From contig CM052828.1 of the NCBI GenBank assembly GCA_028534125.1, forward strand, positions 60,822,001-60,886,000: DNA of 64,000 nucleotides, read 5' to 3'. How positions within the stretch are numbered: the first letter of the stretch is position 1; each line of letters begins with the position of its first letter. Under the pieces are notes generated by a model. The model did no database searches. It saw only the letters and a list, made by a program, of their open reading frames with translations, and was not told the DNA's origin. A program made the position numbers and the translations under genes. Of this stretch, positions 1 through 64,000 are shown piece by piece. The DNA comes from Lama glama. Its lineage: Eukaryota.

Positions 1-214
1 GGAGCCGCCACTCCGCCAGGGGTCAGGGCGTCTGGATGTGGAGAACCCTTCGTTTGTTCTTACAGCCTCTGATTTTTTTTTTTGAAATCTAGCAAAGTGC
101 CATCTTTTTTAAATAGAAGCAAAAATGATAGAAAGTTATTTTATTTTTTAAATATTTATTCTCAGCCCGTTTTTTAAATGAAGAGGTTTTCTTTAAACTT
201 TTTTTTAGTACTAA

Positions 215-356
215 TTTTTTTGTTTGTTGCTGGGTATTTTTTGATAGCAGGAGGGCATTAGGTTTATTTATTAAGTTTTTTAATGGAGGTGCTGGTCCAG
301 GACCTCACACGTGCTAAAGAAGCGTGCTGTGTACCATTGAGCTCTACCCTCCCCCT
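215..356 (-). mobile_element. tRNA-derived SINE (camelid-type), degenerate
   Basis: Reverse strand reads GGGGGAGGGTAGAGCTCAATGGTAC...GAGGTCCTGG...ACCTCCATTAAAAA...AAATAAACCTAAT; same family as copies at 40838, 42598, 46962 and 58662. Confidence 0.7.
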
Positions 357-475
357 CCAAGAAATTTACACCCGCGACTTACTCAGCCTGTTGTGGTTAG
401 TAAGTGTTGACTGAATCAAATTTGTTGCAAGAAATAAAACCGAGAAGATCATTTCTGCATTTACTTCTTTTCCAG

Positions 476-578
476 ATCGTTAAGTTGATCAAATTTTCAA
501 AAGAGCATCCTATCACTCTGGCCATCGGTGACGGAGCCAACGATGTCAGCATGATCCTGGAGGCCCACGTGGGCATCG
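476..578 (+). CDS. ATP11A: ATP11A coding exon (approx. human exon 21), P-domain GDGAND hinge
   Basis: ttccag|ATC...ATCG|gtgagc; 103 nt, phase 0 to 1; [34 protein letters not shown] contains the P-type ATPase GDGAND motif. Confidence 0.97.
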
Positions 579-1109
579 GTGAGCCCCCCAGTTCTGCTTC
601 TCGGCAAAAGAAGCAAAACTGGTGACCTGGTGACTCAGCTGGACGAGAAGGGACACAGCCCAGGCTCAGCCGTAGAGTTCAGTTCCTTCCCTGGTTTTTA
701 AACTGAAGCGCAGTCAGTCTGTGGCATGCTGCTGTCTGGTGGACGGCGTGGTGATTCGGCCACGCGCACGTGTTCCTTCCACAGTCTCCTGCATTGTAGG
801 CAGTTCAGGACACTGAGCGTAGTTCCCTGTGCTGCCCAGTGGGACACTGTTGTTTATCTAGTTGATGTACAGTCGTGTGTGTCTGCAAATCCCAAACTCC
901 CAGTCTATCTGTCCACCCCCGCCGTCCCCCCCCAGTAACCGTGCTTGTTTTCTGTTCGACCGCAGAACTCAGACGGCAAACTTGGGAGCCCTGTCTGTGG
1001 GGTGTCGTGGCTGGAAATGCCACGGTGGCGGTCCAGTGTCGCCTGGTCGTGCCTGCTCCCCGCGGGGTGTTGACAGGGGTTGGCTCAGCGTTGCCCTCCC
1101 TTATTGTAG

Positions 1110-1255
1110 GTGTCATCGGGAAGGAGGGTCGCCAGGCCGCCAGGAACAGTGACTACGCGATACCGAGGTTTAAGCATTTGAAGAAGATGCTGCTCGTTCA
1201 CGGGCACTTTTATTACATTAGAATATCTGAGCTCGTGCAGTACTTCTTTTATAAG
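1110..1255 (+). CDS. ATP11A: ATP11A coding exon (approx. exon 22)
   Basis: ttgtag|GT...AAG|gtagga; 146 nt, phase 1 to 0; [49 protein letters not shown], with the P4-ATPase GxEGxQA..SDY and YFFYKN motifs. Confidence 0.97.
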
Positions 1256-1814
1256 GTAGGAGGCACTTCCTCCTGTCACTGTGTCAGTGCACGTGACGTG
1301 CAGGTTGAGGTGACCCGCCTGTCAGAACGCCTCGCGGCTGCAGGGGAGCTCTATCTGCAAACAGAGGCATCTGTCGGAGAGGAAGGGGTTACCCCTGCGG
1401 CATCGGGGGGAGACCCCTGAGCCTGCTCGCACATTCCCGAAACGCACCGTGGGGGCGGGGGTCTGCGGTGGTTGAGGAAGGCCCACCTGCTGTAATTCCT
1501 TGAAGGAGTTCCTTCCACACCGTGCACATTGATTCTCCGCATTTATGCTGGCCCGACGCTCCCTCCTCCCTTGTCTTTCACGAATTTCCCCTCACGCGGT
1601 CTGTCCGCAGAGGGACCAGGCGCGACCAGCACACAGCGCGCGAGCCGTCGGAGTGAGGCAGGTTTAAGGCCGTTGCCCGACTTCCTGTAGACCGCGGGGC
1701 GCTCGGGGCCCTTTGCGCAGATAGCCAGCCTCTCAGAGCCCATGGCACGAGACAGGGCAGAGCTGCCTCTGGCCGTGTGTCCTTGAACTCACAGGCATGC
1801 GCCTTGTCTTTCAG

Positions 1815-1874
1815 AACGTCTGCTTCATTTTCCCTCAGTTTTTATACCAGTTCTTCTGCGGGTTTTCTCAACAG
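1815..1874 (+). CDS. ATP11A: ATP11A coding exon (approx. exon 23), not in the ORF track
   Basis: tttcag|AAC...CAG|gtgagt; 60 nt, phase 0 to 0; [20 protein letters not shown] (TM5 region). Confidence 0.96.
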
Positions 1875-2275
1875 GTGAGTCCTGATGTCTGAAATCAGAG
1901 CTCGCCTGGGTCTGGGTGGACGTCGGGGCGTGCAGGCTGGGTCATTAGAGCAACCGGGATCGGGGGAAACTGAGGCTTGAAGGTGGACATCAGATTTGCA
2001 AAATTTTATGCAGCGTTTTGTTGCCACACGTTTGCGACAACAGGATGGGGCAGGTTGGCCGTGATTCCAGTCCTGACCAGCCGACCTTGTGACGCTTTGG
2101 AGAGCGTCCTGGTCCTTCTGTATCTGTGGAAAAGGGGCCCTGTATCCGTTTCAGGATGCGCGTGTGTGTGAGGCTTAGCAGATTACAAACACACGCGTGT
2201 GTGTTCAAACAAACGGCCCAAACAGCCGGTCCAGCCACGCAGCGCCATCCTCACGCGCGCCCCCCCCCCCCGCAG

Positions 2276-2403
2276 ACGCTGTACGACACTGCCTACCTGA
2301 CGCTGTACAACATCAGCTTCACGTCCCTGCCCATCCTGCTCTACAGCCTCATGGAGCAACACGTCGGCGTGGACACGCTCAGGAGGGACCCTTCGCTCTA
2401 CAG
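2276..2403 (+). CDS. ATP11A: ATP11A coding exon (approx. exon 24)
   Basis: ccgcag|ACG...TACAG|gtgcgt; 128 nt, phase 0 to 2; [42 protein letters not shown](R), with the TM6 YNxxFTSLP motif. Confidence 0.96.
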
Positions 2404-2829
2404 GTGCGTGGGCAGCCCTGCCGCAGCCCCTTGCACTCAAGATGTCCGGTGTCCGCTGGTCCACTTGCTTCCACAGGAAGTTCTGCAGGCAGGAAGCAAC
2501 GTGGTCTAAGTGGATGTCCTTCAAATGTAGACAGGATTCACGTTGAAACGGACATATTAGACCAGTTCACATTTTGCCTTGCTTGGGGGCAGTTACGAAA
2601 GAGCGGGGTCGGGTCCTGGCCCCTGTGACCCTGGGGCTCTGGGGCCTGAAGCGCCCTCGGGGAGCCCAACGTCTTCTACTCAGTGAGAAAAGAGAGGCGT
2701 TAACATGTGACCACGGGGTGTGCCCTTTTCTGCCAAAGAGGAGTTTTAGGAAGGAGGAAAAGACTTTGCTGCCATTTCAGATGCTCCCCAGCATCTGTGG
2801 CTGATTCAGCACATTACTGTTCGGGGTGG

Positions 2830-3110
2830 CTTTTTAAATTAAACGCAGTATTTTGAGAAAATTTTAGATGCACATGTAGTCGTGAGACGTAGTAGAGAGA
2901 TTCTGTGACCCTTTATCCAGGGCCCTGGTGGTGACGTCTGTGAGCCGCGGGGCGGTGTCACAGCCAGGGCACCGACACCCCACCCATCGGACCCGAGTTT
3001 CCCCAGGTTTACGGCCCTTGCCCGTGTGTGCACGCGTGTCTGTGCGTTTGATCCTGTGCAGGCTTCTCACCTGTGTGGATCCTGTGCCCACGCAGTCAAG
3101 GCTGCCCACC
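2830..3110 (-). mobile_element. Old L1 (L1MC/MD-like) 3' end fragment
   Basis: T-rich start and 'ttttagatgcacatgtagtcgtgag..agagagattctgtgaccctttatccag' resemble an antisense L1MD/MC 3' UTR. Confidence 0.55.
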
Positions 3111-4117
3111 AGCCTCGTGGCCTCACTAGAAGAATCAGCCATTAGCTGGGATCTTGAAGTGATGCCCAAGATAAGCACTGCAGGCGAGAAAAAGGCAAAC
3201 TGCCCAGGAACCTAGAGGACGACACGCTGCGTTAGACACACACCCAGCAGGAGTCCCATGGGTTCTCTTACTGAGTGGCAGGTGTACGACGTCCCTGCGC
3301 AAACGTGCGGCCTCACGCGGGAGGCCTGCGGTCCTGGCCTCAGTGAACACCAGCCCGGGCCTTGTGGCCCATGTCCTTACTTTCAGAAGCACAAGTGTGA
3401 GCTCTGGCACTTTCTGTTTGTGTAGTGAGATCACCGTCCAGTTTGAGGGAGAAAATGTTCTAACAGAAATCCTCAGGAGCACCCATTGTGGTGAAGTGCT
3501 CGGTCTGGAACACGTTTTGCACTTGCTGCCAGGGAGCTCAACCCAAAGTGTGGTCCTTCCCCGTCTGTCACATGGGGACGTGGTCCTCTCACCATCGTGC
3601 CATGTCTGCCCACTTCCCATCATGCTTGAGTCTCCTTCCGGGTTGTACTGGAAGCTGTTCCGAAGCCTTTTGGGGACCAGATGTGGCACTGAGTGAAGCG
3701 CACAGAGCAGAAAGTGTGATGTGGGGAATGTGCGGTGGTGTGAGCCCTGAGGAGACTCCCCTTGGGATCCTGCAGGCTCAGTGGGGCCAGAGGGCATGCC
3801 TGGCCCCGAGGATGGGTGGAGATGGGGATCAGGCCGAGATGTGGACAGACAGGGCGTGGGGCGAGCCGCGTGGGAGATCAGGAGCTGAGATGCTTGGCCA
3901 GCTCCTCCAGGACTGAGCCCATGTCAGTCGGCGCCCCCGATGGCCCCAGCAGAGCCTCCTCCAGGGGTCCTGGCCCCCCCATCCCCGCCCCCCCATGGCT
4001 CTGCCCCTTGGGGTCTCAGGGAGTCGGGCTGCCTGGAGGCGGGCAGTCACTGCAGGGCTGCTGTGTAGGGCGCGTCTGTGTGGACGTGACCACGGGTCCC
4101 ACCTTCTCCTCTTGCAG

Positions 4118-4253
4118 AGACATCGCCAAGAACGCTCTCCTCCGCTGGCGGGTGTTCGTTTACTGGACGTTCCTGGGCGTGTTCGATGCTCTGGTGTTTT
4201 TCTTCGGTGCTTACTTCATGTTTGAAAACACAACAGTGACCAGCAACGGACAG
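4118..4253 (+). CDS. ATP11A: ATP11A coding exon (approx. exon 25)
   Basis: ttgcag|A GAC...CAG|gtcagt; 136 nt, phase 2 to 0; DIAKNALLRWRVFVYWTFLGVFDALVFFFGAYFMFENTTVTSNGQ (TM7). Confidence 0.96.
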
Positions 4254-4682
4254 GTCAGTACAGAACTGGGTCTCGCTGGCGTGGGGGATGAAGCTTGAGT
4301 CCAGTGTGGTCGCTGGTCTGTGAGGTCTCGCAGAGCCGCCCACGGGCCTGGAGTCGGGGTGCCACCCCCAGGTCGCAGTCAGGGACGAGGTGACACTGCA
4401 GCCCACACCCTCCCCGAGGGCCCCGGACTCCTTTCTGGTAGCCTGCTTCGCCCTGGGCTGTTAGCGCAGAGGCGCAGTTCGGTCACCCAGGCACAGCGTG
4501 TGTCGCGTGGGGGTTAACTCCGTGCTCAGCGCACTTCGGTGCTCCCCACGCCCGTGAGCGCGTGTGCCCTCTGCAGCGGGTGACTGGCTCTGGGCCTTCG
4601 GCTCCGGTGGGCCGCACGGGCCTGGGAGCTGCTTTATCTGTATCTTGCTTTCTCTCCTCTTGCCATCGCCTCCCTCCCTCAG

Positions 4683-4706
4683 ATAACGGCCGCCAGCACA
4701 CACGTG
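4683..4706 (+). CDS. ATP11A: Candidate 24-nt alternative microexon of ATP11A (ITAASTHV)
   Basis: ~50-nt AG-free pyrimidine tract, ccctcag|ATA ACG GCC GCC AGC ACA CAC GTG|gtaaga; symmetric phase 0 matching the flanking exons; no stop. Confidence 0.7.
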
Positions 4707-7254
4707 GTAAGAACTGTGGGCGTGTCCTGTGTTTTCGGAGTGCGTTGTGAATAAAATATTTCTCGAAAATATTTTCCCCCGTGACTCCCCCGTGTGCTTT
4801 GTCGGTAGAGGCCCTGTCCAGCCGCCCCCGGCGCGTGCCTGGCTCACCGTGCGGGGGCCTCTCTCCGGGTGTGTGTCGGGGTCGTCAGCTGAGTCGGTGC
4901 TACTCCTACATGGACTTGGTGTGTCTGGACTCCCCTTGAGCGCAGGGGGCAGACAGGCACAGGCGCTCGGGGCCCGCGGGGCACGCCGCCGTGACCCGTG
5001 ACCCGTGCTGCGTGGAGGGTGCTGAGCCCACGGGTGTGTCTGTCCTCCTCACGGCTGCAAGGGGCTGCTGTCTCTTTTGTAACTTTTAACAGTTTCTACT
5101 AAGTTGATCTTGGTTTTTCAAAATCTTCTTTCCTGCTTCGAAAGCCCTTACCTTTTCTAGGATTTGCTCTTTGTCGCAGTTTCGGTTGGTGGCTCCCCGC
5201 GGCCGCCAGGCCGCAGTGCAGTTGAACAGCGCTCGCTCGTTGTTCCTCTGCGTCTGTCATACAGTTTCCCCACAGCCCGGCTCTAAGTGGGCATCTCGCG
5301 TGCCGTCAAGAGCTGAGAGTCCGCCCGAGAACCGCGGCGCCGGCGCCCAGGGGGCGCGTCGGCACCGTCATCCGCGCCGCTCAGCCCACACTGTGTCCGC
5401 GGCTCAGCTCCGCAAGCTTCACCCCGGCTCACGACAGCCACCCCTTCAGCCGGACGTTTTCATGGTGTTAAAGCCGAGGAAACCGATGCTCCAGCAGAGG
5501 AAGCACTGTCCAGGGCCAGGTGGTTAGAACCCGGGCCCAGGGCGCTCGTTCTGCTCCGGGCGGCTGTGATACGCTGTGACTGCGGCGTCACCCGATCGGC
5601 AGCCCCTTAGCGGACACGTCTGCGAGGGGAAGGGACACAAGCGCGGAGGCCAGCCTGGTCACCCTGGAAGCGGATGCAGGTGCTGTGCGGCCCCGGCAGC
5701 AGCCCGCTTCCTCAGCCGCTCCGCGTGCTGCTCTGGGTGTTTGGGGCCCTTCAGGGGTCGGCAGGTCCTTGTTCCTGAGGGTCCCCTGAGCCACCACAGA
5801 ACCGGGTCCAACGTCTCGCAGGATCTTGTCCGTGAGACGCTTACCTGCCACCACTGCCCGACTCGTGCGCCTGTGCTCAGCCAGCGCCCGACAGCGTGCT
5901 CGGTTAGAATGTGAAACGGTGACAGAGCTGGAGCAGAGGTAGAGAGGAGGCCCGGCCGACCCGCGGCTCACTGGCCGCGAGCTCTGTGAGCCCCGTGGGG
6001 ACAGCGCCAAGCCCAGCATGCACATCGTCACGGGGAAAGCCCCTGAATCGCAGGCGATGCTACGGCGCACAGAGCAGCGGGACCACGGGAGGTGCCCGCT
6101 GTGAGGCGCCGGCCCGCGGGCGCACGCTGAGGGGCAGGCTTGCTCCGTTCACTGCTGCCCCGTGGACGTTAAGCAAGCTCGGGACTCGAAGTGCGAGGGC
6201 GATCCCGGTCCTGACGGCAGTGTCCTGGGCACGGGCGACCCCTGCGGGCCCCAGGCGCACCTTCATCACCAGGAGGATGGGAGCCCCCGGAGGTCAGGAG
6301 CCTGGGCCCTCGAGGCGGGTGCACCGCGCCAGTGGTCCCAGCTGGGCCCCGTGTTGCCTCGGGGGCCGCACTCTTGGCCTTTCTCGCCCTGGATTGTTGA
6401 TTCTTGAATTCCCGTTTGTTTTGGCTTTAAGAGGGTTAGATCACTCACAAAACTAAAAATGATACTGGATGCTGGTTCTGTAGTAATTCAAGTAAACCTG
6501 CAAACTCAAGTAAGTCCGGGGCGTCTCTGGGGACGGCAGACGCTCCTGGTCTGGGCAGCAGGGCGGTTGGTGACGGTGACGCTCACCACTCGCCCTCGGT
6601 ACCCCTTCCAGGGGAGGACGCCCCTTCTCGGTGGGACGGCTTAGGTGCCCTGTTCTGCGGACTGCCAGCAGGTGGCCAGTTTTTAAAGACCTCGGTCCTT
6701 CTGTGGGGTGTGCGGACCACGGGGAGCGCTGAGGGAAGGAGCACTGATAACTTCTGAGAAAGAGAAAGTCGCTTCTAGGGCACCTTTCGCACGGGCTCGA
6801 GAGCCGTGTCACTTCTCAGACGAGAATGTGAGGCGGCAGCTCCGTTACTACTGTTGAACAGCAGGGTGTTCCTGGGGGACCACGCGAGGGTTTGGGGCGT
6901 GTTGTCACAGAGGTCAGTGACTGTCCGGAGGGTGGGGGTGTGAGTGTCCCCAGCGTGAGGACCAGCTGTGCCCGGGGCTCAGCAGAAGTTGCGAATCAGC
7001 ACCGAGAGCAAGTGTAGGCAGCGTTCCCTCTGACCGTGATTGGAGAACACAAGGCATGTTTGTCCGGGGACATTTTCACACATAAAAATTAAATTGGTCT
7101 GGGTGTTAGAGCGTGTATGAGCAGGGAAGTTTCTTACAAAACACCCGTCCTCAGAGGCAAGGGGGAGGGCGTGAGGAGAAGGAATTAACCTGGGACCTGG
7201 CGGGGGGGCCTGGGGGCTTCCGCTGGCTTCAGCTCTCCCGAGCGAGGCACACTG

Positions 7255-7390
7255 TCTGCAGAGGCACAGCGTCACCCTATGTGACAGTCTCCTCGGTGAC
7301 ACAGTGTCACCTCATGTGACGTCTCCACGGGGATGCAGAGTTACCTTAAGAGACAGTCTCTTCAGAGACAGTGTGTGTCACCTTAGGAGA
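7255..7390. repeat. Degenerate ~33-35-bp tandem repeat with internal palindrome
   Basis: Recurring 'gtcacc..tgtgac(a)gtctc'; GGTGACAC-a-GTGTCACC at 7295-7311. Confidence 0.55.
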
Positions 7391-9409
7391 TCCCACCCCG
7401 GCCTTCACTGGGGGGGCGGGGAACTGACGTCACTTGGAAAAAGGGTCGTCCCTCTGGGCAGCCCTTTGAGAAAGGGAGTTTGCACCCCAGTGAACCCCCA
7501 AACAGTCCATAGAAGTAACTGCAAACAATTTCAGTAATAAATTGACTCTCAGCAGTTGGAGCGAGGGCTCCCTTAAAGCAAGCAGGGGAGCTGGGAGGAG
7601 CACCCCGAGCCGTCACCGCGCGTCCCAGCGAGCCGGGACGGCGCACGGGGGGCCCAGCTGACGGGGGCAGGGGTGTCAGCCTTGCCCAGGTTCCACCCCG
7701 AATTCTGAAATCTGATTCAGGACGGTTGCCTTTGCTGCTTGTCGCCCGTAAAAGTCACAGCTGAGGCCCCTGTGTTTCACTGGGCTGGACGTGGCCCCAG
7801 ACCCACCCACGTCTGCCGAGCCCCCAGGGATCCCGGCGGTGGGTCGGGAAGCCCCCCTCAGGGAGAGACGGGAAACTTCCTCCCTGACTGTGGTGCAGCT
7901 GGACATGCGCTCCCACCACAGTCCCTCCCCATGGTTTCTATTGTCTAAGAAGGGGTTCTGAGGCTCCTGCCCAGCAGAGAGGCAGACACAGGGGCCTGGG
8001 ATGGGGAGCTGGGGGCGGTGCAGCCTTCCCTCCCATCCAGTGCCGATTCAGAGCTGCCACCTTCCTGCAGGCAAACCTTTCACTTCTGGCTAAAAGCAGT
8101 AACTGCCGATGGAAGTGAAACAGGTGTTGAGTCTTCCACCTGCGGGCCAAGCCTTCTCACAGGCCACTGCCAGCTGCTCCCACCTCGCAGGGCAAGTGTT
8201 CCCACCCTGACGGCCAGCGTGGAAGGGGGAGCCCTGTCCTGAAGGGTTTCCCGGCCGGGGCACCGGGGCTGGTGGGGTCAGAGCTGTCGTGGCTGTGGGC
8301 TGCCCCGTGCGATTAGCTGGCCTTCGGCTTCTCCCTGCAGGATGCCAAGAGCTCCCTCCCCCGACAGTGTCCCCAGATGTTGCAGGTGGCCCCCCGCCCC
8401 CACCTGGGGGACAGAATCGCCCCTGGCGAGAGCCTCCGTGGCTGTGATCCAGTTTTAATGACGGTGGTGAAGTGAAGAATAAAGTGAGAAAAGAGTCCAC
8501 GGGGTCCTGATCCTTAAGCCTGTTTCCTACAAAAGTCTTAACGCTTCGACTTTTCTCCTAGAATTCTGCACGTAGGTTATAACCTCACTAAATGTCGCCA
8601 GCCCTGCAGCCCGCGCTCCCCGCAAGTGAGTTGCATGTGGTTGTGCTGCTTTGGTTGAAACCAGTGTTACAGGAAAGCGACTTTCCTTGTAGCTTTTAAA
8701 GCTTTGTCTTCTCCTAAAGGAGACCTAGAACGTTCTCTGAGAGGCACAGCTCCCAGAATTCGACAGGCCAGAAATAGGTCCGCTCCCGGGCGGCGCAGAA
8801 ACCTCAGGGGAAACAAGTCTCACCTCCCGCAGGCTGGTTAGTGCCCCAGAGAAAGGCTCTGAAGCCGCCGGTGCTTCCTTCTGCCTGTGTCTCTGTCTGT
8901 CGCGCTCCCTGCTGGCCGGCCCCGCCCCGGGACCCCCCTCCGCCTGCCGTCACCCCGTGGGACGTGGGACGGGGTTCTTGGCTCTCACCGCCCCCAGGAA
9001 GACGTGCCGGCAGGGCCGCCAACAGGCGTTTGGGTTGAGTTCAGAAGAGAATAGACGCAAACTCTGCTGAGTTTGTTCTTGACCGTGACGGCACGGAAGG
9101 CGCCAGGCTCGGCACTGGGAGCGGGCGGACCAGGGCACAGGCTGTGACTCCAGCCCTCTGTCTGTGAGCAGGACGTTTGTCGAGGGGGCGACATCGGGCC
9201 GACGGGCAGCCAGGCAGGAAGGTCCCCAGGGGGTGGTGCGGGAGCCCGGGCGTCTGCCTGTCCCTTCCCTCGCAGTAGCACCCCGCCGTCCCTGTGTCTC
9301 GGGGGTTGGGGTGCCGTCAGGCAGGAGCCGTGGGAGGTGTCCTGTGGCCGTGTGTGTGAGTGTGAAGGGCAGCCGGATTGACAGAGACTCTGGGCTCTTC
9401 TGTCCGCAG

Positions 9410-9475
9410 ATATTTGGGAACTGGACCTTCGGGACGCTGGTGTTCACGGTGATGGTGTTTACGGTTACCCTGAAG
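9410..9475 (+). CDS. ATP11A: ATP11A coding exon (approx. exon 26)
   Basis: ccgcag|ATA...AAG|gtaaat; 66 nt, phase 0 to 0; IFGNWTFGTLVFTVMVFTVTLK (TM8). Confidence 0.96.
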
Positions 9476-10101
9476 GTAAATCCTCTGACCTCGGGGTCCT
9501 CCTCTAGCCCAAGCTGCCCCACAAGTGAGTTGGGACCCCCAACCCAGGCCCTGGCCCCTAAGGTGCGAAGGTCAGAATTACACAGAAGGCCAAGGAAGGA
9601 AGGATCCTTTTCTGTACGAAAGGACTCGGACTAGAGTTCCTTTTAGTGGCAGGCGGTCCCACCCCCAGTGTCATCACAATGCACTTCAACTGAAACAGAT
9701 TAGTGTGTTGTGGGAAAGTCAGTCAGTGTCTTCCTGGAATGTTAGGAAGGCCCCAAACCCGGTCACGGGGGCCCCATCCTTAACCAGGGAAACGGAAAAG
9801 CCCAGAGCAGAGTGCCCAGTGGTAGTGGGACCAGCGCCTGGAGTCGCCAGCCCTGCGCCTGCCCCGTGGGAGCGGGTCCCCCCGGCCCGGTGAGAATGCC
9901 CAGGGCTGTTGAAACCCGAGTCCTCCTCCCCACTGGAATCTAAGGTTTGTCTTTTCCTGAGCAGGTTCATGTTGGCATCTTGACTAAAATGAAGGCGTTG
10001 TTTGGTTTTTTTCCATTGTTTTCTGGCTTACTTCCCTAGTTTCACGGTTCACGGTGACGTGCCAGGGGAACACCGCTGTGAATGCCTTTGCTTTTTTTCA
10101 G

Positions 10102-10205
10102 CTGGCGCTGGACACACACTACTGGACGTGGATAAACCACCTTGTGATCTGGGGGTCCCTGCTCTTCTACGTCGTGTTTTCCCTCCTCTGGGGAGGAATT
10201 ATCTG
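10102..10205 (+). CDS. ATP11A: ATP11A coding exon (approx. exon 27)
   Basis: ttttcag|CTG...ATCTG|gtacgg; 104 nt, phase 0 to 2; LALDTHYWTWINHLVIWGSLLFYVVFSLLWGGII(W) (TM9). Confidence 0.96.
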
Positions 10206-12141
10206 GTACGGATTTGGCTGTCAGACCGTCATTATTACGTTGGTCGTCCTGCGGTATCGCTCATCAAGGGCGCAACCTCCGTGTGCGAGTGTTTGCTGCG
10301 GGCTGCTGTGTGCGAGGCCTGGTGCTGGGCCCGGGGCCGCGGGGGTCGAGGGGATGTGGTCCCTGCTCCTTCCTCCCGGGTGCTCAGTCAGGAGACGCGC
10401 TGCTCGTAAGTGAGGAGGCCTGTGTCGAGAGGAACAGACCAGATGCCACAGCAAGGCGTCTGTCTCAGATGGAAGTTTGGGGAAGGCTTCTCAAAAAAAG
10501 ACGTTATTGAACTGAAACTGGGAGAAGAGTGCCACCACCACAGTGGGTGCACAGGGGAGCTGGCCTCGGGGGCCGTGGTGGGCGCACAGGGGAGCCGGCC
10601 TCGGGCCTCGGGGTCTGACTCCAGGCGCAGCCCTTCCCCAGGAAGGGAGCCGCGCCAGCAGAAGTGAGTCAGGGCCCAGCGGTGGAAGGCAGTCCACCGA
10701 GGACAGAGTGACCCAGGTCCAGCGTAGGCCACCCCAGACCCCGACCCCAGCCTCACGGCATGGAGGACTTTAGTCAGAGGAGCTCCGAGTCTGGTGATGC
10801 CGTCAGGAGGGGCACTGGCTGCGTGTGGAAAGTGAACTGTGAGTGGGTACGAGCAGGACGCCCGCTGAGAGGCCACTGCAGTGAACGGGTCCAGAAGTGG
10901 TGCTGGTGTGCCCATCCTGACGGCGGCACAGAGGCTGCGTCAGTGCTGCTCCTTCTACCCAGAACGTGCTTCCCAGCTAGCCGGCCTCTGAGCTCCTCCT
11001 CGTCCTTTGAAACCTAGCGGCCCACTGTCCTCTTCAGTCACCTGACCGGTGCTTCCACCGCGTCCCCCAAGCACTTGTTCCTGCCCCTGTCACAACACGT
11101 GCTGTATTTTCCTCTAATCTTCCCGTTTACATTTCTGCCTCCTCTGCAAGAGCGTTTCCTGAGCGGAGCTGGGACTAGGGGCCACAGCCTGGGAGGGAAG
11201 GCCTCCTTCCACTGGGCCTGCTGGCCTCAGCCCAGGCCTGGCCGGACCCGAGACCAGAGGCAGTGTCCCCTCCACTTGCATCTCTGGTACTGCGCACAAG
11301 CTCCCGGGACACGCAAGCGGCCCCTGAGATGGGAGGAGGGGCTCCCTGGTTCTTCAGAGGCCGGTGTCCACCCCACAGCCTGCTCCATTGCTGACCCCCA
11401 GTGGCCACGTCCACGCATTGCACGTTCCCTGAACCGGGGAAACGCAGGAAAACTGGACCAGCTTTGGGTGGGTTTCCAGCAGCCCCGCCCCAGGCTAGGG
11501 GTCGCTGTGGTTCCAGAGGGAGGGTGCCCTGAGACTCCCCCTGCCGGCTCCTGGGCCCTGGGGCTCAGGGGCCACGAAGCTGTGTGGCTCAAGTTCACAC
11601 CGAGGCATGAACCACCGCCCCTTTCCAGCCTCCTCCGAGGAACTCAGTGTAGACGCTTCCTTGAATCACAGCTTCCCCTGGCAGGGAAGGCATTTCATTC
11701 TCTGTATTCTTATAGAAATTTTAAAAAAGTTTATGGTACAAGTTAAGTGGCCACCCGCTCTGCTGATCAGGACCCGTGCTGTCTTCTCCACGTTATTAGC
11801 TGTTGATCAGCTGCAATTCCGAGATACAAAAAAAAATCTCCTATTTCATCGTGTAAAATCTTTTCCACTGTTGTGAAATGGGACTTCTCCCTTTGGGATG
11901 ACATCAGACTCCCTCCTCCTCTTCCCACTCTCAACACCCAGCGCCACAGGGAGAGGTGACATCCCACTGTTAGTGTGGCTGAGTCCTCGGCCTGCCCAGT
12001 GGCCGGCGGTGGCAGCAGTGAGTGCTGCGGGAGCACGCGGGCTCCTCAGGCAGGTGGAGGGAACAGACTGGCATTTCCACGTCTCTCCCGCTGGTTTCTG
12101 ACCTGTCCCGTGTTGTTCTCTCCTCACGCTCGACGCTGCAG

Positions 12142-12307
12142 GCCGTTCCTCAGCTACCGGAGGATGTACTATGTGTTCATCCAGATGCTGTCCAGCGGGC
12201 CCGCCTGGCTGGCCATCGTCCTGCTCGTCACCGTCAGCCTCCTGCCCGACGTGCTCAAGAAAGTGCTGTGCAGACAGCTGTGGCCCAGTGCCACCGAGAG
12301 GGTCCAG
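12142..12307 (+). CDS. ATP11A: ATP11A coding exon (approx. exon 28), last constitutive coding exon
   Basis: ctgcag|G CCG...CAG|gtaccg; 166 nt, phase 2 to 0; PFLSYRRMYYVFIQMLSSGPAWLAIVLLVTVSLLPDVLKKVLCRQLWPSATERVQ (TM10). Confidence 0.96.
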
Positions 12308-13476
12308 GTACCGCCCCGCCCCGGGGTCTCAGCGGGAGGCCGGCCTCACGGAGGAGGGCCTGGAAGCTTGGGTTTGGGAGTGTGACCAGCCCAGCACTGC
12401 TAATGAGTTCCCCGATGACAGGTGCTTGTCAGCGCTAAGCAAGGTAACATTCCAGGTGGCCAGGGTTGAGAGCTGAACAGCGTAGTTGGCTGAAATAAGA
12501 AACAGACTGAGAGAGAAAGGTTAAGCCAGTACAGAAGACAAATTATTTTGTGTAAATTCAAAAAAGTTTTTTTTATTAATCATTGTTTTGAAGTTAGAAT
12601 TGCATTACCTCTAGGGGAGGTGGATTTGGCTCAGACCTTAGCGTTTGTCCTGGGACATCCTGGTTATGAGCAGGCACTTGCTTCCACACTCCCAGACGAG
12701 GCCAGCGGCTGGATCCTGGGTTCAGGGAAGAAGTGAGACACACAAAAGGCCCAGCTGACTTCAGACACAGGATGTTACTCGGAGCTTCTGAGACCGCTCT
12801 GCCCCCTGGACTTCCCGGGGAGGGGACGCTCCCCCACCCCCCCCACTGTGACCCCCCGTCCCTCCCCCCATGACCCCCTGTGAGCTGCCCTCGGAGGTGC
12901 AGAGCCTCAGGGCGGAGGAGGAGGGTGGCGTGAAAGGGCCGAGCCCCCGCCGGGCAGCTGGGGAGGGTGCTTGTCCAGGCGAAGGGGGCGGGCGCGCAGG
13001 TGGGGGGCTGGAGAGAGGGTGGAAACTTTACAGGACGTCCACCCGCGGCCCCCGTAGTCTCGGCCCTTCAGTGCAGGTGGCCCTCCCCTGGGCTGGGGCC
13101 CCACCTCCGCCCATCCTGGCGGGTGACAGGACCGGCATGGGGAGCTTTCTTAGCTCTCGGGCTCATTTACTCCTGAGCTCAGGCCCCAGGCCCCAGGCCT
13201 CGGGAGTCCTCTGTGTCATTCCTGCCGGGTTTGTAAAGTCAGTGCTGACAAATCTCAGGAGGTCAGAGCAGGAGACCCACTGTGGGAAGTGAGGGCTGCG
13301 GCCTCCGAGCTCAGCGGACGGTGGACGCTGCGGCCGTCTGACCGTACTCACCGCCTTCTCTTGTCTCTTCTCTTGCTGGTTCCTCTCGTCTTCCGGCCTC
13401 TTTGCCCAAATAACCATCCTGTCTAACGATGTGCATGGCCTCCTGACCTCTGACCTCTGACCTCTGGGACCGGCAG

Positions 13477-13554
13477 ACTAGGAGCCAGTGCCTTTCTGTC
13501 GAGCAGCCCACCGTCTTTATGCTTTCCCAGACTTCCAGCGGTCTGACTTTCTAG
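13477..13554 (+). CDS. ATP11A: ATP11A canonical C-terminal exon (29a-like); exon spans 13477-13563
   Basis: cggcag|ACT...TTC TAG cgggacaag|gtgatg; TRSQCLSVEQPTVFMLSQTSSGLTF*, matching my recollection of the human tail TKSQCLSVEQSTIFMLSQTSSSLSF. Confidence 0.93.
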   Translation, partial: TRSQCLSVEQPTVFMLSQTSSGLTF

Positions 13555-15549
13555 CGGGACAAGGTGATGCCTTCCTGTCTTCTCGCACGTTTGGGGTTGA
13601 GTCGCAGGATGCGGGGGCCTGGCGTGTAACCTCGGGAGGCACGAGCGCAGCCCTGGCTGGGAGGTACCGGGCCGCAGCGTCCGGAGATGTGGGCACGGGG
13701 CGGCTTCCATCCAGGCACCAACCAGTCCATTGGAAGCGTCAGGGCCCACCTGCCTGGAGGCTGCACGTCTGTGGAGGGTGGGGAGCCGGCTGCCACCACG
13801 CTGGTCCTTCCACGGGGCCCCTCTGCAGCCCCGGGGACGAGGGCAGGTCCTCTCTGCCACTCGCCCACAAGCCTGGCTCTGCATTCGGGGTCCAGGGCCC
13901 CACAGGAGAGGCAGACTGTGGGCAGAGCCGGGACAGACATGTTTGCGGTCAGCTCTTTTACCAAATTCCCTTTTCACTTTTTTTTAAGAATCTGATTGTT
14001 TTTAGGAAAAGGCTCTGCCTTTGCTTTAAGTGGCTGCAGTGCCCCTGTCTTAGCGACACAGAGCCGTGAGCCTGGGGTTTTCTGTGCCGGCCGCCTGGGG
14101 CCCAAGGCTTTCCGTCCAGAGCCAGGGCTTTGGGGACAGAGCTTACCTGTTTCCGGGTGTTTGTGTACCTGAAGGCCCCCTTTGTGTGGCCTCCAAATCC
14201 GGCAGACTTTGCGGGCCTGTGTTTGCTGTTACAGCTTTACCAAGGCCGCGTGCTTCATAGGAAAATGCCTAAACCGAAAAAAAAAAGCCTTTTTCTTTCC
14301 TTTTAGTAATGGTTCATGTTCTATAAAGGTTTAGCAGTGTTTTTTAATTAACAAGACATGCATCTTTAAGTTCAGGTAATTGTTGGGAATCAAAATTGTT
14401 CTAATCTGGTGCCATTAGAATCTGTGAGAATAAATTACATGATTTCGTTTTGCTGTTTTCATACCTGAAAACGTGTAGGATGAAATTATTAGGAACACTT
14501 TTAATAAGTCACAGGAGGTGCTTATGAAATTGGCTAAGTCATGCCAGCTCTGGGCTGAGAACACATACTCTATTGATACAGTTAATCAAGAGCTGATTTG
14601 CTTCTGAACCTTTGTGGAAGCCAGACCCTGGCTGCTTGGGGCCAGGGGCAGCACTGAGCCCCACGGCCGCGCTGCCGGGACCCGGGGGCGCCCCACCCAC
14701 CCCTCACGGGGCCCCTGCCGCCTGCGTGCTCCCCGCGCGCACGGGGTCGGCGCTTTGTGGCTGTGTATCGCCTGACCTCGGCAAAACTTTGGAGGAATAA
14801 ACGTTGACTAGTCCTTAGGTGGAACATCCCACACTTCAAACATGTGGTTTTGTCTTTTAATCTGTCCTGTTGAAAAGAAAAACATCGCTGGCCCCATTTC
14901 ATGTATATTCATATACGTGTGTGTGCACATGTGTCAGCCCTGTGTGTGTGCGTTTATTCCATCTGTGTTCATCTTTCTGTACGGTTGTCTCGTCTCCGCC
15001 CCTGCAAAGAGCAGCAGTGCTGGTCGGCTCTCCCGCTCCTCGTCTGCATCTCCAGCCTTGTGGTTCTTCCACTCCTCAAATTCCCTTCTTCCTCGATGCT
15101 GAGAAACTCACACGGCTTGCCTTGAAAACCTGAGTATTCTGACGCCCAGCCCCGCTGACCTGCAGCCCCACGACTCCTTAGGCGTCCAGGATTCTGGGCT
15201 CAGGCCGGGGCTCTTCCGTTTGACTGGAGAAGGGGCCGAAGGACAGGGCCAGACAGGCACACAGAGAGGGACAGAGGGGCGGGCAGGTGCAGAGTTCCCG
15301 CAGGCCTGGGGGCCTTTGGGGGAGCACCGCCGTCAGGAAATTGCTCAGGAGGCATGCGGTGAGTGGGCCGGACCCTTAGCGCCAGGCTTCAGCACTCTGG
15401 ACAGTGGCCTCTGCTGCGCCCAGCGTGGCAGGTCCCTTGGGGGACGCCCCGGCCCGGCCTCCTCTCTGTGCCGTGTCCCCCTCATTGCCCCACAGAGCTA
15501 GGGGCCGTGTGGCCGCGGCACAGGCTCAGTGTCTGTCCTCGCCTTGCAG

Positions 15550-15642
15550 AGGAGCCCGAGCCGCCCAGCCCCGGCCGACACCGCGCCGAGCCCCGACTGG
15601 CCTCTCCTGAAGGACCCCGAGCCGCGGCCGAGGCGCGAGTAG
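15550..15642 (+). CDS. ATP11A: ATP11A alternative C-terminal exon (29b-like); exon spans 15550-15653
   Basis: ccttgcag|AGG...GAG TAG cccgcggatag|gtaacg; 104-nt exon; phase 0 gives RSPSRPAPADTAPSPDWPLLKDPEPRPRRE*. Confidence 0.68.
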   Translation, partial: RSPSRPAPADTAPSPDWPLLKDPEPRPRRE

Positions 15643-16598
15643 CCCGCGGATAGGTAACGGCCGCCCGGCGGGCAGCCCGTGTGCTGTGCTCTTGCCGACT
15701 GCCTGTTCTTCCTCCAAAGTTTTGCTGTGCTGTGCCGTTTCTGATAGGTTCATGATAAGAAAGAAATGCTTTACACACGTGTGCTCTGTCCCAGGTAAGT
15801 GGCCTGCCCAAGAGGCCGGGCCGAGGAGGGCAGCGTGCTGCACACATGTAGGCACATGTGCACACACACCTGTGCAGCACACACCCCTGGGTACACGCAC
15901 ACTGGGCGGACATCGCCGCACACCAGGCAGGCATCATCGCACACGTGATCACACGTGATGAGTGTCAAGAACCTAGCTCACCTCGCCTGCGGCTGTGGGA
16001 ATAGCTTCACCCAAAAGGTGGAGTGGGAAAGACCACATTTTGACATAGAAAAAGGAACATGGTGTGATTGGTCCTGCATGTTGGCCAGGGCAGGTGTCCA
16101 TCGGCTGGGAGTGGAGCTTTGGCCTGAGAGATGTGAATGTGCAGCCACGTCCCCAGTGTGTCCTGAGCTGGACCTCAGGTGTGACCAGCACGGCTGCCTT
16201 CTCCGTCAAGAAGCCGGCTCTCCTGCCGGGCTACCCCACCCCTTCCCATCTGTTCTGTTCAACCACATGGGCCGGGCGAGATGTCCATGGGTGGAGACAG
16301 GCTGGCCTGGTGGGCAGGAGGCAGGTTTGAGCGAGGCCAGCACAGCCATGTTGGAGGTGCCATGCGCAGCCTGGGGCCCAGGGAGGCGCCCTGTGTTTTG
16401 ACCCACATCCACACACGGTGGGCCCGAGAAGGGGGCACGGTCTCGGCCAAGACGCAGTCCACACGTCACCTCTGCGTCTGGTTCGGGCAGTGGGCGCCAC
16501 CTGCCTGCGCTCTGGAGGGAGCCCTTCCAGGTCAGGTGGGCGTCAGGTGGGATTCCCACGGGGGTCCTGGTTCTGACTGTCCTTTCTGTTCCCGACAG

Positions 16599-16655
16599 AC
16601 CGCGCACGTGGTGTCAGGACCACCTCTCCGAAGTTACCCCCTTGCCTCTCTGTAG
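16599..16655 (+). CDS. ATP11A: Start of ATP11A terminal exon; coding only when upstream tail exons are skipped (TAHVVSGPPLRSYPLASL*)
   Basis: cctttctgttcccgacag|ACC; retains the PLASL block I recall from the human long-tail isoform (..SEFTPLASLQSP..) but stops right after it. Confidence 0.7.
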   Translation, partial: TAHVVSGPPLRSYPLASL

Positions 16656-19600
16656 ACCCCCACCCCAGGCAGCGCCCCTTCCCAGCCCTGGTCTCTCAGA
16701 CTTCCTGCCTGTCCAGCTGGAGACCCTGCCCCCATGGCCCAAGGGGAGGCCAGAGGGACAGATCACCGTGCCAGCCCTTAAGAGCCACACAGTGTGTGCC
16801 TCTCCTGGCAGAGAAGGGAGGGAGCACGATGGAGGATGCGGCAGAAGCCGTCCCATTCCTGCACAGCTCGGCGGTGACTACAGAGGACACAGCATGGAGC
16901 CCCGTCCCTCCATGAGGACATCTGCTTGGAGACCGCGGTCCGTCCAGGCAGAGGCCGCACCACGACCTCCAGGCCAGGGAAGCACAGCCTGGACGTGCCC
17001 TCCGACGTGGGGGTCTGAACCCCCTGCTGCTGATCTCCCAGTACCCCTGTTTTCTGAACTGGCCGGCAGGCCCCAGTGACCGGCACCACTGACGCTGCTG
17101 TCGGAGCCCTGCGCCAGGAAGCTGGCTGATGCATCCGATCCCGAGCCCGCTTCTCTGGGGGGGCCGGCACTGGTGTGTTTGGGGTGTCTCCTCTCCACCC
17201 CCCGCTGCCTCTGTGCGGAGGAGGCCACCGTCCATTAAAGCTTCTCAGCGCAGGGTCTGAGATACGTCGTCACACCCCCGAGGACCAGCTGGCCGGTTTG
17301 CTGTTGCCGGGAACTGCTGGCTTCAGGGCGCTGAGGGGAAGGGTGGGGTCTGGGTGCCCAGGTAGGCATCTGGCTGTGGTGGTCAGAACCCCTTTCCAGC
17401 GTCCCTACCGAGAGTGGCCTCTGGGGGTGGTGCTGTCTCCCCAGGTCTGTGTCGGGCTCCCTGGGTCTGACCAGGTGGCTGGGAATCCTAAACAGCAGTA
17501 CCGCGCCCGGGGCCACCACCCTCACTGACCAGGCCTTGCTCCGAGCTGTCCGCCTGGTCCCTGCTCTGCAGCAGGTGCCAGCGGCGCTTTCTTTGGGGTG
17601 GGAAACCACCGCCAGGCAGCTGCCGTGTGAAGTCCCTGTGCTTTTCGGTACCTTTATCTCTGTTTCTAGAAATAACCCATTCGACGTAGCCTTAACGGTC
17701 CATAAACAAGACATTTCAGTCTGAGATTCAACCTTCAGATAGTAAAACCGATGCCTTTTTAGGAAAGCGTCACCCAGAAGCTAAGCGTTGTTCCCCTGCT
17801 GGGTTCGCCTGCGGGACTCGGGGACGTCGTGAGCAAACACTGAGTCCTCTTCTGAGATGCTCGATGTTAGGGGTTTGGGGAAGTTCCACTTTCACAGTTG
17901 GACTGTATGATGTTTTGCCTGTAAAATACTTATCTGAACTGGGGGGTGAATTAGCAGTGAGAGCCGTGCACACAGGTAGCTGGCATGAAGGGCGAACACC
18001 TACCAAAGACGAGGATGAAGGGCGCGGGCTCCGAGTGGGATGGGGGCGGCGGCACCTGTCCGTCCAGGGGCCTCCAGCCCACTCCCTGCCCTCTGTCACT
18101 CCTGCCCCACTGCCTGTGTGTGGTCCACAACACCCTGCAAGCAGTGGGGGCATTTTTACAGCCGTTTTTAAGAACCTAATATGGGTATAAATGTAATACC
18201 TGTGGGGGCAGATCCTCTGTGTGTTTAGTTAACAAATTCTTTGTAATGTATTTTTTTAGAAATCTTAAAACTGCCTTTGCACTGAAGTATTTTCGTAGCT
18301 GTTTATACCTCTTTTATTCTTTCATTTGTTACTGCACCATTTCTAATTTTTAAAGTATGTTTTTAAAGCTTTTATTTTTTAAGTTGATGAAATTTTGGCC
18401 ACTTTACATTTGAATTCTGGTGGGAGTTTTGGCTGAATGTCTCAATAGCTGGTGAATGTGAATTTTCAGATTTGATTTTATTCTCAACATCTGTTCGTTT
18501 TTTGGTGTTTCCAATGGGAATGGGTAGTTAAAAGGCATCTTTAGTGTATGACAATTTGCTGTGCTTTTTCTTCACAATTCATTGCAGTTGCATCTGCTTT
18601 TTGTTCGGGTTTTCATTTCTGTCCTTCAGCCTTAAAGTAGAAGCTTTTGATGGTTAGGATTGAGATGGTCGCCGTTTACCACGGGTAGTTCAAGCCTCCT
18701 TATGAAGGTCGCTGACCTTTACACGTTCCAAACTGTCTTTTTTAAATTGTCTGGGAAATTACTAAGTGACCGCCTGGTCACTGGAAATAAGCGAGGGGCC
18801 CCAGATAAACGGTGAGATGGAAGGAGGGAAGGACATTCCAGAGAAGACTTCACGCGGCCCGCCTCACGGTGGTCAGGACTTACTTGCCTTAAACCAACCT
18901 TAAGCAAGTAACTAACTGATGCACTTCCCTCGGTTTTGGAAATCTTAGTCTCAGCCGCACGTTAACGAATTCCTGCCGGCGTTTCCCACGTGGGTCCGGA
19001 CATCCGGGCCCTGACACGCACGCGTCCCCCGGCGCAAGCTGACCCTCGGCGCGTTGCTTGGCCACGTCGGTCCTGCCCTCAGGCCCGCGGCCCCCGGAGG
19101 CCGCGCCCGCGCCTGTGCAGCCTGGGCCTCGGTGCGGCTCCCCCCTCCCGGAAGTGCATCCGCAGCTGGCAGGAGGGGCCCCGTCAGACCCCCAGTCGGC
19201 CCGCAGCTGTGCGCTTGACGCCACGGGTGAACGCAGGCCAGGTGCCCCGCGAGGGGCCGGGGAGGCCAGCTTCTGCAGCAGCGGGTTCCTGCAAGTGTGG
19301 TTTGGCCTGGTGAGGTTTAGCAGCTTTAACTACAGAAATGCCTCACCACGCGCTGTCGCTGTTCCTAAATTGTTGGGCATCAACCAAAAAGTCAGAGCAA
19401 CCAGAGGGAAGTTCCCGGCCTTTTTCTTTAAAACCACTAAGTTCATCTGTTTTGCACTGATTGTTAATAACCTAATGCAGTCACTTCTGCTTCATCTTAA
19501 AATTAATGGTATTTATTTGACGACTCAGTGTAACAGCTTGCTATGCATTTCCTTTTAGAAGGTTCCCGTTTGTAACTTTAAAAACAGGAAAAATGTCAGT

Positions 19601-20290
19601 CGGCAGATGCATTCATTCTTTTGTTTTTCTTTACGTTAGAGGGCAGGTGAATGGGGGGGACACTCATTCGATGTTGTCTAGAAACAAAGCTTTAATGAAA
19701 TGTGATGGAGTATTATTAAAGTATGACTCTACTTTTGCAGAAAAAAATCTAAAGATCAGTTTATATAGCTTTATTTTTCACCTTATCGGAATATACAGAA
19801 TTTTAATATGCATATGTTGTCTCCGACTTAAAATTATAATGTGTGTCTGCATTGCTGTTTAAAATGTCCATTCATTATGTAATGTAGTAAAAGAGAATCT
19901 CCAGAAATGTATTTAAAACAGATGGTATCTATAGTTGTCACCATAAATACTGGAATTTACTTTTAAATTATTGAACATAGTAGGTGCGTTTAAGATAATA
20001 AGTCAGCCTCCAAACAGTAGTGTTTAACTGATAACAATTCACTAACCTGCTTTGAAAAATTAAATTGTGAATTAAACCAAATCTTAATTTCTGTAAAATT
20101 TACTTTGTATGCTATTATTTTTAACTTTTATTTCCGTAGGTAAATGATGTCTTCATAATATTAATTATAATTGGACTTTTCTGCAGATTATCTAAGCAGG
20201 AAACCTGAATCTGCTTGCAATAAAGAAGAGAGGGAAAATGTCTGGTTTAGTTTCTTTATAAATAAAAAAATAAAAGCAGAAAAGTTGGTC
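16656..20290 (+). other. ATP11A: ATP11A 3' UTR
   Basis: Follows the terminal-exon acceptor; AT/U-rich blocks at ~18170-18750 and ~19400-20280 contrast with GC-rich flanks; ends in clustered AATAAA. Confidence 0.8.
20219..20274 (+). terminator. ATP11A polyadenylation signal cluster
   Basis: AATAAA at 20219, 20261 and 20269 at the end of the AT-rich UTR, before return to GC-rich sequence. Confidence 0.75.
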
Positions 20291-22164
20291 TTAAATTTCT
20301 GCTAAGAGAAGCTGCAGGGTAAAAACACTCTCAAACCAAGTGTTTTTGTTTAGGATGAGGGAGGAGGGCACTGTGGGGCAGCTTCCCTGAGAACGTGTTG
20401 GGTGGGGTGGCTCCAGGGTCCCCTGCAACACAGACAGGAGGTGTCGGATTTCTTAACGCTGTCTGTTCCCTCCAGACTCGCCCCCAGACCCCCACGGCCT
20501 CGGGCAGTTACACAGAGCAGAAGGGCCAGTTCTTTGTGCCCACCCCCCCACCCTGGCCCTGCACCTCTTCTGGTGGCCACCGCCACCCTCTCCAGCTCCT
20601 GGCCTCCTCTGAGAACTAACCTCAAAAACACTCCACAAGTCCTGACGCCAGGTCCCAGTTCCTGGGATTCTGACTCCAGGGGACCAGGGAGGAGCCCAGC
20701 TGGGAACCAGCCTCATTGGGCAGGCTGGGGCTGCCCCTTCAAGGCTGACTGAGCTCAGCTCCGAACCCTGGGAGGCACCAGCTCCAACTTGGGGCTTTTT
20801 CCCGGCCCCCAAGCAAGCACACAGCGAGGGCAGAGTCACTCACCCTGAGTGGGTGACCTTTGCTGTCGGCAACCAAGTGCCAGCAGCCAGCACAGCTCAC
20901 AGGCACTCCAGGAAGTGGATGCTGCAGGTGAGTCCGGGTCCCGGGGCCCTTGTTCGCTTTGTCCAGCGTCCACACCTGCCTCAGGTGACCTGAAGGTGTG
21001 TCCTCCCGACAGCAGCTTTCGAAGCCGAGTGAGGCCCCCGGCCCAAGGCTGGGCAGGGGAACCGCCAGCGTGCTTGCCTGCGCCCATGTGAGCGCCCAGG
21101 CCTTTATTCCTCCAGGTCGTACCCTAACTTGATCAACCCTCACACCTTATTAAGCTTCCTCTTTCATGGAAAAGTCTTGGGAACACAATTTCTCAATCCC
21201 TTTCTTGCGTTAAAGGGGATACCACTGAAGCCACGTAAGCACAGGAGCTCTCCCAGGGAAGTGTGCGTTTTCACTATTTGGGCAGTGACTGCGGACACCC
21301 GGGGACGCGCACGCAGGTAGCAAGTGCCTGCCTCATCCCTGAGACACGTGGACTGGCCCTAGCCCGCCTGACACAGGCCCAGCAGCAAGCAGAGAAGCCC
21401 AGCGTGGACACCAAGCCCCAGAGAGCGGGCAGGCGTCCGGCTACAGCCGGCCCATCCTGCGTCGTCATCTGCTGTTTGACGCCAGGGAAGTTTTCCTGCA
21501 ACGCCCGGCAGCACCTTATCCAGGGCCCCGCTTCCATCCCTTCATGTGCCTGCTGAGCCTTCACCAAGGCGTGGGAACTCAGAAGCCCCTGGAACCCCTG
21601 GGGAGGCTGTGCCTCGCACCCGAGGGGCCTGTGGCAACGCTGTCCCAATGTATTTACCAAACCCTTCGTGAGAAATGGATTCCTGGGTGTACTGCTAACT
21701 AAGAAAATGGATTGTCCTTCAAAATTAGTCACACAAAATCATCACTTGAAAACAATTCACTCACCAATGCTCTTATTCACTTGGTTTTTACAAGATCCAA
21801 AGAGAGGGAAAGAGTTTTAAGATAATTAAGAGTAACATTTCCTTCGAGACTCAGATCGTTTTAATGCCTCTAGAATTTTAAAAAGACCTACTATAAATAA
21901 AGTCTCAAAATATGAGTTAAATATCAGAATAAACATGGTGCTTTAATTAGCTAAGATTCTGTTTTGGTTTTGAATATTATGGTTCCGAAATCTTTACAAA
22001 CTAGTTGAGCAAAAAGTATACATGACGTCAGGGGCAAATTACAGCTGAAGACACATCATGGCTTCGAATGTATCAAACCTGAAAACGCACTATTCTAGTA
22101 GCGCTCACAGGGAGTCTCGCACAGACACGCCGTCCCACTGGGAAGTAAATCTGTGCCTTTCTGT

Positions 22165-22578
22165 AGCTCACTGTCCCCTGGGGCAATGGTAACAAACCGT
22201 CACAGCCCCCCCCCCCCCGGCTTAAACAGAGGAGCTGATGCTCCCTCAGCCCCAGAGGTCAGGTGTCCGCAGGCCGGTTCCTCCGAGGCTGTGAGGGAGA
22301 GTCTGCTCCGAGCTCTCCCAGCTCCTGGAGCTCCCTGGTTTGTGGCCACTTCACCCCATCTCTGTCTCTGTCTCCACATCGTGCTCCCCGGTGCATGTCT
22401 GTGACCCAATGCCTCGTTTTATAAGGACACCAGTCAGAGTTAGGGGCCCACCCAGATGACCTTGCTTTAGCTTAATTGCCTCCGTAAAGACCCTGTTTCC
22501 GAATAAGTCACAGTCTGAGGTACTGGAGGTTAGGATCTCAACGTCTTTTTGGACAGATCACAGTTCAACCCATGGCAG
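22165..22578 (-). mobile_element. MaLR solo LTR (MLT1B/C-like)
   Basis: Diagnostic 'ggcttaaaca', 'ttttataaggacaccagtca', 'aagaccctgtttccgaataagtcacagtctgaggtactggaggttagga', 'cacagttcaacccat'. Confidence 0.8.
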
Positions 22579-23815
22579 TCTGCACGGGGGCGTCCCCTGC
22601 GGCATTTAGCCCGGCTGCAAGGCAGGCAGGTGAGCAGAGGCCGTGCCCTCGGGCGGGTGCGGGAGGGAGCAGCAGAGGCTGGGAGGGTGCTTGAGGGCAG
22701 AGCTCAGCTGCCCTCACTCATGTTGCCCCCCGGGACCTCCACGTGGTCCATCTTGGGGAGCAAGCCTGTGACCGCCATGGGCCAAGCAGGCCCGGGGAGC
22801 CCTGCCCACAGAGGGCCAGGCGCTGAGCCGTCTTTTCCCCAGGCCTCATCTGTGCTCACAGCCGGAGTTGGTACTAGAAATAAGCTTGTCCCTGGTCAGC
22901 GCCCAGTGTCCAGCCTGGGGCCTGGGGCCATGTTGCTGCCTGAACTTCCCCCACACCTGGAAGCCTCAGGGCCCTGCCTGCCTCTGCCGAGCCCAGCAGC
23001 TTTCTGGGGGCACCGGGTGGTCAGCCAGGCAGCCTGGGCCAGTGCTTCCGAGACAGCAGCGGGAGGACCCCCTGGCCTGGGCAGCCAGCAGTGAAGCAAT
23101 TAAACCTGAGGTGCTTAGTTCACGAGAGCAGGTAAGAGACTGGCAGGGTCGGGACAAGTTTGCCACTGATTTGGGGCCAGAGAAGAGGCCAAGGTAACCT
23201 TGTCCTCCCCGACAGGTTAGTTCTCTGAGATTCTAGGGATGAGGTAGGCAGTCCCCCCAAGGGATGGGTCCCCAGGCCAGCTACCTGGCCCCCACCACGT
23301 CCCAGTTCCTTACCCTGAACCCAGCAGGGCACGGCAGATTCTCAAGCACCAGGGGGCCCAGGTTAAGGGGGTGGAAGCGGTTCCGTCTCCTCTTTCCCCT
23401 GCCTTACCTCCTCGGAGAGCAGGGCACACCCTCCATCTCACGAGTCATGGCTTCTTTTAATACAGACTTTCGTGTGAGAGCACCACTTTCTGCAAAGGAT
23501 CTCATCTCAAAAGGCAAAGTTCCCAACTCCCTGAGCGGCCATCTGCACAGTGACCCAGCAGGGAACCTCCCCCCGCCTTCGGCGGTGGGCGGGGCCCCCA
23601 AGCCCGTGCCCTCAGTCTCCCCGCTGCCACACCCACCTCCAGGCCCACTGAACACAGTGTGCTGGGACCCGGAGAACATCTGGGCACAGGGAAGCCCTGG
23701 CCTGCCCGAGGCAGCCTCCCCCTGGGGCTGACCCTCTGCAGCGAGCAGAGCCCCCCGCCTCGGTGAACCGTTCTTTATAACTCTGCTCCTCAAGGCACTT
23801 TCTAGACCCTTCGTT

Positions 23816-24104
23816 TTTTTTCTTTTCTTCATTTTTTTATTGAAGTAAACTCAGCTTACAACATTGTGTCAATTTCTGGCATCCAGCACAATGCTTCAGT
23901 CGTACCTCTACATTCATGTGTTCCTTTTCATGTTCTTTCTCATTATAGGCTACTACAAGGTACTGAATACAGTTCCCTGTGCTGTGCAGCAGGACCTTGT
24001 TGTTTATCTGTTTTATGTACAGTAGTGTGTATCTGCAAACCTTGAATTCCCCACTTATCCCTTCCCGCCCCCCTCCCCTGGTAACTATAGTTTGTTTCCT
24101 ACGT
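23816..24104 (-). mobile_element. L1 3' end fragment (artiodactyl-type)
   Basis: T-rich tail, 'ttttattgaagta', 'gaatacagttccctgtgctgtgcagcaggaccttgttgtttatctgtttt', 'ctggtaactatagtttgttt'. Confidence 0.85.
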
Positions 24105-25499
24105 TTAGAACCCCGTTTTGATGGTAATTTCCGTGAGCCTCCCACGGCCTTGGGGGCTGGGAAAGCTGCGGAGAGCCAGCACAAAGGACTCATCAGGCCC
24201 TAACAGGCCGGCGCCAGCAGGGCGCCCGCAGCACCGCCGGGAACAGAGCCGGGCTTTTGTGCTGCAGGTTCGTTTTCCCCTGAACGACCTCGACTGGAGA
24301 CGAGCCCTGACACCTCTGAGCAGCACCGGCACCGAGGGGCTTCGTCCTCCGCGTGTCATGGTGCCTGTGACCCTGTCCCAAGGCAGAAGCTCTCGTGGGG
24401 AAGGAGCTATGTTCCGTGGTTGTTGGTTTGTCCTGGGAGCGGCCCCCAGCGCTGGTGTGAATGACGGAGAAGGGGCTTCAGGAGCCTAGTTGGGGCAGGT
24501 GCACTGCAGTTTGGAGCCCGCGCCACACTGGCCACGGGACCTGAGGCTGCAGATCGGCTGGTGGGGTCTAGCGGGTCACCGACTACTGCCCCCGGTTCTG
24601 CACCAGCGGTGCGGTCTGTTTGTACATCCTGCAGGGAACTCCCCCCGGACGGGCCCATGGCTGCTTCCCCGGAGACTTGGACTGCTCAGGGGATATTTAA
24701 TGTGGCCTCTCGGAGGAATCGTGTGAGCGAGGGCCTCTGATGCTCGGTCAGGACCCCGTGATGGCACCACACTGGTGCCTCTGAGGAGAAGGGGCGCTTG
24801 CCTCCAACCCTGGCAGGTTGTCGGGGCATTTCCAGGGAAGCCCCACTCCCCCTCCCCGGGCTCAGCCTGTGAAGGACACTGTCTGGCTGAGGGAGTCCCC
24901 TTCCTGTCCCCTCAAGCACCCCTCCTCCTTCCCAAGCCAGCCACCCTTGCTCAGTGAACCTGCTATTCTCCGAGGAGTCCACTCGGAGCCCCGCCCTCAC
25001 GCCGCACCCCCCACCTGCCGCAGGACAGCCTGGGGTCCAGGAGGCACAGAGTCCTGGAGGGAGAGCCTGGCCGCCCCGCCAGCCGCCTGGCGTCTGCCTG
25101 GGCTCCAGGGCGCCAGTTCAGTGCTCTCTGATTTACAGCAAGCCCCCCAGGCAAGGCCGCACAGCCGCTGGGGCACACTTGGAGGAATGTCCCACAGAGG
25201 TCAGTGCCGCCCTCCCCTCCTGGCCAGTGTGCAGCATCCCTGGGCCGGAGGGAGGCGGGGTCGGAGGGAGCCTGGTGAGGGCTGTGACCGGCCCCAGAGC
25301 TGGCTGCGGGCTTTATGTTTATTACCCTCCTGGCAGAACTCATTTTTTCGGTTTTACTCCGACTTGCCCCTGTAATCCAGACGTTTCAAAGCCCCCCCAA
25401 CTAAAATAAAGTTTACACCCAGCTGGGCATTCGGGATGTTTCAGGCCTAAGCCGCTTGAGGTTTCTGAGTTCTGCTCAGGAACTTGCGTTTCCCCTGGA

Positions 25500-26800
25500 C
25501 CTTGGAAGGCACAAGAATGAAAAGGCGGGTCTTCTCCCTTTTCCTGCAAACGCGGGGGTCACCTCCCGCCGTGCCGCCTCACCTGCACAAAGGGGCGCAC
25601 GGCTCCAGCCCCGTCCTGCCCTGGGACACGCATCGGGACCACGGGGGTCAGTTCCAGTCTGGACCCACGTGCTGTGGCACCAGCTCCACGCGCCACCGTC
25701 CTCCACCCAGGACTGCCCGCGGGTGTGCGGCCGCCGCACGTGGGGGCAGTGGTGAGTGGCCAGGTCTCATTAGGGACCATCGCCGGCCACTAGTGACCCC
25801 CTCCCCGCTGCCACAGCTTCTCCTGGGCGGTCCTGCGGGCGGGTCTTGGGCCACTGCGGATCCCAGTGGAGTCCGGGGGCTCCAGAGAGGATGCAGGTGG
25901 GACCCCCCCAGTTTCACAGGTCAGCCCGAGCGACCCCAGGGACAGGCGACTGGTCCCTTGCCACGACCCCCGCCGCCCTGCTGCACTCGGCTGACAAGGG
26001 GGGCTGCGGAGACGCTGGGGAGGTGGAGGGGAAGGGGAGGGGGAGGGAAGGGCGGGGCTCGGGCAGCTCCTCCCCCTCTCGCCCCTGCTCGGACCTTTAC
26101 CCCTTCCTCCCCTCCGCCTCCTCCTCCCACCTCCGGCCCCAGCCCTCCGCTGCGCTCCCTCTGCGCTGCCCCTCCCCCGCCACTCTCCCGCCTCCGCCCT
26201 ACTAACCCTCCCCCACCTCCCCTTTCCCTCCCCTCCCTCCCTCCCGCGCTTCCCCACCCGTCCCCTCCCCTCCCCCCTCCCCTCCCCGGAGGCGGAGGAG
26301 GAGCGGCGTCAGCGCGGGCACCTGCGGGCGGAGGACGAGGACGCGGGGAGGACGCTCCCGCGGCCTGGCAGGTGTGCGGGGGCGGGAAGGGTGGATGGGG
26401 CGGGGGGGAGCAGGCGAAGAGGGAGGAGGGGGGACGGGAGGAGGAGGTGGACGACAGAGGGGATGGGGGCGCGGACGCTGCGTCCGGGAGGCGGGCCGAT
26501 CGCGGTCTGGGCGGTTCCAGTCGCCTCCCGCCCCGGCCGCGCCTGAGACCCCCGAGAGCCCTGGGGACCCCGGCCCGGGGACACCGACTCGGAGCGCGGG
26601 CTCCGCGTGCACAAACGCCCCTCCCCATTGTCGCCGGCCGGGGCCCCTCACACCCCACAGGTGTAACCCCCTCCCTGCCGCCTCCTCCAGGGTCTCCTCT
26701 GCCCCTCCCAGAGCCACACCCCAAGCTCTCCCGACCCCCGTCGCTGCTGGGACAGGGGCAAGAGCAGGCGTGGGAACAGGTGTGAAGGGGGCGCAGGAGG
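25500..26800 (+). promoter_or_regulatory. MCF2L: CpG island, distal MCF2L promoter
   Basis: Very high GC and CpG density with GC boxes and long purine/pyrimidine tracts; contains a splice donor at 26371/26372 and lies upstream of the first MCF2L coding exon. Confidence 0.75.
26285..26371 (+). other. MCF2L: Probable non-coding first exon of MCF2L (5' end uncertain)
   Basis: GGA/GGC-rich leader with no ATG, ending in TGGCAG|gtgtgc; the next coding exon (31242) starts at an acceptor and needs an upstream donor. Confidence 0.55.
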
Positions 26801-29800
26801 TGGGTCCCCACCTGACTCTTCCTTCCCCGGTCGGCAGAGGGAGAGGCCTGGCCGCAGGCTGTTTTGTTTTCCAAGCGGAAAAGTAGACTCTGCAGTTTAA
26901 AAATAACGTCCTTCTCTCTCTCCTTTGCAAAGGCTATTCCTGCCGGTTTTGAAAAGCTTTCCTTGCTCCCCTGTAGCGCCAGGCACTTCCAAAGGAGCCT
27001 GGCGGGGGAGGGGCCCCCACGAGGCTTTTTTCTGGAGTAAGTGCAGGCTCTTAACTTTACAGGAAACTTCCCACCCAGGGCCACGTGGCCCACCGTGCCC
27101 CTAACGGCCGGCCGGGGAAGGGGTTAAGGTGACCCTGAGGCACAGGCAGGATGTGTGGGAATGGCCGTGGGAGGCCCCAGGATGTGTGACCACAGGGAGG
27201 GGCAGGGCTGAGCCACAAAAATAGAAGTCTGTCCCCAGGGGCTGCTGGTGGTGTAGTGTCCTCCGTCCCTCCGGGCCGCCGGGGACCCTGCTTGGCAGGT
27301 AGGTGAAGGGGTGCGGGCCCTGGAGAAGGGGTCCTCCCACTGGGAGGTATTCTGGTATGCAAATTGGATGGAATGGCTGGTCCGGAGCTGCTGTGGGGAC
27401 CTGGGCTCACAGACAGGGTTTTCCTGAGTTCTGGGTTCCACGCGGGCTGAGTCAGCAGCAGCAGAGGCCCACCGCCTCTCCTCACTCCTTTAGGGGATGG
27501 GAGACAGGCTTGCTCGCAGGCCTGGGTGGGTGGTGAGGAGGTGCCCTCTGGGGTGAGCCTCAAACCGGGAGGGGTAGGAAGGGAGAGTTCTCCACTCGAT
27601 TCTGGGACCCTCTCCCCTAGGAAAGGGGGCACCCTCCCGGGACCTGGCCTGACCATCTGGGCAGGGGCCTGGGGACACTGTGCTGAGAGGAGCCACACCT
27701 CTGTGCACCTCCGCTCTGCATCCTGTGCAGGGGGACACCGTCCCAGCAGGCACACAGCACTGTAGTGAAAGCAAGTGATTCCTGTGCAAGGCTGTGGCAG
27801 GTGCAGAGAGCCTCGCACCCGAAGCCTCGCTGCAACCCTCCGGGGTACTGTTCCCCCAGGGTCGGGGGTGAGATTTCCTCCCCAGAGCCCTGCAGACCAG
27901 GAGGGGCCAGCAGTCTAGCTTGTAAAGAGGGTGGGATTGGTGGGGCTCAGGGCGTGAACATCTGTGTTTGAAGTGCTTGAAATGCAGCTTGGAACCCTGT
28001 CTTCCTCTTGAAGTTGAGGCTCTTCACGCCCCCCTCCCCCTTCCCCCTCCTGCCCCACCCCTCCCTCCTCCCCTCCCCTCCCCCCTCACTGCCAAGCTCT
28101 TGTTGGACTCATTCATAACCAGTGGTCCAAGATCAGCCTTCTGAGAAGCCCCCTTTCTGAGGACATGAAGACTTTTGCTGAAAAGACTTTCACTGGGTGT
28201 CTTGTCTGGGAAGGCAGCATCTTGGTGAGGGAGTGAAATTACATTCACTTCAAAAGAGGAGCTTTCTGCTGACTGATACTAAGCGCTTTTGTAAAATGGG
28301 GGAAACCTGAAGCCGGAGTGAGGACACTGGGGTGTCCTCGTGGCGGAATAAACTGTCCTAGAATGTTGTTAGCTCACAGCAGCCGGCCGCCAGTTTAGCT
28401 GGTTTGGCGTTACAAGGCTCCAAGAGCAGAAGTCCCAAGTGTAGCAGCAGCGGTGACAGGAATGGAACCGTCCCCGCAAAGTGCAGCCCTAGTTGCTAAG
28501 CTCACTCATTCCACCCTCCTCTGAGCTCACGAGAGGAAGCTCTCGTCTGACGACAGGTGAGAGGCTCCGGGCTAAGTGCCCGCAGCCCCTTTTTCCCACT
28601 CTGTGAAAACAAACTGTTTAATCATATAAAATAAAGGCCCGATTCTTTAATCAGCTCCTGGGCAGTTTAAACAAAAAAATTAAGCTCGTGGTTTATTTCA
28701 TAATCCCCAACTGAATCTTTCCTTTCTCTTGCTAAACAGTCCATTATGGAATTTTTCTTATAATCAGTTCACCCAAAACTCCCAAATCATTTCTCTAGCA
28801 GTTACTGCTCTAAAAACTGGAACTGTACATCCCGTGTCCAGGAAGGGTGTGCAGATGAAAGGCTCCTTGCCTCGTCCAGCGGTGCTCGGTCCTCTTCTCC
28901 CCTGGGGAGGGCGTTTGGAGGGAGGGGGTCCTCACCACAGAGAACCACTGCAGGCTGAGCCCAGCCCTACAGAGAAGGCAGCGGCGGAGCTGTCTGCTGG
29001 CGTGGGGAGGCGGGCTGGACCCACCACCCGTGTGTGGAGTCCTCGTGCTGGCCTAGCTAGTCTGTAGCACATCTACCTGGGGGACAGGTGTGTCACCACG
29101 TTTCCTCCAGGCTTCCCCAAGTAAAACTTTTGGGACTTCCAGCCCACAGTAAGACACTGGACACTCCGTGGGGGCTACTGAGAAACTCTGGGACATCTGG
29201 AGCTGGGTGTCTTAATTTTGTGGTCAGGGCCCCTCCCAAAGACTTCATCCAGAATCACGACAGCCCTGGTCAGCTCCAGAAGCCCCAGGAAACCCAGCCC
29301 CCTCCCCAGACCCTCCCAGCATCTCTCTGGAGCTCAAAAGACCAGTCTCTACCCAGCTCCACGGAGATGAGCGTGGAGCAGCCCGGTGCTGATCCTTGCA
29401 GGACGCCTTCTCAGGTTGGCAGGAGGCCTCTCCTGGAGCCGAGGACATCAGGGCCACTGGGGACAAAGGTGAAGGCAGCCACACCGGGCCTCTTCTCTTC
29501 CTTCTGGAGGTTTGAGATTACGATTGGCCTGTTCGTGTTGGACATTCTCCGAGTAGAATTTGGAAGAAAAGTAGACAAAACAGGGCTTTTGGTTCTGTTT
29601 TGTTTTTAACCAGTGAAATCTTTTCTTCCTCCTTTTAAGTGTGAAAACTTGACTGAAGCCACCAGAAGCCTGTGGCCCCGGGTGTGACTGTGCTCAGGGT
29701 GCTCGGCGTCTTCGCCGCCTGCGTCCATCCATCCGGCCCTGCCTCCGCCGGCCCAGCCTGGGTTTCTCAGGAAGATAAGCAGGACCCACGGAAGAGGGTT

Positions 29801-31245
29801 GAGGGCTGAGGTCCTGCCCGGGAAGGGGTGGGGTGTAGGTCACCTCTCGTCGCTAGGAAGGGCCCTCCTCACACTGTTACGTGAGCGAGTTTAATAAAAC
29901 GTTACAGGGATCTGAAGACACGCCTGGGGAGGTGTCGCAAAGATTCATGTGGGTGGCAGGCAAGTTACTGACCCACAGCCTTGTGGATAAAAACGAAGGG
30001 GCGTGCCTCAGAGGGGGGGTCCGGTGGGAAGAGGAGGGGGTGGGGGAAGGTGCTGTCTCCTCATCAGGGCCGAGCATGGCACTGGTGGCGCCCCAGAGGG
30101 TTTGGGCCCTGAGCTTCCTGCCTGGAGTGGTCGGCGAGGTTCTGAGCGTGGTTCTCACGTGGGCGGCACATTGGAACCCCTCCCTGGGGCCAGGGGTGGT
30201 GGCAAGGTTTCGAGGCTGCCTGGGTGTCTGTGCAAATGGTGGTCAGGTGGTCGGGGAGGACCTCGCGGGAGGAGGGCCAGGGCTGACCAGACAGCAAGGG
30301 GCTTCAGTGAAGGGCACGGATGGGGAGATGTGGGAGCGGGAGGGTCCCCTGAGCAGCGGGGCAGCCTTTCCAGTCTCCAGGTGGCCTCCTCCCTGGGCCA
30401 GAGAAGGTCTGCCCGCGGGTGTGCCTGGAGGCAGGGCACGCAGTGCTGAGTGGGTAAGACAGGCTGAACGGTCACTGTGGGGACACAGGCGAATTTATCC
30501 ACGTGGGGTTATGTGCACCTTCACTCTTAAGGAAGGGGCCCAGCCAGGTATTAAGCCAACAATGAGCCATAAACAGACGGAAAAACTCAGTGCAAAAAGG
30601 AGTAGTTAGTAATTAATTACCTAGCGAAGGTGAGCATTTGCCCGGCGATGATTTCACGTGCTTCAGTTTAAAATACAGTCACCAGTTGCCTCCTTAAATC
30701 CAAGACTGCTTCTAAAAAACTTGATTCAAGATTCTTTGCCCAGTTTCCACCAGGGGATAAGACTTTAATGTTCGTTCCAGAACTGGGATGGCATTCTTCA
30801 CCTAGAGGATTAGAAATGTTTGTTAGAAACCTGAATAAGCAGGCGGCAGTGGCTCTGGAAGTTTGCCAGTTCAGTGAACTAGACGATGACATTGAAACGA
30901 GGAGAACCAGGGGCTTTTTATCCTTGAAACAAGAGCGTAAATGTCAAGGGGAAAAAAATCAAGGTTTTTGTTTTTCAGCAGAAGCAAATGGTATTTTTGC
31001 TCATGCAACGCTTTATCCATCTTAATATTACAAAAGGAAGTTGCTCGTTTAACTGAACGTTGACGCGGACGGAATTCGTTGGAGAAGGCTGGTGTGAGTT
31101 TGGAGCACACCGCGTCCAGGTCAGAGTGAGCGCCGCGGCAGGCTGTGCCCGGTGGCCTGGGCTCTGTTCAGTGAAGCACTGCTGATGTGTTCTGGCGGCG
31201 TGACCTCGTCCTCCAGCTGAAATCTGTTTTTCGCTCTGCAGACTC

Positions 31246-31414
31246 ATGTTCGACTGTTGGAGATTCATCCTGTGCCAGAAACCCGGGGGCGATGACCGTT
31301 CTTCCACACAAGAGTCCAGCGTGGCCAGAGAGGAGGAAGGTGACCACCAGGTTGACGTGTCTGACGTCATCAGGCTTGTTCGGGATGAGCCGGCGGGAAC
31401 GCCCGCGCCCGCAG
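31246..31414 (+). CDS. MCF2L: MCF2L (Dbs/Ost RhoGEF) alternative N-terminal coding exon; exon 31242-31414
   Basis: ctgcag|actcATG...GCA G|gtaggg; MFDCWRFILCQKPGGDDRSSTQESSVAREEEGDHQVDVSDVIRLVRDEPAGTPAPA, recognisably the MCF2L N-terminus MFDCWRFILC...DHQIDVSDVIRLV; ends in phase 1. Confidence 0.95.
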
Positions 31415-33121
31415 GTAGGGCCGGCTCACGCCTCGGGGAGCCCAGCTTCTGACTGACGGCGGACTCAGAAGTCGAGCTCTCAGCCCCTCCGGTCCTCTGG
31501 GAGACCGGTGTGTTTCACACCTGCGGGAACACCTGCCCTCCGACTGCCCGGGCGCCTGCGGCGGGCAGGCTGGGTCGGGGGAGAGCCCACTCCCCACGCG
31601 GGAGGGGCGGTCGCTCTCGGGCTGAGAGCTGGGTGGTGAGTCAGATGAGCTGGTTCTGGCGAGAGACCACGAGAAATGTCTGCTTGGGTTTCCAGTGGCG
31701 CACAGTGCAGCAAGCGGCCCTGCTCCCAGCCTTTGCTTCGGTTTCAGACCCACACGAGCCATTGTTTGAATTTGGTGCCTTGTCAGATTGGAATGGTCAC
31801 CAGAGCAGTGGCTGTGACCCCAGGATGCACTGGGCAGCGCACACGGTGGTGAGGGTGCCCCCCTCGCCCCAGGGCTCCCTGACCCAGGCATCCGGGCCCG
31901 AGGACGCGCTTCCTCTGTTCCTGGCCGTCCGAGCACTGTCAGTGCCCCTCTTCAGGAAGGAGGCAGCTGGCTCCCTGCTCCTAGTTTTGCTTGTGTTTAA
32001 TTATTCTTTGCCGTTCCTTCCCAAACTGACTCTGAAACTAGTTTTCCCTGGACGAGGCAAGTTGCCAGCACCCGAGGGCAGGCGTGAATCCGCTGGTGAG
32101 TGGGCTGGTACCACGGGGTCCGCCTGGGGCTGGGCCAGAACTGGCGGCTCCCAGAGCAGAAGCCAGAACTCATCTGGGAACTTGGGTGACAGTCCTTCAC
32201 TCTCTACCTCCCGAGCTTTCTCGGCTCGAAGCTGGCGCCCCCGCAGTCGGGTTGGACGTGGGGCTCGAGGCTGCGGCGTTGCCCTGAGAGGGCCTGCTCT
32301 GAGTCCCTGGTCAGGCCGTGTGCACCTGTTGGTGGGCACGGTCTCCGCACCACCTTCGGGACCTGACACGCACACATCTGTTTTCGCGGATGGTACCCGA
32401 CCTGCCAGCTGGGGGGTCTCGTCTCCGAGGTTCTGAGCTGCGAGTCGCTCGTGCATGTGAAGAAGCATGGCTGTGTGACTGGCTTGTGGGTAGGGGGTTG
32501 GTGCATTCAGAGTGGCCGACCCCCCAGCCCCACCTGCCCCCAGCACCTGTGTTTGGTTTTGTAGGTTTAGAAAGTTGATTTTTGCAGCTCCCTGTTGGTG
32601 AGTGCTGGCCAGCGAGAGCGCAATCCTGCAAGTTAGTCTCCTCGTTGGGGTCCCGACCCTCCCAGGACCAGGCCTTGTCTTTTACCCCATTCACTAGGGA
32701 GGGAGGCAGGCAGCTCCTGGGAGAGCCCAGGGCAGAGCGGGGCTGCGAGGACACAGCCCAGTAAGCGTCCACTGGAGTCCTTCCTCCCTGGACCTGCAGA
32801 ACCAACCCCGCAAGTCCTGGACATGCGGGTGGTGCAGTGCCTGCAGCCCTCTGGCTGCCTCCGACCTCGGTCTCCAGTAGGTGGAAGGTAATCGCGCCAA
32901 CATTCCGAGCCTTGTTCCTTGTTTCTGGGGAGGAGAAAGGGTGCGGTCAGAATAGCCGGCCATCACCTTCCCCCCCGGGAGCCTCCACGTCCCCACCCCA
33001 CTGGCCTCCCTCCCCCCGCCGTCACTGTCACCGTGGGCCTCCCAGTGCCACTGCTTCAGATACCCTTTGGGGTATGAAATATGCTAGTGTCAGAGCTTCA
33101 GGTTTTGAAATCAGTAAGTTA

Positions 33122-33560
33122 GTTTTTTATTGAGGTGAGAGGGCCGCGATGTAGACTTGACCACGTCGGCTGCTCTGAAGTGTGTGCTGCGGGCTGTTAG
33201 GTGCATTCACTCTGTGTGCAGCCTTCACACGTCCCTCTGGCACTCTTCCTTCTTCCCGAGCTGAAGCTCCGTCCCCATTAAACACTCCCCACTCACACGC
33301 CGCCCCGGCCCGGCCCAGTGGGCGTCGGGCGGACACTGCGCGGTCTTGTCTTGGGGGGCCGTCTTAGCCCGCCCCGTGCGCTGTCCTTGCCTTCTGCACC
33401 GTGTCAAGTCGCAGCTTCAGCCCTGCTTAAAGCCGAGTCTGTCCCCTTGTGGGGCTGGCCCGCCCTGTGTCCCTCCCCCGCCCGTTGGTGGGTGCGGGTT
33501 GCTGCCACCTGGTGGCCGTCGTGACTGTGCGCGTGGACAAGGGGTGCGCATGTCCCTGCT
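33122..33560 (-). mobile_element. Old L1MB-like 3' end fragment
   Basis: 'ttttttattgaggtga', 'gcattcactctgtgtgcagcc', 'ctgaagctccgtccccattaaacactccc'. Confidence 0.6.
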
Positions 33561-34414
33561 TCCTCTTCTTTGGGGTCAGTCCCCAGAAGTGGGGTTTCTG
33601 GTCACTTGAACAGGTACTGGGCAAGGCTTTGTGGATAGAAGACAAAAATGCAAAGAATGCTTGACTTGGGCACAAACACCACCTGCAGTGCGAGTCGAAT
33701 TGTGAAGCTGCGTTGCTTGGGTCACAAAGCTTAGAACGTCGGCAGTGCTGTGTGGCTGAGCACAGTACCTGAAGGCACTTACACTGCGAGATCCTTCAGG
33801 GTTCTGGGAGAGGCCCCCCTCTGAGGAGCCGCAGGGAGGGGCCGTTCATGTTTCTGGAGGGGGTGTGCAGAAATAATACGCGTGGGCTGAAAACGCGTTT
33901 TGGAAAAGGTGAGAGCGACCACAGGAAACCGATGCTTGGAGGGACATTGGCTTTTTGCTGATCCCCAGTGTTTCTGGCCTGGATCGTGGTCACAGTTCGA
34001 GGAGAACGAGTGACCCTGGGATCGCGGGCTGTGGGGCGGGGGCGGTGGGGGCAGGGGTCCGAGCTGCGCAGAGCTCGCGGGCGGCGCGCTTCTGGGTTCC
34101 CTGCTCCTCGGCTTCCGAAGCGCAGTCTCTTTCCCAGGACTGTTGTTACTTACCTGCGCGCGGCCCGGTGTTGCAGGCCCTCCTGACGGCGCCGGGACGG
34201 CCAGGGCGTCCCCAGGAGCCGCGCTGGTCAGTCTCCTCTTTGTGGTTTTGTGGGCCCATCCCGAAGGGGGAGTTTGCAAAAGACAGACAGGCTGTTTGTG
34301 GAAACGGAGCTCCTGGTGTCGCCCTAAGGGATTAGCTCTCGCTTTTACCCTTTCCTGACCCCTCGGTCTTGCTCACTTGGACTTTTTATATCACTTGCGA
34401 AACTAGCAGGACTT

Positions 34415-34607
34415 CCTGTTCTTTTTTTTTTTTAACATTTTTTATTGATTTATAATCATTTTACAATGTTGTGTCAAATTCCAGTGTTCAGCACAATTTT
34501 TCAGTCATTCATGGACATATACACACTCATTGTCACATTTTTTCCTCTGTGATTTATCATAACATTTTGTGTATATTTCCCTGTGCTATACCCTGTTCTT
34601 TTTTTTT
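34415..34607 (-). mobile_element. Young 5'-truncated L1 3' end with 16-bp target-site duplication
   Basis: CCTGTTCTTTTTTTTT at 34415-34430 and 34592-34607 flanks ~160 bp of AT-rich L1 3' UTR ('ttttattgatttataatcattttacaatgttgtgtcaaattcc...tatatttccctgtgctatac'). Confidence 0.88.
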
Positions 34608-35741
34608 AAGAAGACACGTTCCCTGTGCACGACTTCACAGGCGGGTGGCACTAGCTGGTGGGTCGCTGGGTGGTGCTGGGAGCAGACTGCCCATCTTCCC
34701 GCGGCGCCGGTGGGGCGGTGGGGGCGGGGGCAGGTGCCCGACTTGCCGGGGCGCAGGTGTGAAGGGCTCAGAGTGGAACGACCCCCAGCTTCCTTGCGAG
34801 CTTTGGGGTCCCAGGGGAGTCCCATGTCCTCCAGCACCTCCCGGACGCCTGTCTCAGGGGAACCGACTTGGGGTATTTCATCGTTACTTAAAATGGATGG
34901 GACGCGTCCCATAGAAGCTGAGCTGCTGGACAAGGTCGCTCCCAGCCCAGGATGCCTGGAGAGCCCTCGTCTCCCTGAGCCCGATGCTCTCAGCGCCGGC
35001 AGCCGGCCCCGCCTCCACGGCATGCCCAGGAGCAGCCGTGAGTTTGTTAGGGTTTCAAGAAAGTTAGTGGGTTTTCTATTTAACTATGTGCTCTAACGCG
35101 TGCTGTAGGATTAAGGTGATGGAAGTGTGTTTATGTGTGTGTGCCCGTGGAGACGTGCCCGGCCTCCCCCCGCCACGCTGGGCCGGGCGTCCGGGGACGC
35201 GGCCTTCACTTTCCCGGAACGAGTCCCACTGCAGCAAATGCTCCCTCCTGCTTGCCTTCCTGCTGCTGGGGTTAACCCTGCCCACCCGCCCAGGGTGGCA
35301 GCCACCACCTGTTCTGAGAGGTGGGGCTCCCGTGGTCCCGGCGCTGTCTCCCCGTGGGCCTGCGGGAGGGGCTGGGCTCTTCAGCGCCCCCCTCCCTGGG
35401 CCAGGGCCAGACGGTCCAGAATAAATACACCAAGAACCGGTAGAATGAGTGTCTCAAGTGCGTCTCCGTGTGGGGGGGGGTCCTAACCCTGGTGCTTAGA
35501 TGTGACGTTAGGAGGCAGCAGGCGCAAGCTGCACCCTTTTCCCTCTGCGCTTCCGGCGTGAACCCCGGCCGGTCACGACAGCGCTCCTCCAGTTTGGTGC
35601 TGGGGTTTCCTTCTTTCTTTGCAGTTTGGCGTTTGTACACAGTATGTTCTGGAAGTCTTTCTGTGTCGACTTGCTTAGATTGGCCTCATTTTGTGTCTCA
35701 GATGCGATGCACTTTGAGTAACTATTTGACAGTCCTCTTTC

Positions 35742-37270
35742 TTAAAACAGCTTTTATTTCTTAGGACGGTTCCAGGTTGACTGAGATTCTTGGGGGCCGT
35801 GCAGAGGCCCACGTACCCCATGGCCAGCCTCCCGTCGTTAACGTCGTACGTGTTTGTGGTGCACTTGTCACAGGTAAGGGCCCAGTGCTGATACGCTGCT
35901 ATTTAGTGAAGCCCTGACTTTACTCAGGTGTCCTCATTCTGTGAGAGGGCCCCATCCGACACGGCGTGACATGCAGTCGTCACACTTCCCTGGGGCCCTC
36001 GTGGCGCTGACAGCCCCTCAGACCCGCCTTGTCTTGGTGACTGGACGGCGGGGAGGATGCGTACGGGCAGGGGTTCTGTCGCATGCTCCTCGGTGGGTTT
36101 GTCTGGCTTCTCCTGGTTAGACTGGGGTGTGGGTTTTGGGAGGAAGACGCCGGAGGCTCAAGCCAGCCACCTCGTCCTATCGGGGTGCCTGCCGTCACCA
36201 GGACTTGTCACTGCCGGTGTTGGCTCTGGCCCCCCGGCAGAGGGGTGACCGTCAGGCCCCCCGGCACAGCTGCTCCCCCACCCATTTACGGTTTGTGCCT
36301 CTGGAACCAGCTTGCTTGCGCAGCCCGCACCAGAGGAATATGAACACGTGACACCGTTTTACTTAAGGGTGTCTGCATTGGTGCTTGAAATGCAGGTTGA
36401 CCTGTGGCTCCTGTTCGGTCTCGGTCAGATTCTGGTATCAGTGCTTTGTTCTCTTCATGAAAAGCACTCGGGTTCATCCTCTCCCTGGACCTTGAGTGTG
36501 AAGCAGCTTTGGAACCACCCGTCTGTGAAGGCCGGCAGGACCCCCGTGAGACCGTCTGGGCCTGATGCTGTTGGAGGAGTCGCCCTGGGCAGCTTCCTCT
36601 CTTCCTCCTGTGGAAATCGGTCTGTCTGAGGAGTTAGGTGTACCCTGAAAACCGCCCGTTTCACCCAGGCCTTCGGACCTCACTGTGCGGCCGCACAGAG
36701 CGGCTGCTGAGGTTCCGCACGGGTCTCATTTCCAAGACTGGTGCCCATCTCATCCCTCATTCTGCGTGTTTTCACTTTCTCTTGTCTCCGCTAGGTTAGC
36801 TGGTGGATCTGTTTTGTGGTTTTTACTTCCGGAAACCAGTTCTTAACTTTCATTCTGCTGGTTTTCCAACTTCTACTTCATTTGTTTCTGCTTTTGCCTC
36901 TATTTCTTGTGCTTTATTTCTCCTTTAAAAATCCTTCGAGCTCCTGCTCGATTCATTTGTTCTTCCAAGGCGTTAATGGAACGAACCTGCTCACGCTTCC
37001 GTGCCCCTCGCCCCCGTGATGCCCTCCCCCACCGGCGTCACGCCGCTGCGCGCACCTCAGTCTCAACACCTCTTGGTTCATGGCACCAGCGGGGCAGACC
37101 CTGAACCCTGGTGTTTCCTTCTGGGCGCCTAGCCCAGGCTCGCACCTGGGTACGCAAGGATGGACACGTGTGTCAACTAGATCTCCACAAAGCTGTCGTG
37201 TACGAAGTCTGCCGCCAGGCGGGTGGGTTTTAATTCCGTGGCTGTGAGCTTCAGTAAGCCCCCAGCCCCC
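35742..37270 (-). mobile_element. Old L1 fragments (L1MC-like 3' end followed by ORF2-derived pieces)
   Basis: 'ggttagactggggtgtgggttttgggaggaagac', 'tctggtatcagtg', 'gtgagaccgtctgggcctg' and a pyrimidine-rich antisense-L1 pattern. Confidence 0.55.
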
Positions 37271-37429
37271 GGGCAGTCTCTGTCTGTGCTGAAACTGTGC
37301 GGGGCCTGCTCTCTCCCTGCCCAAGGCCTGTCCCATCCTCACTGTCTCCCGTGGGGCACCTGACCCCACCCCACAGAGAGAATTGAATCGGTTGCTGGAG
37401 CGCCTCCTGCCAGTCGTGCCCGCACCTGC

Positions 37430-37590
37430 CGTCCTGCCTGTCCCTGCCCGGACCTTTCCCCACTCAGTGCCTCTGCCTGTGCCTGACCTGACCCCAGCTG
37501 CCCTTACCTGTGCCCCACCTGGCCCCACCTGTGTCCCATCTGACCTTACCTGTGTCCCGTCTGACCCCCCCTGAGCTCCACCTGTTCCCC
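37430..37590. repeat. Degenerate C-rich tandem repeat (ccttacctgtgtcccrtctga-like)
   Basis: Repeated 'acctgtg(t/c)ccc' units. Confidence 0.5.
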
Positions 37591-39195
37591 CGGGCCCCCT
37601 GTGCCCTTATTCCTGGCCCCACACCCCAGCCTGCGGGGAGCTCCCTCTGGGGCAGGCCCTCTCCATCTGTACTGTGGGGGGGCTGCCACCTGTCCCCTCA
37701 CGTTCTCCCAGGCAACCTTGCACCCTTCCTGCTCCGCCCCGCACCCCACCCTTGGACCCCGCCTCAGGTGCACCCCTCCCCCGGGCAGCCCCACCCTTGG
37801 GCCAGCGCACGTGAAGGGCCCCGGGGCCTGTGCCGACACTGGCCGCTGTGGACTCAGTGTCTCTGTGCTTCTGCTCTTTCTTGCTCAGCGTGCACGGAGA
37901 CTGGTTGGTTGATTCAGATTCACCTGAAGGCGTGAAGTCCTGTGAGAGGGCTTTCCGTGTTGAGGAGCTTCCCCAGTCACGTGTTCTGAGAGATGGCCGC
38001 TGGGTCAGAGCTTGCTGTCGCTGTCTTAAAGTGCCGTCTTCACACCGCGGACGGGAGCCGTGGTTTCGCTTTGGAAAGTAGACACAGCGGCAGGTTTTGA
38101 TCGGAACTGCTATTGTATCTGGTCCCCGCGTGGTCGGTGTCTCTGGTCTCGTTTTAGCTGCTGTGAAATCTGATGTCAACAAGTAGCCAGGCGACTTGGC
38201 CAGTCTCGCTCTTGGAAGCAGCGTTCAGTCATTTTATTGGCACCATCTGTGACTTTGAAATGCAGTTCTGTATTTATTAAATTAAGTAGACCATGAAATG
38301 GGTTTGAGACACAATGCTGCGTTTCTCCATGCCTTGATGGACCCAACAGCCGGTGAGATTTCTCTGTATAACCTCCCCCCAAATATCAGGGCTGGCTGAA
38401 CTATGCATCTGTAACAATTTTCTTTCCTCCTCTTCTTAACTAAGCAGACCCACCACGTACTTTTATGCCTTTTCATGGAACCCCATGTCTCCCACTGTCT
38501 GAAGTCGCTGTCGTAAGCTTCGCCACTTCTCCTGACGTTGCGAGTGGAGCCCGCTGTGCCCCCTCCTCTTAGGTCTTTAGCAAAATCACTGCAGAAAACA
38601 GCAGGGTTGCTCTGAAGCTCATTCCCCAGTCACTCCTCCAACCCCGAGGAACCTGTGGCAGCCGGAGTTTATCCTCCCCTCGCCGCCCACCCGGGACGGT
38701 CGGAGCCCTTCAGCTTCTGCGCCCACCTGGGCCTGTCCTCGTGGCCCCGCGGTCAATACGAACACACAGGTCCTCCTTCTCCTCCCGCCCCTTCTGTTGT
38801 TCTTTATTTGACCCTTTTAGATAATTTTTTAACTGGATTTCTAAAGAATTAACTTCAGAGAAACAGTAACGGCCATGTGTGACAAGTGTGCTGCACAAGG
38901 GTAAGTGTTTACAGTCCGCATTTCCCATAAAGACTCCTGAGAAACGCGCTCCCGCAGTAGCTGATTCACAGATGTTTTCAAGCAAAATATTTGATTGTTT
39001 TCAGACCGGGGAAATCTCTTGGTCTGAGGTAATGACAAGATACAGACGCATCGCGCCCCCAGTGAGCACATCACACACCTCCTTGTCGAGTCCTTCTCTT
39101 CTCCCTGGAACATCTTCCCAATAACCAGCGTTAAATCACAGGCTTCCACCAAAAGCTTGTCAACTGCGTTAAAGGGCAGGTGCCCAGTGGGAGAA

Positions 39196-39550
39196 CTGTT
39201 AGCGTCCTGGGGCCGCGGGACAACGTCTCACAGACTGAGCGGCTTCAGCGACAGGACCCCGCTCTCTCACGTCGGCGGGGCAGGGCGCCGGCAGGCCGGT
39301 CCCTCCCAGGCTGTGCGGGAGGGTGTGTCCCAGGCTCCCCCGGCGTCTGCTGTTTCTGGAGACTGTGACTCGCAGAAGCATCACCTGGCTCTCCACGGTC
39401 GTGGCGTCTCCCTGTGCTTCCGTGTCTGAATTCCCCACTTTTATAAGGACACCAGTCATAGTGGACACCTCGCTCCAGGAAGACCTCGTCTTACCTAATG
39501 ACATGCAGTCTCCGTGGGAGCCGAAGGTGGGAGCCCTGACGGGGGTCAGG
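39196..39550 (-). mobile_element. MaLR solo LTR (MLT1-like)
   Basis: 'cacagactgagcggcttcagcgacagga', 'ttttataaggacaccagtcata', 'gacctcgtcttacctaat'; shares an identical 20-mer with the LTR at 22165. Confidence 0.72.
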
Positions 39551-40837
39551 GAGGCCGCCCCAGGCCCCCGGTGCACCGAGGACAGTAGGACTGAGGAACA
39601 TGGAAACGACACAGCTTTTACAGAAGAAAACATCCACACGTGGAAGAAAGAAAAATGTCACCTTTGAGTTTCCGTTTCCAGGTGCGCCTGTAAGCGACAG
39701 GTGAGGAACCTGTTTTACACTCTGAGGAAGGTAAGGCCAAGTCACATCCTTGTCATCTGAGGGCCTGCACCTGGGGGCCGGTGGGAGGAGCAGGAAGAGA
39801 CAGCGGCCTGGGGTCGCAGCCGCGGCAGCCCGGAGATCTGGGGCCGGGCCGTGCCCTTTCTTGGGCCGTCCTGTGCCTTGTAGGATGTGGGCAGCACGGC
39901 TGTCTCTGCCCACTCTACGCCAGCAGCCCTAGTCGTGACAGCCAGGCTGCCTCCTGACGCTGCCCGCTGCCCCGGGCTCAGATGGGAGGTGAAACTCCAG
40001 CGCAGCTGGTCTGCAGGGCCGGCGGCGAGCTGGGTCGGGGCCCAGGTCTGCAGCCGGAGACCCGGCCCTGAGCCCGCCCTGGGCTGCATGGACGAGCTGC
40101 GAGCAGGGCTGGGACCACAGGGCCAGAGCACCCTGCTTCCTTGCAGGTCGGCCCGCGGGTAACTCCGAGGTCCCTCCGCTCCCTTCAGCAAAGATTTCAC
40201 TTCTCATTTTTTTGACAATAAGTATTTTAATTCTTTAAAATCATCTTAACCCCTTTTCACGCAGACCTTGAAGCTCCTTTTTTTTTTTTTCACCATAAGC
40301 GACTTGTAATTGGTTAATTTTGCCACCACTGCAGACGCGGTCGTGGCTCATTTCCCTGTGTGTCTGGGGTCGGGAGTGTCCTTCACGGTGCGGCCTCCCC
40401 AGCGCCTGGCAGGTGGGAAGTGCCGACATCTGGGCACGACGGACGCAGCGTCTCGCTGGCACTGGGCGAGGGGTGTCTGCTGGGCAGGTGCTGCCCATGG
40501 TCACCTGCGTGTGGAGAACCTCGTTGGTCAGCTCTCAGAGGGTTTCAGGTTACGTTAAACAGCCGGCTTTGTTTTGATTTGAACCACGATTTACACCAGC
40601 AAGAATGCCTGGAGGGTGCAGGGCAAGGACGGCTCTTGACACTCACCCCCGCGGGGGACGACCTGGAACTCCAGGTCCTCCCCGTCGCTGGGCCCCCTCT
40701 GCCCGCTCGACCCCCTCAGGCCAGCAGGTGGTGCTGCTGAGCCACCGAGGCTGGGCGGCTTTCTCCTTTCCTACTCGGGGCTCAAGTGTGTCGTCCCCAG
40801 AGGGATGGGGGCGCTTCTGGCGGCCAGTTCGTTATTG

Positions 40838-40948
40838 TGTTGTTTGACTGGGGAGAGGTAACTGGGCTTATTTCGGGGAGGGCTCGGGATTGACCCGGCA
40901 CCTCGTGCATGCTAAGCATGCACTCTGCCGCCTGAGTTACTCCCTCCC
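40838..40948 (-). mobile_element. tRNA-derived SINE (camelid-type)
   Basis: 'gggattgacccggcacctcgtgcatgctaagcatgcactctgccgcctgagttactccctccc' is the antisense SINE head. Confidence 0.75.
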
Positions 40949-41219
40949 TGCGGACGGGCACGTTGGATGAGCGGGGAGGTCCAGCGGTCCCCGTGGAAGC
41001 CGAGAGGCCCCCAGGGCCCTGGGGCACAGGCTTGTGTGCGGCCTGGACCCACACGGTGGGTTGCACGCAGGCCGCCCTTCCCGCCGGGTGGGAGCCTGGC
41101 CGGGTTTCTCCACCGGCTGCTGGATGGTTGCGGGGAAATGGGCGAGAGTGGCTTGTGATGAGCTTGATGCCGTCCCGGGGGCTGGCGCTGGAGTGCGGGC
41201 TCTCTGGTTCGCCGCTCAC

Positions 41220-42030
41220 TTTATTCTTCACAGCAGCTTTATTAGGCACAATTCACGCCTGCCTCGTACGTGCAGACCTCGGAGATGCTGTGGGTTTGGT
41301 TCCAGACCAACAGCAGCCGGGCAAGGATCTCGGTGAAGCGAGGCACACGAAGCTGTTGGTTTCCCAGTGCATTCAGCCGGTACGTTCACACCACTCTGTT
41401 ATGTGTGCAGTAGCATTATGTCTTTTATAAAAAGACATTTGTTAAAAATACTTTACTGTTAAAAAATGCCAGCCATCCTGTGACAACCCAGAGTTGGCAC
41501 AACCCTTCAGTTTGTAGAAGTGCAGAATCTGGGAAGGAGAGTAAGCAAGGCCTGCCTTGCCGTTCAGCGTCACCCCTTTAAGACGCACAGCTCAGTGGTT
41601 CTAGTGTGGGGCAGGCCTCACCGCCACCTAACGCTAGACCGTTCCCGTCCCACCAGAGAGACCCCGACGCAGGAGCACACGCCCTGCCCCTCCCCCGCCC
41701 TCGGCCCCCACGGCGTGGCCTGTCCTGGGCGTGTCGTGTGCACGGATCCCGCACCACTCGGCCTCTTGTGTGCAGCCGCTTTCCCCAGCGTGTTTCCAGG
41801 GCACGTCCGGGTGGCAGCATGTCCGTGCTTCCTTCCGCTCCACGCTGGCTCGTGTCCCCGTGTGGACGGACCTCGTTCCCTCCTCCACAGCAGATGGACG
41901 TGCAGGGCCTCTCCGCGTCTTGGCTGCCGTGAACGCTGACGTCCAGGTGTCTTTGTGGCTGTGCTTTCCTCCCTCTTGGGCGCGGACCTGGGCGTGGAGC
42001 TGCTGGTCACATGTAACCGTCTGGGGAGCC
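41220..42030 (-). mobile_element. Old L1MB-like 3' fragment interrupted by a Tigger element
   Basis: 'cagctttattaggcacaattcac' resumes after the Tigger as 'tcacccctttaagacgcacagctcagtggtt...gatggac..ttggctgccgtgaac..gtggagctgctggtcacatgtaac'. Confidence 0.6.
41269..41558. mobile_element. Internally deleted Tigger1-type DNA transposon (MITE)
   Basis: 'acctcggagatgctgtgggtttggttccagacca...ttggtttcccagtgcat...gtgtgcagtagcattatgtct...aaaaatactttactgttaaaaaatgc' joined to the opposite end 'cacaacccttcagtttgta...aaggcctgcct'. Confidence 0.75.
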
Positions 42031-42597
42031 CGGACTCGCCCCTCCCGTCCCCACCAGCCGGGTACCAGGCCCGCCTCTCCCCGCCCTCCGCAGCCGGGCC
42101 CTTGTCCGTCGTTTCCATCGTGGTTGAGGGGGCGCCGTGGGGGTGAGGGGTTAGTGGTCACCCGCCCTGAGTGGAGCCAGCCATCCAGACCAGGGCCTGG
42201 GGGCGGGGCCGTGGAGGCCCTGGGGTCTCCCCTCAGGAGCCGCAAGGCAGCACACAAGGGCCCCCTTCTCCCCCCAACCCTGGCCACCATCTTGGAGGGA
42301 AGAGGGGAGTAGGGAGAAAATCTTAAGATAAGGATTTATTCAGAAACACGGTTCCTGAGAAGCACCAGTGAGGTGATTGTATTGGGCCGAACTCGCCTGG
42401 GAGACGACGTTTTAGTTTCTCCTGTGGCTCCCGCCCAGGGAGGTCGCAGCCAGGACCAGAGGGCCCGCTGTCTTTGGACGCCTGGGTCTGCAGGTCCCGT
42501 CTGCAGCCCGGCCTCTGCTGCACCAGGGCTGGCCAGCCAGTGGGCGCTTCAGACACCTGCTCGGGGCTGCGAACCTCTCAGGCAGCCAAGCCGTGAA

Positions 42598-42675
42598 CTG
42601 GGTTCAATCCCCACTACCTCCTCGGAAAATGAATAAGCGTAATTATCCCCCCCAGAAAATTAAAAAAATAAAAAC
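42598..42675 (+). mobile_element. SINE 3' fragment (camelid-type)
   Basis: 'ctgggttcaatccccactacctcc...taattatccccccc..' plus A-rich tail. Confidence 0.65.
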
Positions 42676-42699
42676 CACTTTTAAAAAGTGCTTTTCAGT

Positions 42700-42925
42700 A
42701 GGGGCTTTCAGGGCGGTTGAACTGCCCTGCGTGTCGCTGTAACGGTGGCCACGTGACACTGTGCACTCGTCAGAGCTCAGAAACCGCCCAACACACGGTG
42801 GTCTCTGATGTGAACTGCAGGGTTAGTTACTAATAACACAGCAGCATTTGATCCTCAGTCCATCGCCTGCACCGCACCAGCGCGGGAGGTGCTCGTAGGA
42901 GAAGCAGGGACGGGGGAGCTCTGCC
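42700..42925 (+). mobile_element. Old L1MC-like 3' UTR fragment
   Basis: 'gtaacggtggccacgtgacactgtgcactcgtca', 'tgatgtgaactgcagggttagtta'. Confidence 0.5.
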
Positions 42926-43499
42926 CACAGATAAAGACTACAGTAACTTTCACCTCAAAATGAGGAACACAGAAGTAGCTGTGACCCACAGAAGCGTAAC
43001 TGCTAGCTAGGTGCCTTGTGAGCCAGCAAACCGCTTGACTTTAAACCTACGTGGATGCACGTGTTCTACTAAATTAACGGTTGTAAAAACAGGCGGAAAC
43101 TGGCACGGATGGCAGTCACAGGTTTACTCCGGCCGCTCGAGGACAAGAGCTCATGTCTGCCCAACCTCCTGGGATTTTGCCGGGGCATGGGCTGGAGACC
43201 CCCAGAGTCAGCAACCCCCGAGTCGGCGCTCCCCTCAGGTTGGCGCCTCCCAGCCCCGTTCCACGAAGTTAGGGCCCCGTTTTATGTGGGCAACCGAGAG
43301 GCAGCCCCCTTTGTCGTCTCAGGAATTTTTTTGAATGAATTCACCCAGAGCCAGAGTGAGGTGTGTGTTTGGAACTGGTTCTGGGAGAGCTCTGAGCAGA
43401 TGTTTGTGCTCTGATGTAACTTTAAAAATTAACCCGCAAAGACCGCTCCTGGGGAGACGGAGCAGACGCACTTTCCCCGACCCCCCCGCCCAGTGAAGC

Positions 43500-46400
43500 A
43501 CAGAGCCCCGGACTTTATGTCTGAGGAGTGAGGCCAGCCAGGGGCCTCCGGGCCCAGGAAGGCGGTCCCCTGGGTTTTCTTTTGCCTCCTGTCCCCCACT
43601 CGGGAGCTGGAAAATCAGCTACTGGAAGCCCCAATGAGCATAAACTCCAAAAATCCCCAACCAAAGCCTGCTGTCTCCGCCAAAGGACCAGGAAAGGAAG
43701 GACAGAAACTTCTGGACAGTACCTGCTCCGTCCCAGACAGACTCCACAGGGAAGCACTGGCCCACCCACCTCCAGGCCCTGGAGATGACGGAGCCTAGAC
43801 GTCCACCCTCAGGAAGCCGCGGAGCCTCCCCCGTGCCCCGCGAGGCGCTGCGGAGCCGACTTTCACCCCGCTGGGTGGTGGTGAGTCCGTCCCCGGTGCT
43901 GACACTCTGAGGGCGGCCGGACCCCGTGGGGAGCCCGGACTTCCACACCCTTCCCGAGACTCCGAGGAGGCCCACCGGACTTCCGCCACCCCCACCACAG
44001 TGACAGCGCAGACCCTCGGGGAGCAGAGCAAGGAGCCCCAAATCCTCCCAGCAGGGGGCGTCAGTGGCGGCCTCGTGGGGAGCCGGGACCCCGGCCCCTC
44101 AGCAGCGACAAGGACCTTCTGCCCCAGATGGCGACAGGGTCGCCGGCGCTACTGCCGAGGAGCCTGGACTCTCCTGCACCCCCGACCCCCGGCCGTGAAG
44201 GAACGGCTCCCACCTACTGGAACGCCCAGAGGAAGTCAGCCAAAGCAGCCGATCAAAAAAAATCCTGGGTCTCATAATACAAAACCGCCCACGTTTGCAT
44301 CAAAACTAGTTGTCATATCAGGAACCAGAACTTCTGGCCGCTGGAGTCACAGAAGGAGAGAAGACAGAGGCGGAAGAAACGCACTCAAATAGAGGCTGAG
44401 AACTGCCCCGCGCTGCCCGACAGGCACACCCGGGTAGTTAAGAGGTTAACAGAACTCCAGTCAGAATAAACCCCCTCAAACCACACAAGGTGCAGAGTCG
44501 GATTTCTGAAAACTGAAGGCAAAGGAGCATCGCTTGAAAAGCACAGACCACCACAGCTGTCACCAGAAGACAGGTCGTGGGAGTGGTCTGAAGCTGTTAA
44601 GGACTCTGAATTCGTAATTTAAAAATTCTCAGAAAAAGAAATCCTCAGATCAAGATGGTTTCACCCAGGAATTCTACCAAAAGCACTTGAACAGCAGCTC
44701 TGCGCTCTCTCCAGGCAACACCATCGCTTCATCTCTGGGGGCTGCTTGCGCGGTGATGCCAAAGCCAGACGGAAGGAAGAAAGCTGTGGGCAGCATCTCC
44801 CGTGAACACAGACACAAGAATCCACAACAAAGCATCAGCCAATAGCATGAAGCAACGTATGAAAAGAACTATTCACTGTGGCCACGTTAGGTTTCATCCA
44901 GGAATGCAGGGCTGGTTTAATATTTGAAAATTGATGTGATGCACCATGTTAACGGACTAAAGAAAAATCACACGATCCTTTCGATCAGTGCAGAAGCAAG
45001 TCCTTAAGTTGTCCATGAGTGTTTGCCACAAACTCCCACAGCCAACACCACGCTTCCCCGTGCAGGTGGGAGCCGTGTTCTCGCTGCTCTTGCTCGGCGT
45101 TGCTGGACGTCCCAGCCAGCGCAGTGAGTCAGGAGAAGGAAATAAAAGGCGTGCAGACTGGCAGAAGAATTAAGCAGTCTGTTGACAGACGACATGAGCA
45201 TCTTAACTGTGAACCCCAGGGACCCCACAGGAACGCTGCTAGACCTGGTAAGTGGGTTTAGCACGGCTGCAGGATACGTGAGACACACTGGAAGATCGAC
45301 TGTGTTTCTCTCTACAGCAATGAACACGTGGGCACCAAAATTAAAAACGATACCCATTACGATTACTCATAGAAAAGTAAATACTTAGGTGCAACTCCAA
45401 CAAGACAGGCACAGGGCTGGAGAACCAGAAAACGCTGACGAGGGAACCCAGAGAAGACGTAAGTGGTCAGCGAGACCGACTGTGTTTGTGGAGCGAACAT
45501 CTCCAATAATAAAGACGTCAGCCTTCCCCAGCTGATCAACGGGATTCCTGTCAAAGTCCCAAGGCACAGACGAGATTATCGTAAATATGTATGCACTCAA
45601 AGGAGCCAGAGTGCTTAAAACATCTCAGAAAAGCAGGATGGAGCAGGAGGGCTAGTCCAAGGGATACCAGGGCCCGCTTCTGCACTCTGATGAGGACGGT
45701 GCAGACGCCGGAGCAGAGCAGAGAACTCGGACGCGGCCCCACCCACCGCGCCCACTGAAGTCTGACGAAGCTGGCAGGTCAGTACAGTGGAGGAAAGACA
45801 GCCTTTCAGCAATGACGCTGGGGCAGTGGGACATCGGAGACAAAACGACAACCAGGAAACAACCCATGACCGAAGTGTCACATCTTAGACAAAAACTAAC
45901 CCAAAGCGGATCACGGATTTAAACGTAAAGTGTAAAACCACAGCACTTCAGAAAAAACACAGTAGACGGTATTCAGGACCTAGAGACAGACGACGCGTTT
46001 CAGACTTGATGCCCAAAACATGGCCCGCAGACGGAAAAGCGGCAGATGAGACTCTGTCAGAATGAAAGCTGTATGCTCTGCTCGCCAGAGGACCTGCCGA
46101 GAGGGCGAGGAGGAAGCACCTGCAGGCCGCAGACAAAGGACTGCCTGCGTCCCGGAGCGCGCCGGCATAAGACAACAGCCAGCAGAAGGTGGGCAACGGG
46201 GGGAGAGGACGCACAGACGGCAAATAGGCACCTGAAGGCGAGCCGCACCCGCAGCCCCTGGGGAGACACAGAGCGGACCCTCCGCCGGGCGCCGCGCACA
46301 CCTGCCAGGAGGGCGAAGCTGTGTCGCCGCGACAGCGCCCAGCACCCGCGAGGCCCCTGGGAAGCTGGTGCCCGCGTTGCTGGGGGGGTGTAAAATGGCC

Positions 46401-46950
46401 CAGCCATCTGGAAACAGTGTGCCAGTTTCTCTTCAAACCAAACGGGCAGCTGTCATTGACCCAGGAATGGCACTGCTGGGCACCGTCCCCAGGAAAGGAG
46501 AGCGTTCACTCAGATTCACGTACACGAGCGTCCGCGGGTTTCACTCAGAGCAGCCAAACCTGGAAGGAACCCTAATGTCCTTCAGCGAGTGAGTGGTTAG
46601 AAGGAACTGGTCTGTCTACACTGTGGAACACGGGCCACACAGCAAGAACCAGAAGAACCACAGAACCACCTGGGTGCGTCTCCCGGAGTGAAAAGAGCCG
46701 GTCCCACAAGTTGTCTGTTGTGTGGTTCCACTGAGAGAACATTCCTGAAACAGCAAGACTGTGGAAATGGAGAGCGGACGAGTGGTCAGCAGGGCTCAGG
46801 ACGGGGGCGGGGAGGGCGGCGGCGGCTGTCGTACAGGGACCAGGTGTGCTGGCTGTGCTGGTGTCAGTCTCCGCGCTGTGACATCAGCTGTAGCTTTGCA
46901 CATTGTGCCTTTGGGGGGAAGGATCTCTCTGGATTGCTCCTTAGAACTGC
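43500..46950 (+). mobile_element. Large decayed L1 (5' region, ORF1 remnant, ORF2 RT remnant, 3' UTR)
   Basis: 44635-45000 follows L1 ORF2 (..DGFT.EFYQ.. and GFIPGMQGWFNI: 'ggtttcatccaggaatgcagggctggtttaatat'); 'ttgacagacgacatg' near 45182 corresponds to FADDM; 'tgtaaaatggcccagcca..tggaaacagt' near the ORF2 end. Many stops and indels. Confidence 0.85.
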
Positions 46951-46961
46951 ACATGGACCTA

Positions 46962-47090
46962 GGGGGAGGGTGCAGCTCAGGTAGAGCGCGTGCTTGGGTA
47001 CCGGGTTCAACCCCCAGTACCTCCTCTGTCAATAAATACGTGAATAGACCTAATTACCCACCCCCCCAAAATCTCTAAAAAAGATAAAAT
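46962..47090 (+). mobile_element. tRNA-derived SINE (camelid-type)
   Basis: GGGGGAGGGTGCAGCTCAGGTAGAGCGCGTGCTT..GGGTTCAACCCCCAGTACCTCC..ACCTAATTACC..A-rich tail; Pol III A/B-box-like motifs. Confidence 0.8.
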
Positions 47091-49791
47091 AACAGCATAT
47101 GAATTTATAGTTGTCTAAAAAATGTCCCTCATTGCCAAGTCCACACATACGTGCTGCGTTGGACGGTTTTGCCAAGACGTAGACTCTTACTTGAAGTGGG
47201 AAGGAGAGGGAGAAGCTTTCCTCTAGGCAGCTGTGACCTTGACGGGCTCAAGATGAGTGCCTGCTGCAGAGTTCTGTGTCCAGATCTCCATGTTTAACTA
47301 GGTGTTGGGGGCGTTTAGCTCAAGCTCAGTGACCATGGTGTTGAGCCTTGGGAAGTACTGCCTCTAAGTTCAGGCTTCAGTAAATGACATTTCTGAAATG
47401 AAATCTGGTGTGTTTAAATACTCAGCACAGGGGAAGGAGGCGGAGGCATCAGCCCACATCCCAGGGGAGCTCCAGGCCTTGGAGCTGCTTCCTGCTGCTG
47501 CAGCCTCCCAGGGAGCCCCAAGTCAGCTCCCGGGCCCTCCCCCAGCCCCTCCCCCACTGCCCCCAGGGCCCTCCTAGCCCCTCCCCCACTGCCCGGCCCC
47601 CTCCCTGTGCCCCTTCCCCATTGCCCCTGGGGGCCCTCCACAGACACACCCCCCTCCCCGGTCTGTTTCCTGGGGACCTCAGCGATGAGGCAATTCCTGC
47701 TCACCTCGTTCCCCACGTCCCTGCCCCTGCTCCCCTGGGCTCGAGAGGACCCCCGGTTCTACAGCACCTGAGTGCCTGCACCCCTCCCCTGGACCTGGTT
47801 GGTACTTCGCGGATTGTTTGGTGGGGAGTGTCTGAAGATGGATGACAAAATCAAATTTACATTTGTTACTATTAATTTTCTAAAGAAAGTAATAAGCCAA
47901 CTTCCTAATTACAGACAGGCGTGTCCTCCGGGCTTACTGTTTCGGACCAGCGGCCGGTGGGGCGGGAGCGCGCGCAGTGCAGCCGGGCTCCTGAGACACC
48001 GCTTTATCTGTCCCGTCAGTCACCCCTATGGTTAGCCGTTTCCTTCCCACGCAGACTCCAGACCCACCGCCGGAGCGGGCCCCATGCAGTTACCCAGGCA
48101 GCGACAGTTACAGGCCCGTTTCGGAGGCAGATTCTGTCTTTATGACAAATGGTTGATGCCCAGAATGTCCAAGGGCCCTTGGGTGTGAGTCTGTCCCGTG
48201 GGCAGGTGCCTGGGGTGCCCCTCTGCGGCTGAGTCAGCTTTGCTCCCTGCAAGGGGACAGGACGCCCCACGTTGCTGGGTGCGGCGAGGGGCACTGTTTT
48301 GCATCAGGACTTACTCTGCGTTTTTCATGGCCTGGAAGGAACGCCCCAGCTGTGATTGCTGCAGGATGTGGTGGAGGACTGGCCATCTGACACGTGTCTG
48401 TGGGGTTTTAGCCACTGGTATCTGTCTGCTCTGGGTTCCATCAGACGAAGGTGGACACCAGCTGACTGTCCGGAGCCACCAACTGACTGCCTGGGGGGTG
48501 CGGGAGCCTGGGATAGGGCCGTGGTCTCTGTTTCACAGGGTTCACTCTGCAGGGCATAAAAGGAGTTCAGAAGCAGAAACGGGATGGGCAGGAGCCCTGC
48601 GGTGCCACCGGCCGCTGTCCCCGGGGGGAGGCTGTGCAGCCCTGGTTTGGCCCCTGAGCCCCAGCCCCAGGGGCTGCCAGGATCCCTGTTTCCTGGCCTT
48701 TTGCCCACGGCCTCCCAGCGGGAATCTGGGAGCTGCACCCAGGCCGAGTATCCCCTCCCTGCGTCCCGGCGTGGGGGCACCCTCGCTCGGGAGGGGCTTG
48801 GGGGCTGCGTTGTGGCACTTACACTCCAGGCTTAATTCAGCCTGTTTCTGGATCTAGTATAGACGGGGTCGCAGTTCACGTGTGCTCTGCAACTCACCAC
48901 ATGGCCCGTGCCCACTGCCACATGGTCCTCCGCGTGGCCATGACTCAGAGGCTCATCCGTGCGCTGCCTCTGGGCCACGCACACGTTGGTGTGTGGACTG
49001 TGCCAGGCAGTGCAGAGCTGGTTGCTGGATGTCGTCAGCAGCTTCACTTCAGTTCCCGAGGGACGCACCACCACCGAGCCTGGTGCCCCGTCTGTACACG
49101 GTGGTGCGTACTTGTTGGCTGTTGGCCCAGGCGGAGTGGAGCCCGGGGAGGGCAGGAGTCCCCCTCAGCACTCACCTGGAGCCAGTGCCCAGGAGAGGGG
49201 ACAGGCCCAGATCCCTTCATCAGATGGACGCTGGCTCCGCACCCCACTCGCGGGTGACGCTGCCTGTCCAAGGCTGTGGGTGTCTTCAGAGTGTCCTTTC
49301 TGAGCCTCCCCGCCTCCTTGCTCCCCACCTCCAACGCGGTATAAGATGTCACAGGAAGCGGGCACCCAGGCCTGGCGGGGCAGCTCCTGTTACCTCCCAG
49401 GAGGCGCGTCTCCGCCTCCCCAGAGCCACCCACCTGTCTCTAGAGGGCAGGATCCCAGGGCACCTGGATTCTCAGAACCCGAGCTGCACCCCTCTCCAGC
49501 GCTCCTGTTTCACACCTCTCTTCGTGGCTAACTTTCCAGAATGGTTGCTGAGGATGGCTTTGGTATCCAGGGATCACGTTACCTTCTGCCTTCCCACCTG
49601 GGCTCCCTGCTGCCTCTCGACTTCCTGGGACAGGAGCTCTGGGGCTCAGATCCTCTGCGCAGTGTGGGGTCTGGCACCCTACCTAGCTGGCCCTTAGTTA
49701 GCCGTGAGGGACTTTGGGGATGACATTCCAGTTGACACATGACGACGTTTCCCTGAAACAAACACTTGTTTTTAGGTCTGCGTTAACACGT

Positions 49792-49982
49792 GTCTGAGTT
49801 TGAACCCGGCCTCTGCCACTTTACCAGCTGTGTGACCTTGGGAGAGTTGCTGAACCTCTCTGTGCCTGATTCTGTAGTACAGGGTAGAAATAGTCCCTGC
49901 CTCCTAGATCCCTGTGAAGATTAAATCAGTTCACACTGTAACCCGCTTAGGAGGGTCCCTGGGACACAGTAAGTGCGATAGC
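49792..49982 (+). mobile_element. MIR SINE
   Basis: 'tctgccactttaccagctgtgtgaccttggg..aacctctctgtgcct..gtgaagattaaat..cctgggacacagtaagtgc'. Confidence 0.8.
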
Positions 49983-51812
49983 GTCGCGTGGTTGGTAGGA
50001 TTTTTATACTTTAAGCAAATATTAAATGACTTTTATAGCAAGACAACACCACGTGCTGTGATGTAAGGAAAGAGTAAAGGTTCCATACAGATTGCAAGAG
50101 AGGAGGAGGGAGGTCGGGACTGGCTCGCGTGGCTGTGGGGGTGTGGGGCTGCGGGCTGCAGGCTGGGCCCCGGGAGCTGGGGGTGCACCTGGGTCTGGTC
50201 CGTCTGGCAGAATTCTGTCTCCCCGGGGCGACTTCAGTCTTTTTCTCTTAGAAGGGGGGAGGCCCACCCACACCCACACTCACCCCCGGGAGGGTCACCC
50301 AGACACCCTCAAAATGACCCTCGGACAGTGTGAGCAGAGACCTGGGCTCTGAGGCCAGCAGACCCAGCCCGGCGCAGGAGTTAGCGGCCCGGTCCCGGAG
50401 ACGCACCAGCAGACTGGGCAGAGCGGCAGGCGTGGGGCTGAGGGAAGAACGTCTGGCTGACGAAGGCAGCGGGCTCAGCCAGAGCAGCATGGCCGGAAGG
50501 CCTGCCTTCCCCTGGGTTTGCTTCTGATTTAAAGACAGGATAGACTGGTGGCGGAGCTCCAAGTGTGGACCAGCAGCACCTGGGATCCTGTCAGACATGC
50601 GCGTTCCTCGGCCGCCTGACTTACTGGACGGGAACTCCGGTGGGGGTGCGTTGGCCGTCTGGGGTTAACGAGCCCTCGGGCGGTGCAGTGCACCTCAGGT
50701 TTGGCACTGCCCGGGGATACTTCCAAGCCTGAAGAGCGGAGGGCCAGGCGAAGGGAGAGGTGGCCATGCCTGGAGGAGAGGATGCCCGCCCAGGTGTGTC
50801 TGTGGAGTCTAGAGGGAATGTGGCCTGGGACCAGTTTTGGCCAAGGACAGGTGTGGCTGCTGTTGCCCTGGGACCAGCGGGAAGGTGGATGCACCTCCTG
50901 CACTGTGGGGAGGGCAGGCCTGGCACCTTTGGACGCCCTGCCAGGTGACTGGCCTTCCCTGACATCGGAGGCGGGAGGCTGTGATGATGGGGGCCAACCC
51001 TGGGCTTACCTGGCTGTAGACGCAGCTGGGTTTGCTTGGGCTGGAGCAGCCCAGGGCGTGTCCACAGGAAAGGCTCAACCTCTGCCCTGCAGTCACACCT
51101 TTCCGGACGCCCCCTTCATTGGACGCTACTTTGAACCACACAAAACTGCTGATATTCAGTGAGTTTTGATGTAAAAAAGCCAGCATTTCTTAGATTTACC
51201 CTACACTTTCCCTGCGTGAGTATTACACCTTTATTTGATGCTGCAATGATTTGTTTCCAGATCTTTCCTGCCAGACCCTCGAGCTCAGAGGGCAAATGCT
51301 GTGCCGTCTTCATCCCCCACCCCCACCTCTCTGCCCCACCCCGCCCGCCCCGGGCCTGCAGGCAGCCCTGAGGGATGTGAGCACACAGACTGCTGACAGG
51401 CGCTGCCTGCTGGAATTTCCCAAACCACTGTGGAAGCAGGCACTTCCTCCCGGAACACTCCTGTAATGCCAACCACGAAAGGGCGGCCAGCTCCTGAGTT
51501 AAGGAGAGGCCGGCAGGACCCAGGGAGCACGGTGTTCCCCCGCCTCCCCGGGACGCGGCGCGGTGGCCGCGCACACGCATGACTGGCATTCGCAGGGCAC
51601 TGAGGTGTAGAATGCACTGAGTGGCTTCGTGCCAACCATGGCGAGGTCGCCGGGCCCCAGCCGGCGGTGCGCGCTTCCCTCACTGCGCCTTGCGTCCTCG
51701 CGCAGGCGGCGCTCCTGGGGGAGCGGCCCGTCCCCTGGCCACCTGCGGACCCACCGCGGACCCCCGGGCCCTCCCACCCGCCGACCCGCTCACCTGGCGC
51801 GACCTGGGCGGT

Positions 51813-51879
51813 ATGCGGCGGCGGGGGGAGGGCGCGCTCGGCTGCTGCGGCCTCTGCACCTGCCCGGGGGCGGCCGGAG
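51813..51879 (+). CDS. MCF2L: Candidate alternative first coding exon of MCF2L (MRRRGEGALGCCGLCTCPGAAG)
   Basis: ATG at 51813 (G at -3), 67 nt to strong donor GAG|gtaagg; phase 1 ending in G, as in the other two MCF2L N-terminal exons. Confidence 0.62.
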
Positions 51880-52345
51880 GTAAGGCCGGCGGGCTGCAGA
51901 CGGCGCCGGGCCCCGAGCTCCTCCCTCCAGTCCGGGGAGGGGGCGGGGACCCGGGGCTGGAGGGGTGGGCTGGGCTGCGCCCGCGGGAGCGCTGAGGGCC
52001 GAGGGCCCGGTGGGGTGCGCACGGCGGGCTCCCAGGTGGTCCCGGGGGCGCCGTGACCGAGCGCCCTGGTCACCGCGGGGTGCGCACGCGGGGCTCCCAG
52101 GTGGCCTCAGTAGGTGCACTCGCGGGGCTCCCAGGTGGCCGCGGGGACACGCGGGGCGCGCCGCTTCCGCTTCCGCTGAGCAGCCCACCCCCACCCCCAC
52201 GCGCAGGGCGCGCCCCCTCGGCGGGGCTCGGGGACCAATCCCGGGAAGGCAGCGCCGCCGGCCCCCTCCCCACCGCTACCCCTCCCGCAAGGCGCCTCTG
52301 GTGCAGCGGCGAGCGGGCTGCAGGGCCGTCCTGCGCTGGCGGAGG

Positions 52346-52424
52346 ATGAGGTTCTGGCTGAGAAATGAGGAGATGGCCCTGGAGGAAATGGTGCAGCGAT
52401 TACACGCGGTGTCCAAGCGCACTG
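52346..52424 (+). CDS. MCF2L: MCF2L alternative first coding exon (MRFWLRNEEMALEEMVQRLHAVSKRT)
   Basis: aggATG...ACT G|gtagga; 79 nt, phase 1; matches the recalled human isoform start MRFWLRTEEMALEEMVQRLNAVSKHT. Confidence 0.94.
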
Positions 52425-54749
52425 GTAGGAGGAGCTGCCGGCCCCGGGCCTGCGTTCTTGGGCTTGACATCGTGTGCCGAGTCGGGGAAGCGCGCCTCCT
52501 TCTGTGTAACAGCCTTCATTTCTCTCGCCTAGCGGGGGTAGCGGGAGGACCGGCGATGGCACCTGTCCGGCGCTGACAGGCCCGGCGGCCGTCCGCGCGC
52601 TTTCGCCCGCCTGGGGTGGTGAGCGCCAGCAGATGTGTGTCGGGCTTCCTGGGCGCCCCCAGGCTCGTCGGCGGGCCGAGCCGTTGCCTGGCATCTGCCC
52701 GTTCAGCCTGCATTTGGGCTGCGTGTGCTGCAGTAGCAGTGGAGGAAGCGTCCGTGTTTGCGGCCGGGAAGTCATCTGAGCTGGGGGCTTCTGGAGCGGG
52801 CGTGGGGATGCGGGGCCCATGGGAAGTTCATTTTGAGGAGGGGGAATCGGATTAATCAGGTAGTTCTTTCCTCCACCGAATATAATCTGCCCCCGAGACA
52901 GATGTTTGGAAGTGGCACGGGTGGGGGCTGGAGGGGGCATGGCTGGGCGCTCCTGGTCTGTGTTGATGACACGATGACTTGCAGTAGCTTTGAGGAGCGG
53001 TTCCGGCGGGCTGGCTTGGATTTAGGAGAGCCCTGCGTGGCCGTGTCGGCCGCTTCTGAGCCTTCAGGCTGCGTGTGCGGGGGCGCCCGGCTCGCGCTGG
53101 TTCTCCTCGACATGGAGAGGAAGTAATCGTCTGTCACTGGCAGTGAGCTGCCCGGTTTTTGCCCGGTGTTGCCATGTGTTACGGTCAGGCTGTGCCTCGT
53201 CATCTGAATATTACTTTCCTGAGAGACTGGTTTTGCCAGTTGCTTCCCTTAGGTTCGGTGCCCCCCCCAAGCGGGAGACCCCAGCAGACCTGCAGAGCAA
53301 AGCGGGGACTGCGTTTGAACACGCTGTGTGTGATGATCTAACCGAGGCTTTGGGAGACATTCAGCTTTTACCGGCGATTTCTGTGATGAAAGCGACTGGA
53401 TTTATTGTATGTGGGTCGGGAGCAAATAAAGTCGTTTTATGCCATCTGGTCCCTTGTTCTTAGCTGGCTCCCCTTTCTCTGAAACGCAAGTCGCGTTCTG
53501 TTTGGTGCAGGATTTGGCGTGGGGCTGAGGTGAAGGACACGGCCCGCAGGTTCCCAGCATGGAGGGGAGGGCCGCCCTCCACGCCCTCTGCACTGGGCTG
53601 GAGTCAGGACTGCAGAGCCAGCGGGAACTGTGCCAAAGAGTGATGTCATTCCCTGCGCTTCAGGGATGGAGGCTTCTTCGTGAGCTGGAGAGACGCATGT
53701 GCACTTTGCATTGTACAAAGGCTGTCTCCCGCGGGCAGGAGGCTGCTCACCACCCACTGAAGCCAGGCCCCGCAGGGACCGCCACCCCCTGAGCAGCGAC
53801 CCCCACATATGTGTCCTTTACACACCTGTGCCACCAGTGGTCTCAGATTTCATCAGGACTCTGCAATCCAGGGCAACACAGCCCTGGTCTGATGAACGTC
53901 CGGTCTGGCTTAGTTAGGGGAGAGGACCCCAGGTTCCTCCTGTGAGCACCTCCTTGCCCTGGCTTTCACACACAACATGGGTGGCACCACCGGATGGAGG
54001 CTGTGAGGTGTGGTGCCAGGCTGGGCGTCATGCGGTGTAGACAGTGCCACCACCCAGCGTGGGCGGGTCACGCGGGCTCTGTTGGGGACGGGGACGCTGG
54101 TAACCTACTCACCCACGCGAGCCGACTTCTTTCTCCTGGGAAGAAGCCCCCGCCTGCGGCACAGCGGCTTCTTGCCTGGAGGTCCTGGCGTCACCTGGGC
54201 TCGTCTGGCCTCCAGGGGCGTTCGGACGTCAGTTTGCATGTGCTGCTGCTGTGATTCAGGGCAGGGGGGGTCCAAGCTGAGCGCTTGGACCCTCCCTGAC
54301 CTCTCACAGACCTGCACCCTCGGTGGATCCACCTTGAACTGGTCGGTTTTATCCGTGTCTGCTGTCCGGACCCGCGGCTACCTTGTTTTAACTTCAGGTT
54401 TGCAGTTGCTCTGACGGCTCCAGGACGTTCGTTATCTGGATTAGTCCTGTGAGGGAGGCTGCGGCTCGCTGCCCATGTGGCCTGTGGGTCCGCGTCTGTT
54501 GGCTTTGAGAATTTACTTTCTCTTTACCCTTGAACTGAATCTTTAATCGCAAGGCCAGGAGCCCTTTCCAGCGGCCAGAGCTCTCCTTCCATGTGGAAGG
54601 GCTCCTTTTCCAGCATTTTCATGACTTCGGTTCCCTCTCTAGATGTGCAGGAGGTGGTGAGCAAGTGCGAAACGCCTGGGAGAAATGCTCTCGCATCTCG
54701 TTAGTTGATGTGAGCATTTGCCCAACAGGAGGAAATGGCCCCACTGAGC

Positions 54750-54892
54750 CCCTAGGTCACCCGCAGGGAGTCATCGCAGGTACCCCCTCCCCCGTGCAGC
54801 TCCTGAGTCAGGAAGCCGGGGGCAGGGCCTGAGAATTTGCATTTGTAAGTTCCCAGGTGATGCTTGGACGCAAACCTGGAGACCCACTAGTG
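54750..54892. mobile_element. MER5A-like hAT MITE
   Basis: 'gggcctgagaatttgcatttgtaagttcccaggtgatgct'. Confidence 0.7.
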
Positions 54893-56129
54893 GCAGGTTA
54901 GAGGAAGGGTCTTTACATCTAGCGCCACCTTCTCTGCTAACCAGCCTTGAGCGAAATACCAGCTCCCATCGTGGATGGATGGCTGGACGGCTGGACGAGC
55001 GCAGGGGTGCGTGGGTCGCGTACAAGACAGTAGAAATGTGAGGGGTGTTGTACTTCAGGGTTTTCAAGCCTCCCGAGGGGGCTAGCTGACAAGTTTCAGC
55101 GCTCTGCCTGCTGGGGGAGCAGAGCAGACCATTGCTTTACATCAGACGCCAAGTGCGGCCCGCCTCACTCCTCCAGTCGGAGTTCAGCCGCGGGCCGCGT
55201 GCTCGCTAGTGCGGACGCCGTGCCTCCTGCCCGTTCTGTCCCACCTTCTCACCTTTCACACCGCTCGGGAGGCCGTGTGCTTGCGCAGGCCGCGGGGCCG
55301 CCGCCGTCACCATCACCGAGGAGAAGTCCCGTCTCCGGAGTGGTCGTGCAGGGGCTTGCAATCTTAGCAGACGCTGCCGGCGTGAGGACCTGGCCGTGTG
55401 CCGTGTGCACAATGGTCGTAGCAGAGCCCCCTCGGAAGCAGGCTGTCAGGGACCAGGAAGTAGGAGAGGAAATGGCCCGGGGCCCCCTTGCTGCACTGTA
55501 ACTATTAACACTTGAGAAACATGGCCACCAAATGTTTCCCAAGCCTCCGCTCCCCGTCGGGTGGGAGCTGTAACCATTGTCACTACGGGAAAATAATTTT
55601 AAAGTCCCTGGGGGTCCGTTGATCCTCAGTTTAACCAAATGGAGTTTCTGCAGCTTAATTCTAGCAGGCGAGGCTGCCTCTCCCATATCTGCTCATCTCC
55701 GCCAGTTACTCCCCATCCAGGGGGCGCTCTCCATCTGTCTAAACCCACTGCTTCCCCAGCATCACCATCTCTGTGAAGCACACGCTGTTAATCTTTGTCT
55801 TTGGGCTGGTGCCGTTATGAGCAGTGTTTTCACACTTCTGCATTTCTGATCAGTTAAGGATTTATCTGCTCACGTTGATTGTATACCTCTGACCTAAGAG
55901 AAAGAAATATTTGTTACATTTTGCAAAATGTTTGCAAGCTAACGGTAGTTGTCCCATGCACATAAAAATCGAGTTGCCTATGTTAGAGTTAAGCCTTGAA
56001 GTTAAAATGTAGCAGTGTCCTCAGGGTGCTATTTGGATGAAGTGTAGCGTGAGGCTTCCCGCCTTGGGGGTGGTAACAGTGCCGCTTGAAGAGCCGGCGT
56101 GCGGGTTGGAATCGGTGATGGGAGAGGTG

Positions 56130-56205
56130 ACCCTGGGTCCAAGCCCGGCACCACGGTCCGTCAGCAAGTGCTGCCTTGGTCTCCCCATCTGTAAAATGGG
56201 CCAGG
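56130..56205 (+). mobile_element. MIR core fragment
   Basis: 'gccttggtctccccatctgtaaaatggg'. Confidence 0.5.
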
Positions 56206-58661
56206 AGAGGGGCTGACGTGAGCAGTGCTGTCCTCACCTGTCACACACGCACGTGCTCACAGCTCAGCACATCTCTGCCTCTGTTGTATGTTACCAGCGT
56301 GTCATTCGACTGATGTCTGGATGATGAAGTCTGGGGATTCTCCAGGCGAGTGAGAAAGAAAAGGAAGCCTTGGGTGGGGAGTCCAAGAGGAAGGGACCAG
56401 GGGCCAGTCACACAGACGGGATTCTCTGAGGCGACGCAGATGCACAGAGAACAGACCCCCGTGCGTCTGGGCCTCAGAGCCCACGAGGGAGCCTTCCCCA
56501 GCTCGAATCCCAAAGAGTCAAACACTGAGAGGATATCGGACTTTTGGGGGGGAGACGTTCAAGGAAACTTAGAGTGGGAAATACAAAAGGGCTGATGGTT
56601 CTTTCTCAGTTTTAGGGAGATTAGGTGCCCTTGTCGTGCCTAGGTCGGGGTTTCAGCAAATGTTCATGGTTTTTGCTCGATTCCGTTAGTAACTGCGTGA
56701 AGGGATTGAGTCCAGTCCCCAGAGCACGACCAGTCTCACCATCACAGCATGTGGCTGTGGTCCTTAATTCATCAAAGGGTGGAACGAGGATGAAGTGTCA
56801 CTGAAGACACTTCAGGCAAGATTTCAGAGAAGGTGCGCTGGTGCCCCAGGATGCCTTCACTTTTGGAAGGTGCGCTGTCTTTACAGACAGAACCTTTTAG
56901 GGCTTTGGTTTCTGAATCCTTAAGGGGGGGATCACGTCATTTGATATTTAAATGATAACAAAACATGGGAAGCTGTTGAATGCACAAAGATGGCAGGTTT
57001 CCGTGACTCATCCGTTTCTGTGCCCCCACCAGCTCTGACGGGACTGAAGTTTTTACTGTTTTCCTTCCGAAACCCACCCTTGGTTTTGGCAGGGCCGCAG
57101 ATTTCGTTCCCACGGGCTCTTCAGTTCACTCCCCGGGTGCTTAGGGGGCAGAACCAGGGCTTGGCAGCCAGTCCAGCGTGTCCACCGTGGCGGCATGTGA
57201 CGGCGAGGTTCCGCCTGGACTGGAGGCGTCCTGGGAGCAGTCTCCGACACCACCATCGCGTCACGTGATCTGTGTCAGAACCAGAGCGTGTCACTGCCGC
57301 GTGCTGGCCCAGCTCAGGGAAATCCTTTATGTAAAGTTGGTCCAGCCACGTTCCAACCTGTGTCTCTGAGAGGTTAACGCAGACAGAGCAGGAGGGACCT
57401 CAGTCACCTTGTCGTCCGTCGTGTGCTGTGGGAGCTTTCTAGTCATCTGACTCGGGCATAACTCCAGCCGTCGTCGTGGCTGGTCACGCAGGTGTGATGT
57501 GTCCTTGATTGAAGGGAATTAAGTGTGTCGTTTAAAAGCTCGTTTCTAAGAGTGGCCAGTTCTAGACTCTCTGAAGGCCTGTTTCTCCACAGACGGCTCC
57601 CTTCCTGGATTACAGAAGCCTCGGGGCTTTAGAACCAGAGCGTGCCTTACAGCTATCTCGATGGCTCGGCTCCCAGAACTTTCTTAGTTGGAGGGAAGAC
57701 ATGCTACTCAGCGTTGCTACTCGATGCCCCTACCAATAAACGTGGAACAATCTGGGGGGCCTGGCCGTGTGGCTGCCCCAGGAACCGTCACCAAGTAGGA
57801 CCGCGAGGTTGTGGCCAAGAGCAGTGCCAGGTGACGGGGCTGGGACCCGGCGCTGAGCTCGGGGAGGGAGGAGGGCTGGTCCGCTGTGTGGACCTCAGTG
57901 CTGACCAGACACGGAGACCATGCAGCAGGAGAATGAATCACACGACGCAGGGGCACCGGTCGGGGAAGAACCCAGGGAAGGATGAAATCGGGGCGGTGCC
58001 TGTCTGTGGGGAGGAGGCGTGCTCCGCGGGGCCGGGGTGGCGGGGGCCCCTCGGGCAGGTTGCTCAGCTGCGTGCGCCAGCCTCGTGTGAATCCACCCAT
58101 CAGGCATGAGAGCCACGTGAGAAGGGAGAGGGACCCTTTTCGCACTGGGTTCCAAGCATGGTCTGCATCTTCGGTGCTGCGGCCGCTGCTCCCGCCCGCG
58201 TCGGCCCTGGAAGGAGCAGTTTCGGCCGCCTGGCGTCTCCCTTGGCTTCAGACCTTCCCTGAGTGGCTCCCTGCTCCCCCGGCATGATTAGTCTTAGACC
58301 CTTTTACTGCCCCAAACCATAATGCTTATTGACAGGAATTGCTTCGTAACTTGAGGCCGCGTTGTCTAAAATTCACCCCTGGACCCAGAAGGGTTAGTCC
58401 AGTTCCCGTGAGGCCTGTGGCTCCTTCACCTCCTGGCCACGCTCACACGCGGAGGGCGGCCAGTGTCCTGTGAGGAAGCCCTTGGACCGCGGGTGTCTGT
58501 GTTTTCACGGGGGCTGTTCACGGGGAGGAAGTGCCCGCCGAGGGCTGGGAAGACCCCGCAGAGTCCCGGGGTGCTCTGAACCACGGCTGTGGGTGTGCAA
58601 GAGGAAGAAACTACCAGATGGTGAATGAGGCTCCTGGTGCAGCTGTGACTTTTGGAAAAGG

Positions 58662-58770
58662 TTTTACTTAATTTTTAAACTTTATTTACTTACTGGAGGT
58701 ACTGGGGATTGAACCCAGGACCTCATGCATGCTGAGCACACTCCCTCCACTGAGCTACACCCTCCTCTCC
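58662..58770 (-). mobile_element. tRNA-derived SINE (camelid-type)
   Basis: 'ggaggtactggggattgaacccaggacctcatgcatgctgagcacactccctccactgagctacaccctcc' with T-rich tail upstream. Confidence 0.82.
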
Positions 58771-61700
58771 GGAAAAGGCTTTAATTAGCAGCATTTGAAA
58801 AACACACCTAGGTATTTAGGCAAAATCGGGTTGACCCCGCCACTCGTTGGGGAGAGTACGCCGCGTCATAAGCCGTCGGCAGGCGTGCGAGGCCTGCTGC
58901 CCAGCGCCGTGCCCCCGGCCCCAGGACGGGGCGGGGGAGACCGGGGGTGCAGCAGCCCAGGGACGGCCGCTGTGGCTTCCAGTCACCCAGCGGCGCTGCT
59001 TCCGTGGACTCGCAGTGATCTCGTCTCCGAGTGGCGTGCCCTGGTCACGGGAAGGGGCCTGTGTCCTGGACAGCACATCAAAGGCGCCATCTGTTTCCTC
59101 AGATTGTGAGCTGGGCCAGCCTCTCCTGGAAGCAGGGGTGAAGGGACAGAAACTGAGCACGGACGCCCTTCGACTTGGGCGTGGCCCTGTCTCCCTTTGT
59201 CTCGTTTCCCTGTGCCTGTGGGGGCAGGGCTGGCGCAGCCCCTGGGCTCCCCACGGCTGTGCCTCCGGGATGCAGTCCACGGAGCCCGCCTCCCTCCTGC
59301 GTCCTCGCTCTCAGGACCTGGCAGGTCACCGCCAGGAGCTGGGGACCTGGCCCAAGTCTCGCAGGTGCACATCTTTAGTCACCGCCGTGTCTCAGAAAGA
59401 TGGGAACCAGCAGCAGGACGCCGCCCCTTCTGGGACCCAGGCTGTCCCCTGACCTGTGGTCCCCAGCAGGGAGGACATGTCATCCAGCGCTCCGCGCTCT
59501 GTGAGCACTCGTGGGAGGAGGGGCACTGAGCCAGGGAACTTAAGCAAAGGCCCCACCACACTGGCTTTGGGCAGGGGGATGGAGGCGCTGGCTTAGCCCA
59601 AGTGCGGCGCCTGCTGCTCTCATCCTGCCACCGACCGGCTGCACTTAGTCAGCTCCCAGAGGCCCAGGAGCCTCCGAGCCTCCAAGTCACACAGTGTAAA
59701 CAGCACGGAGCTGACCTGCCCGGCCCACGGTGTGCGAGGCTCCGACGCGCCGAGGGTGCCCGGCCGGCCGGCCTGCAGCAGGCGCAGCCCTGGGCGGGGG
59801 CGGCCCGGGGGCCCTGGACACCCCCCTGCTGGGATGCGGGGGGCACCGGGCTGCAGGCTGAGCGGCTCCCGGGGGACGGTGCCGCCCACCGCGCGCAGCC
59901 TGTGACGCCTCCTCTCCCCCGAGCTGGACGCCCGGCAGCAGGAACTTGCCAGTTTATTTCAGGAACGCCTGGGGCCGCTTCCTCCCTCCGGCCTCGTGGG
60001 TGTTTGTTTGGACTGGAGGCTTCCTGAGCCCCAAGGTGTTTCTGGCCGCCGCTGCGAGCCCCTCACGGAAGCCCCTCACGGAAGCCCCTCTCTAAGGAAG
60101 GAAGCGCCCAGGACAGGTCGTGGTGCCGGAGCCTCGCCCGCTCGGCAGGCCTCCCCCGCCCCCGACACCACAGGGCTTTCTCCTGCGTCCTGCGAGGCTG
60201 CGGGCAGGCGAGGGCCCGTGTTGCAGGTGGCGTGGGCCCCGTCTGCAGCTGCCCAGTGCACCCTCGGTGCCCGCGGGCGTCACAGGGAGGCTCTGCGGTC
60301 TTTCTTGGGACGCAGTAAACCCAAGGCCACCAGAGGTCGTGTGCTGCCAGCACCCGGCGCCTTGCCCCACGTCTCTGGAGTCTGCCTGGCTTCCAGCTGT
60401 CCCCGCGGAGCCCTGCCGGGCGCCAGAGACCACGTCCTCCTGCCCTCGGGTCGCATTCAGCTCTCGTGTGAGCCTGCCCTGCAGACCCGGAGCCTCTGTG
60501 CCGTGTCCTTGGTGGGAAGACCCCGCGATGGCCGAGCGGGCAGCGTCACGTGGAGACCCGGGGGCCCCCCGGTCTTGGTCCTGCCTGTGGCCCCAGCTGC
60601 GGTGTTGGAGGCACCGGGCTTCGAGTTGCTCACAGTCTGGTGAGGAGGGACGGGTGGCGCTGTCCGTGGGGCATGGGGACAGGTGCCGGGTGTCTGTGTA
60701 TTTCTTTCACCAAAAATGTGTGCCGTTCACACGGCTTTTGAGAAAGGTTAGAAATGAGGTGCTGGGTGGTCCAGTCTGGTTCGGTTTTCTTGGCCTCTGG
60801 TTCTGAGGCCCTGGACTCCAGCAGGGATGGCTATAGGGCAGACACAGTGCAGGTGGCCGTCCCCACAGGTTTCTGGGGGACCACACTCCTGTGCGGAGCC
60901 CTTTCTGCCTCACAGGGTGCCCTCTGGGATGGAGCTGAGCTGTCCGCATCCTTCCCCAGTGCCCCAACGTCCCAGCGTCTTCCCCCTCTGCATTGGGGGG
61001 GTCAGCCAGGCAGACGCGGCTGGCAGTCACCTGCCAAGTAGCAGACCACCCTGACATGTTTCTCTCTGGGTGGCGCCGTTTTTACTGGAAGGGACCATTT
61101 TACTGGGCTCTAAGCATTGGCTCAGCCAAGCGGCACAGTAGAAATTCTCCCAGGTCCCCGAGAATGTTTTTACAGATCCACTTCCCAGCTGGAGGGGAGG
61201 GCCCCATCGCTCCTTCTCCTTCATCGCAGGAGCCCCTCCCTCCCTCCCTCCCTCAGGGCCTGGAAACAGGAGGGGGGTCACTGCTGACTGTGGGGCCACT
61301 GAGGGGTGCGACTAGGGTGTCAGGTGGAGTCTGTTCCCTGGACAGACGCCCGTGTGTCTGCGGCACGCAGGACACCAGAACGGCAGGTCGGAGCCAGCCC
61401 AGCCTCTCCGTGGTCCGGGCCCCACGGTCCTCTCCCTTTCGGGGAGCGCTGGGCACCGCCTGGTGCTGGCGGTTACACCCGGGTGGGGCTGCGGGAAGCC
61501 CTGTGTGGGCCCGGGAAACCTCCAGCAGCCTCAGCACCCGGGCAGGGCTGCCCCCGGGGGAGACTCAGCCTGCACCGCCAGCCCCAGCGCTGTGGCTCTG
61601 GGCCCGCCGCCTCCACCTCCGGACTCAGGGGGTCTTCTCCGTCTGTCCGCTGACTTCTGTCCTAACTCAGTGAGGGAGTGGTCTCAAGGGGCCGTGTGCC

Positions 61701-62211
61701 CCCTGCCCTGCCCGGCGCACGCCAGGCTGTGACCACTTCGCTCGTGCCTCTCCCCAGCCGCCGGGCACTCCACACGGCGGGGGCCCCGAGTTGTCCAACC
61801 GACCCTCCCTGGCCTTGCGGATCTGCGCTCTGGCTCTGTCAGGGTGGCCGTCAGGACCGCCGACCCTGGAAGGACTCGACTGTCCTGACTCCCAGAGGCT
61901 TCGTGGGGTGGGGGGGCGAGGGTGGGGCCCAAGCCTGCCCCCACTCCCTAGCCCCACGGCTGGGCGGGCAGATCTAGGGCTCCAGGGGGTCCCCTCGCTG
62001 AAGTGGGGACCCAAGGGTCCTCTCCCTGTGCAGTGGGAGCCACTGTGACCTGCAGAGATGGGGGGGCAGCGTGTGACCTGGGCAGCTTCTCGTTCCCTTG
62101 TTAGCACATCAGACGCCTTGTCCTGTGCTCTGCCCGTTGGTTCAGGATCCCATGTGGGCAGTTAAGTGCTTTGTGACACAGGTGGCCCTGGATCATGGGG
62201 TTCCGTGTAGC

Positions 62212-63018
62212 CCCCCTGCACTGTCCCTCCCCCTCTAACTGTCCACACCCCCTCCCTGCACTGTCCACCCCCTCCCTGCACTGTCCCTCCCCCAACTGTC
62301 CACCCCCTCCCTGCACTGTCCATCCCCTCCCTGCACTGTCCCNNNNNNNNNNNNNNNNNNNNNNNNNNNNNNNNNNNNNNNNNNNNNNNNNNNNNNNNNN
62401 NNNNNNNNNNNNNNNNNNNNNNNNNNNNNNNNNNNNNNNNNNNNNNNNNNNNNNNNNNNNNNNNNNNNNNNNNNNNNNNNNNNNNNNNNNNNNNNNNNNN
62501 NNNNNNNNNNNNNNNNNNNNNNNNNNNNNNNNNNNNNNNNNNNNNNNNNNNNNNNNNNNNNNNNNNNNNNNNNNNNNNNNNNNNNNNNNNNNNNNNNNNN
62601 NNNNNNNNNNNNNNNNNNNNNNNNNNNNNNNNNNNNNNNNNNNNNNNNNNNNNNNNNNNNNNNNNNNNNNNNNNNNNNNNNNNNNNNNNNNNNNNNNNNN
62701 NNNNNNNNNNNNNNNNNNNNNNNNNNNNNNNNNNNNNNNNNNNNNNNNNNNNNNNNNNNNNNNNNNNNNNNNNNNNNNNNNNNNNNNNNNNNNNNNNNNN
62801 NNNNNNNNNNNNNNNNNNNNNNNNNNNNNNNNNNNNNNNNNNCCTGCACTGTCCATCCCCTCCCTGCGCCATCCACCACCCTCCCTGCACTGTCTACCCC
62901 CCTCCCTGCACTGTCCACCCTCTCCCTGCACTGTCCACCCTCTCCCTGCACTGTCCACCCCCTCCCTGCACTGTCCACCCCCTCCCTGCACTGTCCACCC
63001 TCTCCCTGCACTGTCCAT
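62212..63018. repeat. Minisatellite, ~20-bp unit CCCTCCCTGCACTGTCCACC, spanning a 500-N assembly gap (62343-62842)
   Basis: Near-perfect units on both sides of the N run. Confidence 0.93.
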
Positions 63019-64000
63019 CTCTCCTCTTAACTGTCCTGCCTGGCATTTCGGGATAAGTTTCCTTGACCTGCAGGAGCAGTGATCAGGCTCTCAGGTCCCC
63101 ACTACTTCACTTTGTCCTGGTCCTGGAGAAGCAGTCTGGCCTCGACTTTCCTTCCTGCCTGTGAGTTTGCCCTGATTCCCTCCTCACGGACCCTTCCGTG
63201 CACATGTCTGTGTCAGGCTGGCCTCTGCATCCCCGTGGACAGACCTCCCCGTGCCCCACGGCCGTGTCCCTGGGGGTGAGCGTGAGGGGACAGTGCGGTC
63301 AGACCCCAGCGCGAGCGAGGCTGTGGTTTCCTCCGACAGCCAGAAGTGGAGTTGTGAGTTCACTTAGAGAAAGTCAGGGACGGCCTCTAGGTTGTCACCC
63401 CTGCTCTGCTCCTGCCAGGAGCTGCCGCACTTTCAGAAACAGAGCATCTCCTGCACTGAGCGCTTGGGGAGGGGCGTCCACTCTGCTCTGGGGCACCGAG
63501 GACTGAGTCTCCACCAGCCAGGAAATGGGCTGTTTCACTCAGAATTGAAAGTTCCCTTTAGGAACATAATTCAGGTTGTTGTGGGTAGTTTTACAGAGAA
63601 TCAGAACTGACTTTTAGAAAAGCACGTGTGCTCACATGCAGGTGAGCATCCTGGCGGCTAATGCAAAAAGGGGAAATGTTTGGACACAAGGTCACATGCA
63701 GAAAAAAGGTCCTTCTGGAAGGAATTCTGGAGGAGCAGTCGTTCAGCTGCGCTGGAAGCGTTGGAGCCCTCAGTGGGTGATGACATCCTTGAAACGCTTT
63801 CTCTTGTTTGGAAAATGCAAGCACCTGGAAGTACTGAGCTCACAGCGCTGAGCCTCGGGGAGGCCCTTTCAAAGCGGGCAGAGCTTCCGCACCGCCTGTT
63901 CCAGGCAAGCCCAGCCTGAAGCGGGGACCTGACGGGCCCAGACTGTCCCAGTGCTGTGCCGCCGTCCTGGCCGAGCTAGACTGTCCTTACCTGCTTGGGC

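What the first reader, a model, noticed from the sequence alone, without database searches (positions are those of the whole stretch)
4629..4712. Hidden 24-nt in-frame microexon in the exoplasmic TM7-TM8 loop of ATP11A
Seen: AG-free pyrimidine tract (4629-4680), a TGC about 20 nt before the AG, a 24-nt stop-free exon and a GTAAGA donor, inserting ITAASTHV between ..SNGQ and IFGNW... Known: upstream UGC motifs and frame-preserving lengths up to 27 nt typify SRRM3/4-dependent neural microexons, and the TM7-8 loop of P4-ATPases contacts the CDC50A ectodomain. Inference: tissue-specific tuning of the CDC50A interaction next to the N-T-T sequon. I have a vague recollection of an 8-aa insert here in other vertebrate ATP11A models. 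Invisible to the ORF track.
Basis: partly seen in the sequence, partly recalled or inferred. Interest (0 to 1): 0.7.

Follow-up and report, generated by a model that had tools for sequence, protein, structure and literature searches.

The report
Camelid copy of ATP11A retina microexon
This 24-base stretch is the llama/alpaca-type copy of an old, already catalogued mini-exon that human, mouse and chicken retinas splice into the lipid pump ATP11A; here five of its eight amino acids have changed, and it sits just before a conserved signal that likely lets some transcripts end early.

Summary
Observation confirmed: AG, 24 nt (4683-4706, ITAASTHV), GTAAGA, in frame, after a 52-nt AG-free pyrimidine tract with three TGC motifs. 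The window is South American camelid ATP11A. An 8-residue insert at this junction occurs in 127 of 240 parsable ATP11-type records, from rays to mammals. By position it is VastDB HsaEX1005044/MmuEX0006735/GgaEX0024944, a published retina microexon (human PSI: retina 83, other neural 1.2, other tissues 0.2) that responds to SRRM4. So it is real but known, and retinal rather than brain-wide in amniotes; this scan already noted the shark copy. Two additions. (1) The camelid peptide differs from the mammalian IMTTNTHM at 5 of 8 residues, all by A>G or T>C changes, against 9 of 301 in flanking exons. Yet 204 nt around it are identical in a relative about 5% divergent. (2) An AATAAA lies 43 nt past the donor; one relative's contig ends there in a non-templated A tail, and the element matches rodent sequences. 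Inclusion in camelids was not seen (0 of 5 informative runs, none recorded as retina). A CDC50A effect is untested, and the sequon link is unlikely.

The parts
4118..4253 (+). Upstream constitutive ATP11A exon (TM7, ends ..SNGQ), donor GTCAGT
   Evidence: spliced to 9410 in runs X1 and X2
4629..4682 (+). AG-free pyrimidine tract with TGC at 4630, 4646, 4661 and the acceptor AG (4681-4682)
   Evidence: matched by the rodent genomic ORF P0218 (E 5e-8 over 4624-4785)
4683..4706 (+). 24-nt in-frame microexon, ITAASTHV (orthologues: (I/L)MT(T/A)NT(H/Q)M)
   Evidence: best-scoring 8-mer to the bear insert among 4143 stop-free + strand 8-mers of the intron
4707..4712 (+). Microexon donor GTAAGA
4750..4755 (+). 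AATAAA poly(A) signal
   Evidence: inside a 9-codon stretch (NKIFLENIF) identical in rodent ORFs P0218 and P0219
4771..4771 (+). Likely cleavage/poly(A) site
   Evidence: run X10 contig 4224-4771 followed by 22 A; the genome continues with T4C5, not an A run; one contig in one run
4772..4805 (+). U/GU-rich stretch, likely downstream element of the poly(A) site
   Evidence: sequence; role inferred
4628..4831 (+). 204-nt island with no difference from a relative about 5% divergent
   Evidence: run X2 contig in one piece, 35 differences, all outside the island; P about 0.004 for any such gap in the intron
9410..9475 (+). Downstream constitutive exon (IFGNW.., TM8)

Best explanation
The 24 bases at 4683-4706 are the camelid orthologue of the ancient ATP11A cassette microexon, which the relative's sampled RNA skips and which is likely spliced in by SRRM3 in retinal photoreceptors, where it would lengthen the outward TM7-TM8 loop by eight residues. 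Mechanism: the exon is too short for ordinary exon definition (established for microexons), so the default product joins 4253 to 9410 (shown). In cells with SRRM3/4, the eMIC domain would act through the UGC motifs in the long AG-free tract and activate the acceptor at 4682 (shown for the human orthologue by overexpression, inferred here). The longer loop lies under the CDC50A ectodomain (review statement) and likely acts as a spacer that adjusts assembly, trafficking or turnover of the flippase in photoreceptors (untested). In camelids loop length and splice signals are kept while side chains drifted, most likely by GC-biased gene conversion near a chromosome end (inferred). The same cassette holds a conserved intronic poly(A) site that gives a third product, an RNA ending at 4771 that would encode a pump cut after TM7 (seen in one contig).
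For: Anatomy and chance control. Insert at this junction in 127 of 240 parsable records (282 held; the set was enriched for the insert by the query), from sharks and rays to eutherians. It is the dominant 8-residue indel: 124 of 232 long records at reference bin 995-999, at most 6 at any other place. Published PSI retina/other neural/other: human 82.6/1.2/0.2, mouse 94.6/13.5/1.9, chicken 95.1/17.8/2.5 (PMC9303857 supplement 2). Human dPSI >=15 in 4 of 7 SRRM4 overexpression sets, 0 in both MSI1 sets; +48.7 with an amphioxus eMIC protein (PMC12626424 supplement 6). Skip junction in X1 and X2. 204-nt invariant island. Zebrafish atp11a mutants lose outer segments (PMC12148042 passages). Drift: 5/8 against 9/301 (Fisher P 5e-6), GC3 0.79, 0.77 Mb from the end of a 61.6-Mb scaffold.
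Against: No inclusion product in any camelid run: 0 of 5 contig sets that cover the locus (X1, X2, X9, X10, X13), and two raw-read runs (X23, X24) laid no read at all; none is recorded as retina. None of 10 camelid protein records has the insert. Thr at position 2 and Val at position 8 occur in 0 of 127 orthologous inserts, which could mean decay of the coding role. SRRM3 overexpression in HEK293 moved the human exon by only 2.2 PSI. The zebrafish srrm3/4 mutants moved the fish exon by only -8.3, inside that paper's 'non-regulated' band of >= -15, so SRRM3/4 is not the whole control. Identity with the VastDB ids rests on length, gene and position, not on seeing their sequence. The zebrafish mutant paper points to RPE as a possible cause of the eye defect.
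Confidence: 0.75

Rival explanations
1. In camelids the exon is a fading coding exon: it is rarely included even in retina, the peptide drifts nearly neutrally, and the DNA around it stays conserved because of the poly(A) site and the U1-binding donor.
For: 5 of 8 residues changed, including two nearly invariant Met; no camelid record or run shows inclusion; the conserved island reaches 125 nt past the donor and covers the AATAAA and cleavage site.
Against: The acceptor side (4628-4682) and all 24 exon bases are inside the invariant island; frame, AG, TGC motifs and donor are intact. No run laid is recorded as retina, so absence is expected. Zero changes in 24 nt alone is not significant (about 1.3 expected).
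Confidence: 0.15
2. The camelid peptide was changed by positive selection for a new photoreceptor property, then held fixed.
For: Burst of 5 replacements before the split of the two camelid lineages sampled and none since.
Against: All five replacements need A>G or T>C, and the 9 replacements in flanking exons can each be explained the same way (read by hand from the codons; 3 of the 9 have split outgroups). The same kinds of change recur singly in whale, ferret, horse, marmoset and pangolin records. This is the pattern of GC-biased conversion.
Confidence: 0.07
3. One reading: a pan-neural (brain) microexon that tunes CDC50A binding through glycosylation of the neighbouring N-T-T sequon.
For: UGC motifs; neural in zebrafish, dPSI 76.9, and a human 'neural' dPSI of 31.8 in the same table; CDC50A ectodomain covers the TM3-TM10 outer loops (PMC11775268 passage).
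Against: Non-retina neural PSI 1.2 in human, 13.5 in mouse, 17.8 in chicken; the 31.8 probably includes retina samples (my inference, not checked). The sequon is about 3-4 residues from TM7 and is missing in four insert-bearing records.
Confidence: 0.05
4. Chance arrangement of splice-like motifs with no function.
For: No inclusion read in camelids.
Against: Orthologous insert in 127 records, rodent match to both flanks, 204-nt invariant island, 0.04 hits per shuffle.
Confidence: 0.01

Closest known systems
ATP11A 24-nt retina microexon (RetMIC): VastDB HsaEX1005044, MmuEX0006735, GgaEX0024944 (PMC9303857 supplement 2); zebrafish DreEX0015646 (PMC12626424 supplement 6)
   Same: Same gene and length. 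Same place: 8.8 kb before the exon matching the 1134-aa tail here, 12.0 kb before the 87-nt exon in human; zebrafish has a short upstream (about 560 nt) and long downstream (7.1 kb) intron, against 429 nt and 4.7 kb here. Homologous peptide and flanks.
   Different: Peptide differs at 5 of 8 residues from IMTTNTHM, as far as the electric-ray copy; not in the 10 camelid records held; inclusion not shown in camelids.
RefSeq/Ensembl-type ATP11A isoform models with the insert (e.g. brown bear X1/X2, dog, horse, pygmy sperm whale, platypus, gar)
   Same: Eight residues between ..NGQ and xFGNW.
   Different: Those records keep Met, Val or Leu at position 2 and Met (once Thr) at position 8.
Intronic polyadenylation held down by U1 snRNP at a nearby 5' splice site (general mechanism; PMC12701963 passage)
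   Same: AATAAA 43 nt after a strong-looking donor, cleavage 16 nt further on, GU-rich stretch behind it. The rat partial model EDM08859.1 (P0018) runs through the microexon and ends at the equivalent place.
   Different: No paper in my searches links this site to ATP11A or to a microexon; poly(A) site databases could not be consulted and may list it. U1 dependence is not tested.

Membership tests
SRRM3/4-responsive microexon (RetMIC) | 3-27 nt, frame-preserving, canonical AG/GT | tested here: met
   24 nt, phase 0/0, no stop
SRRM3/4-responsive microexon (RetMIC) | UGC motifs in a long pyrimidine tract just upstream | tested here: met
   TGC at -22, -37, -53; 52-nt AG-free tract
SRRM3/4-responsive microexon (RetMIC) | Conservation across vertebrates | tested here: met
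   127 of 240 parsable records; rodent flanks match
SRRM3/4-responsive microexon (RetMIC) | Skipped outside retina and neurons | tested here: inconclusive
   skip junction in X1 and X2, no inclusion contig in 5 runs; tissue of X9, X10, X13 not on record, and contigs drop rare forms
SRRM3/4-responsive microexon (RetMIC) | High inclusion in retina of this species | not testable with these tools
   no run recorded as retina among the 24 offered; published for human, mouse, chicken
SRRM3/4-responsive microexon (RetMIC) | Response to SRRM3/4 | not testable with these tools
   published for the human orthologue: 4 of 7 SRRM4 sets >=15, SRRM3 2.2; zebrafish mutants -8.3
Pan-neural microexon | High inclusion in brain neurons | tested here: inconclusive
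   from published tables only: low in human, mouse, chicken non-retina neural samples, high in zebrafish; no camelid brain data
Intronic poly(A) site | AATAAA 10-30 nt before a non-templated A tail, no genomic A run | tested here: met
   AATAAA 4750-4755; 22 A after 4771 in X10; 1 of 4 runs whose contigs reach the site (X1, X2, X9 run through it)
Intronic poly(A) site | Suppression by U1 at the neighbouring donor | not testable with these tools
   needs U1 block or donor mutation
GC-biased gene conversion | A/T>G/C excess in fixed changes, high GC3, subtelomeric place | tested here: met
   5 of 5 exon and 9 of 9 flank replacements explained by A>G or T>C (inferred from residues, no outgroup DNA); GC3 0.79; 0.77 Mb from scaffold end
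GC-biased gene conversion | Same bias at neutral sites and in allele frequencies | not tested

The most novel reading that the evidence does not exclude
The ATP11A microexon is a dual-use cassette. In photoreceptors it is a coding exon; in every other cell its unused donor binds U1 and guards a poly(A) site 43-65 nt downstream that is conserved from rodents to camelids, so the cassette sets how much ATP11A is cut off after TM7. That second role would explain why camelids froze 204 nt of DNA while letting five of eight encoded residues drift.
Probability: 0.25. Interest if true: 0.6.

Novelty: new member of a known kind. Interest (0 to 1): 0.3.

Why it matters
The exon itself is catalogued, and none of the papers I could search studies its function. 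ATP11A loss damages zebrafish outer segments and human variants cause deafness (PMC12148042 passages), so a retina-only loop is a testable handle on photoreceptor lipid asymmetry. The camelid copy is a natural experiment: if ITAASTHV works as well as IMTTNTHM, loop length rather than side chains is what was conserved since sharks. The adjoining poly(A) site, if confirmed, would tie a tissue-specific microexon to dosage control of a flippase in all tissues, and would make variants in this intronic stretch worth a look in ATP11A disease.

Tried and rejected
AlphaFold2 model of bear ATP11A with the insert (50-row alignment A1): mean pLDDT 46.5, below 50 over the membrane domain, so it was not used for contacts and no fold search was run; it draws helix 957-981, loop 982-997, helix from 998, in line with hydropathy but weak. 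No complex with CDC50A was predicted: no CDC50A sequence was in hand and a textbook pair would pass by likeness. RNA structure over 4620-4835: z = 0.04, nothing special. Raw-read runs X23 and X24 laid 0 reads, so no test; 8 of 24 offered runs were laid. First guess that the window is a bear (upstream exon 45/45 identical) was dropped: 12/301 differences against 0/301 for alpaca. The exon comparison had one exon out of frame and was redone. A second copy of the exon region in the own genome: one match only. No RBFOX GCATG within 300 nt; one TAG (4806) in the 194 nt downstream. MicroExonator supplements: no ATP11A row in 8 files. Supplement of PMC12871342 unreadable; 7 of 19 supplement files of PMC7935315 were not searched. 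The ATP11C crystal-structure paper was not held, so residue-level contact of the TM7-TM8 loop with CDC50A is not checked. Internal oligo-dT priming as the source of the X10 tail was considered and rejected: the contig keeps the genomic T at 4770 (its 18 differences are all accounted for elsewhere) and no A run follows. No splice-strength score was computed.

Full report
Observation. The window carries the 3' part of ATP11A on the + strand. The exon 4118-4253 ends ..SNGQ and the exon 9410-9475 begins IFGNW.., both in phase 0. Inside the intron, 4683-4706 reads ITAASTHV between an AG (4681-4682) and GTAAGA (4707-4712). The 52 nt before the AG hold no other AG, are 85% pyrimidine and contain TGC at -53, -37 and -22. 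A scan for this anatomy finds only this site in the window on either strand, and 0.04 sites per dinucleotide shuffle (100 shuffles); the criteria were modelled on the site, so the control is rough.

Whose gene. Eight constitutive exons (301 residues) differ at 0 positions from an alpaca record, 5 from two Camelus records, 12 from brown bear and 16 from human, so the window is a South American camelid (inference). The site lies 0.77 Mb from the end of a 61.6-Mb scaffold and is single-copy in the own genome.

Homology. Of 282 proteins held after could be parsed at this junction: 127 carry an 8-residue insert and 113 none. The set is enriched for the insert because one search used it as query; 42 records were fragments, read-throughs or unparsable. 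The insert occurs in shark, ray, sturgeon, gar, teleosts, amphibians, reptiles, birds, platypus and many eutherians, with consensus (I/L)MT(T/A)NT(H/Q)M. ITAASTHV is the best match to the bear insert among 4143 stop-free + strand 8-mers of the intron, though only 15th in the whole window, so the peptide alone proves little. The flanks settle it: an unnamed ORF of rodent type (P0218) runs through the upstream tract, the exon and the downstream intron and matches window 4624-4785 (E 5e-8). None of 10 camelid records has the insert.

What is known. PMC9303857 (supplement rows; main-text passages) lists a 24-nt ATP11A exon as a retina microexon in human (PSI retina 82.6, other neural 1.2, other tissues 0.2), mouse (94.6, 13.5, 1.9) and chicken (95.1, 17.8, 2.5); the main text does not mention ATP11A. 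The human exon gained 5.6 to 33.5 PSI in seven SRRM4 overexpression sets (4 of 7 at 15 or more), 2.2 with SRRM3 in HEK293 and 0 with MSI1; PMC7935315 supplement rows agree. PMC12626424 (supplement rows; passages) lists the zebrafish orthologue as neural (dPSI 76.9, inclusion rising to 85 at 7 days), only -8.3 in srrm3/4 mutants, and the human exon at +48.7 with an amphioxus eMIC protein. It also gives a human neural dPSI of 31.8, which I read as including retina but did not check. I did not see the sequence behind these ids. The match rests on gene, length and position (12.0 kb before the 87-nt tail exon in human, 8.8 kb here) and on this being the dominant 8-residue indel (124 of 232 long records; at most 6 elsewhere). 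Searches for ATP11A with microexon, with alternative splicing and exon inclusion, and with SRRM4 listed no study of this exon's function; I saw passages of two of those papers and only the listing for the rest.

RNA evidence. Eight of 24 offered runs were laid. X23 and X24 gave no reads. X1, X2, X9, X10 and X13 come from a relative about 5% divergent (Camelus-like, inferred). X1 shows the joint 4253>9410 at depth 414 and X2 the same join as a loose end; none of the five shows inclusion. No run is recorded as retina (X1 and X2 are labelled reproductive system), contigs drop rare forms and human-like contigs are filtered, so this fits a retina-restricted exon but does not show inclusion in camelids.

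Frozen DNA, drifted peptide. The X2 contig spans 4224-5000 in one piece with 35 differences, none in 4628-4831. About 10.7 would be expected at the intron-wide rate, and a gap this long arose somewhere in the intron in 0.4% of simulations. The island covers tract, exon, donor and 125 nt downstream. Against this, the peptide differs from IMTTNTHM at 5 of 8 residues, while 9 of 301 flanking residues differ from the majority of 17 chosen eutherian records (Fisher P 5e-6). Thr2 and Val8 occur in 0 of 127 orthologues. Each of the five changes needs A>G or T>C, and each of the nine flank changes can be explained the same way (read by hand from the codons; three have split outgroups). With GC3 of 0.79 and a subtelomeric place this points to GC-biased gene conversion acting on a loosely constrained loop rather than adaptation (inference; no outgroup DNA). 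The comparison with mostly membrane-helix exons overstates the acceleration somewhat.

A poly(A) site in the same cassette. AATAAA lies at 4750-4755, one of three in the 5.2-kb intron. In run X10 a contig of depth 64 leaves the upstream exon unspliced, runs to 4771 and ends in 22 A; the genome continues with T4C5, and the contig keeps T4770, so internal priming is unlikely. X1, X2 and X9 run through the site, so this is 1 of 4 runs, and X10 is only guessed to be RNA. The nine codons covering signal and cleavage site read NKIFLENIF in both the window and two rodent-type ORFs. The rat partial model EDM08859.1 splices into the microexon, ignores its donor and stops at NKIFL, as a cDNA ending at this site would. 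In the camelid, the unspliced form stops at 4296 and a microexon read-through at 4752; both would lack TM8-TM10 and likely be degraded. U1 is described as suppressing intronic polyadenylation (PMC12701963 passage); that the microexon's donor does so here is a hypothesis. Searches for ATP11A with intronic polyadenylation (1 review, no link), for microexon with telescripting and premature cleavage (0) and in this scan's notes (0) found nothing, but poly(A) databases and most subscription papers were out of reach.

Protein level. The insert (993-1000 in the bear record) sits in the hydrophilic stretch between two hydrophobic peaks; the same junction in solved ATP11C follows ..EENG. A review states that the CDC50A ectodomain covers the outer loops of TM3-TM10 (PMC11775268 passage) and another that TM7-10 roles are poorly understood (PMC11460456 passage). 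My structure model was too poor to use. An effect on CDC50A binding or trafficking is therefore plausible but untested. The sequon idea is weak: the Asn is 3-4 residues from TM7 (the 12+14 distance rule is recalled, not from a call) and four insert-bearing records lack it. Zebrafish atp11a nulls lose outer segments, possibly through the RPE (PMC12148042 passages).

Verdict. Real, ancient, catalogued retina microexon; the camelid copy is an unannotated member with an unusually drifted peptide and a likely conserved poly(A) site beside it. Interest 0.3; the dual-use reading (probability 0.25) would deserve 0.6.

Noticed in passing
window 4750-4805: Conserved intronic poly(A) signal with a non-templated A tail at 4771 in run X10; the stretch also holds a near-palindromic repeat of AAAATATTT.
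   Followed up: partly
window 13474-13551 and 15544-15615: Two alternative C-terminal exons of ATP11A: one matches the 1134-aa primate tail, the other the tail of the alpaca record. The second may correspond to the human 104-nt exon discussed in note e1-8636437.
   Followed up: no
window 6857-6904: The horse record P0086 continues from the microexon into a short tail that weakly matches here (E 1.6): possibly another terminal exon.
   Followed up: no
proteins P0018, P0235, P0238: In rat, deer mouse and vole the insert itself contains an N-T-S sequon, absent in other groups; probably too near TM8 to be used.
   Followed up: no
ATP11A records, reference position about 190 (outside the window): Six of 232 long records carry another 8-residue insertion there.
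   Followed up: no
window 477-12307: All nine residues where the window departs from the eutherian majority can be explained by A>G or T>C changes; GC3 is 0.79.
   Followed up: partly
window 4224-5188: Runs X9 and X10 show the 5' part of this intron at about the depth of the upstream exon (77.6 vs 79.5; 64 vs 52.5), far above the rest of the intron in X9; contig depth is a poor measure of level.
   Followed up: no
window 62343-62842: Assembly gap of 500 N.
   Followed up: no

What the first reader, a model, noticed from the sequence alone, without database searches (positions are those of the whole stretch)
13340..16655. ATP11A C-terminal exon cassette whose stop spacing could let NMD enforce one tail at a time
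Seen: after the phase-0 donor at 12307 there are at least three phase-0 tail options (13477, 15550, 16599). The two internal exons carry their own stop only 9 nt (13554 vs donor 13563) and 11 nt (15642 vs donor 15653) before the junction. Known: a stop more than ~50-55 nt upstream of the last junction triggers NMD. Inference: either exon alone escapes NMD, but co-inclusion puts the first stop 113 nt before the last junction. The flippase could thus swap cytosolic tails on a shared 3' UTR while double-inclusion products are destroyed. I recall human ATP11A hearing-loss alleles mapping to these alternative last exons, so the exons may be known; the NMD logic is my inference.
Basis: partly seen in the sequence, partly recalled or inferred. 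Interest (0 to 1): 0.72.

Follow-up and report, generated by a model that had tools for sequence, protein, structure and literature searches.

The report
Known ATP11A tail-swapping exon cassette
This camelid gene for a membrane lipid flippase picks one of three short protein tails by alternative splicing, as already described in human and mouse; because each tail exon carries its own stop codon, mRNA decay is not needed to keep tails separate, and the choice is likely set by splicing regulators and a predicted RNA duplex around one exon.

Summary
Coordinates and distances are exact. Exons A (87 nt) and B (104 nt) and last exon C are real: RNA contigs of a related animal show five of six possible junctions, all but A>B (0 of 4 runs, weak test). 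The exons are known: A is in the human MANE transcript; B is ATP11A-203 exon 2 (mouse 104-nt exon), site of a deafness allele and a lung splicing QTL. The NMD idea is only partly right. An A+B mRNA would be an NMD target (113 nt), but it encodes the ordinary A tail, so NMD cannot be what enforces one tail; near-junction stops are generic for penultimate exons. Regulated splicing fits better: mouse B inclusion depends on MBNL1 and age. Added here, and not found in my 10 searches: paralog ATP11C has the same three-slot layout (stops 1 and 3 nt before donors; exon A homologous); a 17-bp perfect duplex brackets exon B (predicted loop-out, conservation untested); and the human c.*11G>A allele would move B's last junction 164 nt past its stop, predicting NMD.

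The parts
12142..12307 (+). ATP11A exon 28 (166 nt), last constitutive coding exon; phase-0 donor CAG|GTACCG
   Evidence: loose ends of RNA contigs match its 3' end
13315..13476 (+). 160-nt AG-free, pyrimidine-rich acceptor region of exon A with 15 PTB-type motifs in 200 nt, one TGCATG at 13432 and branch-point-like words at 13338 and 13347
   Evidence: 2 of 4471 AG gaps in the window reach 160 nt; regulatory role inferred
13477..13563 (+). Exon A: 25-aa tail, TAG 13552-13554, 9 nt before the donor; homolog of an ATP11C exon
   Evidence: (E28>A in X7 and X4; A>C in X7)
14781..14800 (+). Upstream arm of a 17-bp perfect (19 of 20) inverted repeat bracketing exon B; overlaps an AATAAA at 14796
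   Evidence: pairing predicted, conservation untested
15550..15653 (+). Exon B: 30-aa tail, TAG 15640-15642, 11 nt before the donor; counterpart of human ATP11A-203 exon 2 and the mouse 104-nt exon
   Evidence: (E28>B in X4, X11, X12; B>C in X11, X12)
15654..15853 (+). YGCY-rich intron start (12 motifs in 200 nt), containing the downstream duplex arm at 15706-15725
   Evidence: MBNL binding here is inferred
15792..15800 (+). Perfect-consensus alternative donor CAG|GTAAGT after 15794, 141 nt past the B donor; its use would put the B stop 152 nt before the last junction
   Evidence: not seen used; likely counterpart of the human cryptic donor at +153
16599..20290 (+). Exon C: 18-aa tail (TAG 16653-16655, frameshifted and truncated relative to other amniotes) and shared 3' UTR; 3' end approximate, near AATAAA at 20219-20274
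   Evidence: (three junctions into 16599; a 3626-nt contig from 16597 would end near 20222 if colinear)

Best explanation
This is the known three-way C-terminal splice cassette of the flippase ATP11A: exon 28 is joined to exon A, exon B or directly to last exon C, each exon supplies its own stop, and the choice is likely made by regulated splicing rather than by mRNA decay. Shown: the exons, five junctions, the tails, and the same layout in paralog ATP11C. From papers: B inclusion in mouse heart is higher in embryos and on Mbnl1 loss. Inferred: the stops sit 9 and 11 nt from their donors simply so that each isoform escapes NMD; B is likely repressed by MBNL1 together with a predicted 17-bp duplex that loops it out; A, with its long AG-free pyrimidine tract, is likely controlled separately by PTB-type factors; any A+B mRNA would be an NMD target, which would only trim output of the normal A-tail protein. 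By analogy with ATP11C the tails likely steer trafficking.
For: isoform arithmetic; A+B gives the 25-aa A tail; five junctions; X7 shows A only, X11 and X12 show B and skipping only, X4 shows both E28>A and E28>B; ATP11C: A' 91 nt with stop 1 nt before the donor, 11 of 25 aa identical to A without gaps, 0 of 300 shuffles as high; B' 105 nt with stop 3 nt before the donor; C' last; A' annotated in a rodent, a bat and a bird; PMC4356957: 311 vs 207 bp = 104-nt exon, raised in E18 and Mbnl1-null heart; penultimate-exon stops generally within 50 nt; duplex -32 kcal/mol, longest complex inverted repeat among 14 window tiles, 1 of 300 Markov nulls as long, 3 genome matches of the 17-mer, mean pair probability 0.96 in a 1-kb fold; ATP11 tails set localisation.
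Against: No NMD-inhibition data, so a real role for NMD in clearing A+B is not excluded, and ATP11C keeps the same NMD-sensitive arithmetic (106 nt). The duplex has no conservation or functional test and ATP11C shows no comparable one (longest 13 nt). YGCY sites downstream of an exon more often go with activation (own knowledge), whereas Mbnl1 loss raised B. The mouse gel itself was not seen, and an A-containing band of about 294 bp could run near 311 bp. B versus ATP11C B' similarity is not significant for 10 of 11 tails. Contigs drop rare forms and give no levels.
Confidence: 0.75

Rival explanations
1. A and B are spliced independently, A+B mRNA is made in quantity, and NMD removes it; B inclusion thereby acts as a 3' UTR poison exon that lowers A-tail output (the defensible form of the first reader's idea).
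For: 113 nt in ATP11A and 106 nt in ATP11C both pass the rule; no steric, U12 or competing-structure block between A and B was found; NMD clears double inclusion at Pkm2 (PMC3446288); A>B absent in 4 of 4 steady-state runs.
Against: The arithmetic follows from any second exon of 47 nt or more. Three of 4 runs showed only one of the two exons, so little A+B is expected there. Atp11a had 0 hits in the 6 readable supplements of a Upf2-null study (gene and GO lists, long cells cut). It would tune amount, not tail identity.
Confidence: 0.2
2. A and B are strictly mutually exclusive through a hard-wired splicing block (steric clash, U2/U12 incompatibility or competing RNA helices).
For: A strong duplex exists around B; A has a long AG-free zone of the kind seen at regulated exons; A>B not seen.
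Against: A-B intron is 1986 nt, so no steric clash; no U12 donor or branch motif in the five 200-nt flanks scanned; neither arm has a comparable partner upstream of A (best -17.7 and -23.7 versus -32 kcal/mol); flank-to-flank complements were at background (17 to 114 of 200 random pairs as long); A and B are not duplicates (1888 and 288 of 2000 shuffles); both can be skipped (E28>C in 2 of 4 runs).
Confidence: 0.05

Closest known systems
Human ATP11A 3' isoforms (NM_015205 with exon A, ATP11A-203/ENST00000415301 with the 104-nt exon, NM_032189 skipping both) and the mouse 104-nt exon (PMC9035003, PMC13314912, PMC10550956, PMC4356957)
   Same: 104-nt exon with stop 11 nt before its donor (c.*11); exon A stop 9 nt before its donor (read from the deletion name in PMC13314912, whose asterisks are lost in the text held); three tails on one last exon; a strong cryptic donor downstream of B.
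   Different: Camelid tail C is frameshifted and cut to 18 aa (82-85 aa in primates, sloth, lizard); cryptic donor at +141 rather than +153; the human study found B joined to three downstream sequences, here only one acceptor was seen. I found no NMD discussion in PMC9035003 (0 hits for nonsense, NMD, decay).
ATP11C C-terminal splice variants a, b, c (PMC11775268, PMC7530900, PMC5680300)
   Same: Same order in this genome: exon 28, a short exon homologous to A, a 105-nt exon (SVRPLL, ATP11C-a) with its stop 3 nt before the donor, last exon (LLSY, ATP11C-b).
   Different: Camelid tail B has PLL but proline, not serine, four residues before the first leucine, so the PKC-dependent endocytic motif is not intact; B/B' homology rests on position, length and PLL, not on significant alignment; no equivalent duplex in ATP11C. 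That A' is the brain isoform ATP11C-c is my inference; its defining paper was not read.
NMD-policed mutually exclusive exons, Pkm type (PMC3446288, PMC11062102)
   Same: Double inclusion yields a predicted NMD substrate.
   Different: There double inclusion creates a premature stop and an aberrant product; here it leaves a normal protein, the exons are not duplicates, and double skipping is productive.
Exon loop-out by long-range complementary regions (PMC8052449)
   Same: Strong intronic duplex whose arms flank one exon, with RBP motifs at one arm; looped-out exons have lower inclusion.
   Different: Conservation, which defines that class, was not testable; ATP11A is not named in the main text; its Supplementary Data 4 (1135 candidates) was not read and may list it.

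Membership tests
NMD-enforced mutually exclusive exons (Pkm type) | Each exon alone gives a stable, NMD-immune mRNA | tested here: met
   9 and 11 nt; A>C and B>C junctions in RNA contigs
NMD-enforced mutually exclusive exons (Pkm type) | Double inclusion gives an aberrant protein that decay must prevent | tested here: not met
   A+B encodes the normal 25-aa A tail
NMD-enforced mutually exclusive exons (Pkm type) | Exactly one exon is used; double skipping is not productive | tested here: not met
   E28>C in 2 of 4 runs, stop in last exon; 38 of 120 proteins carry tail C
NMD-enforced mutually exclusive exons (Pkm type) | The two exons are duplicates | tested here: not met
   A vs B: 1888 of 2000 (protein) and 288 of 2000 (DNA) shuffles score as high
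NMD-enforced mutually exclusive exons (Pkm type) | Double-inclusion mRNA rises when NMD is blocked | not testable with these tools
   No NMD-inhibited runs; A>B 0 of 4 steady-state contig sets
3' UTR-junction unproductive splicing (AUF1 type) | Normal stop placed more than 50 nt before a junction by alternative splicing | tested here: met
   By sequence only: A+B 113 nt, B with the 15794 donor 152 nt, ATP11C A'+B' 106 nt
3' UTR-junction unproductive splicing (AUF1 type) | That isoform is actually made and regulated | tested here: inconclusive
   Neither junction seen; contigs drop rare forms and no contig covered 15654-15852
ATP11C-type C-terminal cassette | Three alternative tails after exon 28, two on stop-bearing cassette exons, in the same order | tested here: met
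ATP11C-type C-terminal cassette | Homology of the exons between paralogs | tested here: inconclusive
   A/A' met (11 of 25 aa, 0 of 300 shuffles, aligned splice sites); B/B' significant for 1 of 11 tails only; C/C' not tested
ATP11C-type C-terminal cassette | Phospho-serine dileucine signal S-x-x-P-L-L in the middle tail | tested here: not met
   Camelid tail has proline at that position; serine or threonine occurs in mole, cat and bird tails
Exon loop-out by conserved complementary regions | Stable duplex with arms on both sides of the exon | tested here: met
   17 bp perfect, -32 kcal/mol, non-repetitive; prediction only
Exon loop-out by conserved complementary regions | Arms conserved across vertebrates and disruption changes inclusion | not testable with these tools
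   No orthologous intron DNA was available

The most novel reading that the evidence does not exclude
Exon B is held in an MBNL-linked RNA loop-out switch, its near-junction stop is what keeps the B-tail mRNA alive, and the human deafness allele c.*11G>A acts by moving the last junction 164 nt past an unchanged stop so that NMD removes the B-tail flippase, which would be the cochlea-critical isoform hit by all reported ATP11A hearing-loss alleles and the one shifted by the lung fibrosis/COVID splicing QTL.
Probability: 0.3. Interest if true: 0.65.

Novelty: already known. Interest (0 to 1): 0.38.

Why it matters
The cassette is ordinary in kind but sits on disease alleles whose mechanism is called unclear in PMC9035003. 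The part of the NMD logic that has force is not double inclusion but the predicted conversion of the B isoform into an NMD target by the c.*11G>A allele, which is testable with patient cells and an NMD block. If the duplex is real, blocking one arm with an oligonucleotide would be a direct way to shift B inclusion, the junction tied to IPF and COVID-19 severity (PMC10550956). The ATP11C comparison shows the layout predates the split of the two paralogs and suggests which trafficking assays to run on the little-studied B tail.

Tried and rejected
Steric, U12 and competing-helix exclusion: not found. ATP11B: no A- or B-like exon in 24 kb after its exon 28 (best scores 27-36); the first stretch taken for ATP11B (C2) was a different P4-ATPase. 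The DM1 event 'ATP11A.a' (PMC7844414) is a 63-nt exon by its amplicon sizes, not this cassette. Atp11c appears in a liver GO list of the Upf2-null study without junction detail; not used. No Rfam family in 13000-21000. A second 17-nt inverted repeat (14917/15853) is GT/CA-repeat derived and was set aside. Gaps in contig cover at 14286-15546 and 15654-15852 could reflect a filter or assembly and are not evidence of conservation. In run X4, high cover of the B-C intron with no A>C or B>C contig may be unspliced RNA or DNA; not interpreted. The AUNA2 paper (PMID 36300302) is not held and Takayama 2019 was not read; both may describe these isoforms. Searches for prior NMD treatment: ATP11A + nonsense-mediated + exon 29 gave 0 papers; ATP11A + NMD + alternative splicing gave 5, 4 listed, of which I read one and judged the others off-topic from the listing.
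Full report
Observation. Exon 28 ends in phase 0 at 12307. Exon A (13477-13563, 87 nt) encodes 25 aa and stops 9 nt before its donor; exon B (15550-15653, 104 nt) encodes 30 aa and stops 11 nt before its donor; exon C starts at 16599 and encodes 18 aa. Upstream exons in the window match full-length ATP11A proteins. The A tail equals that of a protein annotated from Camelus bactrianus and the B tail that of one from Camelus ferus, so the window is from a camelid. Of the 120 proteins listed (of 233 hits), 14 carry tail A, 22 tail B, 38 tail C, 41 read into the intron and 5 are other. Tail B has counterparts in birds, turtle and snakes.

RNA. Contigs of 4 of the 24 listed runs, from 4 studies of a related animal, were laid on 13000-17400. 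They show E28>A (X7, X4), E28>B (X4, X11, X12), E28>C (X11, X12), A>C (X7) and B>C (X11, X12). Junctions from exon 28 are read from loose ends that match its last bases. A>B was seen in 0 of 4. This is a weak test: only X4 showed both exons, and it showed neither A>C nor B>C; contigs drop rare forms, two runs are only guessed to be RNA, and no DNA control was laid.

The NMD idea. Enumerating isoforms: A alone 9 nt, B alone 11 nt, A+B 113 nt from stop to last junction, so by the 50-nt rule only A+B is a target. But A+B terminates in exon A and makes the ordinary A tail. No hybrid tail can arise, so one tail per mRNA is guaranteed by the stops themselves. In the Pkm2 case double inclusion creates a premature stop (PMC3446288, passages); here it does not. 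The same paper reports that RefSeq stops in penultimate exons nearly all lie within 50 nt of the last junction, so the spacing is what any expressed isoform needs, and a second exon of 47 nt or more yields the double-inclusion effect automatically. A and B are not duplicates, and skipping both is productive. NMD could still trim A output when B is co-included; that is untested.

What is known. PMC9035003 (parts 1-4 of 6 read, plus supplement passages) describes the 104-bp exon as ATP11A-203 exon 2 and mouse exon 29, with the deafness variant c.*11G>A at its last base, which activates a donor 153 bp downstream; its main text has no hit for nonsense, NMD or decay. PMC13314912 (passages) reports a 5162-bp deletion that leaves the MANE coding sequence intact but removes this exon and the start of the last exon, and summarises a German 5.5-kb deletion and the exon 28 duplication. 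PMC10550956 (passages) identifies the exon 28 to B junction as a lung splicing QTL for COVID-19 severity and IPF. PMC4356957 (passages and supplement parts 2 and 4) shows a mouse 'exon 28a' of 311 minus 207 = 104 bp, between primers in exon 28 and the last exon, that is higher in embryonic and Mbnl1-null heart; I saw the size labels, not the gel. PMC12148042 (passages) calls it a rare exon whose role is unclear.

Paralog. In the same genome ATP11C (G000:C37, minus strand) has the same layout: a 91-nt exon at 88753357-88753267 with its stop 1 nt before the donor, whose codons align with exon A without gaps from the acceptor (11 of 25 identical; 0 of 300 shuffled queries score as high over the introns) and whose donor aligns too; a 105-nt exon at 88752599-88752495 carrying SVRPLL with its stop 3 nt before the donor; and a last exon with LLSY. 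Double inclusion gives 106 nt. The A-like tail is annotated in 3 of 120 listed ATP11C proteins, from a rodent, a bat and a bird. B versus B' is not significant for 10 of 11 tails, so that homology rests on position, length and PLL. ATP11C tails are known to control endocytosis and polarity (PMC11775268, PMC7530900, PMC5680300; passages). ATP11B showed no such exons in 24 kb.

How the choice is likely made. No steric or U12 block exists (A-B intron 1986 nt). Exon A has a 160-nt AG-free pyrimidine tract (2 of 4471 AG gaps as long) with 15 PTB-type motifs, equal to the maximum among 319 fixed tiles; motif definitions are recalled. The 200 nt after B hold 12 YGCY, above the tile maximum of 11, fitting MBNL control, although the direction (repression) is not the usual one for downstream sites. 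A perfect 17-bp inverted repeat has arms at 14781-14797 and 15709-15725, on either side of B. It is the longest non-repetitive one in 14 tiles of the window (next 14 nt), 1 of 300 Markov sequences reached that length, the 17-mer has 3 matches in the genome, two of them these arms (a lower bound), and it forms in a 1-kb fold with mean pair probability 0.96. Looped-out exons tend to be skipped (PMC8052449, passages). Neither arm has a comparable partner upstream of A, so this is a predicted repressor of B, not a competing-helix switch. Conservation could not be tested, and ATP11C has no equivalent.

Tail C is decayed in this lineage: the residues shared with sloth, lizard and horse lie in the +1 frame, and the spliced frame stops after 18 aa, as in goat. 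The camelid effectively has two conserved tails and one degenerate default.

Where NMD may matter. The camelid has a perfect donor 141 nt past the B donor, the only one scoring 80 or more between A and C on a recalled matrix; using it gives 152 nt. The human allele uses a donor at +153, which gives 11 + 153 = 164 nt with the B protein unchanged, so NMD of the B isoform is predicted. Against: the longer products were amplified from patient B cells and the methods I read mention no NMD inhibitor; no quantification was given. That all four alleles hit B is shown for three and inferred for the German deletion from a second-hand description.

Verdict. Real and largely known; the proposed exclusivity role of NMD is unnecessary. 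The additions (paralog layout, duplex, allele-to-NMD prediction) were not found in my 10 searches of an open-access library that lacks two key papers, and unread supplements may already list the duplex. Earlier scan notes on ATP11A concern other features; none were found for this cassette.

Noticed in passing
window 14781-14800 and 15706-15725: Perfect 17-bp non-repetitive inverted repeat bracketing exon B; the upstream arm overlaps an AATAAA at 14796, so pairing could also mask an intronic poly(A) signal.
   Followed up: partly
window 15794/15795: Perfect-consensus donor CAG|GTAAGT 141 nt past the B donor, stronger than the donors in use; likely counterpart of the human cryptic donor.
   Followed up: partly
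window 14429 and 14796: Two AATAAA signals with T/GT-rich sequence downstream in the A-B intron; use would turn exon A into a terminal exon with a short 3' UTR.
   Followed up: no
window 16599-16655: Tail C is frameshifted and truncated in camelid and goat and varies from 18 to about 85 aa among mammals.
   Followed up: yes
G000:C37:88753357-88753267 (L003): ATP11C exon homologous to ATP11A exon A, nearly invariant from mammals to a bird, with stop 1 nt before its donor.
   Followed up: yes
window 15853-16625, run X4: Contig depth over the B-C intron is close to that of the last exon and no B>C contig appears; retained intron, nascent RNA or DNA cannot be told apart.
   Followed up: no
window 14917-14933 and 15853-15869: Second 17-nt inverted repeat of GT/CA-repeat type that also flanks exon B and crosses the first duplex.
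   Followed up: no
window 13443-13466: Tandem 7-mer (3.4 copies) just upstream of the exon A acceptor that supplies three branch-point-like words.
   Followed up: no
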